Assembly: GCA_965214095.1 (NCBI GenBank)
Contig: OZ243938.1
Span: forward strand, 4,096,001-4,160,000
Direction: 5' to 3'
Source of the DNA: Candidatus Poribacteria bacterium
GTDB taxonomy: Bacteria; Poribacteria; WGA-4E; WGA-3G
DNA length: 64,000 bases
The position numbers were made by a program, and so were the translations under genes. Positions 1-64,000 of the stretch are shown here, one piece after another (the first letter of the stretch is position 1; every line of letters starts with the position of its first letter). The notes under the pieces were generated by a model. It saw nothing but the letters and a program-made list of their open reading frames with translations. It was not told the DNA's origin and ran no database searches.

Positions 1-299
1 TGATCCAACTTTGCCCAAAAAACAATGGAAATTAGCACAGCTACTATGATTAAGATTCCACCCATTGTGGGTGTACCAGCTTTGCTCTGATCATCATTTT
101 GCTGTGCTTTTTCTACCTCTTCTTGAATATGTTCACCTATACGCAACTGTTTCAACCTTTTAATCATAAAAGGTCCTAATACAAGCGAAATGACGAGAGC
201 TGTAGCAGTTGCATATACTGCTCGGAAAGGAATCGAACCAAAAACTTCAAATGGTTGATATAGGTTTATAAGGTTTTGAAAGAATAAATGATAAAACAT
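1..299 (-). CDS. mraY: Phospho-N-acetylmuramoyl-pentapeptide transferase (5' part; runs off window)
   Basis: Manual translation from ATG 299: MFYHLFFQ...SKAGTPTMGGILIIV; K-x-GTPTMGG motif; follows ddl in dcw cluster. Confidence 0.93.
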   Translation of the reverse strand, partial: MFYHLFFQNLINLYQPFEVFGSIPFRAVYATATALVISLVLGPFMIKRLKQLRIGEHIQEEVEKAQQNDDQSKAGTPTMGGILIIVAVLISIVFWAKLD

Positions 300-412
300 A
301 TAAATGTGAGTTTTCTAACGTGAGCAAGGTGTAATCAGTAGGTGATGTATCATATTTTGAATACGAAGCAAAGATGTAGTACAATCACGACGGTATTGAC
401 TATTCCTTTGTA

Positions 413-1636
413 TCATTCCTCTTGTTGTGAGTTAGACTTTAACTTGGTGAGATTTGCACCAGTTTGACTTAATAGATTTGTTGAATATGAATAGATTAGT
501 CGGTTCTTCTCATTATTGGTTTCTATGGCAAGGTTAACCAATTGGGACACCAAATCCGGAAAGGAGACACCGTCTGGTTCCCACAGGTAAAAACTAAATG
601 AACCCGGAATTGTATTTATTTCATTCACATATACTTGTCCATCAGCACTAACCAAAAAATCAATTCTGGCAATTCCCATGCAGTCAAGAATATTATAGGT
701 GTCCTTTGCAAGCTTTTGAATATGTAACGTCATTTCATCAGGAATAGGTGCAGGTATTTTTCGTTGTGCACCTGCCATTCCTGTCGTGTTTTCAGATACA
801 GATGAATCATCAGAAGTCTGCTCAGTTTCTGAATTTTGATGAATGTATTTATCATCGAAACTGAGAAATTCTGTGCTGGTAAGCGGTTGTTCACATACAG
901 AAGCGATAGGTGTATGTGTTCCCATTACTGAGCAATTAATTTCATACCCATTTTCAATACCCTTTTCAACGAGAATACGACGACAATACCGACATGCAAG
1001 TTCAATTGCATCTCGAAGTTCTTCCGTATTTTTTGCCTGACTAACACCTATACTTGAACCACTAATTGCTGGTTTAACAAACATCGGATAATCAATCTTT
1101 TCTTCTATATTGTTGACAATATCATCACTTGAAGAATTCCAATCATGTATTGTAAACGGAATATACGGAACAATTGGCAATCCGTTCTCATTAAGCACAG
1201 CCTTCATCATGATTTTATCCATACCCACACTTGAACCGACGATGCCAGCCCCTACATACGGCACATCCATCAGTTCAAGCAACCCCTGGAGACTACCATC
1301 TTCACCATTCACACCATGAATTGCAGGAAACACAACATCAACATTCAGTTCTCTTTTCTTACTAAATATGCCACTTCGTTTTGGCAATACACTGAATCTT
1401 GGATTTGCTTGGAATTCAACAGTAACTATGTCATGATCATTGACATTTGGTAATACTCCATCAGTGAATGTGCTTAATTCACCGAGTTCATCACCTGTTA
1501 ACCATACACCCTCCTTCGTAATATATATTGGAATAGTATCATGGTTCTCAGCTAATGCAGCTTTGACTTGATGTGCTGTGACGATAGACACTTCATGTTC
1601 GGGTGATCTCCCTCCAAAAATGACCGCTACGTTCAT
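413..1636 (-). CDS. ddl: D-alanine--D-alanine ligase
   Basis: FGGRSPEHEVS, HGVNGEDG, GSSIGV, EINTIPG motifs; dcw context. Confidence 0.95.
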   Translation of the reverse strand: MNVAVIFGGRSPEHEVSIVTAHQVKAALAENHDTIPIYITKEGVWLTGDELGELSTFTDGVLPNVNDHDIVTVEFQANPRFSVLPKRSGIFSKKRELNVDVVFPAIHGVNGEDGSLQGLLELMDVPYVGAGIVGSSVGMDKIMMKAVLNENGLPIVPYIPFTIHDWNSSSDDIVNNIEEKIDYPMFVKPAISGSSIGVSQAKNTEELRDAIELACRYCRRILVEKGIENGYEINCSVMGTHTPIASVCEQPLTSTEFLSFDDKYIHQNSETEQTSDDSSVSENTTGMAGAQRKIPAPIPDEMTLHIQKLAKDTYNILDCMGIARIDFLVSADGQVYVNEINTIPGSFSFYLWEPDGVSFPDLVSQLVNLAIETNNEKNRLIYSYSTNLLSQTGANLTKLKSNSQQEE

Positions 1637-1714
1637 TGTTATTTCCTTTTAGTTCCTTTCTTAGAACATCGGTTAAATCTGATTTAGGACTTAACCTTAA
1701 TCTATTGATGTATA

Positions 1715-3334
1715 TTATGATGCTTCGTTATAATTATCTGGTAAATCATTTTCAAATAAGACTACATCTCCCGGTTTCAATCTTGTCTGCAGTTGTTGCT
1801 GTGCTTCATCAAGATTGTTCACGATAGATATTTTTTGATCAGGATAGTTTTCGTTTTTGAGTCCATCCAATATCGGTGCTGTTCTTATCCTGCCAACAAG
1901 AATGATATGGTCGCAAACTTTCGCTGCTTCTGAACCAAAATGTCTATTTTCATCGTATTCTCGTTCACCCAGTTCTACCATACCCGGTGTAACCAATACC
2001 TTTTGTCCCTGTTTTTCACTTAAAAAGTCTGTGAGTACCTCAAGCGCTGCCTTCGCACCTTCAGGATTTGAATTGAAACTGTCATCAATAATTGTTACAC
2101 CCGCAGCACCCTCCATCAACTGTAATCGGTGAGGAACAGGTTCCAATGTAGATACAGCACTTTGAATTTCAGTCAAGGTCATACCGCAATGCAGTGCAAC
2201 ACCAACAGCAGCAAGTATATTTGACACGTTATGTTTACCCAAAAGCCTTGTTGTGATTTCAACAGGTCCCGCTTCTTCGTCAATCACAGTAAAAGTCAAC
2301 CCTTTTTCGTTCTGTATGATATTCTTTGCACTCAACCTAACGGAATTACTTGCTTCTATACTATATTGGACGACTGGAACAGTATCGGTAGTTTCAGCCA
2401 AATTTGCACAGATTTCATTATCTGCATTAATCACTGCAAGTCCGTTTTGTGGTAAAGCCTCAATTAATTCATACTTGGCACGCGTTGTATTTTCAATTGT
2501 TTTGAACCGTTCTAAATGAACTGGACCAACTGCAGTAAGTATTCCGATTTCCGGTGGTGCCAACCGGCACAAATCACGGATGTCCCCACGTTTGTATGCT
2601 CCCATTTCAACAATGAAAATGTCATGTTCAGGCAATAAATCTCCTCTGATTACCTTACATATACCCATCGGTGTATTATAACTATCTGGGGTCATCAATG
2701 TGTTGTACTTTTGCGATAGAATTTGGTGTAGAATGTACTTTGTGCTTGTTTTCCCATAACTCCCTGTGATGCCTACAATCCTTGGTTGTAGAGTTTTAAT
2801 TCGTTTTCTTGCATCACGTAAATATGCGTTATTGATTATTTGTTCCAACGGCCAAATTAGGAAACTGCTGACAGCAAGTATAGGCACTGAAAGTTCACTG
2901 AATAGAAAGAGTCCAATACGCCAATTCTCTTCATTCACTAAACTAACAGACAATATAGCAATACCAACAAGCAAAGCAAGCGAAAATCCGAAGAGGCGTT
3001 TAGCACGGGCTGTGAAAACGAGTGGTTTTTTCGCGGTGATTCTCTGACGTTTAACAATTCTAAAGACCTGGAATGCTGTCCATATAAGACATATCGATGA
3101 ATAAGACCAAGTCGACAAAACACTCGGAATAATTGATATAACTATCAACACACCTACTATTAGCAGTATCTCTATGACTTCAAAACAATTTCGGATGTGT
3201 TCTGAAATCCATTTCAGATACCGTCGGGGTTTATACCCGTCCAGTTGAAGTATGTGTAATCCACTTGTTGTTCTGATGACTGATCTAATATAACAAGTGA
3301 TAATCAGAAGATAGAATAAAATCTCATTAAGCAT
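1715..3334 (-). CDS. murF: UDP-MurNAc-tripeptide--D-Ala-D-Ala ligase with N-terminal multi-TM extension
   Basis: GITGSYGKTS P-loop, EMGA, DDSFNSNP, PGMVELG; hydrophobic first ~165 aa. Confidence 0.9.
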   Translation of the reverse strand: MLNEILFYLLIITCYIRSVIRTTSGLHILQLDGYKPRRYLKWISEHIRNCFEVIEILLIVGVLIVISIIPSVLSTWSYSSICLIWTAFQVFRIVKRQRITAKKPLVFTARAKRLFGFSLALLVGIAILSVSLVNEENWRIGLFLFSELSVPILAVSSFLIWPLEQIINNAYLRDARKRIKTLQPRIVGITGSYGKTSTKYILHQILSQKYNTLMTPDSYNTPMGICKVIRGDLLPEHDIFIVEMGAYKRGDIRDLCRLAPPEIGILTAVGPVHLERFKTIENTTRAKYELIEALPQNGLAVINADNEICANLAETTDTVPVVQYSIEASNSVRLSAKNIIQNEKGLTFTVIDEEAGPVEITTRLLGKHNVSNILAAVGVALHCGMTLTEIQSAVSTLEPVPHRLQLMEGAAGVTIIDDSFNSNPEGAKAALEVLTDFLSEKQGQKVLVTPGMVELGEREYDENRHFGSEAAKVCDHIILVGRIRTAPILDGLKNENYPDQKISIVNNLDEAQQQLQTRLKPGDVVLFENDLPDNYNEAS

Positions 3335-3536
3335 GGCTTATAATTCTTTTACCTATATGATTGTTGATTCAATGTGTTGACAACAAAAACGCAATGAATA
3401 GCCTGCATACTATGATATTCAGCAGACACAATTCATTGCGATCACATTGACATCTCTTTTCGATAGAACAGATAAATAACGTTCCAAGTTTCTTCAAATT
3501 ACCTGAGTGACAATCCATGTCATTCAAAACAGTAGT

Positions 3537-4295
3537 TCAAGCCAAAAAGGTTTCAACAGATTGGCAAAACTCTTTAGGTTTATCAAGAAACGAAAAATGT
3601 CCTGCACCTTTGAGGATAACTAACTCAGCGTTAGGAATCTCATCCTGCATTATCTTACCAAACGAAATCGGTGTGTCTGTATCATTCTCTCCCCAAATTA
3701 ACAAAGTTGTTGCTTGTATGTTCGGTAATAGTGGTTGTAAGTTTTGATTCACAGATTTCACCATTGTTGCTCTCATCGGTCCTGCTTGTTTATAGTCACT
3801 TGAGCCTACACGATTCGCAATATTATCTGCCAAACGCTTGCCTAAAGTCCCACACTTCCGTATCAATCGACCTATTTTAGCAAGACTGATTCGGTAATAA
3901 TATTTCATAGTGCGTGGTGGAATTATCCCAGCACTGTCCACCAAGATCAGTTTATCAACTTTTTCAGGTTGTTCTGCTGCCAAGACGATAGATATCCTTC
4001 CTCCATACGAGTGTCCGATAAGATGTGCCTTATTAATGTTGAGGTTACTATAAAAGGTAGCAATCAGTTTGGCATAGTCAGAAGCATCCCAGGCATTTGG
4101 CGGAATCTCACTCAGTCCAAATCCTGGTAGATCAAGTGCATATATCTGATATGTATTTGATAATCTATCAAATACATAACTGAAAGTATTTGCTTCAGCA
4201 CCCCAACCGTGTAATAGAATTACAGGTGTACCTGAACCTTCAACTTGATAAGCGATTTTCAGATTGTCAATCTCAATGAACTTCACTCGACCCAT
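3537..4295 (-). CDS. Alpha/beta-fold hydrolase
   Basis: LLHGWG, DLPGFG, GHSYGG nucleophile elbow, WGEND, GH. Confidence 0.9.
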   Translation of the reverse strand: MGRVKFIEIDNLKIAYQVEGSGTPVILLHGWGAEANTFSYVFDRLSNTYQIYALDLPGFGLSEIPPNAWDASDYAKLIATFYSNLNINKAHLIGHSYGGRISIVLAAEQPEKVDKLILVDSAGIIPPRTMKYYYRISLAKIGRLIRKCGTLGKRLADNIANRVGSSDYKQAGPMRATMVKSVNQNLQPLLPNIQATTLLIWGENDTDTPISFGKIMQDEIPNAELVILKGAGHFSFLDKPKEFCQSVETFLA

Positions 4296-4352
4296 CAAAT
4301 TACCATCTCACTCGCTTTTTCTCATTCAATTCATGTCTACTGAATGACTAAA

Positions 4353-5930
4353 TTATCTTTCTGTTGCCTGTTTAGCCTCTATAGACAATTCTTGAAGTAT
4401 TTTTGATGCAATTTCTCGGTCATCAAATGGATATCGTTTTCCGTGAATTTCTTGATAATTTTCATGACCTTTACCAGCAATTACGACAACATCACCTGGA
4501 TTTGCCTCGAAAATAGCCTTTCGAATCGCTACATGTCTCTCAGGAATACACTTAAATGCTGCATCATGTGGTAATTTTGACACAATATCTGAGATGATTT
4601 CAGCGGGATTTTCTGTGCGTGGATTATCGGAAGTAATTACACTCATATCTGCAATTTGTGTTGAAATTGATCCCATTTTCGGACGTTTTCCTCTGTCACG
4701 GTCCCCACCACAACCAAATACTGAAATTAGTTTCCCTTCTGAGATTCCGCGTGCAGCTGTAAGGACATTTTCCAGTCCATCAGGAGTATGTGCATAATCT
4801 ACAATCACGGCAAAATCTAAATCACTCTTCCTATTTGATATTACACGTTCAAAACGTCCAGGCACCACTGTAGTTGAAAGACCTTCTTGAATTGCAGAGG
4901 CACTACAGTTATAACGTAAACCTACACCTATCGCAGCAAGTGCATTGTAGATATTATACGCCCCGAGTAAACTTATAGACACATTTAACGCTTTGATTTG
5001 TTGGTCAGTATTACTGAAATTAGTTTTGCCTGAGTTATTCAGTGTGTTTATCGCTGTGAAGGACAGTTCTTTTAGAGAACCTTCTATCTCTTGTGCCGTT
5101 ATATCAGCTTGTTTCTCAAGACCATATCTTATGATTGTATTCTCAGGAATATGTTCAACGATACGGTTCATCGCAGGGGAATCAGCATTTATTATTGCCA
5201 CTCCATCATCACTCAACTGCTCAAATAACTTCAATTTTGCAGTCAAATAATTTTCCATTGTGCCGTGGTAATCCAAATGATCCTGTGTTAGATTGGTAAA
5301 GACACCGGTTTCAAAAGTAAGACCACTCAAACGGTGTTGTGCCAGCCCTTGAGACGAGGTCTCCATAACCACATGCTCTATACCAGCATCGGCTATCTGT
5401 TTTAGCATCTCATGGAGTTGGAATGCATCTGGGGTCGTTAGTAATGCAGGAATTTCAACACTTGCTTTCTGTTGTTTACTTGAAACATTGTCGGCAACAT
5501 CATAAGAATGTCCGACTGTGCCTAATACAGCTGCATTCACTCCATTCGCCTTGAGTATTCCATGGATTAAATGTGCAGTAGAAGTTTTTCCATTTGTGCC
5601 AGTAACACCCGTTAATCTTAGTCGTTTGGCAGGATTGCCGAACCAATTCGCAGCACATAATGATTGTGCAATTCGTCCATTGGAAGTGATGACAGAAGTT
5701 ATATCCTTAGGGAAATCGAATACTTCTTTCTCTGAAATGATTACTTTGGCACCGTTCTCAATAGCACCAGCAATAAATGAATGCCCATCTACATTCAACC
5801 CTTCATAACAGATAAATGTATATCCAGGTTTGACCTTACGGTGATCACTGACAACACCAGCAATTGTCGGATTGGAGTCACCTGAGATTTTGGTAACTTC
5901 AATTCCGTCCAGAAGGTTTTGGAGTTTCAT
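4353..5930 (-). CDS. murE: UDP-MurNAc-L-Ala-D-Glu--meso-DAP ligase
   Basis: GVTGTNGKTS, NLTQDHLDYH, DYAHTPD, SDNPR (DAP-type), GKGHE; start placed at MKL after GGAGAGG. Confidence 0.95.
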   Translation of the reverse strand: MKLQNLLDGIEVTKISGDSNPTIAGVVSDHRKVKPGYTFICYEGLNVDGHSFIAGAIENGAKVIISEKEVFDFPKDITSVITSNGRIAQSLCAANWFGNPAKRLRLTGVTGTNGKTSTAHLIHGILKANGVNAAVLGTVGHSYDVADNVSSKQQKASVEIPALLTTPDAFQLHEMLKQIADAGIEHVVMETSSQGLAQHRLSGLTFETGVFTNLTQDHLDYHGTMENYLTAKLKLFEQLSDDGVAIINADSPAMNRIVEHIPENTIIRYGLEKQADITAQEIEGSLKELSFTAINTLNNSGKTNFSNTDQQIKALNVSISLLGAYNIYNALAAIGVGLRYNCSASAIQEGLSTTVVPGRFERVISNRKSDLDFAVIVDYAHTPDGLENVLTAARGISEGKLISVFGCGGDRDRGKRPKMGSISTQIADMSVITSDNPRTENPAEIISDIVSKLPHDAAFKCIPERHVAIRKAIFEANPGDVVVIAGKGHENYQEIHGKRYPFDDREIASKILQELSIEAKQATER

Positions 5931-7848
5931 AACCCTCTCCATTTTTCACAAGTGTATCGTCAGCGAATGGACTGTTTCTGATTGGTGATTGACTCGGTTT
6001 TGCAGAACTTTGCTCAGTCTTAGTCTTGTAGTTAGATACTTGCGTGCCGCCTTGATTCGTTATCCGGCTTGTTCTATTAGCATATAGGGACTTCGTATTA
6101 CGTTTTTTCTTTGGTGATGAGTCAAATAATCCTATTCTCTCAACATAAGGTAGAGTCTGTTCAGCAATCCGTTTGAATATAGGAGCTGCAATCGTTCCAC
6201 TAAATCTTGCTCCACTGGGTTCATCAAGAGTAACAATAATTGCAATCTTTGGGTCATCAGCAGGTAAAAATCCCATAAAAGACATTACCTCTTTTCCTGC
6301 AGCATACCCCTTACCTTTTTCAGCTTTCTGAGCAGTCCCGGTTTTACCAGCAATCCTAACACCTTCTATTTTAGCCCGAGCACCACTACCTTTTTCAACC
6401 ACACCGATAAGAATATTAGTCATTGTTTGTGCTGTATCAGGGTCAATTACCTGCCGAATTTCAGTAGGATACGTCCTTCGGATTAAGTTTCCTCTCTCAT
6501 CTCTGATTTCCTTAGTAATATAAGGTTTGTGTAATGTTCCACCATTAGCAATAGCCGCCAACGCATTTACCATCTGTAGAGGTGTAACTGAGATACCTTG
6601 TCCAAATGGCACGGAACCCAATGAGTTTGTATCCCATCGCTTGAGCGCATATAAGTTACCACTTTGTTCATAAGGAAGGTCAACACCTGTCTGTTTTCCA
6701 AATCCAAAGTTTTCTACATAGATTTGGAACAGGTCTTGTCTAACGCCAAGTAACTCTTGCACTATCTTTATCATACCGATATTGCTAGATTTGTGTATCA
6801 CTTCAGTCAGTGTCAAATGACCTTTTCCAGATACATCCTTAATCACACGGCGTTTCGTGAGACGGTAACGACCATTCTCACAGAATACTGTTGATTCTGG
6901 TGTCATAATCCCTTCATTCAATACTGCAGACGTTGCGATTATTTTAAAGATTGACCCCGGTTCAAAGAGGTACCAAATACCAAGATTACGTTTAGCTTCT
7001 TCATTCGCATTAGTCTGAACATTGATGTCATACGTAGGGAAACTTGCCATTGCCAATATCTCTGATGTATCTACTGCAAGCACAATCGCTGTGCCTTTAG
7101 CAGCATTCCATTCCTTACATCCCTTTTCAAGCTCTTTCTCCGCTATGTCCTGAATGATTTCGTCAATGGTAAGTAGTATGTTACTACCGCTATTACCAAG
7201 AGAACTGGTGGTATATTGCGGATTAAATGAGGCAGATGTAGAATTACTTTTTCTTTGAGATATTGGTGAATGGATCCTATTAAGATAAGTTTTGTATTGA
7301 TATTCTACTCCTTCTCCCATACCTTCATCATTTAGGAAACCGATGACCTGAGAAGCAAGTGTCTTTTTCGGATAAACACGATTCGGTTCTATCTCAATCT
7401 TCAGTCCTCGATGTTCTGTTGTTATGCCTCGAATCGCTTCTAACCTATCATACTCTATTCCTTTCTTGAGCCAAACATATTCAACATAACGTCCATTCCT
7501 CTTTCGTTGGAGTAAAGTGACTAATTGGGAAGGTATGGTATCCAATAGAGGAGCTAATTCGTTGGCAACACTGGCAGCGTTAGATTTCCTATTGAAGGTT
7601 TTTGGATCAGCAGAAACTGATATCAGGTCTTGGCTAATTCCTAAAACAGTACCATGCCTATCCTGTATTTTTCCGCGTTTCACATCGTTATTGCCACCAG
7701 AACGCCAATCCCTTCGGTCTGCAAGTGCTGAATCAGCATCAGGAAATTGAATAATGAATAGTTTACCTATCAATAGGAGAAAACCAATCTGTAGGACGAT
7801 TAACACAAAAACAAGTCGTCGGATTGAGAGAAACGTGTTGCTTTTCAT
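5899..7848 (-). CDS. ftsI: Class B penicillin-binding protein (FtsI/PBP3-like)
   Basis: N-terminal TM, RGKIQDR, EPGSIFK (SxxK), SSN, KTGTAQ; between ftsL and murE. Confidence 0.92.
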   Translation of the reverse strand: MKSNTFLSIRRLVFVLIVLQIGFLLLIGKLFIIQFPDADSALADRRDWRSGGNNDVKRGKIQDRHGTVLGISQDLISVSADPKTFNRKSNAASVANELAPLLDTIPSQLVTLLQRKRNGRYVEYVWLKKGIEYDRLEAIRGITTEHRGLKIEIEPNRVYPKKTLASQVIGFLNDEGMGEGVEYQYKTYLNRIHSPISQRKSNSTSASFNPQYTTSSLGNSGSNILLTIDEIIQDIAEKELEKGCKEWNAAKGTAIVLAVDTSEILAMASFPTYDINVQTNANEEAKRNLGIWYLFEPGSIFKIIATSAVLNEGIMTPESTVFCENGRYRLTKRRVIKDVSGKGHLTLTEVIHKSSNIGMIKIVQELLGVRQDLFQIYVENFGFGKQTGVDLPYEQSGNLYALKRWDTNSLGSVPFGQGISVTPLQMVNALAAIANGGTLHKPYITKEIRDERGNLIRRTYPTEIRQVIDPDTAQTMTNILIGVVEKGSGARAKIEGVRIAGKTGTAQKAEKGKGYAAGKEVMSFMGFLPADDPKIAIIVTLDEPSGARFSGTIAAPIFKRIAEQTLPYVERIGLFDSSPKKKRNTKSLYANRTSRITNQGGTQVSNYKTKTEQSSAKPSQSPIRNSPFADDTLVKNGEGYETPKPSGRN

Positions 7849-7974
7849 TGTAGATTACTTCTTTCATAGAATCAAAGTGTAAACTAATACGCAATATTTT
7901 GATAATACCTATCTTGAGAAATTGATAGAAGTGTATCAAATTTGGAATACTTAGGCTTGTCAAAAAGTAACACA

Positions 7975-8298
7975 CTATCTATTCTGAAGATCTATAGGTT
8001 CTATCGTATGATCAACTAAACCTAATTCCTTATTGATTGTACGGACTCTTTCAACATCAGTCAATGCAGTCTCTTCCAATATTAGTTTGCGGATTTCATC
8101 CTGCATTTTTTCTTGCTGTCTTTCAAAGTTTGGTTTACTTTTAAAAAACACGCCTTTGGCATACGATGAAAACCATGCACTGGCACCAAAAACACAAAGC
8201 GATATTCCTAATACTATGTAGACAAATACCATGCCAACTTCTTTTTCAGGTTTCGGCTTTTCTTGAAATAGTATTTCGTAATTTTTCTGATTATGCAT
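7975..8298 (-). CDS. ftsL: Cell division protein FtsL-like (single TM + coiled coil)
   Basis: Position between rsmH and ftsI; TM, coiled coil, ELGL-like C-terminal motif. Confidence 0.6.
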   Translation of the reverse strand: MHNQKNYEILFQEKPKPEKEVGMVFVYIVLGISLCVFGASAWFSSYAKGVFFKSKPNFERQQEKMQDEIRKLILEETALTDVERVRTINKELGLVDHTIEPIDLQNR

Positions 8299-8359
8299 CT
8301 TATTAATTTTATACGTTTGTTTTTAAATTTTGATACACATTATAGTGTTTATATTAACG

Positions 8360-9328
8360 CTACACTCTGGTCGCAACTCGTAATTTGGCACTACGTGCTC
8401 TTGGATTTGCATCTATTTCGCTTTGAGATGCTAACATCGGTTTTCTGGTGACAACATCTAATGTTCTCTCATGTTTGCATATACAGACCGGTGTCTTTGG
8501 TGGACAGATGCAAGTTCTTGCATAGTGTCTGATTTTCTGCTTAACAATACGATCTTCAAGTGAATGAAAACTGATAACACAAAGATGTCCTCCAGGTCTT
8601 AAAACTGATACAGCAGCGTCCAAACCACTCACTAAATTGTTTAGTTCTCCATTAACCTCAATACGTAATGCCTGAAAAATTCGGGTAGCAGGATGAATTC
8701 TCTTCACACGATGTCTATTCTTTCGGGATTCTTTTGAATGTCTTGACTTGTTGGAATAAACTTGTTCAACAATTTCAGCAAGTTGTAATGTTGTGGTAAT
8801 TGGTGACTCTGTCCTTACTTTTACAATATTCTGTACGATTCGTTTCGCATACCGTTCTTCACCGTATTCTTTGAAAATATGAATCAGTTGATCCGATGTG
8901 TAATTGTTTACAATCTGTGCTGCTGATTTAGTTAATCGTACATCCATTCGCATATCTAAAGGACCTAAATGTTGAAAACTAAATCCTCTGGCAGGTGTAT
9001 CCAACTGAAATGAAGACACACCAAGATCAAGCAGGACACCATCAACTTTACTGATCCCACAGGTATTCAATAGACATTTCAACTCAGCAAAGTTGCCGTG
9101 TATCAGAACAAACCGATCCTTGAACGGATATAATCTTTTCTCCGCAATAGCAAGCGCACTTTCATCAAGGTCAATCCCAATTAATCTGCAAGATGAATCT
9201 GAAGCCTTTAATATGCAATGACTGTGTCCACCTAACCCCACAGTAGCATCTACGTAAACACTATCTGGTTGCGGATGAAGAAAATCAAGAATTTCATTTC
9301 GTAAGACAGGTATGTGTGTTTCAGACAT
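8360..9328 (-). CDS. rsmH: 16S rRNA m4C1402 methyltransferase
   Basis: HIPVL, DATVGLGGHS, DLGVSS, FQALRIEVN, SFHSLEDR, NPRARSAKLR. Confidence 0.96.
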   Translation of the reverse strand: MSETHIPVLRNEILDFLHPQPDSVYVDATVGLGGHSHCILKASDSSCRLIGIDLDESALAIAEKRLYPFKDRFVLIHGNFAELKCLLNTCGISKVDGVLLDLGVSSFQLDTPARGFSFQHLGPLDMRMDVRLTKSAAQIVNNYTSDQLIHIFKEYGEERYAKRIVQNIVKVRTESPITTTLQLAEIVEQVYSNKSRHSKESRKNRHRVKRIHPATRIFQALRIEVNGELNNLVSGLDAAVSVLRPGGHLCVISFHSLEDRIVKQKIRHYARTCICPPKTPVCICKHERTLDVVTRKPMLASQSEIDANPRARSAKLRVATRV

Positions 9329-9357
9329 GCATTACCTCAAATATATTAAATGAATAT

Positions 9358-9373
9358 AGCAAGATTTATGCCA
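9358..9373 (-). promoter_or_regulatory. Putative sigma54 (-24/-12) promoter of the dcw cluster
   Basis: Minus strand TGGCATAAATCTTGCT = GG-N10-GC, matching TGGCAC-N5-TTGCW, 30 bp upstream of the rsmH ATG. Confidence 0.65.
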
Positions 9374-9622
9374 AAAAATACGTGATTATCGTCATGTAAA
9401 CGAAATATCTTGAAAAAGAACTAAACTTAAGACATATATGCTTTTTCCTAATGTTGTATTCTGAGAATAATCTTGAATTCAATTTATGAGACTGCTATAC
9501 TTTATAAAGTTGAATAAAGGCATTATTCTGTAGTTGGATTATGTCATTCCACTGTATTACTCTATCAACAACAATATTAGATAAGGTCAATTTTTCTCGG
9601 TAAGTAAACAAGTTAGAATCTG

Positions 9623-10210
9623 ATGAAAATTGCAATCATGGGGGGCACATTCAATCCGATCCATTACGGACATTTATTATGTGCAGAACAGGTGCGCGAT
9701 GGATTAGGATATGATAGAATACTATTTGTCCCATCAGCACGACCACCACACAAATCTCAACCTGACATGGTATCCGCTGAACATCGCTATCAAATGGTCT
9801 TGTTAGCAACTGCAGACAATCCGGATTTTGAAGTGTCTCGTATTGAATTGGATCGTGAGGGGCCTTCATACACGATCCAGACAATTGAAACATTAAGAAA
9901 CAGGTATGACACATCAACAGAACTCGCATGGATTATCGGAGCTGACTCATTAATTGAATATAAGATTTGGAAAGACTTTGATGGTGTGCTGAAGCAGTGC
10001 ACAATGATCGTAACTACACGTCCCAATTATGACTTGCAACTCGTTCCATCAGAAATTCGTAACAAAGTTAAAACTTATAAAATTACAGGAATTGACATTT
10101 CTGCAACTGAAATTCGTAAACGTATAAGAAACAATCTTTCTATACAATATCTTGTTCCAGATTCTGTTGCTGACTATATCAACGAATATAAGTTATACAG
10201 TGATAAATAA
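9623..10210 (+). CDS. nadD: Nicotinate-nucleotide adenylyltransferase
   Basis: GGTFNPIHYGH, PPHK, SYT, IIGADS, ISATEIR. Confidence 0.95.
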   Translation: MKIAIMGGTFNPIHYGHLLCAEQVRDGLGYDRILFVPSARPPHKSQPDMVSAEHRYQMVLLATADNPDFEVSRIELDREGPSYTIQTIETLRNRYDTSTELAWIIGADSLIEYKIWKDFDGVLKQCTMIVTTRPNYDLQLVPSEIRNKVKTYKITGIDISATEIRKRIRNNLSIQYLVPDSVADYINEYKLYSDK

Positions 10211-10304
10211 AGTTAGATTTTTATGATTTTCGGTTTTGTGACGTTTGATGAATTAAGTTTCACGAGATATAGTTCAAATTAGTGTGCTTAGGAGTAGATG
10301 TGAA

Positions 10305-10556
10305 ATGAAGTGTAGTATCTGCGGAATTCACTATAAATTTGACTACAAAAAAGAAGAACCGTTACCGCCACATTTTCCATTTTGTAGTAAAAGGTGTAAA
10401 GCAATAGATTTGGGAAAATGGCTTAACAACGAATACAGCATTAGTACACCTATCACTGAAATTGATGGCATTACAGATTATGAATCTGGATTCAGTGACG
10501 AAAATCAAGAAGATATACTAGAGAAATTGCGTGACAAAGATACGAACAAAGTTTGA
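10305..10556 (+). CDS. yacG: DNA gyrase inhibitor YacG-like zinc finger
   Basis: CSIC...PFCSKRCKAIDLGKW and acidic tail. Confidence 0.85.
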   Translation: MKCSICGIHYKFDYKKEEPLPPHFPFCSKRCKAIDLGKWLNNEYSISTPITEIDGITDYESGFSDENQEDILEKLRDKDTNKV

Positions 10557-10615
10557 GTGATGTCCATTCAGATTCTTTCTAATGTTATATCAAATTATCC
10601 AGATGACTGATCGAT

Positions 10616-11263
10616 ATGTTGACAAGTAAAACGCTTGCAGTAAACGAAATCATAGACACATCGTTTCCTGAATCAGATGACTTAAGGAATCAGCCGAAGT
10701 CAATTGAGATATTACATTATCTCATAAAGAAACTTGATCCAGAACGGCTTGAACACGTTATTTCTGTTCAGGAGACTGCAGTCGCATTGTCACGATACCA
10801 TCAGGATGCTGATGTTTGGAAAGTTAATTTGGCAGCACTTCTACATGATGTCGCGAAATGGATGAGTGACGACCAGTTGTACAAGGCTATAGCACGGTTT
10901 CAAATAGAACTCGACCCCATAGAGAAGATTATGCCTGCATTATTACATGCGATTGTGGGTGTAAAAAATGCAATTGAATTGTTCAACGTAACAGATTTGG
11001 ATATACTTGAAGCAATTCGTTGTCACACAACTGGTAATGCATCAATGGGTTTGACAGCCAAATTGATTTATGTTGCTGATTTTTCAGAACCGAATCGTGA
11101 ATATAAAGAAGCTGAACAGGTCAGACAAATGGCTAAGGCAGATTTAGACCGAGCTGTTCATTCGGTAGCACGGTATAAGATTGAATTTCTCTTGCATAAT
11201 GGTGGCATAATTCATCCAAATACAATACATACCTACAATAGCACTTTTCCTGATATAGAATAG
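10616..11263 (+). CDS. yqeK: HD-domain Ap4A hydrolase YqeK
   Basis: RLEH, ALLHDVAK, LLHA, HTTG, YVADFSEPNR; nadD/rsfS context. Confidence 0.88.
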   Translation: MLTSKTLAVNEIIDTSFPESDDLRNQPKSIEILHYLIKKLDPERLEHVISVQETAVALSRYHQDADVWKVNLAALLHDVAKWMSDDQLYKAIARFQIELDPIEKIMPALLHAIVGVKNAIELFNVTDLDILEAIRCHTTGNASMGLTAKLIYVADFSEPNREYKEAEQVRQMAKADLDRAVHSVARYKIEFLLHNGGIIHPNTIHTYNSTFPDIE

Positions 11264-11406
11264 GTATGAACAGGAATTGTGCGGAACAAAGGAACATATT
11301 CGCCATTAGCAAGCAATTTTCGTTTAAACCTATCAAACCTACTGAGAATTGATTACACTTAGGACCAACACAACAATAATTTCCTCACTTATAGGAGACT
11401 TATCTT

Positions 11407-11856
11407 ATGGCAACAAATAATACAATTGAAATAGTGAAAGCAGCCGCATCCGCTGCAGTAAGTCGCCGTGCACAGAATCCTGTAATTCTTGATCTTCGCG
11501 AATTAGACTGTTTTACAGATTATTTTGCAATTTTCAGTGGTATTTCTGATGTACAAGTCGAAGGAATTACAGAAGCAATATTGGATGAACTACAAGACAA
11601 ATGGGATCAGCAACCTTGGCATCGTGAAGGTGCTAAGAAAGCTGATTGGATATTATTAGATTATGTTGACTTTGTTGTTCACATTTTCTTAGATGAAAGA
11701 CGATCTTACTATAGTTTAGAACGTTTATGGGCAGAAGCACCACACGTTGAACTACCTGAGATGGAAGGGATACAAATTTTAGAAACAGAAGAAGTGTTTG
11801 ATGAGGATGAGATGGTATTGGGACTTGTTACGGCAAATGGTGAAGGACAATCCTGA
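11407..11856 (+). CDS. rsfS: Ribosome silencing factor
   Basis: DYFAI, WILLDYVDFVVHIF, YSLERLW. Confidence 0.92.
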   Translation: MATNNTIEIVKAAASAAVSRRAQNPVILDLRELDCFTDYFAIFSGISDVQVEGITEAILDELQDKWDQQPWHREGAKKADWILLDYVDFVVHIFLDERRSYYSLERLWAEAPHVELPEMEGIQILETEEVFDEDEMVLGLVTANGEGQS

Positions 11857-11879
11857 ACATTTTTTAGAAATTCATCTTA

Positions 11880-12623
11880 TTAATCAACATTACTAAGGAG
11901 AACTGTAACGTTATCTGTTCCACCATAAGCAAGTGCTCTACTGATTAAGTTTTCACTTGCTGCTTCAAGTGTAGGGGCAGACGAAATTATGTTTCGGGTT
12001 TCAGTATCATCGGTTATTAGGTCATGTAATCCATCAGTACAAGCAAGGATTATATCCCCAGGAGCAAGAGGATAGATATCAGATGCAAGTGATATTTTAG
12101 TTGTTAAGCCGATAGCTTGAGTAATAATATTTCTTTTGGCGTGGACACGACCTTCTTCTGGAGTGATTTCACCTTTCTCTACCATCTTCTGGACTAATGA
12201 ATCATCGGTCGTAATTTGTGTTAGAATGTCGTCGTGTAGAACATATAAACGACTATCACCGACATGAACGTAAGCCAAGAAACTTGGAGTAACAAAACCA
12301 GCAGTAAGCGTTGTTCCCATTCTTTGGTATTGAAGAGACTCTTGTCCCATACTATAAACGCGCTGATTTGCCTCATTTGCAAGTTTCTCTAATATGCTCA
12401 ACCGGTTGATGGGGGCTAAATCGCTCGCAGGATTAGGAGTTTCCGACACCCATTCTTCAAAAACCCTAAGAGCAACTCGGCTTGCAATATCACCACGAGC
12501 ATGACCACTCATGCCGTCTGCTATCGCAAATAGACGATTTTTTTCGTTATAATAGAATGAATCTTCGTTTCTCTCACGAAGAGAACCGATATCTGTTCTT
12601 GCTATGAAGTTCATAATAATCAT
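11880..12623 (-). CDS. PP2C-family Ser/Thr protein phosphatase (Stp1/PrpC-like)
   Basis: TDIG-R-NED, IADGMSGH, MGTT, HVGDSRLY, CTDGL, GGTDNVT. Confidence 0.92.
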   Translation of the reverse strand: MIIMNFIARTDIGSLRERNEDSFYYNEKNRLFAIADGMSGHARGDIASRVALRVFEEWVSETPNPASDLAPINRLSILEKLANEANQRVYSMGQESLQYQRMGTTLTAGFVTPSFLAYVHVGDSRLYVLHDDILTQITTDDSLVQKMVEKGEITPEEGRVHAKRNIITQAIGLTTKISLASDIYPLAPGDIILACTDGLHDLITDDTETRNIISSAPTLEAASENLISRALAYGGTDNVTVLLSNVD

Positions 12624-12709
12624 GTCCTCATCCCCAATATTAACACATATATAACGAAAACTATGACATTTTGTTTCAAAAAGTAATAAGTGAAAATTAG
12701 CGTCCTTAT

Positions 12710-12890
12710 ATGACAATTAACTCTGAATCTAACGATAACATACGCAAATTATCTTCCTCACCATACCATCATTTTTTTGGATACTACGGTATTGATCCTT
12801 GGGACAATTTAAGGCAAAACCACATTGCCGAAAACAGAAAAATCGTTCTTGGCAAATTTTACCATGATGAACAGTTTAAAGGAATATCTG
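12710..12890 (+). pseudogene. Probable internally deleted remnant of a beta-propeller protein gene
   Basis: HHFFGYYGIDPWD followed almost immediately by RKIVLGKFYHDEQFKG; rest of the ORF is a shadow of the dipeptidase gene. Confidence 0.4.
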
Positions 12891-12891
12891 A

Positions 12892-13944
12892 ATGTCTGAA
12901 TCTACATCTATTCAAGATTTACATAAACAGTCTATTATCATTGATGCTCATAACGATTCAATCGTCGCTCATATCCGTCGTGGAAACATCACACTTGCAG
13001 ATGAAAACACGAAAAACCAAAATCAATATAGGGGGACAATTGCCTATCTTCGTGGACCTGTACCACCAGAAGAAGATGCTATAGGGATCCAACTCAATAT
13101 TCCGAAAATGCAAAAGGGTGGAATTGATGTCGCGTTTTTTGCTGTTGATGTAACACGTGCATGGAAAAACCATCTCTCTTATGCATTGGATGCTTTTGGA
13201 TGGTTTGATACAGAGGTAAGTACTAATGAATCCGATATCTGTATTGTTCGAAATACTACAGATATTCATACAGCCAAATCAAATGGAAAACTTGGTGCAA
13301 TACTTGCTATTGAAAACAGTGAAGCCGTTGAACGAAGTTTGAATATACTCCGTTGTCTTTACAATCTCGGTGTTCGTTCTATAGGATTGACACATAACCC
13401 CAACACATGGGCTTCTACTGGGAACGATGAAGGAGAAACCGGTGGTGGTTTAACAAAATTTGGGATTCAGTTGGTGAAAGAGATGAACAAACTTGGAATA
13501 CTCGTTGATGTCTCACACATTAGTGAACGCGGTTTCTGGGATGTATTGGATGTCTCAAACACCCCAATAATTGCATCGCATAGCAATTGCAAGACATTAT
13601 GCAACCATTCTCGCAACTTGACCAACGAACAACTGAAGGCTATCGCTGTCAATGGTGGTGTCGTAGGAATTACATTTGTACCAGGATTCATAACGGAAGA
13701 TGGGTGGCAAAATAAACCACCTTTCGTAAAACTAATCAATCATATTGAGTATGCAATTGACGTGGCTGGTATAAACAATGTTGGAATCGGTTCGGATTTT
13801 GACGGGGGAGGCGATCTACTTCAAGACGCATCAGAATATCCAAGAATAACAGAAGAATTGAGTGAACGCGGTTATTCTGATGAAGCTATTCAGAAGGTCT
13901 TAGGTGGCAATCTTCTGCGCGTTTTTGGTAGCGTCTGTGGGTAA
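12892..13944 (+). CDS. Membrane dipeptidase (peptidase M19)
   Basis: DAHND, IENS, LTHN, DVSH, SHSN, GSDFDG, GGNLLRV. Confidence 0.92.
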   Translation: MSESTSIQDLHKQSIIIDAHNDSIVAHIRRGNITLADENTKNQNQYRGTIAYLRGPVPPEEDAIGIQLNIPKMQKGGIDVAFFAVDVTRAWKNHLSYALDAFGWFDTEVSTNESDICIVRNTTDIHTAKSNGKLGAILAIENSEAVERSLNILRCLYNLGVRSIGLTHNPNTWASTGNDEGETGGGLTKFGIQLVKEMNKLGILVDVSHISERGFWDVLDVSNTPIIASHSNCKTLCNHSRNLTNEQLKAIAVNGGVVGITFVPGFITEDGWQNKPPFVKLINHIEYAIDVAGINNVGIGSDFDGGGDLLQDASEYPRITEELSERGYSDEAIQKVLGGNLLRVFGSVCG

Positions 13945-13966
13945 TTCGTAACATATCGGTCTAATA

Positions 13967-14962
13967 TTATTTGTCAATTGTCCTGCGTATAGTATGCCAT
14001 ACTTCATCAATAGTTATACCTTTCATACAGATATTATCCTTACATCTATCTGTGAATTGTTTACATGGACTACAAGGCACATCGTGTCTAATAATCGTAT
14101 GCGAATCTCCTATAGGTTGGAATCGATTGTGGTTACCAGGGCCGAACAGTGCTACAGTGGGTGTTTCTACGGCAGCTGCAAGATGCATGGGACCTGTATC
14201 GTTCGTTAAGAACAGATCACATTTTTCTATACAAGCAGCTAACTGACGTATCTGAAGGTTTCCAGCAAAAGGTATTGATGGACACTGCATTAGATCCTTG
14301 ACTTTATGCACAAGTTTCCCTTCCTTTGGTCCACCGAATATTATGACTTGAGCATCATAGTGTTCAACAAGTCTATCACCAATAGCAGCAAAACGTTCCG
14401 GCATCCATTCACGCAACTTCCAACCTGCACCGGGGAATAACCCGACTTTCAATTGTATCTCTGAAATACCTGATTCTTCAAATGTGTAACACGCATCAGC
14501 ACGTTCTGTGTTTGAAAGAAACATCTCCAATTGATGGTCTTCAGCAGGGATACCGGCAGCATGCAACAAATCAAAATAGTGGTCAGTGGCATGTTTGTTA
14601 CCGTGTTCTGGAACACGTAACGTACATAACATACCTTTGCCTACCCGTTCAGATGCACCACTCAAATACATCAATAATTCTGTACGTAACTTCCGTTGAA
14701 AATCAAAGATTAGCGCGAACTTTCGCTGTCGTAAAATACGTAAAATCCGCAACATCTCTCCTGTATCCTTATCCTTCGCAGACCGATTAAATTGAATTAT
14801 CTCGTTAAGGTGGGGATTCTGTCGGAGCACATCCGCTGATTGTTTTGCAACTAACATCGCAATGTAAGCATTAGGATAATGGGCACGGATGGCACGAATC
14901 GCTGGAGTCGTCAATACAATATCACCCAGAGAACTGAGACGTATAAGTAAAATCTTTTCCAT
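13967..14962 (-). CDS. waaF: GT9 glycosyltransferase, LPS heptosyltransferase II-like
   Basis: RLSSLGDIVLTTP, NDTGPMHLAAA, LFGP, CSPC. Confidence 0.8.
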   Translation of the reverse strand: MEKILLIRLSSLGDIVLTTPAIRAIRAHYPNAYIAMLVAKQSADVLRQNPHLNEIIQFNRSAKDKDTGEMLRILRILRQRKFALIFDFQRKLRTELLMYLSGASERVGKGMLCTLRVPEHGNKHATDHYFDLLHAAGIPAEDHQLEMFLSNTERADACYTFEESGISEIQLKVGLFPGAGWKLREWMPERFAAIGDRLVEHYDAQVIIFGGPKEGKLVHKVKDLMQCPSIPFAGNLQIRQLAACIEKCDLFLTNDTGPMHLAAAVETPTVALFGPGNHNRFQPIGDSHTIIRHDVPCSPCKQFTDRCKDNICMKGITIDEVWHTIRRTIDK

Positions 14963-15052
14963 TTACCATTACCTCCTTAGTATCTGTGAATGGGATACAC
15001 AAATAGTGCAACAAGTAATAATGTAGGGTTTTACTATAATTCACTTTCAATG

Positions 15053-16234
15053 TCAATGTTCATAAGAAAAACTAACTATCTTCTTCTCAAGTCCATTCAT
15101 AGCCTCTTCAACAAGTGTGTTTACATCAATTCTTTCCTCTGCCTTATCTAATTCCACCTGTGTTGCGTGTGTTGCTGGATGCTTAGGGACAAATAGTGAA
15201 CAACAATCCTCATGTGGGAGTGTAGATACATCAAATGTCTCTATTTCTTCTGCTTTGGCAATGATCTCAACTTTATCAAACCCAATTAATGGACGGAGTA
15301 TCGGTATTTCCGCAACGACCTCAATTGAACGGAGATTCGGAAGTGTTTGCGATGCGACTTGTGCCAAACTTTCACCAGTAACAAGGGCTTCGGCATCAAC
15401 AAGGGACGCAACACGTTGTGCAATTCGTGTCATCATCCTTCTATACAGCAAGACACGATATGGCGCAGGTGTTTCTGTTACTATAGTTTGTTGAAGTTCA
15501 GCAAATGGAACAAGATAAAGTTCGCTTCTATAGTTCGACTCGGATAAGATGCGAGTCAATTCTACAACCTTTTCTAAAGAGGCTTTATCTGTATACGGAT
15601 AACTATAGAAATGAATAAATACCGCCTTCGTTCCGCGTTTAATCATCTGCCACGCTGCAACCGGAGAATCAATCCCACCAGAAAGCATCACAAGTACTTT
15701 GCCACTCACACCAACAGGTAATCCGCCAACGCCGCGAAGCTTATCAGTATAGATGTATGTATCGCTGTGTGTAACATTTATCCAAAATCGTAAATCCGGA
15801 TTGTGCATGTCAGCATTTGTACCGGTCTTTTGAATAACATACCCTCCGACTTCACGGCTAATCTCAGGTGAAGTTAGTGGAAAGGATTTATCTGTTCGTT
15901 TTGTTTCTACCTTAAGTGTCTCAAATTCTTTCCCATTTGTCAACTGAAATGCAGTTTCTTTTATCGCATCAATATCTTTGCTGGTACGAACAACAATTTC
16001 AAAATGCGCAACACCCATCACTCTTCTTAGTCGTTTCTCAATTTCTGGTATATCAGTATCTTGGTTAAGATATATCGCAATTCTATCGTGAAGTCGTTTT
16101 ACTTCTGCATAACCTGTTCCGCGCAATGACAATCTTATGTTTCGCGCAAGTTTCTTCTCAAAATAGATCCTATTCTTGCCCTTCAAACCGACTTCAGCGT
16201 AATGGACAAAAAAGAACTTGTCTGGATGTTCCAT
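15053..16234 (-). CDS. thiI: tRNA 4-thiouridine synthase (THUMP + PP-loop, no rhodanese domain)
   Basis: HYAEVGLKGKNR, SGGIDSPVA, GESLAQVASQT, HEDCC. Confidence 0.93.
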   Translation of the reverse strand: MEHPDKFFFVHYAEVGLKGKNRIYFEKKLARNIRLSLRGTGYAEVKRLHDRIAIYLNQDTDIPEIEKRLRRVMGVAHFEIVVRTSKDIDAIKETAFQLTNGKEFETLKVETKRTDKSFPLTSPEISREVGGYVIQKTGTNADMHNPDLRFWINVTHSDTYIYTDKLRGVGGLPVGVSGKVLVMLSGGIDSPVAAWQMIKRGTKAVFIHFYSYPYTDKASLEKVVELTRILSESNYRSELYLVPFAELQQTIVTETPAPYRVLLYRRMMTRIAQRVASLVDAEALVTGESLAQVASQTLPNLRSIEVVAEIPILRPLIGFDKVEIIAKAEEIETFDVSTLPHEDCCSLFVPKHPATHATQVELDKAEERIDVNTLVEEAMNGLEKKIVSFSYEH

Positions 16235-16306
16235 AACTCTTATACCTAATACCAGATATCCATTGCTCATTGCTGTAGACAAATCGCTTAAGATAACCCA
16301 CAGATA

Positions 16307-16960
16307 TTAACTCAATACAGACTTGGTTGTACGGAAATGGAGTTTTGCCACATTTCGCAACGAATCTTCACCATTCAATCTAACAAATTCCTTACCAGCA
16401 GCAATGACCTGATTAGCACCTCTTGGCAATTGGAGTCCATATTTGTTAGATAATGTCTCTATCCCTTTTAGGAATTTATCACGGGCAATGATTGAAGCTG
16501 CTGCAACAGCGACATCTCTTTCTGCTTTCGTTTCAAGTTTTATGGTAATGTCTCGCTGTGTGAGTAGTCGTGATAAATTATTATACGGAAACTCATCCAC
16601 AAGTGCATGTTTCACATCCATGCGTTTCGCAAGCGTTTGAATCACCTTAATATGTAAATCGGCAAGGATTCTGGATGAATTCTCACAACGTTTCTCAAGT
16701 TCATCATACTGAGTATTATAATTGTCTGGCATCTTTTGCGCAACTACAATGTGTTGTTCATAATCCTTCCACATTGAATCGGCAAGTTTACTGACCCGTG
16801 TATTTGAGACCATTTTGCCGTCTGTTATTCCCATTTCCAATAACGTATCACGACACTCAGTATCTACATATACACCAGCCACAACCAATGGACCGAAGTA
16901 ATCTCCTTTTCCAGATTCATCTGTACCGATCCATCTATTCCATGTATGTAATTGATTCAT
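16307..16960 (-). CDS. rnhC: Ribonuclease HIII catalytic domain
   Basis: IGTDESGKGDYFGPLVV, VAAASIIARD, AKLHFRT. Confidence 0.85.
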   Translation of the reverse strand: MNQLHTWNRWIGTDESGKGDYFGPLVVAGVYVDTECRDTLLEMGITDGKMVSNTRVSKLADSMWKDYEQHIVVAQKMPDNYNTQYDELEKRCENSSRILADLHIKVIQTLAKRMDVKHALVDEFPYNNLSRLLTQRDITIKLETKAERDVAVAAASIIARDKFLKGIETLSNKYGLQLPRGANQVIAAGKEFVRLNGEDSLRNVAKLHFRTTKSVLS

Positions 16961-16965
16961 TTGTA

Positions 16966-17535
16966 TTATTGCTTTCTCTTATTATGTAAGGCTGCGATTT
17001 GAGTAACCTCACGACCGACCTTCTTGACCCGCTCCACCATTTCCAAATCGTATAAGTTACCATCAGCATCAAACGCATCCGATGCATGAGGAATTGAAAC
17101 TGAAGTTGGAATAACAAATGCACGTAGTACCGCACCAACTGTTCTTAACATTGACAACGCATTCACTGCACCCATCCTACCTCCGGACACTCCAACTAAA
17201 CCTACAACCTTATTCTCAAATTCATCGTAGCTCATGAGATCTAATGTATATTTTAAAACACCGCTAAAACTACCATGATACTCAGGAGTACCGAGTAAGA
17301 TACCGTCTGCCCGTTTGACTTTAGCTTTAAGTTTGAGAACTTCAGGTGGAAAATCAGAGTCATCCGCAACTGCACTCTGGAAGATAAGTCGGTATTCACG
17401 TAGATCAATTAATTCTACTTCTGCCCCTTCCTCTTCTGCTCCTGTGAGAGCAAGCGATAGGGCGGCGTGAGTAGTACTACCTTCTCGCAAACTGCCACAT
17501 ATTGCGACGACATTGATCTGATTTTTGATGACCAT
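16966..17535 (-). CDS. NADPH-dependent FMN reductase
   Basis: GSLREGS, TPEYHGSFSGVLK flavodoxin-like motifs. Confidence 0.9.
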   Translation of the reverse strand: MVIKNQINVVAICGSLREGSTTHAALSLALTGAEEEGAEVELIDLREYRLIFQSAVADDSDFPPEVLKLKAKVKRADGILLGTPEYHGSFSGVLKYTLDLMSYDEFENKVVGLVGVSGGRMGAVNALSMLRTVGAVLRAFVIPTSVSIPHASDAFDADGNLYDLEMVERVKKVGREVTQIAALHNKRKQ

Positions 17536-17574
17536 ACTGAATTTCCTCAGACAATACTTCTTCACTTAGTGGTT

Positions 17575-18891
17575 TTATTTCTTTTTGATTTCTTCTTCTA
17601 TTTTTGAACGAAGATTAATATATTCAGCCATATTCGGATCAAGTGCAAGTGCACGATTGATGGTTTCTAATGCCTCTGTATACTGTTGACTACGATAATA
17701 TGTATACGCAAGTGTGTCGTAATGTTTAGATGTTGGTGACAAAGAAACTGCTTTCTGTGCAAGTGTGACTGCTTGTCCAGTTTCTCTACCAAGTCCAGCA
17801 TAAAGTCTTGCTAAATTATTATATGCCTCAGCAGATGTTTCATCCACCTCAATTGCACGCCTGAAGGCAACAATCGCTGGTTCAAATTGTTGACGATTGA
17901 TGTAGATAACGCCTAATTTCAACCACGCCTGAACATTTTTAGGGTCAATTTCCGTAATCTTTTGAAATGTTGCTGTCGCTTTTTCTAAATCCCGCTGATC
18001 GATAAACAAATTGCCGAGACGATAGTATATTGGCAAATATGTCGGGTGCAACTTATTAGCAATTTCGTAAACCCGTAGTGCATCAGCAATATTGTCATGT
18101 TGTTCATGAAGTTCACCTAACTTTAAATATAATATTGGCTCGTTCTGATGCTTATAGATCGTTTCACGAAACTGATGAACATTGTCAGAATATCTTTTCA
18201 TCACTTCAAATTGCATCATTACAGTTTTGGAATCTTCATACTTCTTGAGATTTCTGTAAGCAATTGCAAGACGATAATACGATTGCGGGTCATAAGGGTT
18301 TTGAACTATAGCTAAACGATAATTTTCTACAGCAGAAGAATAATCGCTCTGCATTTCTGCAACCCTACCCAAACCGTAATACGATTCAGTAAACTTTGGG
18401 TTCAGTTCAATACTCTTACGATAGGCTGTTCCTGCTTTATCAAATTGACGTGTTAGGAGATATGCTTCGCCGAGATGAATATATGCTTGTGCCGTCTTCG
18501 GATTAAGGGATATAGACTTAGTTAGGTGGGTTTGTGATAGAGTGATTTTACCTTGTTCCTTGTACACAATACCTAAATGAAGGTGTGCACTGCCATGTAT
18601 TGGAGGAGGAGCTTGAAAAATTAATGCCTTCTTATAGGCTTCTACTGCATCACTGAGTCTGTTCTGTTCTTGATACACCATCCCGATATAACAGTAGATT
18701 CCACTACTTGGATCTTGTCTGCGGATTTCTTCAAATACTGTCAGTGCCTTATCATACTGCTCCATCTCCATAAAGTTTAGACCGAGGAGTAAAGGATTGT
18801 TACCAGAATCGGTGTCACTCTTTACCGCAGGCACAATAGAAAAAAGAAAGAGAAAAATACTGATGCATATACGCAGACAAATGCTTAACAT
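17575..18891 (-). CDS. Exported tetratricopeptide repeat protein
   Basis: Signal peptide and about 10 TPR repeats (AY-LG, A-x-P pattern). Confidence 0.88.
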   Translation of the reverse strand: MLSICLRICISIFLFLFSIVPAVKSDTDSGNNPLLLGLNFMEMEQYDKALTVFEEIRRQDPSSGIYCYIGMVYQEQNRLSDAVEAYKKALIFQAPPPIHGSAHLHLGIVYKEQGKITLSQTHLTKSISLNPKTAQAYIHLGEAYLLTRQFDKAGTAYRKSIELNPKFTESYYGLGRVAEMQSDYSSAVENYRLAIVQNPYDPQSYYRLAIAYRNLKKYEDSKTVMMQFEVMKRYSDNVHQFRETIYKHQNEPILYLKLGELHEQHDNIADALRVYEIANKLHPTYLPIYYRLGNLFIDQRDLEKATATFQKITEIDPKNVQAWLKLGVIYINRQQFEPAIVAFRRAIEVDETSAEAYNNLARLYAGLGRETGQAVTLAQKAVSLSPTSKHYDTLAYTYYRSQQYTEALETINRALALDPNMAEYINLRSKIEEEIKKK

Positions 18892-18918
18892 TATCTGTTA
18901 CCGATGCGGAGATTTAAA

Positions 18919-18958
18919 AATGTAAAGGGAAAATACTAATAGATTTTCCCTTTACATT
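18919..18958. terminator. Inverted-repeat hairpin downstream of LamG gene
   Basis: AATGTAAAGGGAAAAT...ATTTTCCCTTTACATT 16-bp stem followed by a T run on the minus strand. Confidence 0.7.
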
Positions 18959-18989
18959 AAAAGTACATATTCTGTCAATGATTTAGATG

Positions 18990-19772
18990 TTAATCGCGGT
19001 GTGTTTTCAGTGTTCCCCATGTCGTTGTCAGCTTATCTTGTGGTTCAACCGAGATGAGTAGACCTGCCATAATATCTGAGACTTCATCTGTTGAGAGTCC
19101 ACGATCAAATACAAAGAAATCATCAATATAAAAGGTTGCAGACCTATATCCTGTCTGACCAATATACAATTTCTCTACACCTTGAGCATGATCCGCTGGA
19201 ACGTCATATTCACCGGCAACTTCGCCATCAATATGAAAACGGAACTTATCACCCTCTTTAACACCAGCAATATGATACCATCTTCCAACTTCAAAGAGTT
19301 GGTCTTCACCACCTGGTCCGGCACAACCAGAACCTAGGTTCCCAGGATTAAAACGATAATGAATATTTAAAGAATTTGGACAGACCCATACACCAGGTGA
19401 ACGATCAGAACCGGGAGCTTTCTTGGCAAAAATTTGACTCCATGCCCCATTATGCGCTTGAATAAAATGTAACCAAAACACGTAACTATGATCTTGATAA
19501 CTTTCCAATGATGAAAAAGATTCAACTGCTACACCCGCATCTTCATTTATCAATTCTAATGAACCCAAGCCAACTTTCTTTTCATCTGTATTTATACTAG
19601 CATTTGATATTGTACCGTTATTTCCATTACCTGTACCGTCAATTGCAGTACCATCAATATCTCTATCAAAACTGAAATACAAAATTAAACCATCATCTAA
19701 CGCTGCTTGTGTGGAGAGAACACCACAGAAACCAAGTAACGTTATAATAACTATATAGCTCAAAAAACGCAT
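18990..19772 (-). CDS. Secreted LamG/concanavalin-like domain protein
   Basis: Signal peptide, LILYFSFD, WYHIAGV, IDDFFVFDRGLS, C-terminal VEPQDKLTTTWGTLK. Confidence 0.88.
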   Translation of the reverse strand: MRFLSYIVIITLLGFCGVLSTQAALDDGLILYFSFDRDIDGTAIDGTGNGNNGTISNASINTDEKKVGLGSLELINEDAGVAVESFSSLESYQDHSYVFWLHFIQAHNGAWSQIFAKKAPGSDRSPGVWVCPNSLNIHYRFNPGNLGSGCAGPGGEDQLFEVGRWYHIAGVKEGDKFRFHIDGEVAGEYDVPADHAQGVEKLYIGQTGYRSATFYIDDFFVFDRGLSTDEVSDIMAGLLISVEPQDKLTTTWGTLKTHRD

Positions 19773-19923
19773 GAGATAATTCCTCCTCATGTATACATGC
19801 CAATTTTAACTCGTTAATATTTTATTTTATAATGCTATACCACTATCTTTACCATATAGACCAAAGCAGAATAACAACATTCTAAGGGATAAGTACCCAG
19901 CAATATTATGTTAACTTGATATA

Positions 19924-19952
19924 ATTCTACATAAATTGTAAAAATATGTCAA
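19924..19952 (-). promoter_or_regulatory. sigma70-type promoter
   Basis: TTGACA-N17-TAGAAT on minus strand upstream of LamG gene. Confidence 0.6.
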
Positions 19953-20097
19953 GATAAAATACAATTTATTTTATAAACGTGAATATGTTGTAAAAGATAC
20001 CATTTAACCTAAGTTGCGACCTATGACTTCTTGGAGGGTTTCTAACCCCGATATATATCAACTACTGAATTGATCTAATCACTGGATTTATTGATTC

Positions 20098-20370
20098 TTG
20101 TCTGAACCAGGATTTTCAGGATTATGGGATTTCCAGGATAGGTGTTTTGTGTTTCCAAGTGCTACTCACAAGATAAAGGTCATCTTTTCAATAGGCACTC
20201 CAGCGTTCCAAACTCTTATCCTGGGGAATGCCAAAAGGCATTCATACCGTTGATTTGTCCATCTACTACTCCTGAAAATCTTGGTTCAGACAAATAGAAA
20301 TACAAGCTTCAAATTAATTTAACGTTTGTGAATAATATTCAACACATAATCCTAAAACTAAATAACCCTA
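20098..20370. repeat. Intergenic repeat: inverted TTGTCTGAACC-AGGATT element plus MITE-type end (copy 1)
   Basis: TTGTCTGAACCAGGATTTTCAGGA (20098) / TCCTGAAAATCTTGGTTCAGACAA (ends 20293); tail to 20370 shared with 34308-34539 and 37459-37687. Confidence 0.8.
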
Positions 20371-20387
20371 AATATAATTTATTGTCC

Positions 20388-20416
20388 TTGACAAAAAAAT
20401 TTGATTCCTATAAAAT
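20388..20416 (+). promoter_or_regulatory. sigma70-type promoter
   Basis: TTGACA-N17-TAAAAT. Confidence 0.6.
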
Positions 20417-20520
20417 ATCACACAACTAAATTTAAATTAAAACAATGGTTTGAAAAGTAATTTGTGGTTTTATTGATACATCCACATCTTACAAACATAT
20501 TCTATATGGAGGTCACCACA

Positions 20521-21306
20521 ATGCGAATTTTACTATATCTGTCAATTCCACTCCTACTTTTTGTAGGAATAACAACAACACATGCTGTGAAAGACGACGG
20601 TTTAATCCTCTACTTCAGTTTTGATAATGCAAATGGGAAGACTATCAGCGATGAAACTGGTGGTGGTAATGATGCTACTATAATTAATAATGCTGAGATA
20701 ACTACCGAAGAGGCTAAACATGGAAGAGGCTCGTTAGAATGTGCAGAAGCCAGTTCCAGTGTAACAGTTGCTTCTTTCAAAGAATTGGAAGAATATCAGG
20801 ATAATTCATACTTATTTTGGTTGCGTTTTGTTGCAGGAAACACTGGTGGTTGGGACCAGATTATAGCAAAACATGCACCAGGGTCTAACCGTTCTCCTGG
20901 AATATGGACATGTACAAACACCTTGAATATCCACTGGCGGTTTGATGCTGGAAACCAAGGAACCCACTGCTCTGGTCCAGATGGAGAAGGAGACCAATTT
21001 GATATTGGTAATTGGTACCATCTTGCTGGTGTCAAGAAAGGTGGCACATTGACCTATTATGTAGATGGCAAATTAGTCGAAAATCAAAACGTTCCCGCAC
21101 AGCACGCGCAAGGTGGAGGTTTAATCTATATCGGCAAATCTCCCGACTATAATTCAGCAAAATTCCAACTGGATGATCTCTATATATACAACAGAGCACT
21201 CACTGCCGATGAAGTTTCCAGTGTAATGGATGGTGACTTACTGTCTGTTGAAGCACAAGATAAACTTACTATTAGATGGGGGCAGTTAAAAACACAACGC
21301 GATTAA
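20521..21306 (+). CDS. Secreted LamG domain protein (paralog of 18990-19772)
   Basis: GGAGG RBS, signal peptide, DDGLILYFSFD, APGSNRSPG, C-terminal VEAQDKLTIRWGQLK. Confidence 0.88.
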   Translation: MRILLYLSIPLLLFVGITTTHAVKDDGLILYFSFDNANGKTISDETGGGNDATIINNAEITTEEAKHGRGSLECAEASSSVTVASFKELEEYQDNSYLFWLRFVAGNTGGWDQIIAKHAPGSNRSPGIWTCTNTLNIHWRFDAGNQGTHCSGPDGEGDQFDIGNWYHLAGVKKGGTLTYYVDGKLVENQNVPAQHAQGGGLIYIGKSPDYNSAKFQLDDLYIYNRALTADEVSSVMDGDLLSVEAQDKLTIRWGQLKTQRD

Positions 21307-21325
21307 TGTCAATTCCAAACAACAT

Positions 21326-21350
21326 AGGGATGGTTGAATATACCATCCCT
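21326..21350 (+). terminator. Hairpin after LamG gene
   Basis: AGGGATGGT...ACCATCCCT then TATTCATTTT. Confidence 0.55.
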
Positions 21351-21393
21351 TATTCATTTTCTTATCACAGTAAATCCATTTCAGAGGAACACA

Positions 21394-22182
21394 ATGAAAA
21401 AAGGTATATGCATAGGATCACTTCCCGGAGATTCAACCGAAGCACGGTTTAAAATCGCGAAAAAAACAGGTTTTGATGGCGTTGAAATAGGAACTTTGCA
21501 TTCAGATGAAGAACGCGTTAACATCAAACAATTAGCTGACAAGATTGGAATTGAATTGTGTAGTGTGATGAACGGAAAACATTGGTCACATCCACTATCA
21601 CATGAAGATCCATCAGTGAGAGAAGAATGCCATCAAGCAATGCTGAATTCTCTCGCTACTGCTGATGTGATTGAAGCAGATACTGTCCTACTTGTCGCAG
21701 CTGTCGTCAATAATCAGATAACTTATGAAGATGCTTATACACGGTCACAAGCAGAAATACAGAGATTGATACCAACTGCAAAGGAAAAAGGACTTAGTAT
21801 TGCGATAGAAAATGTTTGGAATAAATTCCTGTTGAGTCCCATTGAATTCGCACGTTATATTGATGAATTTGAGAGTGACGCTGTGACAGCATATTTTGAT
21901 GTTGGCAACATTGTAGCTTACGGTTTTCCTCAACATTGGATACGTTCACTCGGTTCACGCATCTCCAAAGTCCATGTCAAAGGCTTCAATGCCAATGAAC
22001 ATAGATTTACATATCTGATTGAAGACTGTACGATTGATTGGAACGCCGTGATGACTTCTCTAAATGATGTCGGTTATGACGATTACATGACTGCTGAACT
22101 GCCGGTTGGTGCGGATGACCCAGAAGGCACCGTACATCAGATTAGCGAAGATATGAGCAAAATAATTGCAGGAGAAGTCTAA
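21394..22182 (+). CDS. Sugar phosphate isomerase/epimerase (xylose isomerase-like TIM barrel)
   Basis: GFDGVE, IENVWNKFL, YFDVGN, VHVK, TAE. Confidence 0.85.
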   Translation: MKKGICIGSLPGDSTEARFKIAKKTGFDGVEIGTLHSDEERVNIKQLADKIGIELCSVMNGKHWSHPLSHEDPSVREECHQAMLNSLATADVIEADTVLLVAAVVNNQITYEDAYTRSQAEIQRLIPTAKEKGLSIAIENVWNKFLLSPIEFARYIDEFESDAVTAYFDVGNIVAYGFPQHWIRSLGSRISKVHVKGFNANEHRFTYLIEDCTIDWNAVMTSLNDVGYDDYMTAELPVGADDPEGTVHQISEDMSKIIAGEV

Positions 22183-22196
22183 TATTCTGAATCTAT

Positions 22197-22973
22197 ATGG
22201 AAGTTATTATTCAACCCAACCACCATCAAATTGCATCTATTGCAGCCAACATTATTCGTGATGCTATCCTTAAAAAACCAAACCTTGTCCTAGGTTTAGC
22301 AACAGGAAGTACACCAATAGAGTTGTACAAATCACTCGTCTGCATGCATAGAGAAGATGGTCTCGATTTTTCTGGTGTGACCACCTTCAATTTGGATGAG
22401 TATGTTGGTATTCCACTTGAGCATCCGCAAAGTTACCACACATTCATGGCACATCACTTTTTTGATCATGTCAATATACCAAAGGCAAATCAACATATCC
22501 CGCAGAACACTTCAGATAATCATGAAAAGTTCTGTGCAGCTTATGAGAAAAAAATAGTATGTGCAGGTGGTATTGACATCCAAATGTTAGGCATTGGGAC
22601 AGATGGACATATAGGATTTAATGAGGTAAGTTCATCACTTGCATCACGCACACGTATAGTTACACTATCACAAAGCACACTTGAAGCAAATGCCATACAT
22701 TTCAATTGCGATGTGAATGCTGTTCCACAAATGGCAATAACAATGGGAATAGAAACTATTATGGAAGCAAAGATGTGCCTATTATTAGCTTGCGGAAAAT
22801 CAAAATCACAAGCAATAGCCAAAGCAATAGAAGGTCCTATTACTTCAATGGTACCAGCATCCGTTTTACAGATGCATCCAAACACAGTCGCAATAATTGA
22901 TGAAGCAGCAGCAGCAATGTTAGATGAGGTAGAATACTATAACAGGTCTTATGCAAATATGCTATCACTGTAA
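22197..22973 (+). CDS. nagB: Glucosamine-6-phosphate deaminase
   Basis: LGLATGSTP, FNLDEY, LGIGTDGHIGFNE, PASVLQMH. Confidence 0.93.
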   Translation: MEVIIQPNHHQIASIAANIIRDAILKKPNLVLGLATGSTPIELYKSLVCMHREDGLDFSGVTTFNLDEYVGIPLEHPQSYHTFMAHHFFDHVNIPKANQHIPQNTSDNHEKFCAAYEKKIVCAGGIDIQMLGIGTDGHIGFNEVSSSLASRTRIVTLSQSTLEANAIHFNCDVNAVPQMAITMGIETIMEAKMCLLLACGKSKSQAIAKAIEGPITSMVPASVLQMHPNTVAIIDEAAAAMLDEVEYYNRSYANMLSL

Positions 22974-23014
22974 TCACAGTAGAACTTTCTGTTCATAGCA
23001 AAACGTGATTAGGT

Positions 23015-24454
23015 TTAGACATCAGTTTCTTCGTCGCATAAACCGTATTCTTTAGTTTTTCGTTGTATTGTCCGCCGACTAATTTCAAGAATCTTTGCTG
23101 CTTTCGCTTTATTATTGTCAGTATATTCAAGCGTAGCGCGTAGAACTTCACGATTGATATCTTCAAGCGACATACCGACAGACACATTTAGAGAGTGACC
23201 GCCGTTGCCAAAAGAATCAGCATTATGCAAAGTTGGTGCAGAAGGCAGCACAGAATGCATTTCTTCCGCTTCCTTTAGGATACGCTCAGGCAAGTCATTT
23301 AATTCTAATGTCTGTTCGGTTGACATGACAACAAGTCCTTCAATACAGTTCTTTAATTCGCGCACATTCCCAGGCCAACTGTATTTCATGAGTGTACGAA
23401 CTGCCTCCGGTGTGAAATTCTTCAATGTTTTACCATTCTCTCTGCAAAATTCTTCTAAGAAATCGTTCACAAGCAGTGGTATATCTTCCATCCGCTCATT
23501 TAGTTTCGGCAGGTTGATAGATACTACATTAAGGCGATCATACAGATCGGGAAGGAATTTACCGTTGTTACAAGCAGCTTCTAAATCGTGATTAGTAGCA
23601 CAGATAATCCGAACATCAACCTGAATAGTCTTATCTCCACCTACGCGCTCAAATTCACGTTCTTCCAACACCCGAAGGAGACGTGCTTGGTTTGATAGAC
23701 TGAGTTGAGATACTTCATCAAGAAAAAGTGTCCCACCATTAGCAAGTTCAAATCTTCCCTTACGTTGAAGGTACGCGCCACTGAATGCCCCGCGTTCATG
23801 ACCAAATAATTCCGACTCTGCTAAATTCTCATTGAGTGTGGCACAATTAAATGCTATTAAATCTCCTTTTCGTAGACTCCTATGATGAATAGCTCGTGCT
23901 ACCAGTTCTTTTCCAGTACCTCGTGCACCATAGATCATCACTGTCGCCCGCGTCGGAGCAACCTGAGTAATCATCTCACGAATCTGCATAAGTTGTGGTG
24001 ATTTACCGGTGAGTCTACAGAGACCTTCTTTTTCATCAATTTGTGATCTGAGTTTGCGATTTTCAAAGGTCAGACGTTGATTGCGGAGTGTCTTTTTTAA
24101 AAGTGCCTTCAAATGCACAGGATTCAGCGGCTTGTAAAGAAAAAATGTGCCTTCATGTGCCAACATCGCCTTAATACCAATATCAGTTTCTAATACATTT
24201 GGCACAGTGATAAAGATAACTCCAATATCAGGATGATGTTTCGCAGCAGCATCCAAGAGCGTTAGACCATCAATCCGTTCAGCTTTTAAAGGCGCAATTA
24301 AGATGTTTATCGTTTCGTGTTCAAGTATATGAAATGCCTGATACATATTACTTGTTACAGTTAATTCCAGACCTTCACCATCAAGCGTTTGGCAAATTAC
24401 CTCACGTTGACGCTGATCTGAATCTACAATCAGGACGTTATTGTCAATATTCAT
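23015..24454 (-). CDS. sigma54-dependent Fis-family enhancer-binding protein with atypical receiver domain
   Basis: REC-like N-terminus, GTGKELVA, ESELFGHERGAFSGA, FLDEV, WPGNVREL, C-terminal HTH; start may be TTG 24469. Confidence 0.9.
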   Translation of the reverse strand: MNIDNNVLIVDSDQRQREVICQTLDGEGLELTVTSNMYQAFHILEHETINILIAPLKAERIDGLTLLDAAAKHHPDIGVIFITVPNVLETDIGIKAMLAHEGTFFLYKPLNPVHLKALLKKTLRNQRLTFENRKLRSQIDEKEGLCRLTGKSPQLMQIREMITQVAPTRATVMIYGARGTGKELVARAIHHRSLRKGDLIAFNCATLNENLAESELFGHERGAFSGAYLQRKGRFELANGGTLFLDEVSQLSLSNQARLLRVLEEREFERVGGDKTIQVDVRIICATNHDLEAACNNGKFLPDLYDRLNVVSINLPKLNERMEDIPLLVNDFLEEFCRENGKTLKNFTPEAVRTLMKYSWPGNVRELKNCIEGLVVMSTEQTLELNDLPERILKEAEEMHSVLPSAPTLHNADSFGNGGHSLNVSVGMSLEDINREVLRATLEYTDNNKAKAAKILEISRRTIQRKTKEYGLCDEETDV

Positions 24455-24674
24455 TGTTCTCTGTTCCAAATATCCAACATTAAAATATCAAGTGAAGGAT
24501 ACAAATTAAATCATAATATAACGAAGCATTATGGAACTGATATTGGATATTGTCTGCATCAATTTACAGAAATATCTTCCACACCTTGGTGTTATATAGA
24601 TTATACCTGATATTTGTATGAAGCGTCAATATAAATGTTCAATTACAAAAAGGTTTAAACAATATAGGTTTTTG

Positions 24675-24703
24675 TTGACATTGAATCTCAATATGTGTAT
24701 ACT
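24675..24703 (+). promoter_or_regulatory. sigma70-type promoter
   Basis: TTGACA-N17-TATACT. Confidence 0.6.
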
Positions 24704-24816
24704 AATTGATACAAAATCTCAATTAATCTAGTACATTTCTAATCAAGGACATATCTTGCATTTAATCATTTAACTAGAGAATATTTATCATTTACACAAG
24801 GGTCAAAAGGGGGAGT

Positions 24817-25443
24817 ATGTATATGATTGATGATTCAAATAGAATCTATTTTATTGGCGGATTAACTTCATTTCTCGGGGGTCTCTTGATGTTATTTACA
24901 AGTATATTGTTTCTTATACAAGGAGACGAACGTCAAGATGTGATACATGGAATAAGTGTTGTAATACCAATTCTAGTTGTTCCAACAGTAATCGCTATAA
25001 CTGTACTTTTAATTAAAGATGTGAAAACGGGTGCCTTATTAGGTGTCGGTTTTGCAGCACTTTGGGTTGTGATAGAACTAATCGCACACGGTTCACAAAC
25101 AGCACCTTTGAATACTATCAAAGAACTCATACAAAATTCAGCAACTGAGGAAGTCAAAGATAACTTCATAGCAGTATGGGACGAATGGGGAAATGCACTC
25201 ATAAAAATTAGTGCCTTCCTATTTTCTTTAGCAGCTCTTTCCTACGGTCTTTCTCTCCGTACTTGGGGTAATCCCACATCAGCATATTTACTGATAATTG
25301 CCGCATTATCTTTTGCTATTACATTTATCCCTGGAGTTCATTTTTACTGGCATGTCTTGGTACGAGGTATCGCATTCCTGTTTCTGGGTGGTGTCTTGAT
25401 GCTGGCAACTCGACAGAGAGTTCATGAAGAATGGGAATCCTAA
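24817..25443 (+). CDS. Hypothetical integral membrane protein (about 6 TM)
   Basis: GGGAG RBS; hydrophobic segments throughout. Confidence 0.75.
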   Translation: MYMIDDSNRIYFIGGLTSFLGGLLMLFTSILFLIQGDERQDVIHGISVVIPILVVPTVIAITVLLIKDVKTGALLGVGFAALWVVIELIAHGSQTAPLNTIKELIQNSATEEVKDNFIAVWDEWGNALIKISAFLFSLAALSYGLSLRTWGNPTSAYLLIIAALSFAITFIPGVHFYWHVLVRGIAFLFLGGVLMLATRQRVHEEWES

Positions 25444-25523
25444 TTGCCTTCTGAAGTTTACAAATAAGTGTATGGTGGACTACATTGTAATTGTATATGT
25501 AATACACTACCGTGGGGGTCCAC

Positions 25524-26333
25524 CTAATCTCTTCCATCTTCAGAGCTATCATCATCATTCAACAGACGTTCCAATTCAGCCAAAAGATCTGTGTCTTCTT
25601 GATCATCGTCTGATGATTCATCTGTGTTGGTATCGTTGTCGTCTTCTCCGCCTGTCTCTAAATCTGAGCGAAATTCTAACAGATTGCTAAGGTAACGTTC
25701 ACGGGTAATATTTTCGGCTTCACCTTGTTCCTCGCGCAGACATTCTCCACAGAATTCACCAATCTTCTGAATACCTACGTCAATATGTTGTAGGGCAGTT
25801 TCTGGATCATCATCTTGCAGACTCAATTCCGCTTTGGCAATGCTGTTCATCATAAGCATATAACCTTTATATTGATAACTCCCCCATGCAATTTCTGATG
25901 GCGCAAATTCACGTGCCATATTTGTTACAGACAAATTCGTATCTGTATCACGACGAACATCCGACCAACGTTTAATCCCTGCAAACAGCAAATACCGGGT
26001 ATATCTCAGAAAAGACTCCTCAAATAAAGTCTCCCATTCATCTTCTGTCAGTTCAAAACCATCTCTACTCCCATTCTCTTCAGCATATTCTGCTAATTTA
26101 CCAGAGAAATAATCGTAGTACGAATCTAGACCGTGCGGCCTCACACCATCTGGACGACCTGTAGCATATAGACGGGACACTGTAAACGCGTTGGGTTGCA
26201 CGACAACCACTTCTCTGCCATCCTCAATTGTCAATATCCGTATTGGATGATCCTCATCTAAGTTAATTACTTGGAGTATCCTATCAAGAGCCTGAACCCA
26301 ACGGGTGTTTCTTTGAATTGTTGTGTTTGACAT
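25524..26333 (-). CDS. Conserved hypothetical protein with acidic tail
   Basis: TGRPDGVRPHG motif; 22 bp downstream of carB, probably co-transcribed. Confidence 0.7.
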   Translation of the reverse strand: MSNTTIQRNTRWVQALDRILQVINLDEDHPIRILTIEDGREVVVVQPNAFTVSRLYATGRPDGVRPHGLDSYYDYFSGKLAEYAEENGSRDGFELTEDEWETLFEESFLRYTRYLLFAGIKRWSDVRRDTDTNLSVTNMAREFAPSEIAWGSYQYKGYMLMMNSIAKAELSLQDDDPETALQHIDVGIQKIGEFCGECLREEQGEAENITRERYLSNLLEFRSDLETGGEDDNDTNTDESSDDDQEDTDLLAELERLLNDDDSSEDGRD

Positions 26334-26355
26334 GGTATTTACTGTTACTCAACCT

Positions 26356-29300
26356 TTACTTATGATAATCTTGAAGTGGGCTGACAGAAATTTCACCCCG
26401 TTGTAATGCGTCAATAGCGTTAACAGCAGCCGCAGCACCAGGAATCGTCGAGAAAATAGGAATGTCATGTTCAATTGCCATCTGGCGGATAAGTAGTTCG
26501 TTTGTCCGGTGTAAATCCCCAGTAGGGGTATTGATTATCAAGTCAACTGCATGATTCTTGATATAATCATGGATTGTCGGTCTGCCTTTACCAATACTAT
26601 AAACAAGTTGGACATCCATACCATTCCGGAGTAAAACTTTTGCTGTGCCATGTGTTGCGATGAGATCAAACCCCATATCTGTTAGTTTTTTTGCTATGAA
26701 GATAACAGCGCGTTTATCCTTGTTCCGCACACTGATAAAGGCATTGCCTTTCAAAGGTAAGGTATATCCACACGCTTTCTGTGCCTTCGCAAATGCCCGA
26801 GATACATCCGTATCAATACCCATCACCTCACCTGTAGATTTCATTTCAGGACCCAAACGTGAGTTTGCCCCAGGAAATCTGTTAAAGGGAAAAACGGGTG
26901 CCTTCACACTAAAATAATCAGGTACTATCTCACTTGTGAAACCAAGTTCCTTCAATGTTTTGCCTGCCATCACACGTGCTGCCAACTTTGCCAATGGAAC
27001 ACCAATCGCCTTGCTCACAAATGGAACGGTACGCGATGCCCGCGGGTTAACTTCCAAAACATAAATCTCATCATTCTTGATCGCATATTGAACATTCATC
27101 AACCCACAGACATTCAAAGCCTTCGCAAGTGAATAGGTATATTCCTTCAGTTGGTCAATCTGATCATCTACCAGAGTGTAGGGTGGAAGCACACAATCAC
27201 TATCTCCTGAATGAACACCTGCCTCTTCAATATGCTCCATGATACCACCGATAACGGTAAACTGTCCATCTGAAATAGCATCTACATCCACCTCTATCGC
27301 TTCTTCCAGGTATTTATCTATTAAAACCGGATGCTCAGGGGATGCTTGAACTGCAGAGTCCATATATTCTTGTAAGGGCTGTTCATCATATACAATCTGC
27401 ATCGCACGGCCACCAAGCACAAATGACGGACGGACAATCACCGGATATCCGAGTGATGATGCAATGGGGATCGCTTCTTCACTTGAGGTAACGGTCGCAT
27501 TTGGAGGTTGCATCAGACCAATCTCGTCCAACACCTCTTTGAATAATTGACGGTTTTCAGAACGTGCAATGTCTTCAGGACTTGTACCAATTATTGGGAC
27601 ACCTGCTTCTTTCAGTACCATTGCAAGATTAAGCGGCGTTTGTCCACCAAATTGAACTATAACCCCAATCGGCTTCTCCTTATCAAAAATGTTCAGTACA
27701 TCTTCACATGTCAAAGGTTCAAAATAGAGACGGTCAGAAGTATCATAATCTGTACTCACTGTCTCAGGATTGCTGTTCACCATGATTGTTTCGTAACCAT
27801 CGGTCTTGAGTGCCATCGCTGCGTGAACACAACAATAGTCAAATTCAATTCCTTGACCGATACGGTTCGGTCCGCCTCCTAAAATCATGATTTTCTCTTT
27901 ATCAGTAGGACGCACCTCATCTTCAGATGAACATGTGGAATAGTAGTATGGAGTTTCCGCCTCAAACTCTGCAGCACAAGTATCCACAGTCTTATATGTT
28001 GCTTCAATGCCAAGTCTTTTTCTGGTTTCACGTACTTGGTTTTCAGATACATCAAATAATTCAGCAAGTTGTCTGTCTGAAAATCCCAGTTGTTTCGCTT
28101 TGAGTAAAAGCAACTCAGATTCTGTTTCAGCAGTATCTCCATTTTCAATGAACGCTTGTAGGTCTGATACTTCTAAATTATTCTCAAAATCAACTAATTC
28201 TTGAAGATTATACAAGAAGAACGGATCAATATGTGTATAGCCATAAATCTCATCAATACTCATACCACGTTTCAGTGCCGATTTTATGTAAAATAAACGT
28301 TCTACATTTGGGATAGTTAACTTGCTGGAGATTTCTGAGAGTGGAATCTGTTCAAGAGGATGATTGTCAAAACCTGACCATCCAGTTTCTAAAGAACGCA
28401 ATCCTTTCTGAAGTGCCTCTTTAAAAGTACCACCGATGGACATTGCCTCACCAACGGATTTCATCATGGTTGTGAGCGTTTCATCTGTACCCTGAAACTT
28501 TTCAAATGCCCATCTCGGTATCTTGACAACAACATAGTCAATTGTTGGTTCAAAGCATGCAGGGGTCTCTGCGGTAATGTCATTCGGGATCTCATCAAGA
28601 TTATAACCAACTGCCAACTTCGCTGCAATTTTGGCAATAGGAAATCCTGTTGCTTTTGAGGCAAGTGCCGAACTACGGGAAACACGGGGATTCATTTCTA
28701 TAACAACTTGTTTACCTGTCTTCGGATCAACAGCAAACTGGATATTCGATCCACCCGTATCAACTCCGATTTCTCTGATGATTTTAATCGCAGAATCACG
28801 CATTAGTTGATATTCTTTATCAGTTAACGTTTGTATCGGAGCAACCGTGACGCTATCACCAGTATGAACACCCATCGGATCCACATTCTCAATGGAACAG
28901 ATTATAACAACATTGTCACTGCCATCACGCATCACTTCTAATTCAAATTCTTTCCAACCGATAATAGATTCTTCAATAAGTAATTCGTTGATCGGACTCA
29001 AAGCAAGTCCTGCAGATACCATCTTTTGATATTCTTCAATATTATATGCAATGCCGCCGCCTGTACCACCGAGTGTAAATGCAGGACGGATTATAGCAGG
29101 AAAACCAATTTCGTCAATAAGAGCAATTGCCTCCTGCAATGTATGCGCTATACCACTCTTCGGAACATCCAAGCCAATTTTTACCATCGCTTCTTTGAAC
29201 AACGCACGGTCTTCGGCTTTCTGAATCGCTGGCAGTTTCGCACCAATTAACTCAACATCATATTTATCCAACACACCCGATTCTGCTAATTCAACAGATA

Positions 29301-29592
29301 CGTTTAATGCTGTCTGTCCACCTAATGTCGGTAACAATGCGTGCGGTCGCTCTTTTTCTATTACAAGTTCTACTGTATCCGCTGTTATCGGTTCAATGTA
29401 AGTGCGATCTGCGAAATCAGGATCTGTCATGATGGTAGCAGGATTACTATTCACCAGAACAATCTCATAACCCTCCTCTTTTAAGGCTTTGCACGCTTGC
29501 GTGCCAGAATAATCAAATTCGCACGCTTGACCTATGATGATCGCACCAGATCCTATAATTAATATTTTATTTATATCTGTTCGTTTTGGCAT
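26356..29592 (-). CDS. carB: Carbamoyl-phosphate synthase large subunit
   Basis: [18 protein letters not shown], duplicated ATP-grasp, [11 protein letters not shown]-terminal MGS domain. Confidence 0.98.
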
Positions 29593-29674
29593 TTTTTTAT
29601 AACTATCAGTTGTCAGTTATCAGTGTTTTGTAATCAAAGAAGAGGCAAGAATACCGCATAATGATCACCAAAGT

Positions 29675-30799
29675 TTAATCCATCATCTCTGTAAATCTTG
29701 AAAAGAGATAACTGGCATCATGTGGTCCAGGAGATGCTTCAGGATGATACTGGACAGAAAACACAGGATACTCTCGATGTTGCATCCCCTCAAGTGTGTC
29801 GTCATTCAAATTTATATGTGTAATATCAACTGTGTTCGGCAAGGAATCAATATCAACGCAGAAACCATGATTTTGTGAAGTTATCTCAACCTGATCGGTT
29901 TCAAAGTGTTTTACAGGTTGATTTGCACCACGATGACCGAACTTCAGTTTATATGTTTTCCCACCAAGCGCAAGCCCTAACAGTTGATGTCCCAAGCAGA
30001 TACCAAAAATCGGTTTTTTGCCCATTAATTCTTGGATAGTTTTTATACCATAATCAAGCGGCATAGGGTCACCTGGACCGTTGGATAGAAATACACCATC
30101 AGGTTCCGCAGCAAGTATGTCATCTGCAGGTGTTGTTGCCGGAACAACTTGGACTTCACATCCATGCTCAGTGAGTTGACGCAAAATGTTGTACTTTATA
30201 CCAAAGTCCATAGCAATCACGCGGTATTTACCCTTTTCTGTAGGAGGACCCGCCTCTATCTGAAAGTCGGAATTAATACGATCATTCCAGGCATACGGAT
30301 TCGGACAGGTTACACGCTGCACCAGATCCCAACCGACTAAGCCGTGCCAAGATTTTGCTTTTTCAATAAGTTCTTCTGCTTTCAGAATACCATCTCCATC
30401 TTCGGTAGCAAGACAACCGTTCATCACGCCATGAACGCGAAGGCGACGCGTTAAAGCACGGGTATCAATATTCTGAATACCTATAATTCCATTTTCAGCT
30501 AAATAGTCATCCAAACTCCATTGTGAACGCCAGTTACTATGATAAGCACTATATTCACGCACGACGAAGCCTTCTACCTGCGGACCGATAGATTCAATAT
30601 CAACTTCATTGCAACCGTAATTACCTATTAACGGATACGTCATAGTTACAATCTGTCCCTTATAGGACGGATCTGTCAGGACTTCTTGATAACCTGTCAT
30701 GCTTGTATTAAAGACCACTTCACCGACGGTTTCGCCAGTCGCACCAAACTGCTCACCTTCAAAAACAGTTCCATCTGATAACGCAAGAATTGCTTTCAT
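29675..30799 (-). CDS. carA: Carbamoyl-phosphate synthase small subunit
   Basis: [35 protein letters not shown]. Confidence 0.98.
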
Positions 30800-30824
30800 C
30801 TTTACCTCAGTGTATAAGAGATAT

Positions 30825-32129
30825 TCAATTCCGAATACCCGCTCGAATTGTCATTACTGGCCAACCTTTAAGCTCCCAACCATCAAATGGGGTGTTTCTA
30901 CTCTTTGAACACGATTTGTCTACTTCATACTTTGCTGTTTTTCCTGAATCAATAAGTGTGACATCTGCAATCGCACCGATGGAGAGTGTCCCACGATCAA
31001 TCCCTACTATCTCAGCGGGAATACATGTCAACTTAGCAACGGCTTCTTTCAATGTTAGATGTCCAGCTTCAACCAAATAGGTCAGTGTAAGTGGTACACA
31101 CGTCTCAAGACCAATTATGCCATTAGGCGCATCAACCATCCCAAGTGCTTTTTCTGACGGTGTATGCGGTGCGTGATCTGTTGCAATCGCATCTATAGTA
31201 CCATCACATAATCCTTCAATTACTGCGTCAATATCCCTCTGCGTCCTCAATGGAGGATGCATTTTGGCGTTTGTTCCCTGTTTTTCTACCTCTGTATCCG
31301 TGAGAATCCAATGATGCGGACACACTTCAGATGTCACGTTGACACCTCTTTCTTTTCCCCACCGTACTAAATCAACCGCTCCTGCTGTGCTAACATGTAA
31401 AATATGCACATGCCCCCCTGTCAATTCTGCCAGCATGATGTCACGTGCAACAATAATATCCTCCGCAGCGTTCGGACTTCCAATTAGATCCAACCTCTGC
31501 GATGTTTCACCCAGATTCATCACTGCACCCGCATTAATGTTATGTTCTTCACAGTGTACCATAACAGGAAAATCAAGTTCCGCACTCAAACGTAATGCTT
31601 CACACATTAACGCAGAGTTCATAACTGTAACACCGTCATCACTGACACCCACTGCTCCTGCCGAAAGCATTCCGCGTATATCTGTCAGCTCTTCTCCTGC
31701 AAGGCTTTGTGTAATACTTCCTACAGGAAAAACATTTGCTGATGTCCTACTGTTATCATCAGAATCCCGACCCGCAATCGCATAAATGTGTCTAATCTTT
31801 TCTGGTGAATCGTTCACTGGTGATGTATTTGCCATACATACAACAGAAGTAAATCCTCCTGCTGATGCTGCTGATGTCCCTGACGCTATCGTCTCCTTAT
31901 GTTCATATCCAGGTTCACGAAGATGAACGTGCATATCAATTAACCCAGGCGTAACGATCAAATCAGTCGCATCAATCACATCACCAACATCTTGCTCAAG
32001 AATTCCACCTACCTGAGCAATCTTACCATCAATTATCAGCACATCACCAACTTCATCAATATTATTCGCAGGATCAATGATATGACCATTACGTATCAGC
32101 ACATTGTCAATCTTTTCCGTGTTATTCAT
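30825..32129 (-). CDS. pyrC: Dihydroorotase
   Basis: [33 protein letters not shown]; ATG at 32129. Confidence 0.95.
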
Positions 32130-34044
<1,915 letters not shown>

Positions 34045-34199
34045 TTATTATATTTATAACAACAAATAAATTTTATATCCAAAGTCATACTTGATGTATT
34101 GACAAAAAACTGTTGTTCCAACATGTTTGTCTTTACAGAAAAACATATTTTGTTAGTACAAACACTATGTATGCATTCTCCAAAAATATAAACTAACAT

Positions 34200-34233
34200 C
34201 CTTTTTCCACCTCGCTGGATGGGATTAAAAAGG
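34200..34233 (-). promoter_or_regulatory. PyrR-binding RNA hairpin (anti-antiterminator)
   Basis: CCTTTTTAATCCCATCCAGCGAGGTGGAAAAAGG contains the UCCNGNGAGGY consensus in a CCUUUUU/AAAAAGG stem. Confidence 0.8.
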
Positions 34234-34268
34234 TTTTCTGAACTTCAATAGCCATTTTTCAATTTAGA

Positions 34269-34297
34269 ATTATATCATATTACTGTAAATATTGCAA
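34269..34297 (-). promoter_or_regulatory. sigma70-type promoter of pyr operon
   Basis: TTGCAA-N17-TATAAT about 35 nt upstream of the PyrR loop. Confidence 0.65.
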
Positions 34298-34307
34298 ACC
34301 TATTATG

Positions 34308-34539
34308 CAGGGTTATTTAGTTTTAGGGTTTTTGTTCAGTATAATTCACTAACGTTAATTTTGTTATGGATTTGTATTTCTTTTTGTCTGAACCAAGATT
34401 TTCAGGATTATTAGATTTTCAGGATTATGAGTTTGGCTATGCAAAGTTCCTATTCCCAGGTTGACGTTTATTTTCTGGATGGCACTTTGATGCTTCAGTC
34501 TCTTATCCTGGTGAATGCCATATGCGCATTCATACCGTT
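34308..34539. repeat. Intergenic repeat copy 2 (CAGGGTTATTTAGTTTT end + TTGTCTGAACC element)
   Basis: 34308-34428 matches reverse complement of 37570-37687; 34384-34539 collinear with 20098-20251. Confidence 0.8.
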
Positions 34540-34849
34540 ATTTTGTGTAGCATCTGACAGCAAATTCATTGTGTTTATCTTGTAATTTCATGGTTTGCCT
34601 CCTTCTTGAAAAGTTACGAAACTGTAAGAAATCTCTTACAAACTGTAAGACGGACAAATTGTCTATACACGCAGTCTCTGTATGGCTTTATAGGGCATAA
34701 TCTGGTGGTACTAAAATTTAAATTTTGTAAACTGTAAGATTTTTCTGAGATGCTGACATTTGTCCGTTATTTTTGTATAGAAATGTATGATGAATTGCAT
34801 GAATATCGTCTTTTATAGTAGATTTTGAAATTACTTGAACGTTCTGCAT

Positions 34850-34877
34850 CGGCGAGGTTAGGCAACCTTGCCTACCG
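34850..34877 (-). repeat. GTAG-type REP-like hairpin
   Basis: CGGTAGGCAAGGTTGCCTAACCTCGCCG, same architecture as 40983 and 51027 copies. Confidence 0.7.
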
Positions 34878-35052
34878 TAGGTCGAAAGTGTTAACTTATA
34901 TTCATAATAGTTTCCATTATTTTGTTCTTATAAATTTCTTAATATTGTTATATTTTATAGAACATACGTTTTAAAATAAATAATAAATATATATTAACAT
35001 ATAAATTTACTTATGTCAAGTTATTTTTTGGCACTTTACCTATTCATTTTTC

Positions 35053-35081
35053 TTGACACTACGCCAAAAAACCCGTATAAT
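35053..35081 (+). promoter_or_regulatory. Consensus sigma70 promoter of nusB
   Basis: TTGACA-N17-TATAAT. Confidence 0.75.
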
Positions 35082-35121
35082 ATAACACGTCTTAATTACA
35101 TTGCATAAAATTGGAACACTA

Positions 35122-35547
35122 ATGCCCTCTCGTAGAAAATCTCGCATCATAGCGATGCAAATGCTATATCAAATCCATCAAACCGCCGACCCCGTACAAC
35201 TTGTCATAAAGCAGTTTTGGTTGAACCGGGAGATTTCTGTAGACTTGCGACACTTTACGCAGGAACTCGTTGTAGGCACAACCTCAAATTTGGAGACAAT
35301 AGATGCTGAACTCGAAGTTACATCCAAAAATTGGAAAATACATCGGATGCCTATTGTTGACCTATCAATACTTAGACTTGCAACTTATGAGATCTTATTC
35401 ATAGATGAAATTGATGCAGCAACATCCATAAATGAAGCAGTGGAAATTGCAAAATCATACAGCACAACTGATTCCCCGAAGTTTATTAACGGTATATTAG
35501 ACAATATACGCAAAAGACATCAGGAATCACCACAACAGAACACCTAA
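35122..35547 (+). CDS. nusB: Transcription antitermination factor NusB
   Basis: RRKSRIIAMQMLYQ, ILRLATYE, INEAVEIAK, FINGILD. Confidence 0.95.
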   Translation: MPSRRKSRIIAMQMLYQIHQTADPVQLVIKQFWLNREISVDLRHFTQELVVGTTSNLETIDAELEVTSKNWKIHRMPIVDLSILRLATYEILFIDEIDAATSINEAVEIAKSYSTTDSPKFINGILDNIRKRHQESPQQNT

Positions 35548-35605
35548 CCGTTGACATATCCTATCCACCAATATATACCAACAGGAATCAAATATAATAT
35601 ATCAA

Positions 35606-37393
35606 ATGCGAATTCTTAAAACCCTATTGCTCTGCACTTTGTTGTTAATTCCGATGGCTCTCCACGCAGCGCAAGAGTACAAATTCGTTGGAGAATTCGG
35701 TGGAAAAGGTGAGGGAGAAGCACAATTTGCTCAAACCTTGTTCATGGCATTTGGACCTGATGGGAGTATCTATGTCACTGACAATGAGAACTTCAAAATA
35801 CATAAGTTCTCTGAGACCGGGGAATTCCTGTTTGATATTGAGGTTACAGATACGGCTAAATTCCGATTTCTCAATCCATCAGCAACGGCAATTGGTGCCG
35901 ACGGTTCAATTTATGTGATGGATTGGATTCTGCAACACATAGAAGATACAAAGCATCCAAAACTATTCAACTATGGTCCCTGTGTTCACAAATTTGACGC
36001 GCAAGGACAATATGTATCTACGTTTCTATTACAGGATTACGATAAAAGGATTGACAACCTTGAAGCAGCAGCACCAGGTTTAGACAGTGATGGCAAATAC
36101 GCGCTCATCATTCCACAAGGTGACACCAAGCGCGACTTTTTACTTACAATCGATGCACAACATAATCTCTATGTATATGACGATGGTTCAATATACAAAC
36201 TTGATGCCAATGGAAAACCAATTCTCCGATTTGAAATATCGCAACCGGGAGTTGGACAAGTTTTCCAACCTGCTGATATGACAGTAGACAAATCAGGCAA
36301 CCTTTACATTGTAGATGAAAAAGGTCATCGGGTGGTGAAATACAATCCAGATGGGAAGTTTGTTCTTGCCTTTGGAGAATACGGGGATGCAGATCGAGAA
36401 TTTATCGCACCATTTCGAATTACTGCATTAACAGATGGAACACTCCTTGTTGCAGACAAAGCAAAGTATCTCAAGGATTTCCTGTCTACGTTACCAAAAC
36501 GACTTGACGATCCAACGCGCCGAATTGATGGACTTGCACGGACATTCCGCTACCGACTACGCAGAGTCCAACGATTTACAGCAGATGGAAAGTTGACACA
36601 AAAAATACTTATCCCTTTTCAACGAGAGACTGAAACTGATACCAATCTTCAACTGAAAGGGATTGACAGGATTGGAAACCTCTATTATCTCAATCCATCA
36701 CTGCTAAAGTTTCGCAAGTATGCTCCCAACACATCCTTGTTCTCTTCACTGTTTCAAACAGAACTGAAGTTACGTTTTACAAGAGATATGCAGGATATTG
36801 AAATAGACAATCAGGACGATCTTGATGCCGACCTATACACAAAATCCGATTTTGATGAGCAAATAATTCAGGATTCTGCTGACGCATTCCTGACCTTCAA
36901 ATACGATCTGAATGAGAATTATCGTATTGGATTATCCAATCAACTCACTTATGCGCGGATGACCGATACGAGTTTTTACAGAGCACAAGATTTTGAAGAT
37001 TTCCGCGGTAGATTCAATCAAGATGATAGGTCAACTGAATCCTCTTGGGATAACCGGGTTCAACTTGATTTCACTTGGATCCGAGACCAGGGCATCTATA
37101 ACTATCGTGAAGCGCGGATATATGCATACCTCAGTACTATCAATCTTGATTTCATCAATGATGCACTTGATAGGAGTAACTTCAGATTTTTCGATTTCTA
37201 TGCAAAACTCTCTGATTGGGGAGGTGGAATCCATTACGATTTAAGTCGAACATTCCGATTGCACTTTGAAGTTACACATTTCTTCGGAAAGAATAACTAT
37301 ACATATATTGATGAGACTGGCGACCTATATGCAACAGGATTCCAGCGAGCCGATACATACCGTGCTATACTGTATATAAACGGTTTCTTCTAA
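35606..37393 (+). CDS. Secreted NHL-repeat beta-propeller protein with probable C-terminal outer-membrane beta-barrel
   Basis: Signal peptide; NHL repeats (DGSIYV-D, SGNLYIVD); amphipathic strands; terminal Phe. Confidence 0.75.
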   Translation: MRILKTLLLCTLLLIPMALHAAQEYKFVGEFGGKGEGEAQFAQTLFMAFGPDGSIYVTDNENFKIHKFSETGEFLFDIEVTDTAKFRFLNPSATAIGADGSIYVMDWILQHIEDTKHPKLFNYGPCVHKFDAQGQYVSTFLLQDYDKRIDNLEAAAPGLDSDGKYALIIPQGDTKRDFLLTIDAQHNLYVYDDGSIYKLDANGKPILRFEISQPGVGQVFQPADMTVDKSGNLYIVDEKGHRVVKYNPDGKFVLAFGEYGDADREFIAPFRITALTDGTLLVADKAKYLKDFLSTLPKRLDDPTRRIDGLARTFRYRLRRVQRFTADGKLTQKILIPFQRETETDTNLQLKGIDRIGNLYYLNPSLLKFRKYAPNTSLFSSLFQTELKLRFTRDMQDIEIDNQDDLDADLYTKSDFDEQIIQDSADAFLTFKYDLNENYRIGLSNQLTYARMTDTSFYRAQDFEDFRGRFNQDDRSTESSWDNRVQLDFTWIRDQGIYNYREARIYAYLSTINLDFINDALDRSNFRFFDFYAKLSDWGGGIHYDLSRTFRLHFEVTHFFGKNNYTYIDETGDLYATGFQRADTYRAILYINGFF

Positions 37394-37458
37394 TTCTACT
37401 ATAGTTTGAGTACGCCCCATGTAATCGCCAATATAGTGTGGGGTTTCCGTGCCCCACC

Positions 37459-37687
37459 TTTGTCTGAACCAGGATTTCCAGATTTCCAGGATTATGCGTT
37501 AGTTCTCCCAATATCCTATTCATAGAACAAACTCGATCTTTGAATGGCACGTAGGATTATGAAACTCCCAATCCTGAAAATCTACTAATCCTGAAAATCC
37601 TGGTTCAGACAAAAGGAATACGACCCATAACGAAAATTAACGTTAGTGAATTATATTGAACAGAAATCCTAAAACCAAATAACCCTG
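37459..37687. repeat. Intergenic repeat copy 3 (inverted TTGTCTGAACC element + AAAACCAAATAACCCTG end)
   Basis: TTTGTCTGAACCAGGATTT...AAATCCTGGTTCAGACAAA inverted pair, then shared ~75-bp tail. Confidence 0.8.
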
Positions 37688-37912
37688 TATTTTTGCCAAA
37701 CTCACGTATATACATTGAATTTCAGAATAAAAAAACTTGCAAATTGATTTGAAATAACGTATGATTATACTTAACCATTAAACGCTCCGTTTGTAATCTA
37801 CACATAAACTCTATATATTCCTACTATCATTAAAATAAATTCGGTGTATTCATACCAACAGATTCTGAATTTTTACATTGATAGATAAGACTATATTACC
37901 GGGAGATCATAG

Positions 37913-38761
37913 ATGGCAACAATTGGCACAGGTGTTTACCAATATGAGGTAGTTGAAGGTTGGGGGATGATTCCTCAACTTGGACTCGTTTCCGGTGTGG
38001 CATGCGACTCAAATGATCGTGTGTATATCTACAACCGCAGTCCACAACCTGCAATGCTCGTATTTGATGCAGATGGAACTTTTATCACAGAATGGGGTAA
38101 AGATATATTCAAGAAACCCCATGGTATCTGGATTAGTCCAGATGATGAAATCTGGACAACTGACACTATAGACCACACTGTGCGGAAATTCTCGCTTAAT
38201 GGAGAACTGTTGCAGACTTATGGAACAGTGAATAAACCGGGAACACCAGGAACACCTTTCAACCAACCCACCCGTGCTGTCCTATCGTCATCTGGAGAGA
38301 TGTATGTCTCTGACGGTTACGGTCAATCGCGCGTCCATCGTATGACTGCAGAGGGTGAAGTTATCGTTTCATGGGGTGCGTCCGGCACTGGTTCCGGTGA
38401 ATTCAACCTGCCACACGATGTGACTGTTGACCATAACGACAAGGTTTATATTCTTGACCGAGGTAATTTAAGGTGCCAGATATTCAATAACAATGGCGAA
38501 TTCCTAACTGAATGGACTGACCTCGGTTCCCCTAACGATCTTTTCATTGACTCAGACAATATCATTCACATAGCAGAAGCGCGTCAAAGCATCTGTATCA
38601 TGACTCTTGATGGCGAAATCATCGGTCGGTGGGGTGAGAAGGGAACTGCTCCAGGCCAATTTAGCGACTCCCCTCACGGAATTTGGATAGATTCACACGG
38701 AGACATCTATGTCAGCGAAGTCATCGCTGAAAGAAGACTCCAAAAGTTTAAGAGGGTTTAA
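37913..38761 (+). CDS. NHL-repeat protein, peptidyl-alpha-hydroxyglycine lyase-like
   Basis: PHGIW, FNQPT, VSDGYG, FNLPHD, PHGIWIDSHGDIYV. Confidence 0.82.
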   Translation: MATIGTGVYQYEVVEGWGMIPQLGLVSGVACDSNDRVYIYNRSPQPAMLVFDADGTFITEWGKDIFKKPHGIWISPDDEIWTTDTIDHTVRKFSLNGELLQTYGTVNKPGTPGTPFNQPTRAVLSSSGEMYVSDGYGQSRVHRMTAEGEVIVSWGASGTGSGEFNLPHDVTVDHNDKVYILDRGNLRCQIFNNNGEFLTEWTDLGSPNDLFIDSDNIIHIAEARQSICIMTLDGEIIGRWGEKGTAPGQFSDSPHGIWIDSHGDIYVSEVIAERRLQKFKRV

Positions 38762-38765
38762 TAGT

Positions 38766-39659
38766 TTGAAAAAACAATACATTTACACTTTTAGCCTTAT
38801 ATTAATAGCACTTGCTATATGCACTTTCGCTTTTGCTGATGCGAATCATGAACATGCTGGCGACAAGATAAAAAAGTTGATAACTCAACCCTTAACATTC
38901 CAGTTAGCAGTTATCGCATTAGTCGTATCTTTTGTATTAGGTGGTCTACATGCATTGACTCCCGGACACGGAAAAGCAGTTGTTGCAGCATATCTTGTTG
39001 GAACAAAAGGAAGGGTTATTGATGCAATCTTTCTCGGTCTGATTGTCACCTTTACACACACTTTCAGTGTCATTTCAATCGGTATCATTCTGTTGTTTGC
39101 TAAAGAACGCATTGCACATGATGATATTGTTCTATGGTTGAGTCTTATCTCAGGTTTGCTCATTGTTGGTATCGGCGGATGGCTGCTTGCGAAAAATATG
39201 AAGCAGTATTATTCTGGTAGAACACACAATCACGGACATGATCATCCCCATGATCATGAACATACCCACGACCATGGAGATGGACATACGCATTCACACG
39301 GATTTGGTCATACACATAGCCACGTACCTACAGAACGAACAGGATTCTGGAGTTTATTATCCCTTGGTATTTCTGGTGGAATCGTCCCGTGTGTGGATGC
39401 ACTCATCGGTCTTCTATTTGCGATAAGTCTCAATAAACTAACATGGGGTATAATCATTCTGTGTGCATTCTCTCTGGGACTTGCGGCTGTATTGGTTGCT
39501 ATCGGTATCATGATGGTTATGGCAAAACCTGTGATTGAACGTTTTACAGGTAGAGGTGTTTGGCTACAACGTCTTCCCATTATCAGTGCTACCGTAGTAA
39601 TAGTACTAGGTGCGGTGTTAGTATTCAAAGCTCTCAATGATGTTGGTATTCAGATTTAA
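38766..39659 (+). CDS. Nickel/cobalt transporter (RcnA/NiCoT-like) with His-rich loop
   Basis: HALTPGHGK, HT, His-rich segment, GGIVPC, FSLGLA. Confidence 0.88.
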   Translation: MKKQYIYTFSLILIALAICTFAFADANHEHAGDKIKKLITQPLTFQLAVIALVVSFVLGGLHALTPGHGKAVVAAYLVGTKGRVIDAIFLGLIVTFTHTFSVISIGIILLFAKERIAHDDIVLWLSLISGLLIVGIGGWLLAKNMKQYYSGRTHNHGHDHPHDHEHTHDHGDGHTHSHGFGHTHSHVPTERTGFWSLLSLGISGGIVPCVDALIGLLFAISLNKLTWGIIILCAFSLGLAAVLVAIGIMMVMAKPVIERFTGRGVWLQRLPIISATVVIVLGAVLVFKALNDVGIQI

Positions 39660-39706
39660 CATCCACCGCTAACCATCAAGATATTATATAGATTGAAAGG
39701 AATACT

Positions 39707-40594
39707 ATGCCAAGAACCGTTGGTATTCTTAGTCCTGGTGATATGGGACACACCGTCGGAGATGTCCTTCGTCAAAACGGATTACGAGTTGTTACCTGCC
39801 TTGAGAGTAGAAGTTTACGTACCCGTGAACTTGCACAAAAAGCGGACATCGTAGACTTGCTTACCTACCAAACACTGATAACTGAAGCAGACCTGATCTT
39901 GTCAATAATGGTACCATCACAAGCAACTTCCGCGGCTGAAAAGGTCGCTGAAGCATTGCAGAAGGTTGACACAAATTTAACCTATGTTGACTGCAATGCA
40001 ATTGCACCACAGACGGTGTATAGAATCAGTGAAACGATTACATCCGTAGGGAGTAATTTCGTTGATGCTTCAATCATCGGTCCACCCCCGCGAACACCGG
40101 GGGCAACCCGATTTTATGCATCAGGACCAGAAATTACTTCATTCTTAGAACTGAAGGAATACGGATTGGATGTCCGGATACTTGGGGAGGAGATTGGACT
40201 CGCATCTGCAATTAAGATGTGCTATGCTTCTTTGACAAAAGGTTTGACCGCACTATGTACTGAGCTGCTTACTGCAGCAGAATTGTTGGGTGTATCCGAA
40301 GCACTTGCAGAAGAATTTCAATTGAGCCAGTCCGTCTTATATGAGAGAATGGAAAGAGGTCTACCAGGTATGCCGACTAAGGCGAAACGGTGGATTGGTG
40401 AAATGGAAGAAATATCGGACACCTTTGCTGATGTTGGGTTGACACCAAATATATTAACAGGTGCTGCAGATATGTATCGCCTTGTGAGTAGTACCCACCT
40501 TGCTGACTTATCTCCCGAAGCACGAGACCAATTTCCTACATTGAGTGAATTAATCATTACCTTGGCCGAACATAATAGCAAAAGGAATGGATAG
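39707..40594 (+). CDS. NAD(P)-dependent oxidoreductase (6PGDH/3-hydroxyisobutyrate dehydrogenase-like, DUF1932-type C-terminus)
   Basis: SPGDMG, DCNAIAP, IIGPPP, ASAIKMCYA, RWIGEMEEI. Confidence 0.82.
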   Translation: MPRTVGILSPGDMGHTVGDVLRQNGLRVVTCLESRSLRTRELAQKADIVDLLTYQTLITEADLILSIMVPSQATSAAEKVAEALQKVDTNLTYVDCNAIAPQTVYRISETITSVGSNFVDASIIGPPPRTPGATRFYASGPEITSFLELKEYGLDVRILGEEIGLASAIKMCYASLTKGLTALCTELLTAAELLGVSEALAEEFQLSQSVLYERMERGLPGMPTKAKRWIGEMEEISDTFADVGLTPNILTGAADMYRLVSSTHLADLSPEARDQFPTLSELIITLAEHNSKRNG

Positions 40595-40623
40595 ACACTT
40601 TTAGATCTAATCTCATAAATCAT

Positions 40624-40698
40624 TGTAGTGTAAGGTCTCTGTGAACCGTTGTTCTTACGTTATATTTGACATGACGGGTACAGAGACCCCGCACTACA
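40624..40698. repeat. Inverted doublet of TGTAGTGCGGGGTCTCTG-type REP
   Basis: TGTAGTGTAAGGTCTCTGTGAACCG ... CGGGTACAGAGACCCCGCACTACA; relatives at 37432 and 52057. Confidence 0.65.
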
Positions 40699-40982
40699 TA
40701 AGATTTATGGAGACATACTCTCTATACAATGACGACAGAGGTATTCAATTGTCTAGTGTCGTTGTTGTTGGAGGGGTTTCTAATACCATTCCTAAAAGAT
40801 AGGATTTCATTATGAGACTTGTAGGTTCACCCTAAAGTAGAGAATGTCCGAGACGCAATTCATTGCGCCTCTTATATTATTCTCTGCCTCAGTTTGAATT
40901 CATAATCTCATAATGAACTATTCTTTATTAGAAATGGTATAACCCCGATTTATAGTGAAATGTAAAAATACGGGCACACTCC

Positions 40983-41054
40983 CGGTAGATGCGGTTTCCT
41001 AACCGCATCTATGAGACTGAACAAACACCGGTTCGGTTAGGACTGAACCTACCG
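40983..41054. repeat. REPIN-like inverted doublet of GTAG REP hairpins
   Basis: CGGTAGATGCGGTTTCCTAACCGCATC ... CGGTTCGGTTAGGACTGAACCTACCG. Confidence 0.75.
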
Positions 41055-41220
41055 TCTTGTGTAAATAATTATGGTTTTTACTATTAAACCCAAGCATGAA
41101 TATTCGGACTTAGAAACCCGCCAACATAAATTTTTTTTGCCAATTGAATGCTCTGACAAAGACGAAATAACTCTTGATTTTTTTTGCAAAATGTTATCAT
41201 ATTTTTGAATTAGTAACAAG

Positions 41221-41305
41221 GTGTGCGATTCAGAGGAACCGGTGCAGTATGTTTAATTATTTCTTCTGTAACATCCTCAACCGGATTGGTGCTACACGCG
41301 CACAC
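41221..41305 (+). ncRNA. Candidate structured 5' leader RNA
   Basis: Closing stem GTGTGCG/CGCACAC enclosing crossed pairs GAGGA/TCCTC and CCGGT/ACCGG; between a TG-TATCAT -10 and ATG 41334. Confidence 0.4.
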
Positions 41306-41333
41306 GTTTATTCTAACGCTAAGTAGGTATAAC

Positions 41334-42091
41334 ATGGTACGCGACATCATAACCAATAAGTGGATACTTGGTGGTATATTACTGTTAATTATCATTGCCT
41401 GTGGGTGTTATTTTTGGTACCAATACACCCTTGCACCGTATAGAGAACAAGCCGCTAAGACTGAAGAAGTTGCTCGTAAATGGAAACTCGCTCAGAAAAC
41501 GAATAGCAACAGTGAGTCAGAAATAGCAGCCGATCAAACCCCTACGGATAGCACTGTGCCAACCGGAGAGAAACCGAGTTCACCTGAACTTCTACAGATC
41601 GGTGACATCGTGGATGGGAGAATATACTTAGGAACGGAACCCCCTTCACTAGAATTGCTCGCAGCATACGGTATTCATCCTCCATCTCAAGATGAGATTA
41701 TCTCTCCCTACGGGTTCGGACCTTATCCAGAATTACCGGAAGGGTTCGGTCCAATTACTTGGCCACGCAAGAGTGCTAATTCAGAATTGAGGATACTAAG
41801 ATCAAACTTCTAAAGCAAGGGGTACCTGTCGAAGGTTCTATTATGGAAAACGGCTTGGTATACCCGATCATAAAAGGTATCCGCTATGTAATATGGGGTG
41901 AGTCCGATGGAAAACAATATTTGCGAAGATCTCTGGGGCATCTTGATGATGGTGATTACATGAGGACTATCAGAAAGGAAAAAAAAGCGCGCGGTGAAAG
42001 CATAACCGCAGCCGATTTCCCCGGGATTAAACTTGTCCCTTTTGAAGAGGGCGGTATAGATCCCTATACTTTCCTTGATTTACCCAAATAA
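41334..42091 (+). pseudogene. Frameshifted membrane-anchored hypothetical protein
   Basis: First frame (MVRDIITNKWILGG...) stops at 41813; another frame from ~41798 reads KIKLLKQGVPVEGSIMENG into ORF 41843-42091. Confidence 0.65.
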
Positions 42092-42114
42092 GGAGAATTA
42101 TTATCACGAAGACA

Positions 42115-42215
42115 AAGCACTCCAGCGGAGTGCTTTGTGTTGGAATCACATGCCGCTCCGCTGGAACAGAAACCTTGGTCCACAATGTGACTATAACATA
42201 TTGCTCCGCTGGAGC
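42115..42215. repeat. GCTCCGCTGGAGC-type palindromic repeat cluster
   Basis: AAGCACTCCAGCGGAGTGCTT, GCTCCGCTGGAAC, GCTCCGCTGGAGC. Confidence 0.6.
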
Positions 42216-42395
42216 AAAGAGAAGTTTCATTCTGTCCAGTGTGTGCTGATTTGATAACATAAACGGTGATCCAAATGCTTGTCCCAACTTACGCTAGAAA
42301 AATTGTCCCAACTATAGTAATCTGAGGTAACATAACTAAAACATGAATGAGATACATTGTAGTATCTTCATTGACTACAAATACACAGCATTCCT

Positions 42396-43214
42396 CTATT
42401 GGTTTTCTGGTTCTACACTTTCCTCTTGTAATCCAAAAGGTTCTGTTAACCAATTTACAAATGCATCCGCATTTTCAAAAAATGAACGCATCAATGCGAA
42501 TTCTTCTGGTGTTGTAATTGCCGACATAAGATAACCTTCTTGTAGTCCGTAACTCTGGATACGGGATTTCCATGCTCTGTGAAACACTGCATTGTCTTCC
42601 ACCATTACTGCAGAAACTATACCCATCTTAATGATTTTGGACGAAAACCCACCGGTGTCAGAACTATTCTCCATTAATGGTTCGACCAAATGTTTTTGTA
42701 ATAAATCATTAAATTCTTTACTGGTATTTGCTTGGGTTTTGCCATCCCTACCCCATTCACGAAGTCTGTAATAGAAGTCTAACCAAATATTTTGGGTTAC
42801 CTCTCCAATGTCAGTTTCAAGAAACTGCGAGAGCCTTGACAAAACAACAGCTTTGTGATTCTGTGTTGGCATCATATTGATAAACGCAGCGTACTCGGAA
42901 TAATCTTCTCCATCTTGTAAATTCAAATATGTTAGATATGGCTCCGTAGATAACATGCTTTCTAATTCGTCTGGTTTTTCTGTTGTAGATATTTCAATAT
43001 GTTCCTTTAGTATTATTAAATAGAGTCTTTGTTGTTCTTCGTTAAGCGGAGTGTTAGCATACTGTCTGATTGAAATTGTATATTCCTCGTGTTTTTCTTG
43101 CATCTTGCCGAATTCTTGGACTATATCAACAATCCAAGGCACTACGAAGATTAAGCCAACAATTAGCAACAAGACTCCAATAATAGTTAGTATTAAACAT
43201 GTTGGTTTTTTCAT
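42396..43214 (-). CDS. Hypothetical protein with N-terminal membrane anchor
   Basis: GGAG RBS, one TM helix, long ORF. Confidence 0.7.
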   Translation of the reverse strand: MKKPTCLILTIIGVLLLIVGLIFVVPWIVDIVQEFGKMQEKHEEYTISIRQYANTPLNEEQQRLYLIILKEHIEISTTEKPDELESMLSTEPYLTYLNLQDGEDYSEYAAFINMMPTQNHKAVVLSRLSQFLETDIGEVTQNIWLDFYYRLREWGRDGKTQANTSKEFNDLLQKHLVEPLMENSSDTGGFSSKIIKMGIVSAVMVEDNAVFHRAWKSRIQSYGLQEGYLMSAITTPEEFALMRSFFENADAFVNWLTEPFGLQEESVEPENQ

Positions 43215-43393
43215 TGGATTCTCCAATTTTGTTTTATTCTATCGTAGCATCTTTGAGTCCAAATATCAATGATTATTGTGAAAGGATCGAAATGTGGCAA
43301 TCACAATATATGGTTTGGAACGATAGCACCCATGCAAGGCATTACCACCGTCCCAAATGTGTTTACTTAAGAATGCATTTCCTTGAGCATATA

Positions 43394-45235
43394 CTATTGC
43401 ATCTGTCCGCCACCAAAAAACATTCCAAACATCTGTACAAGTTGCCTAAAATCACCGAGAGACAGGAGCAATTTAGCGTCAATACCATTGTTCTCTGTTT
43501 TTGCGGAAACACCGATGCTGTAATTATCAGGGAGATTCATAAATATCACCATAAACATTTGCAATGCACCTGCACTTTCTGGATCTATCTTACCTAATAT
43601 CGGCATAAAGTGTTTTATTGCGATTATTGGAGATATAGCCAAAAAAATGTTGTTGTCTGTTCCCAAACTTTCTACAAGTCTTTCATAACTTGGATTACCA
43701 GAAAATTTATCACCTTCATCAGTTCTATTATCCAAAGCTGCCTTGATGGATTCGTCACCAGTACCTGTTGTAAAATAGAGATGTCCATCTGTAAACGCAT
43801 AATTCCAGTGCCATTCAGCTGGAACTAAATCAGCATCCATGGGAAGATCGTCTTGATTAGGCATTTCAAGCTTAGGAAAGATGAAGTTTTTTATCTCTAC
43901 ACCGTTATGCATTATTGCCTCACCTGCATAAGCATCGTAATGCGAATGGAGTTTTTCTAAGAACTCGTCATTCATAAATGAATGTGCACTCTCTTCATCT
44001 TTCAATTCATAGACAAAAAGATAATTTGGAATAAGATAGTCTTTAAAGTCAACAGACATATTCCACCGATCCGCTAATGATTCATAATGGTTTTTGACTT
44101 CTTGAAAAAGTGGATTCAACTCCTTCTGTTGACCTGGTGTGTCTTTGGGTAAAACATCAAACCAAAAAGTACTGAATGCAACCAATATATTCGGCACACC
44201 TTGAAATGCACTATTCAATATACTCACGTTTGGCAATACACCGATGTTAGTCAATTCATTTGATGTTTCATTTATATTCTTTAGCAAAGCACTATCATTT
44301 TTGAATTTCATGAACGGCTTGAATTGAATGTCAGTATCTTTTACTTGTAGTGAAACACTTATATAATTTAACTGATCAAGAAAACCTGCTACACTGCTAA
44401 TCCATCTCTCAATTGGAGGAACAAGTTCAGCAGTCATTGGATTGTTTTGTAACTCAAGACTCTCAGTGAGCCCGCTCAATAACACATCAATTGAACCACC
44501 AAATTGCGAAGCAATAGTTTCAAGTTTCAAATAAATGTTAACTTGATCGGTTCCGTTCAAAATCTCTGCGGGAAACATATTGCTATCAGCATTCTGTATG
44601 ATTGATGCTGCTTTGTCGTTATGTGTATCAATTATGCTATTACATATATCTGCATGTTGTGAAAAGATGAGAGTGTCTCCCAATATAAGAAAATTCCCAC
44701 TGCCATCTGGCGTGCTCCAATAGGTTACACCTTCATATATTATCGGTTCGCTATCAGCAGCTTCAGTTTCTATGACCTGCATTATCGCATCAGGATCAGT
44801 TAAATGTATCGCGGCACTGACATGTAAGGGCTGCATACCACCGACTTGCATCGGTTCTAAGTAGAAAACGGCAAAATCTCTGTTAATATCCAATCCAATT
44901 TCTTCTAATTCGTCCAACCTTTCAAAACCTGCTCCAAATGATCCCGCTAATATTTGTGCCAGAAAATTAGATTGACCTAATTGTGGCATTAAATCATCAA
45001 TCATCATCCTAATTCTATTGTCCAACTCATTCAGACTTGGACAATAAATGAGTCCTAAAGTGTTCTCTGGGACTAAGTTTAGAACACTTCCATCTGGGAC
45101 AGCAATTTTTTTCGTATCCACATCTGAGTTTAGTTGTTCAGATTGTGCGATCGTTGGGATAGTCAAACCGAAAGAAAGAGAGAACATTAGGACTATCAAA
45201 GTGATGAAGGATTGTCGTGTAACTTTATTAAACAT
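43394..45235 (-). CDS. Secreted hypothetical protein
   Basis: AGGAG RBS, signal peptide, 613 aa; downstream of the ECF sigma. Confidence 0.75.
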   Translation of the reverse strand: MFNKVTRQSFITLIVLMFSLSFGLTIPTIAQSEQLNSDVDTKKIAVPDGSVLNLVPENTLGLIYCPSLNELDNRIRMMIDDLMPQLGQSNFLAQILAGSFGAGFERLDELEEIGLDINRDFAVFYLEPMQVGGMQPLHVSAAIHLTDPDAIMQVIETEAADSEPIIYEGVTYWSTPDGSGNFLILGDTLIFSQHADICNSIIDTHNDKAASIIQNADSNMFPAEILNGTDQVNIYLKLETIASQFGGSIDVLLSGLTESLELQNNPMTAELVPPIERWISSVAGFLDQLNYISVSLQVKDTDIQFKPFMKFKNDSALLKNINETSNELTNIGVLPNVSILNSAFQGVPNILVAFSTFWFDVLPKDTPGQQKELNPLFQEVKNHYESLADRWNMSVDFKDYLIPNYLFVYELKDEESAHSFMNDEFLEKLHSHYDAYAGEAIMHNGVEIKNFIFPKLEMPNQDDLPMDADLVPAEWHWNYAFTDGHLYFTTGTGDESIKAALDNRTDEGDKFSGNPSYERLVESLGTDNNIFLAISPIIAIKHFMPILGKIDPESAGALQMFMVIFMNLPDNYSIGVSAKTENNGIDAKLLLSLGDFRQLVQMFGMFFGGGQMQ

Positions 45236-45289
45236 AGTTATTGCTCCTTGATTAAGTTTATGAGATTATATCATATTTCTTGTGTGCAA

Positions 45290-48214
45290 TCATCTGTTTT
45301 CCATATCAATAGGAATATGAAATATACCACGGTTCTTTGTTGCAATGTAAAAACGATCCTCATGTATTACAAGTTTACTAACTTGATCTGGAACCTCTGA
45401 GGATACCTTTACCCATACATCCTGTTCATCCAAATAGTATATTCCAGAATTATTGACACCATATATTGTAGTTCCCTTGACTGCTAAACTCACAATTTCT
45501 ATTGTTGAATCTGTATCATCTGTTAACACATTCCACGTGTCACCGGTTTGTGTATATAACACACCTTTGTCAGTTACAACATAAACTGCTGTGTCTACAA
45601 AGACAATGTCTCTGATGTGCTTATACGTCAGAGGCAGGTGAGTAGTAATCTCTATCCAATTTTCTCCGTCATCATTAGACTGAAATAAGTGACCGTCATC
45701 TTTACTAACATAAACTGTTTTACCATTTACAGCAAGACTGCCTCTGAAAAAACTAAAATCTTCACCTGTATTAAATCCAGTATCAATCCATTCAGAATGA
45801 CCGACGTAACTTTTAAATAGTCTACCATCACGTTCCACGTAGAATATATTACCAGAAACAGCAAGTCCTCCAATTGTAACAACATTGAGCATTGCCTGTA
45901 AATTCCGATATTGATCTGTCAATGCTTCAGTTTCTGTGGGGCCATTAGCAATGATTGATGCATCACTTTCTCCACTAGTTCTGATAAAGTTTTCGTTTGG
46001 TATGTACCCACTAATTGGTGGTAATCCTTCAACAGGAACTAATATTTCGTTGTTTGCAGAGAGACTGGCAATTCTCCACCTATTATCTACATCACGGGAA
46101 AAGGCGTAAAAGGTGTCGTTTGCAACCAATATATAAGGAAATAGGAAAAGACGAGTATTACCTGAATCATCAATCATATTTGTCCAAGTTTGTCCACCAT
46201 CAGAGGAACAAATCACCTCAAAACCGGAATGTGCGTATAGACGATCTTTGTATGACACTAAACGGTTTAGCTGGTTGCCTACAATCCCTTTCATAAATGG
46301 TTGCCACGATTCACCACCATCTGTTGTACGTTGTAGTTTGTAGAAACTTCCCTTAATGAAAGTGTCTTCATTTATTGCAAGAAAAGTAGAATGTATTCCA
46401 CCTGCTGAATCAATACTATATCCGAGATCTGTCCAGGTTTCACCTCTATCATGGGAACGGTAACTATTACCCAAACCAAATGCAATTAGTGTCTCTCCTG
46501 CTGCCAAGACACTTCCTCCCAATTTATTGCTCCCCGGAAGTAAGTCAACAATGCCTCTTTTTTTAGGTGATATTTTTTGCCATGAATCTCCCAAGTTATC
46601 TGAACGAAATATCTCCCACTTATTTGAAGTTTCCTTACGCATTATCTCTCGTATTAACTTGGTTTTCAACTCATCTTGTGTGAACTCGGTGTCGTTAGGT
46701 GTTGTCACTACATATATCGTCCTCTCAGTAACTGCCATTGAACCTATTGTTCTGAAAGTGCCCACAGTTAACTGTTCCCATCTATCAGACTTAAGTCGGA
46801 AGACTCCACGATCCGTACCGACAAAGATAGTATTCCCAATAGCTGCTGCAGTAGTAATTTCTCTATTCTGTATACCATCGATAAACAGTCCCCAATTTTT
46901 GCCGACATCCATGGAAATGAAGATCTTATCATCTATCACAAGGTAGAACTTTTCTTCAATTACGAACAATTCAATTGCTGTTCCACTTGGCCGTGAACCG
47001 ATAGAATTCCAAGTTATGCCACTATCTTTGGAAGCATAAATAGCATCCTCTGATACGATATATAGCACACCTTCCCATTCAGTCATAGGCATTTTATAGT
47101 ATGTATCAGATGGGACAGTATTGTTGAGTAGCACCCACTCACTGTTATCTTCTGTCATTTTATAGATACCTGTGGGTGAAACAACGATGAGATTTCCATC
47201 AGATGTCTGAAAAATCTCATTTACGTTTCCTTCTCCTGGACTTCTTGTCTGTGTCAAATTGTGGTTGAGAATAGAATCGTTGGACGGATCCCCTTGGTTT
47301 TCCGAGACTAAAACGGCTTCAGTTTCTTCTTTATTGGAACCATTGTTGTTTCCTATAACTATATTAGCATTTCGTTTCTGTATTTCAGGTTTCGGTTGGA
47401 TATCAAGGATAATAGGCGAATCAACGATCTCAATGCTGGTTTCTGACTGTGCATCTAAATCGTAAGGAATCTGAAAGAGAGTCAATAATTGATTACCCAC
47501 TCCCATCAGCAGAATTGCCAAAACAGCCACTGAACCTAACGCTGCCCAAGGTAACAAGGGTTTGGCGTTTACAGGTGCCGTTACTTCAATGCTATCAATC
47601 TGATCCATAATGTTCTGAGTAAAGTTGTTTGGCAGTTGTACACTCCCCAACGTTTCACGAATCATCAGTTCTTCCTCCTTCAGACGTTTCCGAGCTCGTC
47701 GTAGGCGACTTTTAATCGTATTTACGGATACACCTAAAAACCTACCAATTGCTTCTGATGTCATCTCACCGAGATAGTGTAGTGTAACAACTGTCCGTTC
47801 ACTCTCAGGCAATTTCTCAAGAAGTTTTCTTACAAGTTCGCGACGATGTTCAGCAGATGCTTTCTCTCGTTGTTCAACCAAATATCGTTCATAGTCAGTT
47901 TTTTCCAATAACGTTGTATCGGTGGCATCTAACGATTGCATAGCAGGTTTCTTCCTTCTGTGCCAGTCGAGGCAAAGGTTGTTGGTGATTACATATAACC
48001 ATCCGGCAAACTGATTCGGATTCTTTAGTGTCGCAAGTTTCTTGTATGCTTGTAGAAAGGCATCTTGGGCAATTTCTTCGGCTACCTGAAAATCTTCCAT
48101 CTTCCGCCACGCGAGTGCATGAACACTCTTTTGATATTTATTAACTAAGTCACTGAACGCTGAATCATCACCTAACAAGATACTTCGAATCAGTTCAACA
48201 TCGTTTCTTTCCAT
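45290..48214 (-). CDS. ECF sigma factor fused to TM helix and BNR/Asp-box beta-propeller
   Basis: Sigma2 (AEEIAQDAFLQAY, FAGWLY), sigma4 (LPESER, VNTIKSRLRRARKRL), TM, about 7 S-x-D-x-G-x-x-W repeats; GGAGG RBS before MERND. Confidence 0.9.
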   Translation of the reverse strand: MERNDVELIRSILLGDDSAFSDLVNKYQKSVHALAWRKMEDFQVAEEIAQDAFLQAYKKLATLKNPNQFAGWLYVITNNLCLDWHRRKKPAMQSLDATDTTLLEKTDYERYLVEQREKASAEHRRELVRKLLEKLPESERTVVTLHYLGEMTSEAIGRFLGVSVNTIKSRLRRARKRLKEEELMIRETLGSVQLPNNFTQNIMDQIDSIEVTAPVNAKPLLPWAALGSVAVLAILLMGVGNQLLTLFQIPYDLDAQSETSIEIVDSPIILDIQPKPEIQKRNANIVIGNNNGSNKEETEAVLVSENQGDPSNDSILNHNLTQTRSPGEGNVNEIFQTSDGNLIVVSPTGIYKMTEDNSEWVLLNNTVPSDTYYKMPMTEWEGVLYIVSEDAIYASKDSGITWNSIGSRPSGTAIELFVIEEKFYLVIDDKIFISMDVGKNWGLFIDGIQNREITTAAAIGNTIFVGTDRGVFRLKSDRWEQLTVGTFRTIGSMAVTERTIYVVTTPNDTEFTQDELKTKLIREIMRKETSNKWEIFRSDNLGDSWQKISPKKRGIVDLLPGSNKLGGSVLAAGETLIAFGLGNSYRSHDRGETWTDLGYSIDSAGGIHSTFLAINEDTFIKGSFYKLQRTTDGGESWQPFMKGIVGNQLNRLVSYKDRLYAHSGFEVICSSDGGQTWTNMIDDSGNTRLFLFPYILVANDTFYAFSRDVDNRWRIASLSANNEILVPVEGLPPISGYIPNENFIRTSGESDASIIANGPTETEALTDQYRNLQAMLNVVTIGGLAVSGNIFYVERDGRLFKSYVGHSEWIDTGFNTGEDFSFFRGSLAVNGKTVYVSKDDGHLFQSNDDGENWIEITTHLPLTYKHIRDIVFVDTAVYVVTDKGVLYTQTGDTWNVLTDDTDSTIEIVSLAVKGTTIYGVNNSGIYYLDEQDVWVKVSSEVPDQVSKLVIHEDRFYIATKNRGIFHIPIDMENR

Positions 48215-48430
48215 CGGAATCCTCCACCATAAAAAGTCTACGATTATTAGTGACGTAATTTTGTTGGCAAAAAGGTGCAAAAAATCAAAAAAAATGAATT
48301 AATCTTGAAAATGTCTGATTATAAATCGAATAATAGGTTGCAACCAAAATACAATAGACCTACTATATGGGTTGTATTCTTGATTAAATTACACTTGACA
48401 CAACCTGAACATACATATATATTAAACCAC

Positions 48431-49087
48431 ATGATGAAACTCATATCCATAAATGTTTCAAAACCGAAACCTATAGAATACAACGGGAAAACCATACATA
48501 CAGGTATCTTCAAGGAACCAGTTTCCGGATCCGTAATGCTTAGAAAAAACAACATAGATGGGGACGGTCAGGGAGATCTAAAGGTGCATGGCGGTACCTA
48601 TAAAGCCATCTACGGATATCCTTATGAACATTATCCACATTGGCAGCAAGAATTGAATAGAGATGATCTATCGTATGGACAATTCGGGGAAAACCTTACT
48701 GTTTCAGGTATGTTGGAAGAAGAAATCCATATCGGTGATGTCTTTCAAATTGGTTCAGATGTCAAGCTACAGATTACGCAACCACGCGTGCCTTGTTTCA
48801 AACTGGGGTACAAGATGGGATTACCAGAATTCCCGAAACAGTTTCTTGAAAGTAGACGTGTTGGATTTTATTTCAGAGTATTGGAAGAAGGGGTTATTAC
48901 TGCAGATGATCTAATTTCTTGCATTGATGTTGCTTCAGAACAGATGAGCGTAACAGAGATACTCAACCTACGTTTCTTTGATACAAGCAATCATGAACAG
49001 ATAGATAAAGCCAGAAAACTTCCCGCTCTATCACCGAGTTGGAAAAAGGATTTTATTCGAATCCTGCAAACGAAAGATTTAATTTAG
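48431..49087 (+). CDS. MOSC domain protein (YiiM-like, 3-alpha C-terminus)
   Basis: TGIFKEP, HGG, GQFGENL, QPRVPCFKL, GFYFRVL, LSPSW. Confidence 0.9.
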   Translation: MMKLISINVSKPKPIEYNGKTIHTGIFKEPVSGSVMLRKNNIDGDGQGDLKVHGGTYKAIYGYPYEHYPHWQQELNRDDLSYGQFGENLTVSGMLEEEIHIGDVFQIGSDVKLQITQPRVPCFKLGYKMGLPEFPKQFLESRRVGFYFRVLEEGVITADDLISCIDVASEQMSVTEILNLRFFDTSNHEQIDKARKLPALSPSWKKDFIRILQTKDLI

Positions 49088-49091
49088 AAAA

Positions 49092-49874
49092 ATGAATATA
49101 TTCATAACAGACACCAAACAAGCTACCAGTAAAGTAGCAGCATTCGTGGCAAGTACAACACTGAAAGAAGCCATTCACACCAACGGACATGCTTCCTTCA
49201 TTGTCGCTACAGGCGCATCACAATTTGATTTTTTGGGTGCATTAACTGATGATAAAGAAATTGACTGGACAAAAACAACGATGTTCCATCTGGACGAATA
49301 CATTGGTATTTCGGACACACATCCTGCCAGTTTTAGGAAATATCTTAATGAACGTTTAGTAGATGTAGTTCATCCGGGAACAGTACATTTCCTTAATGGT
49401 GAAGTTGATGATCCTCAAGTAGAATGTAATAGACTGAATCAGATAATCACTCAAAAACAGATTGATGCAGCATTTGTTGGAATCGGTGAGAATGGACACC
49501 TTGCTTTTAACGATCCTCCTGCTGATTTTGAGACTGAAGACCCATATATTGTGGTTGAATTAGATGAAGACTGCCGTATGCAGCAAGTTGGAGAACGATG
49601 GTTCAATGGGTTAGACGATGTACCGACCCATGCTATTTCAATGTCTATTCGTCAAATTATGAAGTCAAAGACTATTATATGTACAGTACCAGATGAACGT
49701 AAAGCAGAAGCGGTACAGAATTGTGTATCTGGTGGGATTACACAAATGCATCCCGCATCTATCTTGCAAACACATCCTGATTGCACAGTTTTTCTGGATA
49801 CAGGATCGGCATCTAAATTATATGGACTACAAGCACATCTTACAAACCCCGCACTTGTAAAGATTGTCAATTAA
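49092..49874 (+). CDS. Glucosamine-6-phosphate deaminase-family protein (second paralog)
   Basis: ATGASQ, FHLDEY, GIGENGHLAFNDP, PASILQTH. Confidence 0.85.
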   Translation: MNIFITDTKQATSKVAAFVASTTLKEAIHTNGHASFIVATGASQFDFLGALTDDKEIDWTKTTMFHLDEYIGISDTHPASFRKYLNERLVDVVHPGTVHFLNGEVDDPQVECNRLNQIITQKQIDAAFVGIGENGHLAFNDPPADFETEDPYIVVELDEDCRMQQVGERWFNGLDDVPTHAISMSIRQIMKSKTIICTVPDERKAEAVQNCVSGGITQMHPASILQTHPDCTVFLDTGSASKLYGLQAHLTNPALVKIVN

Positions 49875-50028
49875 CAGGATATTATGATCTGTTCTTACGT
49901 TACAGTAAGTTCTCTTTAGGGTAACATTAGATGAAATTTGACCTGAGAGGTAGAGGATTGACCGATGGATGAGTTTCAATCCATCATCTGTTACGATTAT
50001 CCCAGAAAATGTACATTAGGAGAATTGG

Positions 50029-50910
50029 ATGCCTACACCAAATATTCATACCGAACTCACAGCACAACAAAAACAACAATTCCACGAAGATGGATTCCTG
50101 CTCGTTAAGAATCTGTTACCGATGACAGCACTTCAACCCCTGATGGATGAACTTTCTGACAAGGTAGAGGAAGGCACACAGGCAGCAGTCAAAGCAGACG
50201 TGCTTGATGCATCTAAAACGTATGATGACGAACCGTTTGAAACGAGATTAGGCTTGGTTTCTCACGCCTGTGCCGATCCAAACTGGATTTGGCGGAATAG
50301 TTTCAGCCATCAGAAAATTCGGACTGCTGGCATGTACACGCTCAGAACTGCTCCTGAATTGCTTGATGTTGTTGGTTCCCTCATTGGACAAGAAATATTA
50401 GCGCATCCACAGTTCAATTTCCGTGCTAAACTACCCAAACAAGATATTACTGTAATTCCATGGCATCAAGACCTTGCGTATCTAATACCTGAAGAGGCGG
50501 GGCAGACTTTGGTAGTAAATGTATGGTTGCCTTTGGCGAGGGCATACAAGGAGAACGGATGCATGCAAGTTATACGCGGTTCACACCGTTACAATCTCAT
50601 CCCACACAACTACAATGACCCAACACCCGGTCATACGGGTGGAAAAGGTATCAGTGATCAAGAATTACCTCCTGGAGACATTGTCACTACCGAACTTGAT
50701 GTGGGAGATATCTTACTTACGAGTGAACGGGTTGTACACCGTGGATTACCGAACACAGGCAATACGGTCAGATGGAGTGTTGATACGCGGTATAGTCAGA
50801 TTGGTCTACCAACTGGACGTGCACATGTGCCAGGGTTCATTGCACGAAGTCAGAAAAATCCAGAGAGTGTTGCCAAATCCCATCATGATTGGAATCGCCA
50901 ATTTGTGTAG
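50029..50910 (+). CDS. Phytanoyl-CoA dioxygenase family (Fe(II)/2-OG)
   Basis: FHEDGF, PWHQD, ENGCMQVIRGSH, H...R motif. Confidence 0.9.
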   Translation: MPTPNIHTELTAQQKQQFHEDGFLLVKNLLPMTALQPLMDELSDKVEEGTQAAVKADVLDASKTYDDEPFETRLGLVSHACADPNWIWRNSFSHQKIRTAGMYTLRTAPELLDVVGSLIGQEILAHPQFNFRAKLPKQDITVIPWHQDLAYLIPEEAGQTLVVNVWLPLARAYKENGCMQVIRGSHRYNLIPHNYNDPTPGHTGGKGISDQELPPGDIVTTELDVGDILLTSERVVHRGLPNTGNTVRWSVDTRYSQIGLPTGRAHVPGFIARSQKNPESVAKSHHDWNRQFV

Positions 50911-50965
50911 GTATCAATGAAACTTGTCAGATGTCTTCCTGCTTCCTACGTACGTTATTGTTCAA

Positions 50966-51186
50966 CAGGGTTGTTTAGTTTTCGGTCTTTCTTGTGTTCT
51001 TTTTACAAATGCTAAATACCTCAAGCCGGTAGGTGCGGTTTCCTAACCGCACCGAATTTGTGTGAAAACCTTTCATAGTCAGTTCCTTGTAAGTTCCAGT
51101 GCGGTTGGGAAACCGCACCTACCGTCCTGGGTACTAACTTTCAGTAACTTTCTATTTTGGAAAGTACTTAAAACTAAATAGTCCTG
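50966..51186. mobile_element. MITE (221 bp) with 17-bp TIRs and 9-bp TSD, carrying a REP doublet
   Basis: TIRs CAGGGTTGTTTAGTTTT / AAAACTAAATAGTCCTG; ATTGTTCAA duplicated at 50957-50965 and 51187-51195; REP pair 51027-51124. Confidence 0.8.
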
Positions 51187-51277
51187 ATTGTTCAAGAATA
51201 ACTCTTTACATATTTCGCACTTTCTGATATGTTGATTATATCAATAACTAAATAAATTCTTATAGGAGGAATAATCA

Positions 51278-52027
51278 ATGTATCGAATGATATTTACGTT
51301 AATCATCATTACCACAATGCTGGTGCTACCACACCATACAGATGCGTTTAAACTAAAGGATGAGGAACTGATGCTCTATTTTTCTTTTGATGATGACAAA
51401 GGAAATACAGTGAAAGACCTTTCTACCCACAAAAACGATGGTGAAATTGTCGGAACAGTTGATTTTGTTGAAGGCAAGGTTGGGCAGGCAATAAAGTTCA
51501 CCTCAGCTGGTGAGGTAAAGGCACCACATATCTCTATAAACGACAAAAGTTTCACAGTGACTTTGTGGGCAAACCCAATGTTGGTAGGTGGAGATCAGCA
51601 ATGTGTTTTCACACAGACCCAAGTAAACGGAGCGAATACAAGTCTGCACTATCGGATTTACAACAATGGCACTGTCCGTATGGGATTTTATGGTAATGAT
51701 CTTGTTGCAGCTGCAGCAGTGAAAGCGAATGAATGGGCGCATATCTGTTTCTGGTGTGATGCTGATTCAAATACCAGAAGAATCTATATCAACGGTGAAC
51801 AGAAAGCTCAAGATCAAGGTAAATCACTCTACAAAGGAACTTCAGGGGATACAATGGTCGGTTCGTGGGGAGCAACTGGTCAAAAGTTCAACGGTCTCAT
51901 TGATGAAGTGATGGTGTGGGATCGTGCCTTGGATGAAAACGAAATTGAATTCAGTATGGATCCGAGTTCAGCAGATGTTGAGGCAAGTGGTAAATTGACA
52001 ACGACTTGGGCACGTATTAAGAAGTAG
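51278..52027 (+). CDS. Secreted LamG domain protein
   Basis: AGGAGG RBS, signal peptide, LYFSFD, WAHI, FNGLIDEV, C-terminal VEASGKLTTTWARIK. Confidence 0.88.
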   Translation: MYRMIFTLIIITTMLVLPHHTDAFKLKDEELMLYFSFDDDKGNTVKDLSTHKNDGEIVGTVDFVEGKVGQAIKFTSAGEVKAPHISINDKSFTVTLWANPMLVGGDQQCVFTQTQVNGANTSLHYRIYNNGTVRMGFYGNDLVAAAAVKANEWAHICFWCDADSNTRRIYINGEQKAQDQGKSLYKGTSGDTMVGSWGATGQKFNGLIDEVMVWDRALDENEIEFSMDPSSADVEASGKLTTTWARIKK

Positions 52028-52056
52028 TATTAGTTTTCACACCTTTCTAATAATAT

Positions 52057-52090
52057 TGTAATGCGGGGACTCTGTGCCCCGCATATTACT
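52057..52090. terminator. REP-like hairpin between convergent genes, probable terminator
   Basis: ATGCGGGG-ACTCTGTG-CCCCGCAT. Confidence 0.55.
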
Positions 52091-52106
52091 GTTCGCAATC
52101 TTATCA

Positions 52107-53153
52107 TCAACCGTCTCCAAACTTCTTCCGAAACAGTGCTATCGTGTCGTGATCAGGATGATTTGGCAGTTCAGCAGGAGCTTCCCAACCTTCATCAACT
52201 TCAGTCAGTTTCACAGGTTTCCCATCGTTTTCCAAGATAGATTTCCAACCTGCAAGGAAAACGTTAGTCTTATGCATAATCTGTCCATAGGTCTGTGGCA
52301 TTTCGTTATGCAGTGCCATATTTTGGAATGACCAGATTGTCGGAATCCATATTTCTGTCTTGTCAAACGGGAAGCCAGTACCAGTGTGGATTCTGAAATT
52401 CTCTCCACCATAAGCAGCAGATGTGTGTATCTGCACAGTACCCCATGAACCGCTTACCTGATGAAGTGTTCCATAAAACTTATGTCCCTCACCGTTCACA
52501 TGTTCTATTGTAATGACACCGGGTGGACTATGCCAACTGTCCGCCTGATATGAAACAGACACTACGGGATTTCCTGCCTCAACAATTGCCTTACACACCA
52601 TATAGACTCCGTGTATGCCGTGTGTTGGGTAGTCATCAAATGAATTGGTGGCAGTATAACATACAATCTGTTTATCACTTGCCCATGCCTTTGCCCGTGA
52701 AATTGCATCGTTATGTTCGTGGCTTGATGGAACAAGTATAGGCGCACCATATTTTTCACCTAAAACGACCAATTTTCGTGCTTTTCCCAGAGAATTGGAA
52801 AAAGGACGATTGATTAGGTTCGGCAAACCTGCTTCAAGATAAGGTTCATGCAGAATGTGATTCCACGGATGGTTATAGTATCCACCTGAAATTACACCAT
52901 CTACTTTACCTAACATGTCATCAAAATTTTTGACCGCCTCACAACCGTATTCTTTTGCGATTGCTTGTGCTTTATCGTCCTCAATGTCCCAACAGTGTGT
53001 GATACGCATTCCTGTGAATGGGTTATCTTTCTGACCGACTCTTGGATTTATTGCGGGTGCCCACAACGGCATGTGTGAATACGATGATACATTTAGAAAA
53101 CCAACGCGGAAAGGTTCATATTCCTGTTGATGTGTTTCATTAGGTGCTTGCAT
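52107..53153 (-). CDS. Gfo/Idh/MocA-like oxidoreductase-fold protein
   Basis: RVGFLN...SH, ITHCWD, MLGKVDGV, PYLEAGLP-LINRPF, THGIH. Confidence 0.6.
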   Translation of the reverse strand: MQAPNETHQQEYEPFRVGFLNVSSYSHMPLWAPAINPRVGQKDNPFTGMRITHCWDIEDDKAQAIAKEYGCEAVKNFDDMLGKVDGVISGGYYNHPWNHILHEPYLEAGLPNLINRPFSNSLGKARKLVVLGEKYGAPILVPSSHEHNDAISRAKAWASDKQIVCYTATNSFDDYPTHGIHGVYMVCKAIVEAGNPVVSVSYQADSWHSPPGVITIEHVNGEGHKFYGTLHQVSGSWGTVQIHTSAAYGGENFRIHTGTGFPFDKTEIWIPTIWSFQNMALHNEMPQTYGQIMHKTNVFLAGWKSILENDGKPVKLTEVDEGWEAPAELPNHPDHDTIALFRKKFGDG

Positions 53154-53295
53154 ATTTATCTCCTTTGAGCGAATGTCAACTTCAGTTTTTCCTCATGTCA
53201 GTATAAAGAAATTGCAAAATGTCCTGAAAGATTGCGTATACTTTATAGCACTGGATTGCAAATGTCAATAATAATCACCTTTTAAATACACATTA

Positions 53296-54075
53296 CTACC
53301 ATGTATCTCGCACACTCACGCCTTCATCTGAGAGATAGTCTTTGATGCCCTCAATCGTGAATTCACCGTAATGTGTAATAGAAGCAACGATGGCAGCATC
53401 TGCATTGCTCTCAACAAAAACATCGCGTAGGTGTTGTGGGTTACCCGCACCTCCAGAAGCGATAACTGGCACAGGTACAAGCTCTGCAATTTTCCCTGTC
53501 AGTTCCAATTCATATCCTGCCTTTGTGCCATCGGCATCAATACTATTGACGACAATCTCACCTGCACCTAAATCTACGCCACGGGAAGACCATTCCAGTG
53601 CATCCCATCCGACAGGCTTTCGTCCACCATCAATATAGATTTCATATCCGCTTGGAATTTGTTCACTCTTTGGAACTTTTTTCACCTGCATACTCAAGAC
53701 GACACATTGACTGCCAAATGCGTGTGCACCTTCCGAGATTATATCAGGATTTCGCACTGCACCAGAATCTATACTTACCTTTTCTGCCCCAGCAAGTAAC
53801 ACGCGTCGCATATCCTCAAGTGTCCGCAACCCACCACCTACAGAAAATGGAATAAATATCTCTGAAGCGACTGCAGAAACAACATCAATCATAATGTCGC
53901 GCCGTTCATTGCTTGCGGTGATGTCATAAAAGACAAGCTCATCTGCACCACCTTCGTAATAAAAACGTGCCATTTCCACAGGGTCACCAACATCAACATT
54001 ACCTTGAAAAGCAATGCCTTTGGTAACCTTTCCATCACGTACATCTAAACATGGTATTATCCGTTTTGTTAGCAT
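53296..54075 (-). CDS. hisF: Imidazole glycerol phosphate synthase cyclase subunit
   Basis: [37 protein letters not shown]. Confidence 0.95.
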
Positions 54076-54096
54076 ATTCTCCTCTAATCCAATGAA

Positions 54097-55746
54097 CTAT
54101 TGATTTTGAAATCTCCGTTTAAATATATTTAAAATGTCATCAAATTCTGAAACCTTCAACAATTTATACATCGCAGCCAATGCCAACACACTAAATCCAA
54201 TCGGAACGAATACGTTTACACTACGCGGAATGATCCCCTCAGTTCCAAGTAAGTCTTGCTCAATAACCCCATTTGTTAACCAACACACAATACCCATCAC
54301 TGCTGAAGCAATTATGATCTTAAATGTCAATAAGATTACCGGTTTTAGACCTAACCGCCCAACTTTTCGACGGAGCAGTAGTAATAAAACACCACTATTG
54401 ATTGTTACAGTCAGCACGGTTGAGAATACTACCGCTCGTGGATCTAAAATAAGTTCACGGAAGATAAACATATAATTGAGGAATATATTGAGTGCCACAC
54501 CGCATAAACTGACTATTACGGGTGCACGGATGTCTTTGTAAGCATAAAAACCATCCGTAACAATCTTAAGTGCAGAAAACCCACACAATCCAAAAGCATA
54601 AACGAACAAAATGCCGCCTGTAGCGATGGTATCAGATTCTACATAAGCCCCTCGTTCATAAAGCAAACGACAGATTGACGTTGACAATACCATCAAACCG
54701 ATAGATGCAGGAATAATCACAGTCAACATCAGACGGATAGCATAAGAGAGAGAATTACGAAATTGTTCAGTTTCACCTGTGTTAGCGTATTTAGCTAATT
54801 GCGGAAGTGCTACTGTAGAGATTGCCACCCCGAATATACCGAGAGGCAGATGCATGATACGATATGCTCCCTGCATCCACGGCAGCCACTCATCCCCAGT
54901 GGTGATAAACCATGTATTTACCAGCTGATTTATCGGAACAGCAGCAACACCTAAGATAGCAGGACCAATCAATCGCAACACTTCACGGACCCGCGTATCT
55001 TTCAAACTCAAGAGCGGTTTATACCTAAATCCAACCCGGTACATTGACGGTACTTGTATCAGGAATTGCGCAATTCCACCAACAACGACACCGACTGACA
55101 TGCCGGTGGTCGGATGCATTCCAAGTGCCTGACAGAGGTAGTAACCGCTGATACCAATTACAAGCGAACTAAAATTAAAAAAAGTTGAAGCACTTGCAGG
55201 TATACCAAATTTCCCTTTGCTATTTAACAATCCCATCGCTATGGCAGCAAGAGAAACAAAAAGCAGGTATGGAAACATCAGTTGTGTCAAATATATGGTT
55301 AATTCTACCTTTGTATCAAATCCGAAATGTTTGCTACTATCTAAAATCTCGTCAAAATCCTCTCGCGCTAATACCTCAACAATAGTAGGCGCGAATGCAA
55401 TTCCTAATGCAACAATGCATATTAAGACAACGCAAGTCAGATTGAAAATGCGGTTTGCAAGATTCCACGCTGCTTCCTCTCCATCTTCGGCTTCCGTAGC
55501 AATAAACGTTGTGATAAATGCCTTACTTAATATGCCCTCACCGAACATATCACGTAGGAAATTGGGTATACGGAATGCAAGGTGAAAAGCACTCGCACCA
55601 AGTTTTGTAGGAAAATAGTTGAATATCACTATCTCCCGTGCAAGTCCAAGTAACCTTGATCCCATCACTGCAAGACTTACTATTCCTGCAGCACGGGTAA
55701 CATTTTGATTCTGATCCTCAGTGGTTTGCGTTGCTATTTCTTCCAT
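54097..55746 (-). CDS. murJ: Lipid II flippase MurJ/MviN
   Basis: SRLLGLARE, AFRIPNFLRDMFGEG, LPLGIFG, YERGAY; many TMs. Confidence 0.93.
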   Translation of the reverse strand: MEEIATQTTEDQNQNVTRAAGIVSLAVMGSRLLGLAREIVIFNYFPTKLGASAFHLAFRIPNFLRDMFGEGILSKAFITTFIATEAEDGEEAAWNLANRIFNLTCVVLICIVALGIAFAPTIVEVLAREDFDEILDSSKHFGFDTKVELTIYLTQLMFPYLLFVSLAAIAMGLLNSKGKFGIPASASTFFNFSSLVIGISGYYLCQALGMHPTTGMSVGVVVGGIAQFLIQVPSMYRVGFRYKPLLSLKDTRVREVLRLIGPAILGVAAVPINQLVNTWFITTGDEWLPWMQGAYRIMHLPLGIFGVAISTVALPQLAKYANTGETEQFRNSLSYAIRLMLTVIIPASIGLMVLSTSICRLLYERGAYVESDTIATGGILFVYAFGLCGFSALKIVTDGFYAYKDIRAPVIVSLCGVALNIFLNYMFIFRELILDPRAVVFSTVLTVTINSGVLLLLLRRKVGRLGLKPVILLTFKIIIASAVMGIVCWLTNGVIEQDLLGTEGIIPRSVNVFVPIGFSVLALAAMYKLLKVSEFDDILNIFKRRFQNQ

Positions 55747-55905
55747 ATATGGTTGTCATTTTCTAATGTTGCTAATAGTCAAAGATAACGAAGCACAGTA
55801 AATGTTGAAATGATCCTGTTTTTTGTTGAACATCATAATTTGATTTTAGATGCTTGACATCTACGCTAAATTCGTATAAATTGATGAAAAACAAAGGAGC
55901 AAATA

Positions 55906-56286
55906 ATGCAAGAAACAAGATATTTTACGGTTGAAGAAGCAAACGCATGTATTCCAGATTTGAACATAGACATCACCGACCTACTTGAATTGAAGGACCA
56001 ACTGGAGGAACTTCACGCAGAACTTACACCTTTCTTAGAGGTAATTCCCCACAACGGCGGGAATAAAAACGCACTTTTACTCATGCGGACAGGAGACAAA
56101 CTCAGGGAAATTGTCAGACGAATTGAACAACTCGGTTGTCATCTCAAAGGACTTGACCCCGCATTAGTTGATTTTCCACACATCCGTGATGGTAAAGAAG
56201 TTTATCTCTGTTGGCGATACGGTGAAAAGGAGATCGGGTATTGGCATGAAATTGATAACGGTTTTGCTGGACGAAAACCTTTATAA
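55906..56286 (+). CDS. DUF2203 family protein
   Basis: FTVEEAN, LVDFP, VYLCWRYGE, WH...GFAGRKP. Confidence 0.85.
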   Translation: MQETRYFTVEEANACIPDLNIDITDLLELKDQLEELHAELTPFLEVIPHNGGNKNALLLMRTGDKLREIVRRIEQLGCHLKGLDPALVDFPHIRDGKEVYLCWRYGEKEIGYWHEIDNGFAGRKPL

Positions 56287-57072
56287 TTAATTCAAAAAAT
56301 AGAAATGGTTGGTAGGACCGTGGCCATGTCCAATTTCCAATGCATGTTTTATGGCATTCGTAATATAAGTTTTTGACACTTGAATTGCCTCAATTAGATC
56401 CTTCCCAAGTGCCAGATGTGTAGCAATAGCAGCTGAATAAGTACATCCAGTGCCGTGTGTGTTTTCTGTTTCAATACGTTCCGATTCAAAAAATGTCCAA
56501 TCACTGTCTGTGTAAAGCACATCTATTGCCTTTTCATCATCAAGATGTCCACCCTTGACAAGTACGGCTTTACAACCCAATTTTGCAATAGTTTTCGCTG
56601 CAGATTTGGCATCATCAGTAGTCTGTATTTCCTGTTCAGCGAGAAGTTCTGCTTCATAGATATTCGGTGTGATAACTGTAGCAAGTGGAATTAATGAGAG
56701 CCTGAGACTGTTGATCGCTTCCGCTTTTAGTAGTGGAAACTTACTTTTGGAAATCATCACGGGATCCACCACTATGGCTTGAGGTGAGTATTGCCGTAAC
56801 TTCTGTGCAACTGTTTCAACAATTACTGACGATGAGAGCATTCCTGTCTTGACACTGGCAACATCAAAATCGGAAAATACTGCGTCCAGTTGTGCGTCTA
56901 TCAATTGGATAGGTAAATCGAATGCATCTGTGACCGCAACCGTGTTCTGTGCTGTTACGGATGTAATCGCAGACATAGCGAACCCGCCATTTGCAGAAAT
57001 TGCTTTGATATCCGCTTGTATCCCGGCACCACCCCCTGAATCTGAACCTGCAATGGTTAAAATTTGTTTCAT
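56287..57072 (-). CDS. thiD: Hydroxymethylpyrimidine/phosphomethylpyrimidine kinase
   Basis: [31 protein letters not shown]. Confidence 0.95.
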
Positions 57073-57261
57073 AACTCCCCTTTATTAGTTCTATGTTCAA
57101 TAGGTAATATCTAATTTATTTATCATATTACACTTTGCTCATCTTCACAAATTATATCATTGATTATTGACTCAGTGCAAGTGTGTTAAATTCATCTTGA
57201 TATATGGCACTCTATCTGTTAAAATGACTCACAATTCATTTTTTAAGATTAGGAGTGCTTC

Positions 57262-58122
57262 ATGATATTTGGACAAGGAACACATCAGTATACAGTGGAA
57301 GAAAATTGGTGGACATTACCAGATGGTTGGGAATTCGGTTGGATTCCCGCTGTCGCAGTTGATTCTCAGGATCGCGTTTATGTCTATAGTCGTAGCGAAC
57401 ATCCGATGGTCGTGTTTGACCGAGATGGTAATTTCTTAACTTCGTGGGGAGATGACATCCTCAAAGATGCACACGGTATCTTCATAGATGATGAGGACAA
57501 TGTTTTCTGCGTAGAACGTGAAACGCACGTCATGCATAAGTTCACAACGGATGGCGAACTGTTGATGACACTCGGAACAATGGATCAACCCGGTGCAGAA
57601 GGTGAACCTTTCAATTTACCAACAGATTTAGCACTCGGTCCGGATGGAGAAATGTTTATCAGTGACGGCTACGGTAATGCACGTATCCACAAGTTTTCTC
57701 CTGAAGGTGAGTTGATTAAATCTTGGGGAAAACCGGGAACAGGTCCAGGCGAATTTGACCTGCCTCATTGTGTTCGTGTTGACCCGCGTAATAGAGTGAT
57801 GGTCGCAGATCGTGAAAACAACCGCATCCAGTTCTTCACCTTGGATGGAGAATATATTGAAGAGTGGGGAGACCTTCTCGAACCCGACACAATTTATATT
57901 GACGAAGACGAACTTGTGTATATTGCTGAACTTGGACAGCGCGTATCAATAATGACGTTAGATGGTGAAGTAGTATCTCAATGGGGTAGCGAACGTGGTA
58001 GCACTGTCCCTGGTGAGTTTCTTGCATGTCCACACGGTATCTGGTTAGACTCACACGGAGATATATACGTTGGTGAGGTTCAAGCGGACGCAAGGTTACA
58101 AAAATATATTCGTCAGAAATAA
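57262..58122 (+). CDS. NHL-repeat protein (paralog of 37913-38761)
   Basis: AHGIF, FNLPTD, ISDGYGN, FDLPH, DRENNRIQ, PHGIWLDSHGDIYV. Confidence 0.82.
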   Translation: MIFGQGTHQYTVEENWWTLPDGWEFGWIPAVAVDSQDRVYVYSRSEHPMVVFDRDGNFLTSWGDDILKDAHGIFIDDEDNVFCVERETHVMHKFTTDGELLMTLGTMDQPGAEGEPFNLPTDLALGPDGEMFISDGYGNARIHKFSPEGELIKSWGKPGTGPGEFDLPHCVRVDPRNRVMVADRENNRIQFFTLDGEYIEEWGDLLEPDTIYIDEDELVYIAELGQRVSIMTLDGEVVSQWGSERGSTVPGEFLACPHGIWLDSHGDIYVGEVQADARLQKYIRQK

Positions 58123-58214
58123 GGAATCGTGGTTTTATTGCGAAGAATTAGCATGGGTTTATCTTGATATTTTCCAGAAAAAAGTCGTAATAAATACTCC
58201 TGAAGGTTAAACAG

Positions 58215-59630
58215 ATGACTGAAAACTTGTCTTTTTTTCAAAGAATTAATGAGTCCTTTGATAAGGCAGCAAAGTTCACAGATTACCCACAAGGACTGCT
58301 GGAACAGATAAAGATTTGCAACAGTTCATGCCATTTCACCTTTCCAATTAAACGGGACGACGGAACGATTCAGACGATTCACGGATGGCGTGCTGAACAT
58401 AGCCACCACAAACTTCCTACGAAGGGTGGAATCCGTTATAGTACATTGGTAAACGAAGATGAGATTATGGCACTTGCTGCCTTAATGACCTACAAATGTG
58501 CACTGGTGGATCTACCTTTTGGTGGGGCTAAAGGAGGAATACAACTTGATCGGAAGGAGTATTCCGAAAGTGAATTAGAACGAATCACTCGCCGCTATAC
58601 CTATGAGTTGATACAAAAGAACTATATCGGTCCGGGTATTGATGTTCCTGCCCCTGACTATGGCACAGGTGAAAACGAGATGTCGTGGATTCTTGATACA
58701 TATCTGTCAATGGCACCGGATAAGCTGGATGCCATCGCATGTGTAACAGGGAAACCGATTGAGCAAAACGGTATACGAGGACGAAAAGAGGCGACTGGTC
58801 GTGGTGTTGTCTATGGGTTGGAAGAGGTATGCAGTTATGTAGATGATATGAAAGAGGTTGGAATTCAGCCGGGACTGCGTGGAAAAACTGTTGTCATTCA
58901 AGGATTTGGAAAGGTTGGCTATCCGGCTGCAATCTATCTTAATGAAGCAGAAGCGAAAGTTATTGCAATTGCTGAAGCAGACGGTGCTATCTATAATCAA
59001 CAAGGTTTGGATATTGAAGGCATTTCTGAGTTTAGAGATGAAACCGGCTCAATTCGGAATTTTCCGGACGCAACATTTGTTGAAAATCCGCATGACATAC
59101 TTGAGTTAGAATGCGATATTTTAGTGCCAGCAGCACTTGAGAACCAGATTACCGCGGAGAATGCACCGCGTATTAAAGCACGTATCATTGCGGAAGCAGC
59201 AAACGGTCCTACAACATCAAGAGCACATGAAATCCTGAAGAAACGTGGAGCAATGATCGTTCCTGATACCTTTCTCAATGCAGGTGGTGTTACCGTTTCC
59301 TATTTTGAATGGTTGAGAAATCTATCGCACGTCGGTTTTGGTAGGTTGGCAAGACGATATGAAGAAAGTGCCTACACGGCAATGGTACACTTTATTGAAC
59401 AAGCTACAGGTTATCAATTTTCCGATGATGAACGTCAAACGGTTCATGGAGCAGATGAAACCGATCTGGTGAATTCTGGACTTCAGGATACAATGATCAA
59501 TGCTTATGAAGAAATTCGAGAAACTAGATTTAAGTACGGAAAAGATGTTGTTGATGGCAGAACAGCTGCGTATATTAATGCTATTCATAAGATTGCCCAA
59601 TCTTATATGCAACTCGGTATTTTTCCGTAG
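58215..59630 (+). CDS. Glu/Leu/Phe/Val dehydrogenase (glutamate dehydrogenase-like)
   Basis: KGGIRY, MTYKCA, PFGGAKGG, DVPAPD, ATGRG, EAANGP, NAGGVTVSYFEW. Confidence 0.93.
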   Translation: MTENLSFFQRINESFDKAAKFTDYPQGLLEQIKICNSSCHFTFPIKRDDGTIQTIHGWRAEHSHHKLPTKGGIRYSTLVNEDEIMALAALMTYKCALVDLPFGGAKGGIQLDRKEYSESELERITRRYTYELIQKNYIGPGIDVPAPDYGTGENEMSWILDTYLSMAPDKLDAIACVTGKPIEQNGIRGRKEATGRGVVYGLEEVCSYVDDMKEVGIQPGLRGKTVVIQGFGKVGYPAAIYLNEAEAKVIAIAEADGAIYNQQGLDIEGISEFRDETGSIRNFPDATFVENPHDILELECDILVPAALENQITAENAPRIKARIIAEAANGPTTSRAHEILKKRGAMIVPDTFLNAGGVTVSYFEWLRNLSHVGFGRLARRYEESAYTAMVHFIEQATGYQFSDDERQTVHGADETDLVNSGLQDTMINAYEEIRETRFKYGKDVVDGRTAAYINAIHKIAQSYMQLGIFP

Positions 59631-59669
59631 TTCAACAAAGTAGAAAATCAATAAACAGAAGGAGTAATA

Positions 59670-60422
59670 ATGATCTGTCTCAGTGTCAATGTGAACAAAG
59701 TCGCAACATTACGAAATTCAAGGGGTGGTGATATACCCAATGTCCTAACAGCCGTTGACACCTGTATTGATGCGGGGGCACAAGGGATAACAGTACATCC
59801 TCGCGAAGATCAACGGCATATCAGACCTTCAGATGTCTATGAGATTGCCAAACACTTAAAAGAGATCAATTCAAAGAATAACACAAACATTGAATATAAT
59901 ATTGAAGGTGATCCGAGACCTGAACTGATTGATATGGTGTTAGACGTACAACCGACACAATGCACCCTTGTGCCTGTTGTTAGAGGTGAAATTACAAGTC
60001 ACACCGTTTGGGATATCAAGAAAGATGGAGAGATGCTAAAGCCCATAATTAAATCACTAAAAGATGTTGGTATCCGCGTCAGTCTGTTTAGTGGAACTGA
60101 TCTTGAACAGATAGGGCGGACGGTAGACATTGGGGCAGATAGAATTGAACTCTATACTGAACCTTATGCTATGGCAAAAACCGAGGCAGATACTACCCAC
60201 GAGTTTTCGCTTTTGAAACAGGCTGGAGCGAAAGCACTCGCAGTGGGGCTTGGAACGAATGCAGGACACGATCTCAATCTCGACAATCTTCCGTTGATGC
60301 AGCAACTACCAGGCTTACTTGAAGTATCAATCGGTCACCATCTGATGGCAGATGCACTCTATATCGGTATGACAGCAGCGGTCAAAGCTTACCGAACCGC
60401 GTTAGGACAGAATGTAAAATGA
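59670..60422 (+). CDS. pdxJ: Pyridoxine 5'-phosphate synthase
   Basis: VNVNKVATLRNSR, HPREDQRH, IELYT, NAGHDL, EVSIGH. Confidence 0.95.
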   Translation: MICLSVNVNKVATLRNSRGGDIPNVLTAVDTCIDAGAQGITVHPREDQRHIRPSDVYEIAKHLKEINSKNNTNIEYNIEGDPRPELIDMVLDVQPTQCTLVPVVRGEITSHTVWDIKKDGEMLKPIIKSLKDVGIRVSLFSGTDLEQIGRTVDIGADRIELYTEPYAMAKTEADTTHEFSLLKQAGAKALAVGLGTNAGHDLNLDNLPLMQQLPGLLEVSIGHHLMADALYIGMTAAVKAYRTALGQNVK

Positions 60423-61054
60423 TGAAATCATGTGCTATTTTCGATCTTGATGGGACGCTAATCAGTAAATCTTCAGAGAAAGTCTTTCTCAAGCATCTGA
60501 TAAGTAATGGGGAAATGCCTATATCAAATCTGCTTGCTTGGACTGCCAAGTTTCTGAAAGTCAGATCATATACAGAAGCAAAATCATACAAAATCCATTT
60601 ACGTGGTTTAGAAAAGCAAAACCTGTGCGAACTTGCTCGGGAATGTTTTGAGGTAACACTTCGTAATAGTATTGCACCAAACATTTCAATGCTAATTAAT
60701 ACGCATCGTAATGAAGGACGCACGGTTATTATAATGTCAGGTTCACTCTCATTCTTGGTGGAACTATTTCATGAACACCTTCAGACTGACATCATGGTTG
60801 CTGACCAACTTGAAGTGGAAGATGGCAGATTCACAGGTAATCGTGTTGGTCTGCGACCGTATGCAGAAAACAAAGCAGCACTTGCTCAAGCACTTGCAAC
60901 AGAACATGGCTTTGATCTTAGTTCTTCTTATGCTTATGGAAACCACCATTCTGATGTCTACAAACTGGAACTGTTTGGAAACCCTGTCGCTGTGAATCCT
61001 GATCGGGAACTCAGACGTATTGCAGCAGAAAGAAATTGGCAAGTAGAAATGTAG
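60419..61054 (+). CDS. HAD-superfamily IB hydrolase
   Basis: FDLDGTL, SGS, K, AYGNHHSD, VNPD. Confidence 0.88.
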   Translation: MMKSCAIFDLDGTLISKSSEKVFLKHLISNGEMPISNLLAWTAKFLKVRSYTEAKSYKIHLRGLEKQNLCELARECFEVTLRNSIAPNISMLINTHRNEGRTVIIMSGSLSFLVELFHEHLQTDIMVADQLEVEDGRFTGNRVGLRPYAENKAALAQALATEHGFDLSSSYAYGNHHSDVYKLELFGNPVAVNPDRELRRIAAERNWQVEM

Positions 61055-61072
61055 TCAAGGTAGGGGACAATA

Positions 61073-61819
61073 GTGCGGCTCGAAAAATATATCTCTGATT
61101 CAGGTGTCGCATCCCGACGTGCAGTTAAGCGTTCCATTCATGATGGACTTGTTACTGTTAACGGTATAACAATAACTGTTCCTGGACATCCGATTGATGC
61201 AGAAACTGATGATATTGAATATCGTGGAGATAAGGTTGAACCAATAACAGAGCATATCTATCTTATGTTGAATAAACCACCCGGTTATTTGACAACCCGT
61301 CATGATGAACGTGACAGACCTACCGTCATGGATTTGCTAACCGACCTACCTAAGTCAATATACCCCGTTGGACGTTTAGATTTAGATACGGAAGGATTAC
61401 TGTTATTTACAAACGATGGAAATTTTGCATATCGGATGATGCATCCCAGTCATGAGGTAGAAAAAACCTATCTTGTATGGGTTAATGGTATTCCGAGTAA
61501 TCGTGGCATTGAACGTCTACGAAACGGTGTTGCTATCACCGGCGGTAAAACTGCACCTGCCAAGATTGAAGAACTGGAGGTTACTGCTACATCTGTATTG
61601 TCCAAAAATAGAAAAAGAGGTAATACTGCAGGAGTTGCAAAATATAGAGTAGTAATTCACGAAGGCAAAAAGCGACAAGTTCGTTTAATGTTTAAAGCGG
61701 TAGGACATAAGGTAATCCGTTTGAAACGGATACAGGTAGGAACGTTAGTGTTAGGTAATCTTCCACAGGGGAAGTATCGTTTTCTCACCCCTGCAGAAGT
61801 CACCTTGTTACATCCTTGA
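61073..61819 (+). CDS. RsuA/RluB-family pseudouridine synthase
   Basis: S4 domain, NKPPG, VGRLDLDTEGLL, EGKKRQVR. Confidence 0.92.
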   Translation: MRLEKYISDSGVASRRAVKRSIHDGLVTVNGITITVPGHPIDAETDDIEYRGDKVEPITEHIYLMLNKPPGYLTTRHDERDRPTVMDLLTDLPKSIYPVGRLDLDTEGLLLFTNDGNFAYRMMHPSHEVEKTYLVWVNGIPSNRGIERLRNGVAITGGKTAPAKIEELEVTATSVLSKNRKRGNTAGVAKYRVVIHEGKKRQVRLMFKAVGHKVIRLKRIQVGTLVLGNLPQGKYRFLTPAEVTLLHP

Positions 61820-61830
61820 TTTCTGAAATC

Positions 61831-62877
61831 TTACTGATCCTTCGGAGTTGCCTCTAAGGAATCCTGAGCGCGTTTCAACATCATCTCAGTTTGCCGTAGC
61901 AGATTTTCATTTTTCCCGTGATTAAGCAACTTCTCAAACACAACAATTGCCTTATCAAACTGCTTAAGGATATGATATGTAATTCCCAAATAGTATTGAG
62001 CAGGTTCAGACTCATTGCTTTCTGGATAATTTTCAATGACTTTTTGGAAGTGCATTACAGCTTTTTCTCCCAACTTTTCGTCACTCGGTGTTCGCTGTAG
62101 CTGCGTCGCATAAGCAACACCAATTTGTGTATGCAACTTAGTTACATTCCCTGATTCATTTTTCGTATCTTTTGCAAATACTTTTTCACTGAATGGGAGT
62201 GCTTTGTCAAGTTGTTGAATCTTCAAATATGCTAAAGCAAATTGACTGTTTAGTTCAAGATCATCTGGGAGTTTTTCACTGATTGGAAGGGCTTTTTCAA
62301 ATTGTTGACGATTTATATAGAGAATACCAATTTCTCGATTAAGTTTGAGGTCTTCAGGATTCTTCTTGTATTCCGCCAATTTTGCCTTGAATTCCATCTC
62401 TTTCTTGAGTGCCGTTTCCATTACTGGAGCGAATTTATCAGGAGGAAGATATCCTGATTGATTCGTAATTACCCCTCCATCTGGACTAACGAACACAATT
62501 GCTGGGAAACCTCTAACGCCATACTTTTCTCGTGTTTCCTCGTTTATGGGACGTTCCTCAATCTCTGGATTAACTTTGATGTTGATGAATTTATCTGAAA
62601 GTGAGATGACTTTCGCATCGGTGAAGGTGTCGGCATCCAGCCGTTTACACCAACCTCACCAATCTGTATAGAAGTCCATCATAATCGGTTTACCAGTCTC
62701 GGTGGATTGTTTTGTAGCTTCTTCTACTGTATCCACCCATTGGATTTGTGCTTCACTGGCTTCTTCGGTGGTAGTTTCATGATTATCAGCAAATACAGGG
62801 ATTGAAACTGCCATCAGTAATAGAGCAGTGAGTGCAGCAAAGTAACTGAAATGTTTTGGTACAACAGAATTAAACAT
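61831..62877 (-). CDS. Predicted selenoprotein: exported thioredoxin-fold (W-U-G-W-C) + TPR protein, 348 aa
   Basis: ORF 62656-62877 ends DFYTDW-TGA; the same frame continues GWCKRLDADTF...YGVRGFPAIVFV into ORF 61831-62496; hairpin directly after UGA. Confidence 0.8.
62620..62655 (-). promoter_or_regulatory. Putative bacterial SECIS hairpin
   Basis: After UGA: GGTGT-AAA-CGGC-TGGAT-GCCG-ACACC, G-containing apical loop. Confidence 0.6.
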
Positions 62878-63128
62878 TAATTCTCTCCTAATTTTAATTT
62901 ACAATTAATATGTGGGTTCTGCTAAATCCACAATATATAAACCCATTCCTATAAAGTCGTATATCTTTTTGTACTTTCATAAGTATAGCAGCTATTATGA
63001 CGTCTGTCCAGAAAAATGATAAATTTGTGATTCCAGACCATTTGTAAGTTTTGCACACACCATGAATTATTATAGGTTGCAATTGCTTACTAAATTTATA
63101 CAGAAAACGATATTTTGTTCAGTATTGT

Positions 63129-64000
63129 TTACTTGCCAACACAGAACTGTGAGAAGATACGATCCAATATATCTTCTGTTGTTGTTTTTCCTACGATGTC
63201 CCCGAGTGCATCCAGACTTATTCGCAAATCAACAGAAACAAGATCAGGTGGCATCTCGCTTTCTAAGCTTGTGATTACATCATCAAGTGCTTTTTGAGAA
63301 CGTCGCAGAACGTCTTGATGACGCGTGTTAGTAATAATCGGTGAATCTCCGACAACAAAATCTCCACCAAGCAACTCATCAAGGATAGCATTCTTCAGAG
63401 CATCTATACCTATATCTGCCGTAATTGAAGTCTGGATGATACAAGCATTTGGACAATGGTCAGATAACTTCTGTGGATTTGTTAGTATAGGAAGATCAGT
63501 TTTATTTAGAATAAGAATCGCACGGTGGCACTTCGCAACTTCCAGTAATTCAATATCCGATTCATTCAATAGTTCTGATGCATCGAACATTAAGAGTAGT
63601 AATTCTACTTTATCAAGAACGTCTCTGCTCCGTTGAACACCTTGCTGTTCAACGATATCATCCGTTTGTCTGATTCCTGCTGTATCAACCAGATTGATAG
63701 GAATTCCACCGATATTAATTGTTTCCTCAATTGTGTCGCGTGTAGTTCCTGGTATGTCTGTGACTATGGCACGTGCAGTGGTTAGTAGGGCATTAAATAG
63801 GCTTGATTTTCCAACATTCGGTTTTCCTAATATGCCAACGTTAACACCTTCCTTGATAATTCTCCCTTCTGAAGCAGATTCTATCAACTGCGTTATATCC
63901 GCTTGGACTGTTCGCGCTGTCTGAAGTTGTGCGTCAACTTTCATAAAATCAAGGTCTTCATCAGGAAAGTCAATTGACGCTTCTATTTCTGCTAATAACT
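63129..64000 (-). CDS. mnmE: tRNA modification GTPase (3' part; start outside window)
   Basis: IEASIDFPDE, GKPNVGKSS, GTTRD, DTAGIR, NKTD, C-terminal FCVGK. Confidence 0.96.
   Translation of the reverse strand, partial: LLAEIEASIDFPDEDLDFMKVDAQLQTARTVQADITQLIESASEGRIIKEGVNVGILGKPNVGKSSLFNALLTTARAIVTDIPGTTRDTIEETINIGGIPINLVDTAGIRQTDDIVEQQGVQRSRDVLDKVELLLLMFDASELLNESDIELLEVAKCHRAILILNKTDLPILTNPQKLSDHCPNACIIQTSITADIGIDALKNAILDELLGGDFVVGDSPIITNTRHQDVLRRSQKALDDVITSLESEMPPDLVSVDLRISLDALGDIVGKTTTEDILDRIFSQFCVGK

Follow-up and report, generated by a model that had tools for sequence, protein, structure and literature searches.

Is the in-frame TGA in a gene of a Candidatus Poribacteria bacterium the end of a short exported peptide, or is it read as selenocysteine (Sec) inside one longer protein? 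The question is raised by positions 61831..62877 of a 64-kb stretch of contig OZ243938.1 (GenBank assembly GCA_965214095.1), hereafter the window, where a minus-strand frame runs from an ATG at 62877-62875 to a TAA at 61833-61831 and is broken only by a TGA at 62658-62656. Computation reveals a recoding signature, the domain make-up of the product and conservation of the gene across the order. On the sequence evidence, the TGA at codon 74 is almost certainly a real Sec codon, and the frame is very probably one intact gene for an exported (periplasmic) Poribacteria selenoprotein in which UGA 74 is read as Sec by the mechanism proposed below.

The gene, its flanking signals and the two active-site codons are located as follows.
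62982..63010, minus strand: promoter-like site TGGACA-17-TATACT with a TG before the -10, about 105 nt upstream of the ATG
62885..62889, minus strand: Shine-Dalgarno-like AGGAG, 7 nt before the ATG, read from the sequence
61831..62877, minus strand: whole proposed selenoprotein gene, 348 codons plus TAA (61831-61833), ATG at 62875-62877
62656..62658, minus strand: putative selenocysteine codon 74 (TGA), at the N-terminal (attacking) position of the U-G-W-C motif
62647..62649, minus strand: Cys77, putative resolving cysteine of UxxC, invariant in a 32-row alignment

The initial annotation had placed this TGA at the first Cys position of a thioredoxin WCxxC site, in a frame that stays open for about 275 more codons and that standard pipelines would split. 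All three points hold: the TGA lies in the context DFYTDW-TGA-GWCKRL and gives the motif W-U-G-W-C, 274 codons follow it, and the closest public proteins, which are Candidatus Poribacteria entries called "hypothetical" or TPR, contain the post-TGA part only (196-285 aa), as do most public records from relatives. ORF calling without recoding likewise returns a 73-residue piece and a 221-residue piece from GTG 62496, the first listed in-frame start downstream of the TGA, with codons 75-127 lying between the two. No further stops or frameshifts occur in 61831..62877. The N-terminus MxNSV is conserved among orthologues and M1 is invariant in the 32-row alignment; the promoter-like site is a consensus match only, in a region that gave 7 such sites against 5.3 expected. 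Upstream on the same strand lies mnmE, and the other neighboring genes are pdxJ and those for a pseudouridine synthase (convergent), a HAD hydrolase and glutamate dehydrogenase; this neighborhood comprises housekeeping genes alone, with no redox partner or functional hint among them.

Conservation of the TGA was followed through three sets of sequences. A six-frame search of related genomes found an orthologue with exactly one TGA in 39 of 41, the other two (G019 and G033) giving DsbD-like matches only, and the TGA occupies the same column in all 30 related loci that were fetched. The residues after it are G-[W/Y/F/A]-C in these loci, with P-A-C in one. Across the phylum, matches at E<=1e-25 were present in 156 of 176 Poribacteria genomes and fall in families f1-f4 and f9; at the same threshold, none of the 176 genomes gave a match in families f5-f8, f10 or f11. 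Among the matches listed, every row covering residue 74 has one TGA, with an additional TAG in one row. In a second collection, counted after removal of spurious motif hits and with one locus (L089) counted by eye, 71 of 79 loci have TGA and 8 have TGC (Cys). All 65 records titled Poribacteria in that collection have TGA, as do one Chthonomonadaceae, one Phycisphaerales and one Fimbriimonas record from outside the phylum. The TGC forms (L119, L121, L122, L124, L125, L126, L128 and L130) come from Armatimonadota/Chthonomonadales, Planctomycetales, Omnitrophica, Spirochaetes and one uncultured bacterium, all of them other phyla than Poribacteria, and protein records with Cys at the Sec column were also found (P0098, P0100, P0101 and P0035). 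The alignment of homologues proposed in the initial annotation, with Cys or UGA expected at this site, thus has an in-frame UGA paired with Cys in distant homologues, and such Sec/Cys pairing at one column is typical of selenoprotein families. Pairwise dN/dS values against six orthologues are 0.08-0.21 downstream of the TGA and 0.12-0.52 upstream, so both parts of the gene appear to be translated and constrained.

The genome also has the means to decode UGA as Sec. A search for selA, selB, selD and tRNA-Sec, the check that the initial annotation had put first, recovered all four from the assembly (5.25 Mb, 4 contigs, 94.5% complete): selA (616 bits), selB (355 bits) and selD (361 bits) score above their curated cut-offs, and a tRNA-Sec gene lies directly after selB (78 bits, also above its cut-off; tRNA-SeC(tca) by ARAGORN, anticodon TCA). 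Outside the phylum, selA was found in all five genomes tested, whether they carry the Sec or the Cys form, and its co-occurrence therefore does not discriminate Sec from Cys. In addition, selD in the Poribacteria genome has its own in-frame TGA within CAGUASK, which makes SelD a second Sec protein of the same genome.

A hairpin directly after the UGA had been noted from the sequence, and it withstands comparison with shuffled sequences. Its two parts are as follows.
62617..62663, minus strand: SECIS-like hairpin, lower stem including the UGA, z -3.4 and -3.1
62631-62643, minus strand: apical stem-loop CGGC-UGGAU-GCCG, 12 nt after the UGA

The folding energy is -27.7 kcal/mol for a 76-nt stretch (z -3.42; none of 200 shuffles was as stable) and -23.0 kcal/mol for the 60 nt that start 6 nt before the UGA (z -3.13; a single one of 200 shuffles was as stable). 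In the lower stem G-UGA-G pairs with UUCAC, and the loop UGGAU begins 19 nt from the U of the UGA. Bacterial SECIS elements are described as a stem-loop directly 3' of the UGA whose small apical loop includes a G (PMC1088965), and the hairpin here has this form, with an apex that is frozen at synonymous sites. In the codon alignment of 30 genomes, an invariant amino acid with degenerate codons occupies 31 columns; at only three of these is a single codon used in 30/30 genomes, and the three are consecutive (R79 CGG, L80 CTG and D81 GAT). The next residue, A82, is GCC in 29 of 30 genomes, and the one exception, GCT, retains a G-U pair. At the other invariant residues, 2-5 codons are in use. In the wider set, the core CGGCTGGA[T/C]GC[C/T] was found in 67 of the counted TGA loci. 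By pair counts, pairing is kept at 100% in the apical helix, 84% in the lower helix and 76% in the middle helix. Covariation adds essentially nothing to this, since in the hairpin alignment one pair changed on both sides, which is no better than shuffles, and the RNAalifold covariation term is -0.21, with essentially no compensatory change. Support for the hairpin is thus nucleotide conservation beyond what the protein requires, not covariation, and the amino-acid constraint (R-L-D-A) partly accounts for the conservation. An Rfam scan of 61800-62900 at E<=10 returned chance-level matches only and no SECIS family. Outside Poribacteria, no clearly significant hairpin was seen at the same place in the three TGA forms (z -0.73, -2.11 and +0.32), and the eight Cys forms have z -0.54 to +0.87 at this position; use of the hairpin as a Sec/Cys discriminator outside the phylum was rejected, as these ranges are not cleanly separated.

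The translated frame, with Sec at position 74, comprises a predicted signal peptide, a thioredoxin-fold domain that spans the TGA, and a helical TPR-type domain.
62788..62877, minus strand: predicted signal peptide, residues 1-30, cleavage after VFA (hydropathy)
62413..62742, minus strand: thioredoxin-fold domain, residues 46-155, DsbD-gamma/DsbH-like (Pfam, PDB, Foldseek)
62503..62505, minus strand: Pro125 of the G-F-P loop, the cis-Pro position of thioredoxin folds, invariant in the 32-row alignment
61849..62400, minus strand: all-helical TPR-type solenoid, residues 160-343, about ten helices (Pfam and model)

The N-terminal signal peptide, the cis-Pro loop GFP and the TPR repeats that the initial annotation had read from the letters are each recovered here. 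The N-terminus has a Sec-type layout by hydropathy, with a basic K8, a hydrophobic core at 10-21 (mean Kyte-Doolittle >1.7), VFA and then an acidic stretch; orthologues share this layout, and the structural model has a low-confidence helix at 6-28. The Pfam models PF13098 (Thioredoxin_2, 56.7 bits against a cut-off of 27), PF13899 (Thioredoxin_7, 49.6 bits) and PF03190 (Thioredox_DsbH, 47.5 bits) all span the TGA, covering residues 40-152, and the loop residues are G123-F124-P125. Pfam TPR_1, TPR_2, TPR_6, TPR_17 and TPR_19 fall on residues 271-323. An AlphaFold2 model built on the 32-row alignment (pLDDT 91, pTM 0.78) places a thioredoxin fold across the UGA, with strands 65-69, 98-102, 126-130 and 136-141, Sec at the N-terminus of helix 75-84 and Pro125 just before strand 126-130; helices from 146-172 to 324-343 (pLDDT about 95) form the solenoid, which ends at residue 343. 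By sequence, the nearest solved domain is 2kuc, a Bacteroides putative disulfide isomerase (E 2e-22). Because of this domain type and established thioredoxin chemistry, the product is likely to be an exported thiol-disulfide oxidoreductase, an assignment drawn from sequence and model.

Three other readings of the TGA were rejected in view of its conservation, the constrained 3' part, the fold that crosses it and the TGA stops found elsewhere. That the UGA is read as an amino acid other than Sec, through near-cognate Trp or Cys suppression or under a reassigned code, is very improbable: the database records of relatives that seem to favor it, which are the few full-length public entries and carry W at the Sec column (P0034, P0032, P0042, P0060, P0061 and P0007), are most simply explained by gene calling on short contigs with a TGA=Trp table, while TGA terminates 8 of the 38 ATG-ORFs of at least 250 aa in the window, and in the orthologue frame L022 a further in-frame TGA stands at the point where the gene of the window ends. 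The complete Sec machinery also speaks against this reading, as do the distant homologues that align Cys, not Trp, at the site, and suppression would not need a conserved hairpin. Even less credible are two genes, one for an exported peptide of 73 residues that stops at the TGA and one for a TPR protein from an internal start such as GTG 62496. These are exactly the pieces given by ORF calling and public annotations, and databases hold downstream parts of the corresponding length, but the thioredoxin fold spans the TGA and a 73-residue product would break off within the active-site motif; moreover, codons 75-127 are rich in conserved or invariant columns within the stretch of dN/dS 0.08-0.21, and the TGA column is fixed across an order. 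A pseudogene or a sequencing error at the TGA has hardly any probability left. An in-frame stop is formally a disruption, but the same TGA is present in 30/30 and 71/79 independently assembled loci, the frame has no other stops or frameshifts, and the 3' part, for which decay was looked for, is under purifying selection instead (dN/dS 0.08-0.21). One contig from a DNA run matches the whole stretch without a difference, but this assembly may have been made from it.

With the UGA taken as a Sec codon, the mechanism that we propose is the following. SelB and tRNA-Sec would decode the UGA of codon 74 as selenocysteine, directed by the coding-sequence hairpin that starts at the UGA and has, 12 nt downstream, a small apical loop with G in it. 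In the product, a signal peptide that is cleaved off would precede a DsbD-gamma/DsbH-like thioredoxin domain with the motif W-U-G-W-C and a C-terminal TPR solenoid. Sec74, as the attacking nucleophile, would react with an oxidised cysteine (disulfide or sulfenic acid) in an exported client to give a mixed selenenylsulfide, Cys77 would resolve this intermediate, and the Se-S bond would be re-reduced via the membrane electron transporter DsbD, while the TPR domain may hold the client or a partner protein, much as in CnoX/YbbN, a chaperedoxin of the cytoplasm. The assignment as a reductase fed by DsbD, with a TPR that binds clients, is tentative and made by analogy, plausible and a little short of probable. 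DsbD is present in the genome with all three domains (621 aa), and DsbD_TM was found in all 31 of the relatives; co-occurrence with so widespread a protein carries little information. As for expression, two metatranscriptomic runs of one study each gave one contig of a close relative (1066 nt and 952 nt) that bridges the TGA site; the two contigs cover 61833-62849 and 61903-62849 and differ there at 78 and 61 letters. Since DNA can be present in RNA libraries, and assembled contigs give no strand, ends or level, these contigs are a weak hint of expression.

The protein could instead be a real selenoprotein with another role: it might oxidise or isomerise exported proteins, or use its Sec to scavenge peroxide or hypohalous acid, and its TPR would then serve assembly or localisation; we regard this as possible and rather unlikely. 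A conventional oxidative folding pathway is not evident, because models of DSBA, DsbB, VKOR and Thioredoxin_4 had no match in this 94.5%-complete genome and DSBA matches were seen in only 13 of 31 relatives, mostly weak and partial, which would leave room for such an oxidant. It is also consistent with the lack of an operon partner pointing to a reductive route, and with the peroxidase-like chemistry that is frequent among Sec enzymes. Against an oxidant or scavenger stand the thioredoxin domain, which is closest to DsbD-gamma and DsbH of the reductive pathway, the failure to find a re-oxidising partner in the genome, and the universal presence of DsbD in the 31 relatives. The reductive reading also has a bolder form, speculative and improbable, in which the protein would be a periplasmic selenium "chaperedoxin", an envelope counterpart of CnoX on which Poribacteria depend, whose TPR holds damaged clients while Sec74 rescues their cysteines. 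If that analogy were true, the TPR clients would be unfolded or oxidatively damaged exported proteins, the protein would be a main thiol-redox guard of an envelope for which DsbA, DsbB and VKOR went undetected in this genome, and the fitness of the symbiont in its sponge would be tied to selenium supply.

For annotation, a curated family model would correct well over a hundred public records in which the gene is cut at the TGA or is given with W at this site. Through this protein, sponge-associated Poribacteria would use selenium in envelope redox chemistry, if the redox role assigned from the domain type is right. The understanding of Sec decoding and of thioredoxin chemistry is unchanged, and the result, useful for annotation and for sponge-symbiont biology, will not surprise specialists.

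Among known systems, the cut-off was reached for none of the curated NCBIfam models, those for selenoproteins included (trx7_PDZ_seleno 26.3 bits against 300; VPGUxxT types 14-15 against 275-350). The best NCBIfam match is TsoB, a rhodanese/DsbD fusion-like selenoprotein (NF045694, E 1.5e-21), which matches via its C-terminal DsbD-gamma-like domain over the last 125 of 572 profile positions with 76.1 bits against a cut-off of 805; TsoB is likewise a selenoprotein, but its Sec motif UxxxxU and its architecture differ from those of the protein here. DsbD gamma and DsbH (PDB 1vrs, 2fwe, 1uc7 and 2ju5) give the best structure and sequence matches for residues of about 40-155. Foldseek places the thioredoxin domain on DsbH and DsbD-gamma at TM 0.69-0.78 (DsbD-gamma 0.73-0.78, rmsd about 2.6 A), a sequence search of the PDB gives DsbD-gamma at E of about 1e-16, and the gamma region of the NCBIfam DsbD model matches at E 1.5e-17, while the NCBIfam cut-offs were not reached for DsbH (49.5 bits against 190) or DsbD (63 against 330). 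These proteins have a periplasmic location in common with the protein here, given its predicted export, and a CxxC-type site at a helix N-terminus, but they use Cys rather than Sec and are without a TPR domain, and DsbD-gamma is tethered to a membrane domain.

The chaperedoxin CnoX/YbbN (PDB 3qou and 3qdn) has the same order of an N-terminal thioredoxin fold and then a TPR domain, and E. coli YbbN/CnoX and its Salmonella homologue are the top whole-chain Foldseek matches (E 5e-8). Superposed over their full length, the structures agree poorly (TM 0.25-0.30, rmsd about 21 A), and the CnoX-type TPR_20 model of Pfam (PF14561) was not reached, at 16.5 bits against a cut-off of 25. CnoX is cytoplasmic and without Sec, whereas the protein here has a predicted signal peptide and a thioredoxin domain of the DsbD-gamma type; membership in CnoX/YbbN was rejected on the TPR_20 score, the cytoplasmic location and the domain arrangement. 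What may be shared is function, as a redox-active holder of client proteins.

The closest relation is to the UxxC selenoproteins of the thioredoxin fold, a class that has long been known (PMC2398784, Table 2; PMC13188914, table) and in which the catalogued entries include a "thiol:disulfide interchange protein" family, PF13098 (PMC2398784; PMC13188914). The words TPR and tetratricopeptide are absent from both papers, and Poribacteria from the review of the two; in the literature no description was found of a thioredoxin-TPR selenoprotein or of this Poribacteria protein, which supplementary tables might nevertheless list. As far as the tabulated entries describe the family (PF13098/cd02953), the protein here is like its members in its match to PF13098 (56.7 bits against 27), in Sec as the first residue of UxxC (U-G-W-C), in having Cys homologues, in the bacterial-type hairpin after the UGA and, by the profile, PDB and fold matches given above, in its DsbD-gamma-like sequence, and it differs from them by a predicted signal peptide, a TPR solenoid of about 190 residues and its spread across Poribacteria. 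Judged by its sequence, the locus is almost certainly a genuine conserved selenoprotein gene that is cut at its TGA in public records, and it adds to the known UxxC class of thioredoxin-fold selenoproteins a conserved, TPR-fused member with predicted export.

In the source genome (G000, contig C1) a tRNA-Sec(UCA) gene lies about 150 nt after selB (loci L003/L013; G000:C1:4987445-4989585). The selD of this genome (locus L011, about 1480-2490; G000:C1:1272212-1273138) is a selenoprotein in its own right, with an in-frame TGA within the N-terminal motif CAGUASK. Around the UGA of the thioredoxin-TPR gene itself, many short contigs of other organisms, found in sequencing runs, match window positions 62614-62700, differing at 4-12 positions. 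These matches cover only the approximately 85 nt of the UGA and hairpin, and their confinement to this segment is consistent with unusually strong nucleotide conservation there. In six full-length database records of relatives (P0034, P0032, P0042, P0060, P0061 and P0007) the Sec column is occupied by W, as in the context TEW-W-GWCKRL; short contigs were apparently annotated under a TGA=Trp table by the gene callers.

Orthologues (loci L026-L041) vary in the copy number of a repeat of about 30 residues (PDDxxLN...EKALxISEKM). In the window the repeat region spans 62100-62400 (approximately residues 160-260), after the thioredoxin domain and ahead of the C-terminal TPRs. Two units are present in the window's copy and four in L028 and L039, and orthologue lengths range from 298 to 402 aa because of this difference in repeat number. 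A second paralogue is present in several genomes of the same genus (G013, G012, G015, G004, G016, G018; G104, G096), with open frames of 412-453 aa that likewise have one TGA at the Sec site; the two copies of G015 are separated by about 1.7 kb. A 375 aa relative with 43% identity, P0035, has Cys at the Sec site with a different dipeptide (W-C-D-T-C) as well as an insertion close to the C-terminus, and may be a Cys-form paralogue.

Two adjacent reading frames lie at G000:C1 about 1009479-1012268 (locus L051):

L051:850-2715, full-length, three-domain DsbD of 621 aa with gamma site WCAAC
L051:2725-3639, TPR-rich ORF directly after DsbD, extending beyond the end of the locus

Pfam models for DSBA, DsbB, VKOR and Thioredoxin_4 gave no match across the whole 94.5%-complete genome. 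Among 31 relatives, DsbD_TM is found in all 31 and DSBA matches in 13.

Outside Poribacteria, homologues from Chthonomonadaceae, Phycisphaerales and Fimbriimonas (L120, L123 and L129) have TGA at the same site. Folding of these three loci at the site of the Poribacteria hairpin identified no SECIS, and their phyla also contain Cys forms of the protein.
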